Assembly: GCA_005191425.1 (NCBI GenBank) | Contig: SUPR01000163.1 | Location: 1 to 5,836, forward strand | Reading direction: 5' to 3' | DNA from: Candidatus Helarchaeota ASGARD archaeon Hel_GB_B | GTDB lineage: Archaea > Asgardarchaeota > Lokiarchaeia > Helarchaeales > HEL-GB-B | DNA length: 5,836 bases | Shown: positions 1 through 5,836 of the stretch, one piece after another | Layout: each line of letters starts with the position of its first letter | Numbering within the stretch: the stretch's first letter is position 1 | The notes under the pieces: generated by a model | Told to the model about the DNA's origin: nothing | Databases searched by the model: none | The model's input: only the letters and a program-made list of their open reading frames with translations | Translations under genes and position numbers: made by a program

Positions 1-2
1 TT

Positions 3-251
3 CTATTATCAGGACGTTTAGCAAATGAGAAATTCATGGAAATGATATTAGATGAAAAATTAAGAACAATCGCTCCTCTTCGAATAATGAAAACATATGC
101 ACAAATTGCGAAAAGAGCCGCTCAAGGTGCTGCTTTTATTGCTGAAGGGTTAAGTGGAGGTTCGACTAAACAAATAGTAGATAATCTCCGACTTAAAGAG
201 GCAAAAGGTAATATATTAGACGATATTTATTTATCAGTGAAAAAAACATAG
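3..251 (+). CDS. 3' end of a DUF1464-family (predicted butyrate-kinase-like, ASKHA fold) protein; gene begins upstream of the window
   Basis: The frame of the 36..251 ORF stays open to the window edge (cta tta tca gga cgt tta gca aat gag aaa ttc atg = LLSGRLANEKFM), so ATG36 is internal. The motifs LSGR ... AKRAAQGAAFIAEGLSGG ... IVDNLRLKEAKGNILDDI match my recollection of the DUF1464/COG2441 C-terminus (ILSGR...AKEAAQGAAxIAxGLAGG...LxIxEAxGTVLD). Recognition is from memory, not a search. Confidence 0.7.
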   Translation, partial: LLSGRLANEKFMEMILDEKLRTIAPLRIMKTYAQIAKRAAQGAAFIAEGLSGGSTKQIVDNLRLKEAKGNILDDIYLSVKKT

Positions 252-277
252 AACAATAATATTAAATAATTAAAAAT

Positions 278-283
278 TGAGGA
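278..283 (+). promoter_or_regulatory. Shine-Dalgarno-like element (TGAGGA) before the flavoprotein gene
   Basis: TGAGGA lies 7 nt upstream of ATG291 in an otherwise almost pure A/T 39-nt spacer. Confidence 0.45.
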
Positions 284-290
284 TTTTATT

Positions 291-869
291 ATGAATATGA
301 GAATTGCTTGGGGAATTACTGGCGCGGGTCATTACCTTCGGGATAGTTATGAAGTAATCAAAAGTCTAGTCGAAAATAATTATAAAATTGATGTATTTTT
401 CTCAGAAGCTGGAAAAACAGTAGCAAAAATGTATGGTGTGCTAAAAAAGATTCAGGATCTACATGAGAAACATAAAGAACATCTTACTTCTATCTTTTAC
501 GATAGCGGTCAATCTCCAGGATATATTGTGAGTGCACGTTTTAATCTTAATAGATATCAAGCTTTAATTATTAGCCCTGTAACTTCGAATTCTGTTGCAA
601 AAATGAATGTAGGAATCGCAGACACCTTAATAACCAATATTTTCTCCCAAATGATAAAGGGTTCGGGAAAAATTCTGCTCGTTCCATGCGATCTCGTTTG
701 TGGGGATATTGAAACGGAAATACCGAATGGAAATAAAATTACAATTAGGGTTGATCAATTTAACTGTCAAAATGCTTTAAATCTGAGAAAATTTCCAAAT
801 GTTTCTCTTTTTGAGCATCCGAAAGAAATCTTGGCAAAATTAAAAGAATTCGAGAATGATGAAGCTTAA
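291..869 (+). CDS. HFCD-family flavoprotein, dihydromethanopterin reductase-like (DmrX/DmrB/AfpA group), no ferredoxin insert
   Basis: N-terminal MRIAWGITGAGHYL, FFSEAG and SPVTSNSVAKMNVGIADTLITN are flavoprotein (PF02441-type) FMN-binding motifs. The GHxL and ETEIPNG..I.IR..N..NL..HP.EI segments resemble DmrX/DmrB/AfpA. No CxxCxxC motifs. The start may be ATG291 or ATG297. Confidence 0.8.
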   Translation: MNMRIAWGITGAGHYLRDSYEVIKSLVENNYKIDVFFSEAGKTVAKMYGVLKKIQDLHEKHKEHLTSIFYDSGQSPGYIVSARFNLNRYQALIISPVTSNSVAKMNVGIADTLITNIFSQMIKGSGKILLVPCDLVCGDIETEIPNGNKITIRVDQFNCQNALNLRKFPNVSLFEHPKEILAKLKEFENDEA

Positions 870-2483
870 ATGGTAAAAAAAAAAACTCGGATACTATTAA
901 TTACTGGAAGAGATGCTTTTAATGATTTATTAATGATTAATTGGGGAAATCTAATTACAAAATATGAAATAGAGATAGTTAAAGCGCAAGTTCCGATTAT
1001 TTCCCTAATAACAAAAAAAAAAATTGAAACTACACTATCCAGTTTTGAATATGATAAATTTGACTTGGTAATAACATCCGGTCTAATTCCTTGGGATTTA
1101 AGTAAGATAAACTCGCCTTTTTCTTCCAAAATAAAAAAAGGTCCGAGATTCTTAGCAAATTTACCCGAAATATTGAAAAATTTCGATCCGTTTAATTTGT
1201 CATCACAAATTCCTGCAGATAAATTATATACCTTTTCAAAAGAACAAAATTTAGATTTATTAATCGATAAAAATCGGCGTAAATTTAAAGAATTAGATAA
1301 AAAAAACGGATTTTATTTATCAAAATCTGAATCAGGAGTTATTTTTTCTCCAATTTTGCCCCCTGTAGTAATTGGTGAAATTATTGATGCACCCAAACTA
1401 TCATTTGAAGAACTATCAAATAAAATTGAGAAATATCAAAAAAACGGAGTAAGTATTATAGACATTGGAAGTATCTCAGATGAAAACCATAGTAAAGAAA
1501 TTTTTGATTTAATTTCGCGATTAAAAAGCAAATTTCAGATTCCTTTTAGCATTGATAGTATAAATCCTGAAGAGATTCATTCCGCGATAAATGCAGGAGC
1601 GCAGATGGTTCTTAGTGTTACAATTGATAATTATGAAGAATTATTGGATTTGGATAAAGATATCGTCCTAGTAATAATCCCAAACTCTGAAAAAGATTCA
1701 AAATCTTTATCTACTGAAGTAAAAATGGATAGATTAATAAATTTATATAAAATTCTCAGAAAAAAAGGTTTTACGAAAATTTTAATGGATCCAATAACAG
1801 GAGTCCCAATATCCCCCGGATTTAGTCCAACTATTGAAATATTAATTTCTTTAAGAAAAAAAATAGATCTTACTTATATAGATTTCAAAAATCATGACAA
1901 TTTACCAAAACCTCAGCTTTTTATGGGATTTGGAAATGTTACAGAATTGATTGACGGAGACTCATCGGGAATAAATACTTTATTATCTATCATTGCCGTA
2001 GAATTAGGAGTTAGTGCAATTTTAAGTACAGAATATTCTAATAAATGTAGAAATAATTTAAGCGAATTAAGTAAAAGTATTAAATTAGCCTATTATGCCA
2101 ATCAAATGCATGTTCCCCCCTTAAATCTGGGAATTACAGCTTTCCAATTTAAAAATAAACAAGAATTTCCAAAATATATGCAATTTGGAGAGCCTTTAGA
2201 AAAAATCCAACTTGAAGATCGCCCAGCAATAATGGATCCGAAAGGATATTTTAAGATATATATAGATGAAGAAAAAAACCAAATTCTTATTACTCATTTC
2301 AACAATTCTGTTAATTTTATGGATGCAACACTTACTCTTGTAGGGGATAACGCAGAATCCCTATATAAGACAATCATAAGCAGAAAACTTGTATCAAGGC
2401 TCGATCATGCAGCCTATTTAGGCAAAGAACTTATTAAAGCAGAATTAGCATTAAAAATTGGAATACCGTATTCCCAATCCTAA
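870..2483 (+). CDS. Dihydropteroate-synthase-like protein (MJ0107/Orf20 type, TIGR00284-like) with C-terminal DUF4346 domain
   Basis: Pterin-binding TIM-barrel motifs IIDIG, FSIDS, LMDP and FMGFGNVTELIDGDSSGIN. C-terminal MDPKGYFKIYID...G.NAESLYK...VSRLDHAAYLGKEL.KAE.AL..G..Y.Q is typical of DUF4346. ATG870 directly follows the upstream TAA (taaATG), suggesting translational coupling. Confidence 0.85.
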   Translation: MVKKKTRILLITGRDAFNDLLMINWGNLITKYEIEIVKAQVPIISLITKKKIETTLSSFEYDKFDLVITSGLIPWDLSKINSPFSSKIKKGPRFLANLPEILKNFDPFNLSSQIPADKLYTFSKEQNLDLLIDKNRRKFKELDKKNGFYLSKSESGVIFSPILPPVVIGEIIDAPKLSFEELSNKIEKYQKNGVSIIDIGSISDENHSKEIFDLISRLKSKFQIPFSIDSINPEEIHSAINAGAQMVLSVTIDNYEELLDLDKDIVLVIIPNSEKDSKSLSTEVKMDRLINLYKILRKKGFTKILMDPITGVPISPGFSPTIEILISLRKKIDLTYIDFKNHDNLPKPQLFMGFGNVTELIDGDSSGINTLLSIIAVELGVSAILSTEYSNKCRNNLSELSKSIKLAYYANQMHVPPLNLGITAFQFKNKQEFPKYMQFGEPLEKIQLEDRPAIMDPKGYFKIYIDEEKNQILITHFNNSVNFMDATLTLVGDNAESLYKTIISRKLVSRLDHAAYLGKELIKAELALKIGIPYSQS

Positions 2484-2500
2484 TATAATCCTACTAAACA

Positions 2501-2508
2501 TTTAAAAA
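2501..2508 (+). promoter_or_regulatory. Possible archaeal TATA box for the hydrolase gene
   Basis: TTTAAAAA ends 22 nt before ATG2531, a spacing compatible with a leaderless or short-leader transcript. Weak evidence in such AT-rich DNA. Confidence 0.3.
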
Positions 2509-2530
2509 AATCAATCAACAAATAGAGATC

Positions 2531-3298
2531 ATGTCTCAAAAAATAATAAACATTCCAAAAAGTTCGAAGGGTGGTTTAAACGGGCTTCATTTTGAAACCG
2601 GAAAACCCTATGATGAAATTCCCATTGTTATTTTAGCACATGGGTTCACCGGCGATCAGCATGAATGGGGAAGATTTACTAAAACTGCCCAGGAATTCAA
2701 TAAAGCAGGATTTGATGCCATAAGTTTTGATTTTTCGGGTTCAGGAAAAAATCCCCGAGAACCAGTTACACTTTTTAAGCAAGTTCAAGATTTAAAAGAT
2801 GTTCATGAATGGGTAAAATCCAAGGGTTATAAGAAAATAAATGTTCTTGGGTTAAGTTTCGGAGGTTTAACAGCCCTGGTTGCAAATTTACCAAATATTA
2901 ATGCTACTGTTTTTTGGGCGCCAGGATTTTACGTTAAACGCGCTTTCCCTAAAAAACATATTTTTCTCATGTGGCTACAGTCAACATTTTCAAAGAAACC
3001 CCATAGTATGCCATCAGCGAATAATGAACCAATTTTAATTAAATATAATTTTATGAAAGAAGTAATCAAGTTGGACATCGATAAAATTCTTTCTAACTAT
3101 ATAACCCCCAGTATTGTGATTCAAGGCGATATGGATGAAACTGTGCATTATGATTGGAATTTAGAAGCATTTCAGCATATGCCGCAAGATGAGCATCATA
3201 AATTTGTTAAAATCGAAGGTGCTGGTCACGACTTTAAAGAAGCACATCTTGATCAATTTATTGAGAATTCTATTAATTGGATTAATAAATATAATTAA
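2531..3298 (+). CDS. Alpha/beta-fold serine hydrolase (esterase/lipase/peptidase S9-like)
   Basis: Oxyanion-loop LAHGFTG, nucleophile elbow GLSFGG (GxSxG), acid in IQGDMDETV and His in GAGHDF form a complete Ser-Asp-His triad in canonical order. No signal peptide is evident. Confidence 0.9.
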   Translation: MSQKIINIPKSSKGGLNGLHFETGKPYDEIPIVILAHGFTGDQHEWGRFTKTAQEFNKAGFDAISFDFSGSGKNPREPVTLFKQVQDLKDVHEWVKSKGYKKINVLGLSFGGLTALVANLPNINATVFWAPGFYVKRAFPKKHIFLMWLQSTFSKKPHSMPSANNEPILIKYNFMKEVIKLDIDKILSNYITPSIVIQGDMDETVHYDWNLEAFQHMPQDEHHKFVKIEGAGHDFKEAHLDQFIENSINWINKYN

Positions 3299-3300
3299 AT

Positions 3301-3313
3301 ATTTTTTCTCTTT
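3301..3313 (+). terminator. Oligo-T tract, possible archaeal terminator after the hydrolase
   Basis: ATTTTTTCTCTTT immediately follows TAA at 3296-3298. Confidence 0.35.
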
Positions 3314-3321
3314 CATAAATC

Positions 3322-3330
3322 CTTAAATAA
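3322..3330 (+). promoter_or_regulatory. Possible TATA box for the TIR-LRR gene
   Basis: CTTAAATAA, preceded by CATAAAT, ends 19 nt before CTG3350, which would place a TSS near the proposed start codon. Confidence 0.4.
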
Positions 3331-3349
3331 TTCGAAGTGATCGTCAATT

Positions 3350-5035
3350 CTGAAACCTATAAAAATTTTTATCAGTTATGCCACCAAAGATGCAGAGATT
3401 TTTCAAGTTCCCAAACTCGCCAAAATTTTAGAAAGTTACCGCGAAATTGAAAAAGTATATTACTGGCAAGAAGATGCATCAGGATCTAATATTAAATTTA
3501 TAGAAAAATATATAAAAATTGCAGATACTTGTATAATTTGCTACTCCAAAGCCGCAATCGAATCACAACCAGTAGAATTGGAGCGAGATATGGCAGAATA
3601 TTTGGGAAAACAGATTATACCTCTTTTTACAAATATAAAAGATGTTCCTCTAATTATTAGAGACCAAACAGGAGTGGATATTAAAAATAAATCGATCCAA
3701 ATGATTTCTCGTGATATTATCCAATTAATTCTAAAAAATAAATCCCTTTCTGGAGGGATATCCCACACAATAAGTTCAACTCCGGAATTAGAAAAAAAAT
3801 TAGAAGAAGAAAAAAGAAGAAATGAAATTGTTGATTATCACGGAACGCCTCTGTTGAAATTTGAATACGATGTTCTAATGGCTTTGGATGAAATCATTGG
3901 TGAAATTCCAATTGTATTTAAAGTAGATCGGTGTACTTTTGGGTTCACTATTAGGGAGAATCACGTGGTTCAATTAGGGCTTTTTCATAAAGAATTAACT
4001 TCTCTCCCTGAGAGTATAGGGAGTCTAACTTTGCTCACAGAACTATATTTAGGAGGTACTCAGTTAAATTCTATCCCCGACACGATAGGAAATCTAAAAT
4101 CACTCAAGGAACTGGATTTAGAGAATAATAAGTTAACCTATCTCCCCAAGAGTATAGGGAATCTAACTTCGCTCATATACTTAGATTTAATAAGTAATCA
4201 GTTAAACTCTCTCCCGGAGAGTATAGGTAACTTAACTTCGCTCAAAATACTATATTTAAGTGAGAATCAGTTAATCTCTCTTCCCGACACGATAGGTAAT
4301 CTAAAATCACTCAAGGAACTGGATTTAGAGAATAATAAGTTAACCTCTTTCCCCGAGAGTATAGGGAGTCTAACTTTGCTCACAGAACTAAATTTAGGAG
4401 ATAATCAGTTAAACTCTCTCCCGGAGAGTATAGGTAACTTAACTTCGCTCAAAATACTATGGTTGTATTATAATCAGTTATCCTCTCTCCCCGAGACGAT
4501 ATGTAATCTAAAATCACTCAACATACTATATTTGCATAATAATGAGTTAACCTCTCTCCCCGAGAGTATAGGGAATCTAACTTTGCTCACTGAGCTATAT
4601 TTAAGTGAGAATCAGTTAACTTCTCTCCCTGAAAGTATGGGGAACCTAAAATCACTCAAAGAACTAGATTTAGAGAATAATCAGTTAACCTCTCTCCCCG
4701 AGAGTATAGGAAACCTAAAATCACTCAAAGAACTCGATTTAAATAAGAATAAGTTAACCTATCTCCCAGAGAGTATAGGGAACCTAAAATCACTCAAAGA
4801 GCTAGATTTAGAGAATAATCAGTTAAGATCTCTCCCCGAGAGTATAGGAAACCTAAAATCACTCGAAAAACTAGGTATTGATAACAATGGGTTAACCTTT
4901 CTTCCCGACACGATAGGTAACCTAAAATCACTCACAAAACTATCTCTCAGCTATAATCAGTTGACCTCTCTCCCCAGGAGTATAAAAAAATGGATTAAAT
5001 ATTTAAAAAAGTATGGATGCAATGTTGCTAAATAA
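3350..5035 (+). CDS. TIR domain - charged linker/cap - 15x leucine-rich repeat protein (~561 aa; probable CTG start)
   Basis: Manual translation upstream of TTG3578 shows no stop until TGA 3338-3340. From CTG3350 it reads (M)KPIKIFISYATKDAEIFQVPKLAKILESYREIEKVYYWQEDASGSNIKFIEKYIKIADTCIICYSKAAIESQPVELERDMAEYLGKQIIPLF. This carries TIR hallmarks: betaA IFISYA..D, betaC, alphaC S.PV..E with Glu78 at 3581-3583, and betaD K.IIP.F. It is followed by ELEKKLEEEKRRNE, a cap region, and 15 LRRs of 23 aa (LxxLxLxxNxLxxLPxxIGxLxx). Confidence 0.88.
   Translation: MKPIKIFISYATKDAEIFQVPKLAKILESYREIEKVYYWQEDASGSNIKFIEKYIKIADTCIICYSKAAIESQPVELERDMAEYLGKQIIPLFTNIKDVPLIIRDQTGVDIKNKSIQMISRDIIQLILKNKSLSGGISHTISSTPELEKKLEEEKRRNEIVDYHGTPLLKFEYDVLMALDEIIGEIPIVFKVDRCTFGFTIRENHVVQLGLFHKELTSLPESIGSLTLLTELYLGGTQLNSIPDTIGNLKSLKELDLENNKLTYLPKSIGNLTSLIYLDLISNQLNSLPESIGNLTSLKILYLSENQLISLPDTIGNLKSLKELDLENNKLTSFPESIGSLTLLTELNLGDNQLNSLPESIGNLTSLKILWLYYNQLSSLPETICNLKSLNILYLHNNELTSLPESIGNLTLLTELYLSENQLTSLPESMGNLKSLKELDLENNQLTSLPESIGNLKSLKELDLNKNKLTYLPESIGNLKSLKELDLENNQLRSLPESIGNLKSLEKLGIDNNGLTFLPDTIGNLKSLTKLSLSYNQLTSLPRSIKKWIKYLKKYGCNVAK
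3992..4984 (+). repeat. Coding tandem repeat, 69-bp unit x ~14.4 (LRR array)
   Basis: Units start at 3992, 4061, 4130 ... 4958 with exact 69-nt spacing and no indels. Consensus is about cag tta acc tct ctc ccc gag agt ata ggN aaY cta aMW tca ctc aNN NNN cta NNN tta NNN NNN aat. Confidence 0.97.
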
Positions 5036-5040
5036 ACAAT

Positions 5041-5118
5041 AATTTTTTGTATATTTCATTCCAAAAAATCTCGCCCTAAAAAAACTAAATTTTAGTAAAA
5101 ATAAGAGAGAAAAAAAAA
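5041..5118. terminator. Convergent termination zone with T tracts on both strands
   Basis: AATTTTTTGT follows the TIR-LRR stop on +. A-runs near 5080-5085 and 5110-5118 are T-tracts on -, downstream of the minus-strand small ORF. Confidence 0.3.
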
Positions 5119-5154
5119 GTCATATTTTCGTATATTTTATTCTTAAAATCTGTT

Positions 5155-5265
5155 CTATTTCACACGTTTTTTTTTACCATTTCCGTCACGTGGTGGATTA
5201 TGCCCGCCACGTTTACCTGTCCGAGGCCCTTTCCCTCTTGGACCTGTTCCATCTCGATTAGGCAT
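5155..5265 (-). CDS. 36-aa basic Gly/Pro-rich microprotein with a DUF5320-like N-terminal motif (not in ORF track)
   Basis: The reverse complement translates as MPNRDGTGPRGKGPRTGKRGGHNPPRDGNGKKKRVK*, with TAG at 5157-5155. MPxxDGTGPxGxGPxTG is the motif I recognise from DUF5320 proteins. The segment 5161-5260 is 50% GC by hand count against very AT-rich flanks. An in-frame ATG at 5280 would add MSLII. Confidence 0.75.
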   Translation of the reverse strand: MPNRDGTGPRGKGPRTGKRGGHNPPRDGNGKKKRVK

Positions 5266-5287
5266 AATAATAAGAGACATTTAAGTA

Positions 5288-5300
5288 ATTTATAATTTTC
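5288..5300 (-). promoter_or_regulatory. BRE-TATA promoter of the microprotein gene
   Basis: The minus strand reads GAAAA-TTATAAAT, with the TATA ending 22 nt before ATG5265. This fits an archaeal leaderless transcript starting at MPNRD rather than at ATG5280. Confidence 0.5.
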
Positions 5301-5376
5301 TGTCCTTAATTATCCTTCAAAATCCCTATCAGTGGCTTTTAAGAAAAAAAACAATGAAATATTAATTTAAACCATC

Positions 5377-5835
5377 TTATTTTGGAATTTTTTCGGTGTT
5401 TTTCTTTAGTGTGGTTAATTTAAAAAGAAAAACAGCAACTCCAATCGTATATAATACAGATAGAGCAAAATACAGAGGAATTGTTTGTACCATTCCTAAT
5501 GAAATCATTGAAATAACATTAAAGAGATAAAGATAGATGTAATAGACAAGAGTAAAATAATTAGGTAGTGAATTTACTGGCGGAATTTTATGTTTCATCG
5601 AGTATATTATAAGAATACATATCGAACCGATATAAATAAATAAAAACATAAACCAAATCCAATTTTTAAATACATAGGTTAAGAATAATAGAGGCATAAG
5701 TAAAATTACGGATCCAATAATTCCTGTAAGGGTTCGGATAAATAATATCGAAAATTTATCTTGATCATATTTCACATCAAATATGTGCAAGATTAAAGAG
5801 CATACAAATATTACAAAAAACCACCCATAGAAATT
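5377..5835 (-). CDS. C-terminal part of a polytopic membrane protein, possibly CruF/DUF422 (carotenoid-biosynthesis-protein family)-like; gene begins beyond the window
   Basis: The frame is open past TTG5790 to the window edge, giving NFYGWFFVIFVCSLILHIFD... and about 5 hydrophobic helices in the visible part. NFYGWF resembles the NF/YxGWF motif of the DUF422/CruF family. The CDS is well supported; the family call is tentative. Confidence 0.6.
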   Translation of the reverse strand, partial: NFYGWFFVIFVCSLILHIFDVKYDQDKFSILFIRTLTGIIGSVILLMPLLFLTYVFKNWIWFMFLFIYIGSICILIIYSMKHKIPPVNSLPNYFTLVYYIYLYLFNVISMISLGMVQTIPLYFALSVLYTIGVAVFLFKLTTLKKNTEKIPK

Positions 5836-5836
5836 A

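Follow-up and report, generated by a model that had tools for sequence, protein, structure and literature searches.

The window, a stretch of 5,836 nucleotides from contig SUPR01000163.1 of the Candidatus Helarchaeota assembly Hel_GB_B, carries on its forward strand an uninterrupted reading frame from 3341 to 5035, which begins directly 3' of the TGA at 3338-3340. The annotated ORF, that of an LRR protein, covers the part of this frame from the TTG at 3578 to 5035. Within the frame, ATG, GTG and TTG are absent between 3341 and 3578, TTG3578 being the first of them, and the first ~135 residues of the frame make up a TIR domain (Table 1). The host is an Asgard archaeon, as the original prediction had considered: a neighbouring gene on the contig is 70% identical to Promethearchaeum syntrophicum.

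Table 1. Coordinates of the TIR-LRR gene and of the features assigned to it
Feature	Position	Strand	Basis or remark
Shine-Dalgarno-like GAAGTGATC	3334..3342	+	corresponds to the 3' portion of the consensus GGAGGTGATC; GAAGTGAT also in ortholog L023
TCG codon aligned with the TTG called as start in ortholog L023	3341..3343	+	alignment
Proposed start codon ATT (AUU)	3347..3349	+	in frame, 5 nt after GTGAT; equal spacing in L023
Predicted full TIR-LRR coding sequence	3347..5035	+	562 codons and stop; open frame 3341-5035 and domain content
TIR domain (residues 7-135 in the numbering from 3341)	3359..3745	+	Pfam TIR_2, AF2 model, Foldseek
Internal TTG3578 and ATG3590, first canonical starts (annotated start)	3578..3592	+	within the helix bearing the putative catalytic Glu
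GAG, conserved putative catalytic Glu	3581..3583	+	Glu79 from ATT3347; Glu78 of the original prediction; E81 of P0001
Flexible linker, helix and LRR N-terminal cap with DYHGT motif	3746..3982	+	full-length AF2 model
14 canonical LRRs of 23 residues each; a degenerate repeat lies before them	4025..4990	+	motif scan, TRF, Pfam
C-terminal helix, tail (WIKYLKKYGC...) and stop codon	4976..5035	+	helix 546-557 in the model

There are several lines of evidence that the N-terminal part is a complete TIR fold, as had been proposed from the letters of the sequence. Pfam TIR_2 (PF13676), for which the gathering cut-off is 28 bits, matched residues 9-116 of the translation from 3341 (nt 3365-3688) at 38.2 bits (E 2.3e-9); the whole protein scored 34.1 bits, and a genome scan with TIR_2 gave 38 bits for the same domain. 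The profile-based AF2 model (mean pLDDT 90.1) showed the beta-alpha topology of a TIR over residues 7-135, with a flavodoxin-like five-strand fold and strands at, for example, 7-12, 36-41, 63-68 and 91-96. When this model was compared with the PDB by Foldseek, the top matches were TIR domains only, namely SPARTA TIR-APAZ, AbTir (7uxu, TM 0.70/0.75), TIR-1/SARM1, BtpA and RPS4, and the probability was 1.0 for the SPARTA, AbTir, SARM1 and RPS4 domains. A PDB search with the TIR as a single sequence returned nothing meaningful; a single sequence is insufficient here, and the PDB profile search was built on 56 TIR sequences. By sequence and structure, the best matches were bacterial (SEFIR, ThsB, AbTir and SPARTA) and stood above Hydra TRR-2, SARM1 and TLR2.

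The glutamate encoded by GAG 3581-3583 lies where the original prediction had put the catalytic residue. It is at least 90% conserved in the 56 TIRs of the family and invariant in 22 TIR-LRR proteins. When the profile was aligned, it fell opposite the Glu in the WTNYELD of AbTIR and opposite Glu residues in a ThsB and in 9m0n, a TIR-TPR protein; this is the position after strand C that the catalytic Glu takes in enzymatic TIRs. Sixteen of the 17 near-invariant residues of the family are present in the protein of the window. Four residues before the Glu, Pro is found here and Trp in AbTir (WTNYE); for W42, the SPARTA paper gave no active-site residue names against which it could be set.

The TIR domain is separated from the LRRs by a gap of about 80 residues made up of linker, helix and cap, of which the linker (residues 136-147) has a pLDDT below 50 in the full-length AF2 model. 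The motif scan counted 14 perfect units of 23 residues of the LxxLxLxxNxL type, TRF reported a period of 69 nt in 14.3 copies, and the tandem repeats form a solenoid with a pLDDT of 95-98 in the full-length model. Pfam matches were LRR_14 with 252 bits and LRR_8 with 160 bits. XopL, XopAC and SlrP were similar in NCBIfam below threshold and in the LRR only, and membership in these families was rejected as sub-threshold repeat similarity. The C-terminal tail is kept in P0002, P0171, P0173 and L028, and the DYHGT-type cap is found also on LRR-only and other-headed Asgard proteins. Neither a signal peptide nor a hydrophobic segment was found in the protein (the maximum Kyte-Doolittle 19-mer was 1.3), nor was there a Pfam match to NB-ARC or NACHT, and the description as a single chain without a TM segment or NTPase module holds.

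The lack of a canonical start ahead of the TIR domain is not an assembly error, because 3324-3474 is identical in X2 and X6, independent contigs of two other studies; C3342 is likewise read the same in both. It had been proposed that the ORF extends 76 codons upstream to CTG3350. The frame is indeed open there, but it reaches 79 codons upstream of 3578, all of them stop-free in a genome of 30% GC. Judging from the sequence signals, translation most likely begins not at CTG3350, the poorer candidate, but at ATT3347. GTGAT stands 3-6 nt ahead of start codons in this genome, with a modal spacing of about 5 (5-6) nt for canonical genes, and an SD-N5-ATT arrangement is common to the window gene and its ortholog L023; no canonical start precedes the conserved N-terminus, and an in-frame ATT stands at the normal SD spacing. 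Two other routes into the frame were considered and rejected. A frameshift from GTG3337 would need +1, but L002, a paralog, and the ortholog L023 likewise have the A5T5 run in the TIR frame, and the independent contigs are identical; for read-through of TGA3338, no start is available upstream as far as TAA3296.

Likewise, the use of such starts is not confined to this gene. Genome-wide, 12 of 15 SD-associated ORFs without a canonical start (80%) have ATA, ATT or ATC at a spacing of 3-7, against 22% of internal SD-like control sites (p = 3e-6). For example, folD, gyrB, cbf5 and a DNA methylase gene of the same genome have ATA or ATT starts behind an SD; their Pfam domains begin from residues 3-33 of the translation from these codons, and their first canonical start comes 50-109 codons into the open frame. 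The genome thus employs AUA, AUU and AUC starts for some genes, essential ones included. The anti-SD is inferred from upstream-motif statistics only, as the MAG yielded no 3' end of the 16S. Starts at AUU or AUA behind a Shine-Dalgarno site are known from infC and pcnB of E. coli, which share with the present case a weak near-cognate codon, an optimal SD spacing and their omission by callers restricted to ATG, GTG and TTG; here, in contrast, the genome is that of an Asgard archaeon, and the housekeeping genes folD, gyrB and cbf5 are affected besides the TIR-LRR gene. The literature search found no paper on AUU or AUA starts behind an SD in Asgard archaea.

The same absence of a canonical start upstream of 3578 could also mean that the start was lost, leaving either a fresh pseudogene or a truncated product from TTG3578 or ATG3590, with a TIR remnant that does not fold and an action, if any, through the LRR only. 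The TTG called in the ortholog aligns with TCG in the window, and a protein of LRRs only with the same cap and tail (L028) occurs naturally. Another TIR of the host genome is broken by two TAA codons, and a genome of the same genus has no match to the TIR of the window. However, the TTG of the ortholog overlaps its own SD at a spacing of -1, which was found in 1 of 60 canonical genes of the genome, and a start at the 3341 codon is unlikely in the window and in L023 alike, whereas the in-frame ATT at modal spacing is kept in both lineages. Loss of the start also sits poorly with essential genes of the genome beginning at ATA or ATT, with the stop-free upstream codons and the near-invariant residues retained, and with the want of a strong SD upstream of 3578 or 3590; a product begun at either codon would have a TIR without strands A-C in the AF2 model. 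Loss of the start is therefore considered unlikely. The reading preferred, with somewhat better than even confidence, is that of an intact gene of the Promethearchaeota (Asgard, Lokiarchaeia-type) that is started at AUU3347 and encodes TIR and LRRs in one cytoplasmic chain of about 562 residues, whose TIR would be clustered by ligand and would cleave NAD+ or signal.

On sequence comparison, the window gene belongs to a TIR subfamily that occurs widely among Asgard genomes and is fused to many partner domains. An N-terminal TIR with at least three LRR motifs was found in about 19 of the best 150 TIR representatives, and the named records among these belong to Promethearchaeota, Hermodarchaeota or Lokiarchaeota. 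A phylum-wide survey found the architecture in at least 5 of 301 genomes, a lower bound, as eight candidates were scored per genome and LRR matches crowded among them; a scan with the protein of the window alone gave mostly LRR-only matches. The ortholog P0002 is 57-64% identical and has the identical type of tail, and further relatives are G036, G009, G276, Bin_342 and P0171 (GCA_054386535.1). Public Asgard records such as MCK4383287.1, MFX0067103.1 and MFX1294329.1 carry no annotation beyond 'LRR' or 'TIR domain-containing protein'. The Asgard TIR-LRR records share the TIR subfamily (35-64% identity), the order of TIR, linker, DYHGT cap and 23-residue LRRs, and often an equal tail. They differ in that they are called with ATG, TTG or GTG, whereas the window gene has none of these and needs ATT, and in repeat number, which runs from 4 to about 15, against 14 canonical repeats here. 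The lineage of the host is TIR-poor: its own genome has three TIR loci only, the one broken by TAA codons included, and the genome of the same genus has no match. Recent decay is therefore conceivable.

The architecture is therefore neither hidden nor unique, since many promethearchaeotal records have TIR-LRR with ordinary starts, and it is reported from bacteria as well (PMC7145615). The TIR-LRR proteins of Chloroherpeton thalassium and Rhodopirellula baltica (PMC7145615) follow the same two-domain plan without NB-ARC, and are likened here by architecture. An apparent further bacterial case, L055, proved on inspection to be LRR only.

Plant TNLs and animal TLRs contain the same two domain types as the protein of the window. 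TNL TIRs rely on the same Glu and become active through induced proximity, but a TNL has a central NB-ARC STAND ATPase that is absent here. TLRs are membrane proteins of the order LRR-TM-TIR with a non-enzymatic TIR, whereas the TIR is N-terminal here and there is no TM. It had been supposed that an Asgard host would give the gene a bearing on the origin of eukaryotic TIR/LRR immunity, by a link of descent between Asgard TIR-LRR proteins and the TLR or TNL receptors. Beyond the shared domain types, the profile and structure searches found no special link to either receptor class. The TIR belongs to the prokaryotic TIR_2 type, bacterial SEFIR, TIR-TPR, ThsB and AbTIR outrank all eukaryotic TIRs in the profile search, the TLR order and topology are reversed, and both the TM and the STAND module of TNLs are missing. 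Moreover, TIR-LRR proteins occur in bacteria too, and TIR and LRR are highly mobile, the LRR module being joined to other heads within Asgard archaea. Such descent is thus very improbable, and the window gene by itself says nothing on how TLRs or plant TNLs arose.

The closer comparison is with the prokaryotic TIR_2 NADases, such as AbTir, ThsB of Thoeris, TIR-APAZ of SPARTA and the archaeal TcpO, which are activated by oligomerisation. The fold (TM 0.70-0.75 to AbTir 7uxu, with the SPARTA TIR on top) and the position of the Glu are the same; the differences are that an LRR solenoid fused to the TIR is the putative sensor here, that the Trp of AbTir is replaced by Pro and that the NADase role is predicted. 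The resemblance to SPARTA is one of TIR structure only, as the protein is without an APAZ or Argonaute partner, and a Pfam scan of the protein and the contig found neither domain. Similarly, a ThsA-like effector gene, as in Thoeris, was not found on the 5.8-kb contig. With PADLOC the full-length protein had no match, and the TIR scanned alone matched ThsB weakly and in part (E 0.0015). No known defence gene or conserved partner was found beside the window gene or its relatives, and no conserved neighbour or effector was seen around five TIR-LRR loci.

The protein is predicted to sense a ligand and to act on NAD+ or to signal. Translation would start at AUU 3347, 5 nt behind the Shine-Dalgarno site, and the weak start may hold a potentially toxic enzyme at a low level. 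The LRR solenoid would bind its ligand, a protein that is probably either foreign (viral) or altered self, and thereby cluster the N-terminal TIR domains, which would assemble composite active sites about the Glu, cleave NAD+ or produce an ADP-ribose-derived signal, and so halt the infected cell.

A full protein might instead use its TIR as a non-enzymatic assembly or adaptor domain that recruits other TIR proteins, for example the paralog with a beta-propeller, TM segment and TIR, in a pathway that is not necessarily one of virus defence and may serve partner or surface sensing. Such a role fits the domains that the same TIR subfamily has as fusion partners, among them small GTPases, a beta-propeller with a TM segment and others of signalling type, and it fits the absence of a defence-island context. 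The conserved Glu is not proof of enzyme activity, because it is frequent also in the non-enzymatic TIRs of TLR1/2/6/10 (PMC7075850). Archaeal and bacterial TIRs with the same Glu are NADases in the works of Essuman (2017/2018) as cited in PMC7075850. The closest structures (SPARTA, AbTir and SARM1) are enzymatic, which speaks against an adaptor. To our knowledge, every biochemically tested prokaryotic TIR with this Glu is likewise an NAD+-processing enzyme, and a purely adaptor role is judged rather unlikely beside the predicted NAD+-cleaving one.

The findings have consequences for the way in which Asgard genomes are read. ATA, ATT and ATC starts serve a subset of genes in the genome of the window and probably in its relatives also. 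Standard gene callers reduced the present gene to an 'LRR protein' because its start is, as proposed, an AUH codon; callers restricted to ATG, GTG and TTG thereby remove real N-terminal domains, here the whole TIR, and so bias censuses of 'eukaryote-like' and immune proteins in Asgard archaea. These archaea hold a sizeable uncharacterised subfamily of TIRs that are joined without an intermediary to sensors of the LRR, GTPase and propeller types. More tentatively, the TIR-LRR proteins without STAND, the TIR-GTPases and the propeller-TM-TIR proteins may make up a largely Asgard-specific sensing network, in which TIRs that process NAD+ would be brought together directly by a repeat sensor, the AUU start being weak on purpose so that the toxic effector stays scarce. 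The TIR-LRR protein would offer a simple test case of how a repeat sensor may activate a TIR when no STAND ATPase is present.

The reading frame of the annotated LRR gene stays open upstream as far as 3341, right behind a TGA at 3338-3340, and holds no ATG, GTG or TTG between 3341 and 3578. The original prediction had read the extended ORF as beginning with a complete TIR fold, and the 564-residue translation from 3341 (P0001) bears this out. Pfam TIR_2 matches residues 9-116 with 38.2 bits (E 2.3e-9; cut-off 28), and 602 relatives of the TIR came out of an exhaustive HMMER search (E <= 1e-3) across 1.84 billion representatives. In an alignment of 56 of these relatives, Y13 and W42 are invariant, while F10, S12, D17, S69, S75, E81, K90, P94, F96 and G111 are each at least 90% conserved. 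The family signature is distinctive, and the window protein retains 16 of its 17 near-invariant positions, the sole departure being a conservative Met to Ile change. The AlphaFold2 model built with this alignment (pLDDT 90.1, pTM 0.85) shows the beta-alpha topology over residues 7-135, and its top Foldseek matches in the PDB are exclusively TIR domains, which include SPARTA TIR-APAZ, AbTir 7uxu (TM 0.70/0.75, rmsd 2.8), C. elegans TIR-1, SARM1, BtpA and RPS4. Likewise, all matching AlphaFold-DB clusters are named 'TIR domain-containing protein'. When the family profile is compared with PDB sequences, E81, predicted earlier as the catalytic 'Glu78', pairs with the Glu of AbTIR WTNYELD and also with that of a ThsB and of the TIR-TPR protein 9m0n. 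As TIR_2, the fold matches and the E81 alignment agree, the TIR observation is confirmed in full; the gene is real and was correctly spotted.

Beyond the TIR, P0001 has very strong Pfam matches to LRR_14, LRR_8, LRR_4 and LRR_1, and none to NB-ARC, NACHT or further domains. In the full-length model (pLDDT 87.5), the TIR again spans residues 7-135, and the tether and cap are followed by a regular LRR solenoid and a C-terminal helix (see the table). The repeats are also apparent in the DNA as a period of 69 nt with 14.3 copies. A 19-residue hydropathy scan predicts no TM segment, because its maximum is 1.3, in agreement with the proposed soluble single chain lacking TM, NB-ARC and NACHT. The protein is a cytoplasmic TIR with the conserved Glu, joined through a flexible tether to a solenoid of 14-15 LRRs, without a STAND ATPase.

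Features of the TIR-LRR gene, probable AUH-start genes of genome G000 and TIR-LRR examples
Feature	Position	Strand	Remarks
Annotated LRR ORF	TTG3578 to 5035	+	gene annotation
Conserved Glu E81 (earlier 'Glu78')	GAG 3581-3583	+	codon of P0001 E81
Disordered tether	residues 136-147		full-length model
Helix and small cap with DYHGT motif	residues 148-214		full-length model
14 perfect 23-residue LRRs	residues 229-550		motif scan
folD	C45:9630		ATA start (L069-L072 set)
gyrB	C102:13553		ATT start (L069-L072 set)
cbf5	C99:29220		ATT start (L069-L072 set)
DNA methylase	C96:28583		ATA start (L069-L072 set)
TIR-LRR P0002	L023		ortholog
TIR-LRR of G036			480 aa, TTG start
TIR-LRR of G009			
TIR-LRR of G276			
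TIR-LRR of Bin_342			455 aa, ATG start
TIR-LRR P0171			585 aa

The start of the gene is best considered against its host genome G000 (a MAG of 3.5 Mb, 94% complete, in which the window is the entire 5,836-bp contig C73). Across 1,771 long ORFs whose start is unambiguous, Shine-Dalgarno (SD)-like words peak sharply upstream of starts, GTGAT lying 3-6 nt ahead (mode 5); of 60 SD words that are 6 nt or longer, 53 lie 3-7 nt from the start and one has a spacing of -1. There are 71 ORFs of at least 200 codons with at least 30 open codons ahead of any canonical start. Strong SD sites occur at the beginnings of 15 of these, the window's own gene included, and 12 of the 15 have an in-frame ATA, ATT or ATC (AUH start) 3-7 nt downstream, against a background of 22% at 1,086 SD-like sites deep within genes (binomial p = 3e-6). 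In the four such genes compared with Pfam (folD, gyrB, cbf5 and the DNA methylase), the domains start between residues 3 and 33 when translation is taken from the ATA/ATT; use of the first canonical start would cost 50-109 codons of open frame, among them those for the N-terminal motif of GyrB and the DPPY motif of the methylase. Given this enrichment and these domains, G000 appears to use AUH starts behind SD sites for a subset of genes, essential ones included. No paper on AUH starts in Asgard archaea was found.

An assembly error at TCG 3341-3343 is ruled out, because contigs of the same locus from two other studies read identically there: X2 (2017 marine sediment sample) covers 3000-3789 with a single difference, at 3247, and X6 covers 3324-3474 with none. 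The closest ortholog, P0002 on Logan contig L023 (57-64% identity, same C-terminal tail), has been called with a TTG start, which is aligned to this TCG and overlaps the conserved GAAGTGAT motif. Both genes have an in-frame ATT exactly 5 nt past GTGAT. Hence ATT3347 is likely the best start, being 5 nt from the SD, kept in the ortholog and of a kind used genome-wide. The earlier choice of CTG3350 is not upheld, as it lies 8 nt from the SD and CTG was seen in 0 of the 15 SD-linked start-less cases.

The start regions of the two orthologs (window 3290-3480, L023 120-300) share ~88% DNA identity across the ~130 nt that open the TIR coding region and the 40 nt ahead of it, in contrast to their protein identity, with identical runs of 19-23 bases that include synonymous sites; AGTTATGCCAC of this region is also common to paralogs. 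Recombination, gene conversion or constraint at the RNA or DNA level could account for this.

G000 has three TIR loci in total, its genus being TIR-poor, unlike related genomes. The third (C9:15355-15591, minus strand; TIR_2, 30 bits) is interrupted by two in-frame TAA codons and probably represents a pseudogene from another TIR subfamily. That one of so few loci is broken could suggest that the TIR-LRR gene is a pseudogene too, but this is less likely because its frame is intact, the invariant residues are retained and AUH starts are used genome-wide.

SARM1 and the bacterial, archaeal and plant TIRs that carry the conserved Glu must self-associate, and they cleave NAD+ or produce signals derived from ADPR (PMC7075850, PMC11249213). 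Ligand binding by the LRR would cluster the TIR domains, which may switch on NAD+ processing, and the weak AUU start may keep a potentially toxic enzyme scarce. Several results speak against an immune role: the neighbours are of housekeeping type by Pfam (flavoprotein, pterin-binding protein, alpha/beta hydrolase, membrane protein), relatives' loci have no conserved partner, and PADLOC gives no match for the full-length protein and, for the isolated TIR, no more than a weak, partial match to ThsB. The alpha/beta-hydrolase gene (2531-3298) lies upstream of and in one frame with the TIR-LRR gene (3341-5035), separated by TAA 3296-3298, 13 sense codons and the TGA; as the gap is just 42 nt, co-transcription is possible. 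The pterin-binding neighbour is 70% identical to Promethearchaeum syntrophicum (45% to Lokiarchaeum ossiferum), which identifies the host as an Asgard archaeon of Lokiarchaeia type.

Within the class this TIR subfamily is widespread: 30 of 41 related genomes have matches, with a maximum of 13 in a genome, and several often share a contig. Arrays are found in G040:C38 (four TIR genes in ~10 kb), G013:C4, G015:C31 and C101, G014:C47 and G038:C17. The TIR is C-terminal to other domains in the majority of members; a sizeable minority have an N-terminal TIR with LRR, as in the tabulated examples and 19 of the best 150 TIR representatives. Named NCBI records of this kind (Promethearchaeota, 'Candidatus Hermodarchaeota', 'Candidatus Lokiarchaeota') are annotated merely as LRR- or TIR-domain-containing proteins, and one member without LRR is from Odinarchaeota. 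The subfamily is also fused, in both orders, to Ras/Arf-like small GTPases (P0003; L011:1477-2673; related Asgard genomes). In G000 itself, a paralogous TIR (G000:C130:2-1531; 40% identity) is C-terminal to beta-propeller-like repeats and one hydrophobic segment, a TLR-like topology (sensor outside, TM, TIR inside) with propeller repeats replacing LRRs; this ORF runs off the contig end. The LRR module, including the DYHGT cap and the W-x-K-x-L...G-C tail, is a mobile cassette: it stands alone in L028 (G018:C182:397-1131, 244 aa) and follows unrelated heads, coiled-coil or other, in P0172 and P0173 from other Promethearchaeota.

TIR-LRR proteins without NB-ARC are reported from bacteria as well (PMC7145615). 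A survey of Asgard defence mentions TIR within known systems only (PMC11291487), and no paper describing or testing the Asgard TIR-LRR family was found. The architecture is ordinary for Asgard archaea and already in databases, though functionally uncharacterised. Its suggested bearing on the origin of eukaryotic TIR/LRR immunity is not sustained: in the profile comparison with the PDB, bacterial SEFIR, TIR-TPR, ThsB and AbTIR rank above Hydra TRR-2, SARM1 and TLR2, TLRs have their domains in the reverse order, TNLs possess an NB-ARC that is missing here, and both modules are freely shuffled within Asgard genomes. Nothing in these sequence comparisons supports descent of eukaryotic receptors from the Asgard family. 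The TIR-LRR gene is notable chiefly because it so clearly suffered mis-annotation through its AUH start.

Follow-up and report, generated by a model that had tools for sequence, protein, structure and literature searches.

The window analysed here, 5,836 nucleotides long, is one whole 5.8-kb contig of the Helarchaeota genome Hel_GB_B, a MAG of 3.54 Mb in 182 contigs (93.7% complete, 30% GC). It carries genes for a DUF1464 protein, a flavoprotein, a pterin-binding protein and a hydrolase, together with a gene whose predicted product is a cytoplasmic TIR-LRR protein of this Asgard archaeon. The parts of this gene are laid out as follows.

3341..5035, + strand: TIR-LRR gene, full open frame of 565 codons including the stop at 5033-5035 (564 aa)
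3359..3361, + strand: ATA codon, candidate near-cognate start, at the position of the homologues' Met (xKIFISYATKD)
3365..3688, + strand: TIR-type (STIR superfamily) domain, from Pfam TIR_2, homologue alignment, profile search and structural model
3824..3991, + strand: N-terminal LRR cap (IVDYHGTPL ... GLFHK), common to LRR paralogues and relatives
3992..4957, + strand: 14 complete LRR units of 69 bp / 23 aa, U1-U14, from Pfam LRR_14, LRR_8 and LRR_4, unit alignment and structural model
4958..5032, + strand: partial 15th unit and C-terminal cap, in frame with the array

The frame is preceded by an in-frame TGA stop (3338-3340) and holds no in-frame ATG, GTG or TTG before 3578, the earliest canonical-start ORFs being those that begin at TTG 3578 or ATG 3590. 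The gene extends beyond this canonical ORF, with an in-frame TIR-type domain upstream. This domain had escaped a previous, sequence-only reading of the locus, whose description of the product as a receptor gains support from it. A linker of only ~30 poorly structured residues separates the TIR domain from the LRR cap in the AlphaFold2 model; neither Pfam nor PADLOC finds a nucleotide-binding domain (NACHT/NB-ARC) between TIR and LRR, which places the protein outside the NLR/STAND class. PADLOC returns no match for the TIR-LRR protein, none of its models covering it, and the window's Pfam-annotated genes form no defence-gene neighbourhood. A scan of the window for sigma-70 promoters and terminators was uninformative, the host being an archaeon.

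The TIR-type domain

The match to Pfam TIR_2 reaches 36.7 bits (cut-off 28) and covers profile positions 1-110 of 122, and the region adopts a beta-alpha fold in the predicted structure. The TIR head aligns with TIR-LRR homologues that begin M..IFISYA, and a profile of 7 homologues matches a SEFIR structure (2.5e-6) and, weakly, SARM1/tir-1, TLR2 and TcpB. FokI matches returned by a single-sequence PDB search are due to chance. Glu81 (3581-3583), which lies downstream of an S..P motif, is invariant in 7-8 homologues and, being placed where the TIR catalytic glutamate is expected, is a candidate for that residue.

Where the homologues have their Met, the window has ATA and Promethearchaeum syntrophicum MK-D1 has ATT, so that ATA 3359..3361 may serve as a near-cognate start. 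The TIR head of the window and a gene of MK-D1 share 67% identity over 160 aa; the MK-D1 copy lies in a complete genome and is likewise start-less. We argue that the TIR head is probably translated because MK-D1 keeps it at this level of identity, including the stretch upstream of the canonical starts. A frameshifted start was also considered: with A4 in place of the A5 run, GTG 3337 would be in frame with the TIR domain. This reading is disfavoured because MK-D1 has a stop after 8 codons in the frame of this alternative and no equivalent slippery site. The canonical-start N-terminus alone matches nothing in Pfam, and its best Atlas match, a TIR+LRR cluster at 0.75, is a lead only. We have counted the missing canonical start of the TIR part against the explanation favoured below, for which the full protein is a predicted one.

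The LRR array

The array is recognized by Pfam LRR_14 (1e-75), LRR_8 (2e-48) and LRR_4 (1e-45), and its 14 units, all in register, belong to the 23-residue LRR type LxxLxLxxNxLxxLPxxIGxL. Unit positions L2, P6, L12, L15 and L18 are invariant; entropy peaks at positions 21, 22, 19, 3, 1, 16 and 17. AlphaFold2 models the LRR part as a regular solenoid (pLDDT 97-98), in which every unit forms a 5-residue helix (positions 7-11) and a 3-residue beta-strand (positions 17-19). The strand at 17-19 in each unit makes positions 16-22 the concave-face segment, which supports the exposed positions that the previous reading had assumed; the residue combinations it listed for them (TE-Y-GG, KE-D-EN, IY-D-IS and so on) proved correct on recomputation. 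The KE-D-EN face is carried by four units. A 244-aa LRR-only relative in genome G018 begins at the N-terminal LRR cap.

Mean identity between units is 75% at the nucleotide and 63% at the amino acid level, rising to 91-93% nt in the closest pairs, and the longest exact repeats in the array measure 59, 49, 36 and 36 nt. In the other LRR paralogues of the genome, internal exact repeats do not exceed 26 nt, which makes the array unusually homogeneous for its genome.

Exchange of sequence between units

Five DNA duplications, at offsets of 207, 345 and 138 bp (3, 5 and 2 units), had been read from the sequence, and all five are recovered on recomputation exactly as claimed. They are listed here with the chimeric unit.

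4076..4139, + strand: duplicated at 4283-4346 (63/64), U2 tail and U3 head corresponding to U5 tail and U6 head, in a 3-unit duplication
4195..4253, + strand: duplicated at 4402-4460 (59/59), U4 being the same as U7 bar the last 15 nt
4010..4055, + strand: duplicated at 4355-4400 (45/46), U1 core in U6
4250-4274, + strand: duplicated at 4595-4619 (25/25), U4 tail in U9
4664..4726, + strand: duplicated at 4802-4864 (61/63), U10-U11 versus U12-U13
4544..4612, + strand: chimeric unit U9, head nearest U11, middle nearest U1/U3/U6, tail as U4

In the last 15 nt of U4 and U7, 7/12 bases differ, changing YLSE into WLYY, and the U1 core copied into U6 is a conversion patch within the 3-unit duplication, given that both ends of U6 still match U3. 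The unit at 4544 (U9) is indeed chimeric, as had been proposed, joining the TLLTEL middle of units 1/6 to the YLSEN tail of unit 4. In most units the head, middle and tail thirds have different nearest relatives. Recombination at the level of units is also significant by the PHI test on the 14 aligned units (5000 site permutations, p=0 to 0.0002) and by a longest-run test for U4-U7 (p<0.0005), in agreement with the previous reading. The array is thus a real patchwork produced by copying among its own 69-bp units.

Sources outside the gene were sought in the whole 3.54-Mb assembly, in which no 20-, 24- or 30-mer of 3992-5035 occurs elsewhere. The paralogous LRR genes sharing identical tracts that had been suggested as donors are therefore not found by this k-mer search. 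The analogy with lamprey VLR assembly meets the same difficulty: with the array's 20-mers absent from the rest of the genome, we reject a VLR-like reading because no donor cassettes are found outside the gene. Neither a reverse transcriptase nor a recombinase is encoded among the window's genes, and a diversity-generating retroelement was rejected since substitutions between closely related units affect each of the four bases and are not adenine-specific. Searches of 31 and 41 related genomes and of a 5.8-billion-protein collection gave no orthologue closer than ~60% for site-wise dN/dS, and no near-identical protein fragments, with tools that may withhold records very near the window; in 40 related genomes no ortholog was found. 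Exact-protein look-ups of both alleles described below returned nothing on record, and a synteny search via the neighbouring hydrolase returned distant matches only.

A second allele and its alternatives

Window positions 249-5836 have a collinear, indel-free counterpart in L040, a metagenome contig of independent origin. The two differ at 57 positions, 52 of which lie in the array and 51 in a single cassette.

4481..4729, + strand: allele-variable cassette, U8-U11, with 51 differences from L040

The two versions thus differ at 51/249 bases in the cassette (18-20% across units 8-11; 18.6% in 4481-4759) versus 5/4553 bases (0.11%) outside the array, where the flanks are 99.9% identical over 4.5 kb (Fisher p 5e-33 for clustering in the cassette versus outside the array). 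Since L040 is near-identical outside four units, the shuffling must be recent, on a population scale. Both alleles have 14 units and an intact reading frame, with no unit-number variation between these two, the only full-length alleles compared. The cassette units of the window resemble U5 and U12-U13, those of L040 U4/U7, U1/U6 and U2/U5. Most of the alternative bases are found at the same phase in units common to both alleles (48/51, or 94%, for L040 and 45/51 for the window; 0.32 expected for random substitutions), and we conclude from the 94% that pre-exist at the same phase that the alleles differ by in-register gene-conversion patches. The high synonymous divergence of the replaced tract (pS 0.355) fits template switching rather than point mutation. 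The L040 variant units are 9-10 nt (~14%) away from their best intragenic donors, so that some patches would be old or come from unsampled alleles. A conversion in the window allele brought units 10-11 closer in sequence to units 12-13; on its right, the duplicated tract 4664..4726 stops at the boundary of the allele-variable region (4729).

Of 13 listed runs, all available as k=31 contigs that break inside the array, 12 contain the stretch in whole or in part, and their uncovered parts carry no information; the samples with the locus come from marine sediment and hydrothermal vents. Contigs from three other studies (X2, X3 and X4) agree with the window at its unit junctions, differing at 0-1 positions over nearly the whole array, and those of run X1 contain other junctions and one unit found in neither allele. 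The allele data are therefore short-read metagenome assemblies or k=31 contigs, amounting to two full-length alleles plus fragments, with no array-spanning read. They show that, for arrays of this kind, a MAG records the units of just one of several haplotypes.

The nature of these data bears on whether a mis-threaded repeat graph, or a mixing of reads from co-occurring strains, could explain how the window and L040 differ, and perhaps some of the mosaic as well. Such an artefact would be favoured by the exact 36-59 nt repeats within the array, by the window being an entire contig, of 5.8 kb, in a MAG split into 182, by the several incompatible junctions seen at similar depth in run X1, and by the array being unspanned by any single read or contig from the runs. 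However, the two independent assemblies agree base for base over U1-U7 and U13-U15, both long repeats included, the reading frame is kept in both versions, and the contigs of the three other studies match the window's junctions. The L040 variant units hold bases and combinations missing from the window's array, which makes a mis-threading of window units impossible. We regard an artefact as very improbable.

Almost as improbable, in our view, is that the two versions are not conversion alleles and represent two recent ~5.8-kb paralogous copies in one genome, or a cassette imported by homologous recombination from a diverged strain. Both assemblies stop at the same right-hand base, as they would at a repeat or variation boundary, the L040 units stand ~14% away from their best intragenic donors, and at 4534 the two X1 contig versions sum to a greater depth than the flank. 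On the other hand, k-mers of the contig ends and of the array occur on no other contig of the MAG, the contig ends carry no repeats that would signal a segmental duplication, and flank depth in X1 and X3 (5.8-6.9) is about that of unique array pieces (5.4-6.9) and not double. The presence of 94% of the alternative states, in the same phase, in the shared units also speaks for intragenic conversion.

Selection on the exposed codons

At the exposed codons 16, 17, 19, 21 and 22, pN/pS is ~1.0-1.1 (1.04-1.09), versus 0.28-0.34 at scaffold codons. The scaffold is thus under purifying selection, and a ratio of ~1 at the exposed codons, not above neutral, reflects relaxed constraint. Non-synonymous changes are 3.9-fold enriched at the x codons (p=0.002), where synonymous changes show no enrichment; codons 19, 21 and 22 in six independent close pairs display 11 non-synonymous and 0 synonymous changes, a bias that is not significant (p=0.21). 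With pN/pS not >1 at the exposed positions and at 0.38 over the replaced tract, the diversifying selection that had been anticipated there is not borne out. The conversion in the window allele, moreover, homogenised the binding face at U10-U13 rather than diversifying it.

These values would also follow if recombination were real and had no adaptive role, the array undergoing the neutral concerted evolution expected of every tandem repeat that contains long identical stretches, with relaxed x positions, in a gene that is maybe decaying. The KE-D-EN face shared by four units, the homogenised U10-U13, the TIR frame without ATG, GTG or TTG and the absence of a defence-gene neighbourhood around the gene all agree with this scenario. 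It accounts less readily for a frame of 565 codons that stays open in a 30% GC genome with both alleles intact, for the start-less TIR head kept in MK-D1, which argues for translation, and for the constrained scaffold combined with non-synonymous enrichment at the x codons. We consider neutral evolution of this kind rather unlikely.

Proposed mechanism

We propose that a cytoplasmic Asgard TIR-LRR protein has the array as its sensor arm and that this arm recombines within its own gene, an explanation that we find, taken as a whole, fairly probable. Its mechanistic part, intragenic conversion generating real alleles, is quite likely. The likeness of the units, 75% on average with exact runs of up to 59 nt, would suffice for the cell's ordinary homologous recombination, through which stretches of ~25 to 210 nt would be copied between units or unit runs in the same codon register. 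Such copying would be gene conversion of the non-reciprocal kind, accompanied by one or more tandem duplications of several units, and would involve no dedicated machinery, there being no donor cassettes and, in the window, no reverse transcriptase or recombinase. The outcome is a within-gene mosaic, of which population alleles keep 14 units and differ in the unit content of the mid-solenoid, and therefore in concave-face residues.

With a TIR effector fused to a ligand-binding LRR arm, the protein would be an intracellular sensor, and its alleles may differ in what they bind. The earlier proposal that recent or ongoing recombination diversifies specificity accordingly divides into two: recent intragenic conversion is upheld by L040 and by the X1 contigs, and a change of specificity is what we infer from the binding face. 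As an adaptive process, this specificity diversification is a tentative reading, to which we give somewhat less than even weight. More doubtful still is the broader idea that Asgard archaea possess NOD-less TIR-LRR innate-immune sensors, whose LRR arm acts as a contingency region with conversion giving strain-specific binding faces. If it were true, the locus would be a prokaryotic counterpart of plant R-gene LRR diversification, in the group nearest to eukaryotes. Provided that the protein serves as a defence sensor, archaeal relatives of eukaryotes possessed a variable recognition that was based on LRRs and linked to TIR signalling. The rate of conversion and the diversity of alleles among sediment populations could also be measured at this concrete locus.

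Comparison with known systems

The same architecture is found in public-database entries for Asgard TIR-LRR proteins (e.g. P0020, P0030, P0039 and P0119) from Promethearchaeota, Helarchaeota and Hodarchaeota, recorded as TIR or LRR domain-containing proteins. They share the N-terminal TIR head with the window gene, at ~32% identity in the TIR and ~40-46% overall, but have canonical Met starts.

In plant TIR-NB-LRR genes and other R-gene LRRs (flax L, RPP5, Cf-4/9), unequal crossing-over and gene conversion within the gene drive evolution. The window gene is similar to them in the joining of a TIR effector to an LRR sensor, in alleles that are LRR patchworks and in the xxLxLxx positions being exposed and most variable. 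It differs in having no nucleotide-binding domain, in forming a single locus rather than a cluster, in its prokaryotic host and in a pN/pS of ~1. The VLRs of lampreys and hagfish arise in somatic cells, where a cytidine deaminase helps to assemble them from flanking donor cassettes that number in the hundreds. The array has in common with them the recombination of LRR modules through gene-conversion-like copying; here, in contrast, the k-mer search finds no donor sequence outside the gene, and the variation is between strains, not cells.

Highly internally conserved (HIC) repeats are known in fungal NLRs (the WD40 repeats of Podospora het-d/het-e/nwd, and ANK and TPR NLRs) and in bacterial NLR-like proteins; the repeats of NLRs in fungi and prokaryotes are stated to be of the WD, TPR or ANK type, with LRRs typically missing (Paoletti et al. 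2007, PMC1805685; Dyrka et al. 2014, PMC4986451; Dyrka et al. 2020, bioRxiv 10.1101/2020.01.06.895854). Like HIC sensors, the window gene has an intracellular sensor-type repeat arm with unusually similar units, exchanges stretches of units within the array, and has alleles that differ in the repeat region, with variation concentrated on the binding face. Unlike them, it carries LRR repeats without NACHT/NB-ARC in an archaeal host, its internal identity averages 63% aa versus 80-90% and so lies below the HIC range, its two full alleles show no repeat-number polymorphism, no exchange with other loci is found, and positive selection in HIC sensors is set against a binding-face pN/pS of 1.04-1.09, not above neutral. 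We conclude that this is a real, recently recombining LRR array and a new archaeal LRR example of "internally conserved repeat" sensors, whose role may be adaptive. Self-reshuffling repeat arms are a known route by which intracellular sensors, among them fungal and bacterial NLRs and plant R genes, alter recognition; the published prokaryotic cases employ WD, TPR or ANK repeats, and here an LRR arm is joined directly to a TIR-type domain.

Mosaic structure of the LRR array

The five near-exact DNA duplications claimed in an earlier, sequence-only reading of the array were recomputed, and every match count was reproduced exactly (63/64, 59/59, 45/46, 25/25, and 61/63, at three-, five-, and two-unit offsets). 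The array and its reading frame are as follows.

3992-4957, + strand: the 14 complete 69-bp (23-residue) units (U1-U14) of the LRR array, followed by a partial unit (U15) and a cap
3578 (TTG) or 3590 (ATG) to 5035, + strand: canonical-start ORF with the LRR array inside

The longest exact repeats measure 59, 49, 36, and 36 nt. A mosaic of duplicated tracts, as opposed to chance resemblance, is confirmed: most units have different nearest relatives in their head, middle, and tail thirds, the aligned units yield p=0 to 0.0002 in the PHI recombination test, and the longest-run test for U4-U7 gives p<0.0005. As that reading held, one duplication cannot explain all of these matches, and the simplest history of the array takes several events. 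U5-U7 would derive from U2-U4 through a three-unit duplication, and the U1 core patch (45/46) would have been copied into U6, both ends of which still match U3. The tail of U7 would have been replaced; after 59 identical nt, this unit shows seven differences in the 12 nt of its tail. The unit at 4544 (U9), described as composite, is indeed chimeric, and a two-unit tract is common to U10-U11 and U12-U13.

The array is exceptional within its genome, a MAG of 3.54 Mb in 182 contigs with ~30% GC, one of which (C73, 5836 bp) is the entire window. Adjacent units are identical at 0.76 of their DNA positions vs 0.42-0.61 in the LRR paralogues of the same genome, which number about ten (41-59% amino acid identity to the window LRR protein) and in which no internal exact repeat exceeds 26 nt. 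Since no 20-mer of the array occurs elsewhere in the whole assembly, the assembled sequence contains no donor cassettes, and the LRR paralogues have not exchanged tracts with the array; neither the suggested analogy with lamprey VLRs nor paralogous donors sharing identical tracts are supported. A DGR was also considered and rejected: the adenine-specific pattern is absent, and all four bases are involved in the differences between close units.

Natural versions of the array

When JGI metagenomes were scanned with the unique N-terminal part as query, a sole contig was found, L040 (5588 bp), which is collinear with window 249-5836 with zero indels and 57 differing sites. Outside the array, 4553 nt contain only 5 differences (0.11%) vs 52 inside it, 51 of these 52 within 4481-4729 (U8-U11; Fisher p 5e-33). 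U1-U7 and U13-U15 are identical in the two versions, long repeats included, and U12 differs by a single base. In the window cassette, the middle of U8 is U5-like and U10-U11 match U12-U13; in that of L040, U8 is U4/U7-like, U10 is U1/U6-like, and the head of U11 is U2/U5-like. The allele difference ends at 4729, coinciding with the right end (4726) of the window tract shared by U10-U11 and U12-U13.

Units shared by the two alleles carry the differing state, at the matching repeat phase, for 48/51 sites in L040 and 45/51 in the window; a random substitution would be expected to find such a match in 32% of cases. Synonymous divergence in the variable cassette reaches 0.355 (pN/pS 0.38), which fits template switching between diverged units and not point mutation. 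Because the states pre-exist at the same phase and the cassette is synonymously diverged to this degree, the two alleles differ by in-register gene-conversion patches, with the unit number kept. The proposed intragenic recombination or gene conversion is thus supported and strengthened by the second allele.

The right-hand end of L040 is the same base as the window contig end (5836), and its left end is window 249; k-mers of either contig end were not found elsewhere in the MAG. The common right-hand end may reflect an unassembled repeat, coverage, or variation between strains.

The stretch is present, whole or in part, in 12 runs of eight marine-sediment and hydrothermal-vent metagenome studies, all of them in the form of k=31 contigs broken inside the array. 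Pieces from three runs (X2, X3, and X4) repeat the window unit junctions with 0-1 differences.

X2/X3/X4 pieces matching the window: 4010-4120, 4110-4327, 4317-4384, 4371-4590, 4392-4541, 4536-4686, 4703-5123

A further run, X1, has a flank 100% identical to the window but other array forms, among them a U7 tail followed by a U4/U7-type head. One of its units (...KSLNYLNLENN; window 4323-4728 region) and its U8 tail, LEYN vs LHNN, occur in neither full allele, and U13-U14 carry four substitutions (4828, 4852, 4877, and 4916), 4/4 non-synonymous. At least a third version of the array therefore exists, as read from k=31 contigs and not spanning reads.

Exposed positions and selection

The unit positions of highest entropy are 21, 22, 19, 3, 1, 16, and 17, and an AlphaFold model places the beta-strand of each unit on positions 17-19. 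When all unit pairs are compared, codons 16, 17, 19, 21, and 22 give a pN/pS of 1.04, vs 0.34 at scaffold codons (all except these five and 1 and 3). Among six independent close pairs, the same five codons are enriched 3.9-fold in non-synonymous changes (p=0.002) but not in synonymous ones; codons 19, 21, and 22 show 11 non-synonymous vs 0 synonymous changes (p=0.21). No pN/pS above neutrality was found at the exposed codons. This pattern of variability is usual for LRRs, and diversifying selection on the binding face is possible. Conversion homogenises faces as well: the window allele has K-E/D-type faces throughout U10-U13, and U10 of L040 keeps a TE-Y-GC face. Of the claim that recombination diversifies receptor specificity, the recombination stands, whereas diversification is unproven.

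A TIR head with a possible near-cognate start

The gene is a TIR-LRR. Its upstream frame is open to 3341 (reading ...KIFISYATKD...), Asgard TIR-LRR homologues align with the window protein from their Met on, with Glu81 invariant among them, and a seven-sequence profile matches SEFIR and TIR structures.

3365-3688, + strand: TIR domain (Pfam TIR_2, 36.7 bits vs cut-off 28)
L041 3001-5751 (NZ_CP042905.2, 3505773-3512252 reversed): homologue in Promethearchaeum syntrophicum MK-D1, with TIR head, EEQKRK coiled-coil repeat, and long non-LRR C-terminal region
870-2483 and 291-869: neighbouring pterin-binding protein with C-terminal DUF4346 domain (also a weak CdhD match) and flavoprotein (PF02441)

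In the complete genome of MK-D1, the TIR head is 67% identical over 160 aa and is joined to a different, non-LRR C-terminus; the TIR module is therefore combined with different sensor arms across Asgard lineages. Neither the window (3296-3590) nor MK-D1 (L041 2952-3160) has an in-frame ATG, GTG, or TTG for the TIR head; the codon at the homologues' Met position is ATA in the window (3359) and ATT in MK-D1. The DNA just upstream is conserved (CCTTAAA.AATTC.AAGTGATC), with 85% mean column identity over 149 aligned columns. Conservation of this kind in both organisms would favour a putative near-cognate start over a pseudogene, and such conserved initiation may hold the amount of TIR protein low.

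In the AlphaFold model (mean pLDDT 87.5), a TIR-like domain of beta-alpha fold is followed by a disordered linker, the cap, and a regular solenoid. Since no signal peptide or membrane segment is present, the protein would be cytoplasmic. Its two neighbours are metabolic genes and form no defence island; the remaining window genes are metabolic or without known function.

Relatives and known systems

Database relatives of the LRR protein belong by name to Promethearchaeota, Hodarchaeota, Helarchaeota, and other Asgard archaea. Two LRR genes of related genomes, L014 (genome G004) and L015, show the same behaviour as the window array, with exact internal repeats of 51 and 203 nt; the L015 array is even more homogeneous.

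L015 1120-2508 (genome G009, contig C145), - strand: LRR-only gene with the 203-nt exact repeat at a 207-bp (three-unit) offset; part of its sequence is N

The LRR cap has its closest relative (54-58% identity) in an LRR-only protein of 244 aa (L025 397-1131; G018 contig C182). The first residues of that protein are exactly the IVDYHGTPL cap, and its tail is of a similar W.K.L.K.GC.V type; the LRR module with its cap therefore occurs without TIR too.

A full-text literature search on Asgard archaea, LRR, and TIR brought up Asgard defence-system surveys, one of which, PMC11291487, makes no mention of LRR arrays. Among described systems, the nearest is the highly internally conserved (HIC) repeat arm found in NLRs of fungi and bacteria. 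Its units are exchanged both inside a locus and from one locus to another, its binding-face codons are under positive selection, and its repeats are of the WD, TPR, or ANK type, LRRs being typically absent (PMC1805685, PMC4986451, bioRxiv 10.1101/2020.01.06.895854). The window array has the same mechanism; however, its gene is without a NOD domain, its unit identity is lower, no repeat-number polymorphism was seen, and positive selection on its binding-face codons is a possibility rather than a finding, features in which it departs from HIC NLRs. Plant R-gene LRRs evolve through similar intragenic exchange. The window holds a real, recently recombining LRR array of an archaeal TIR-LRR gene.
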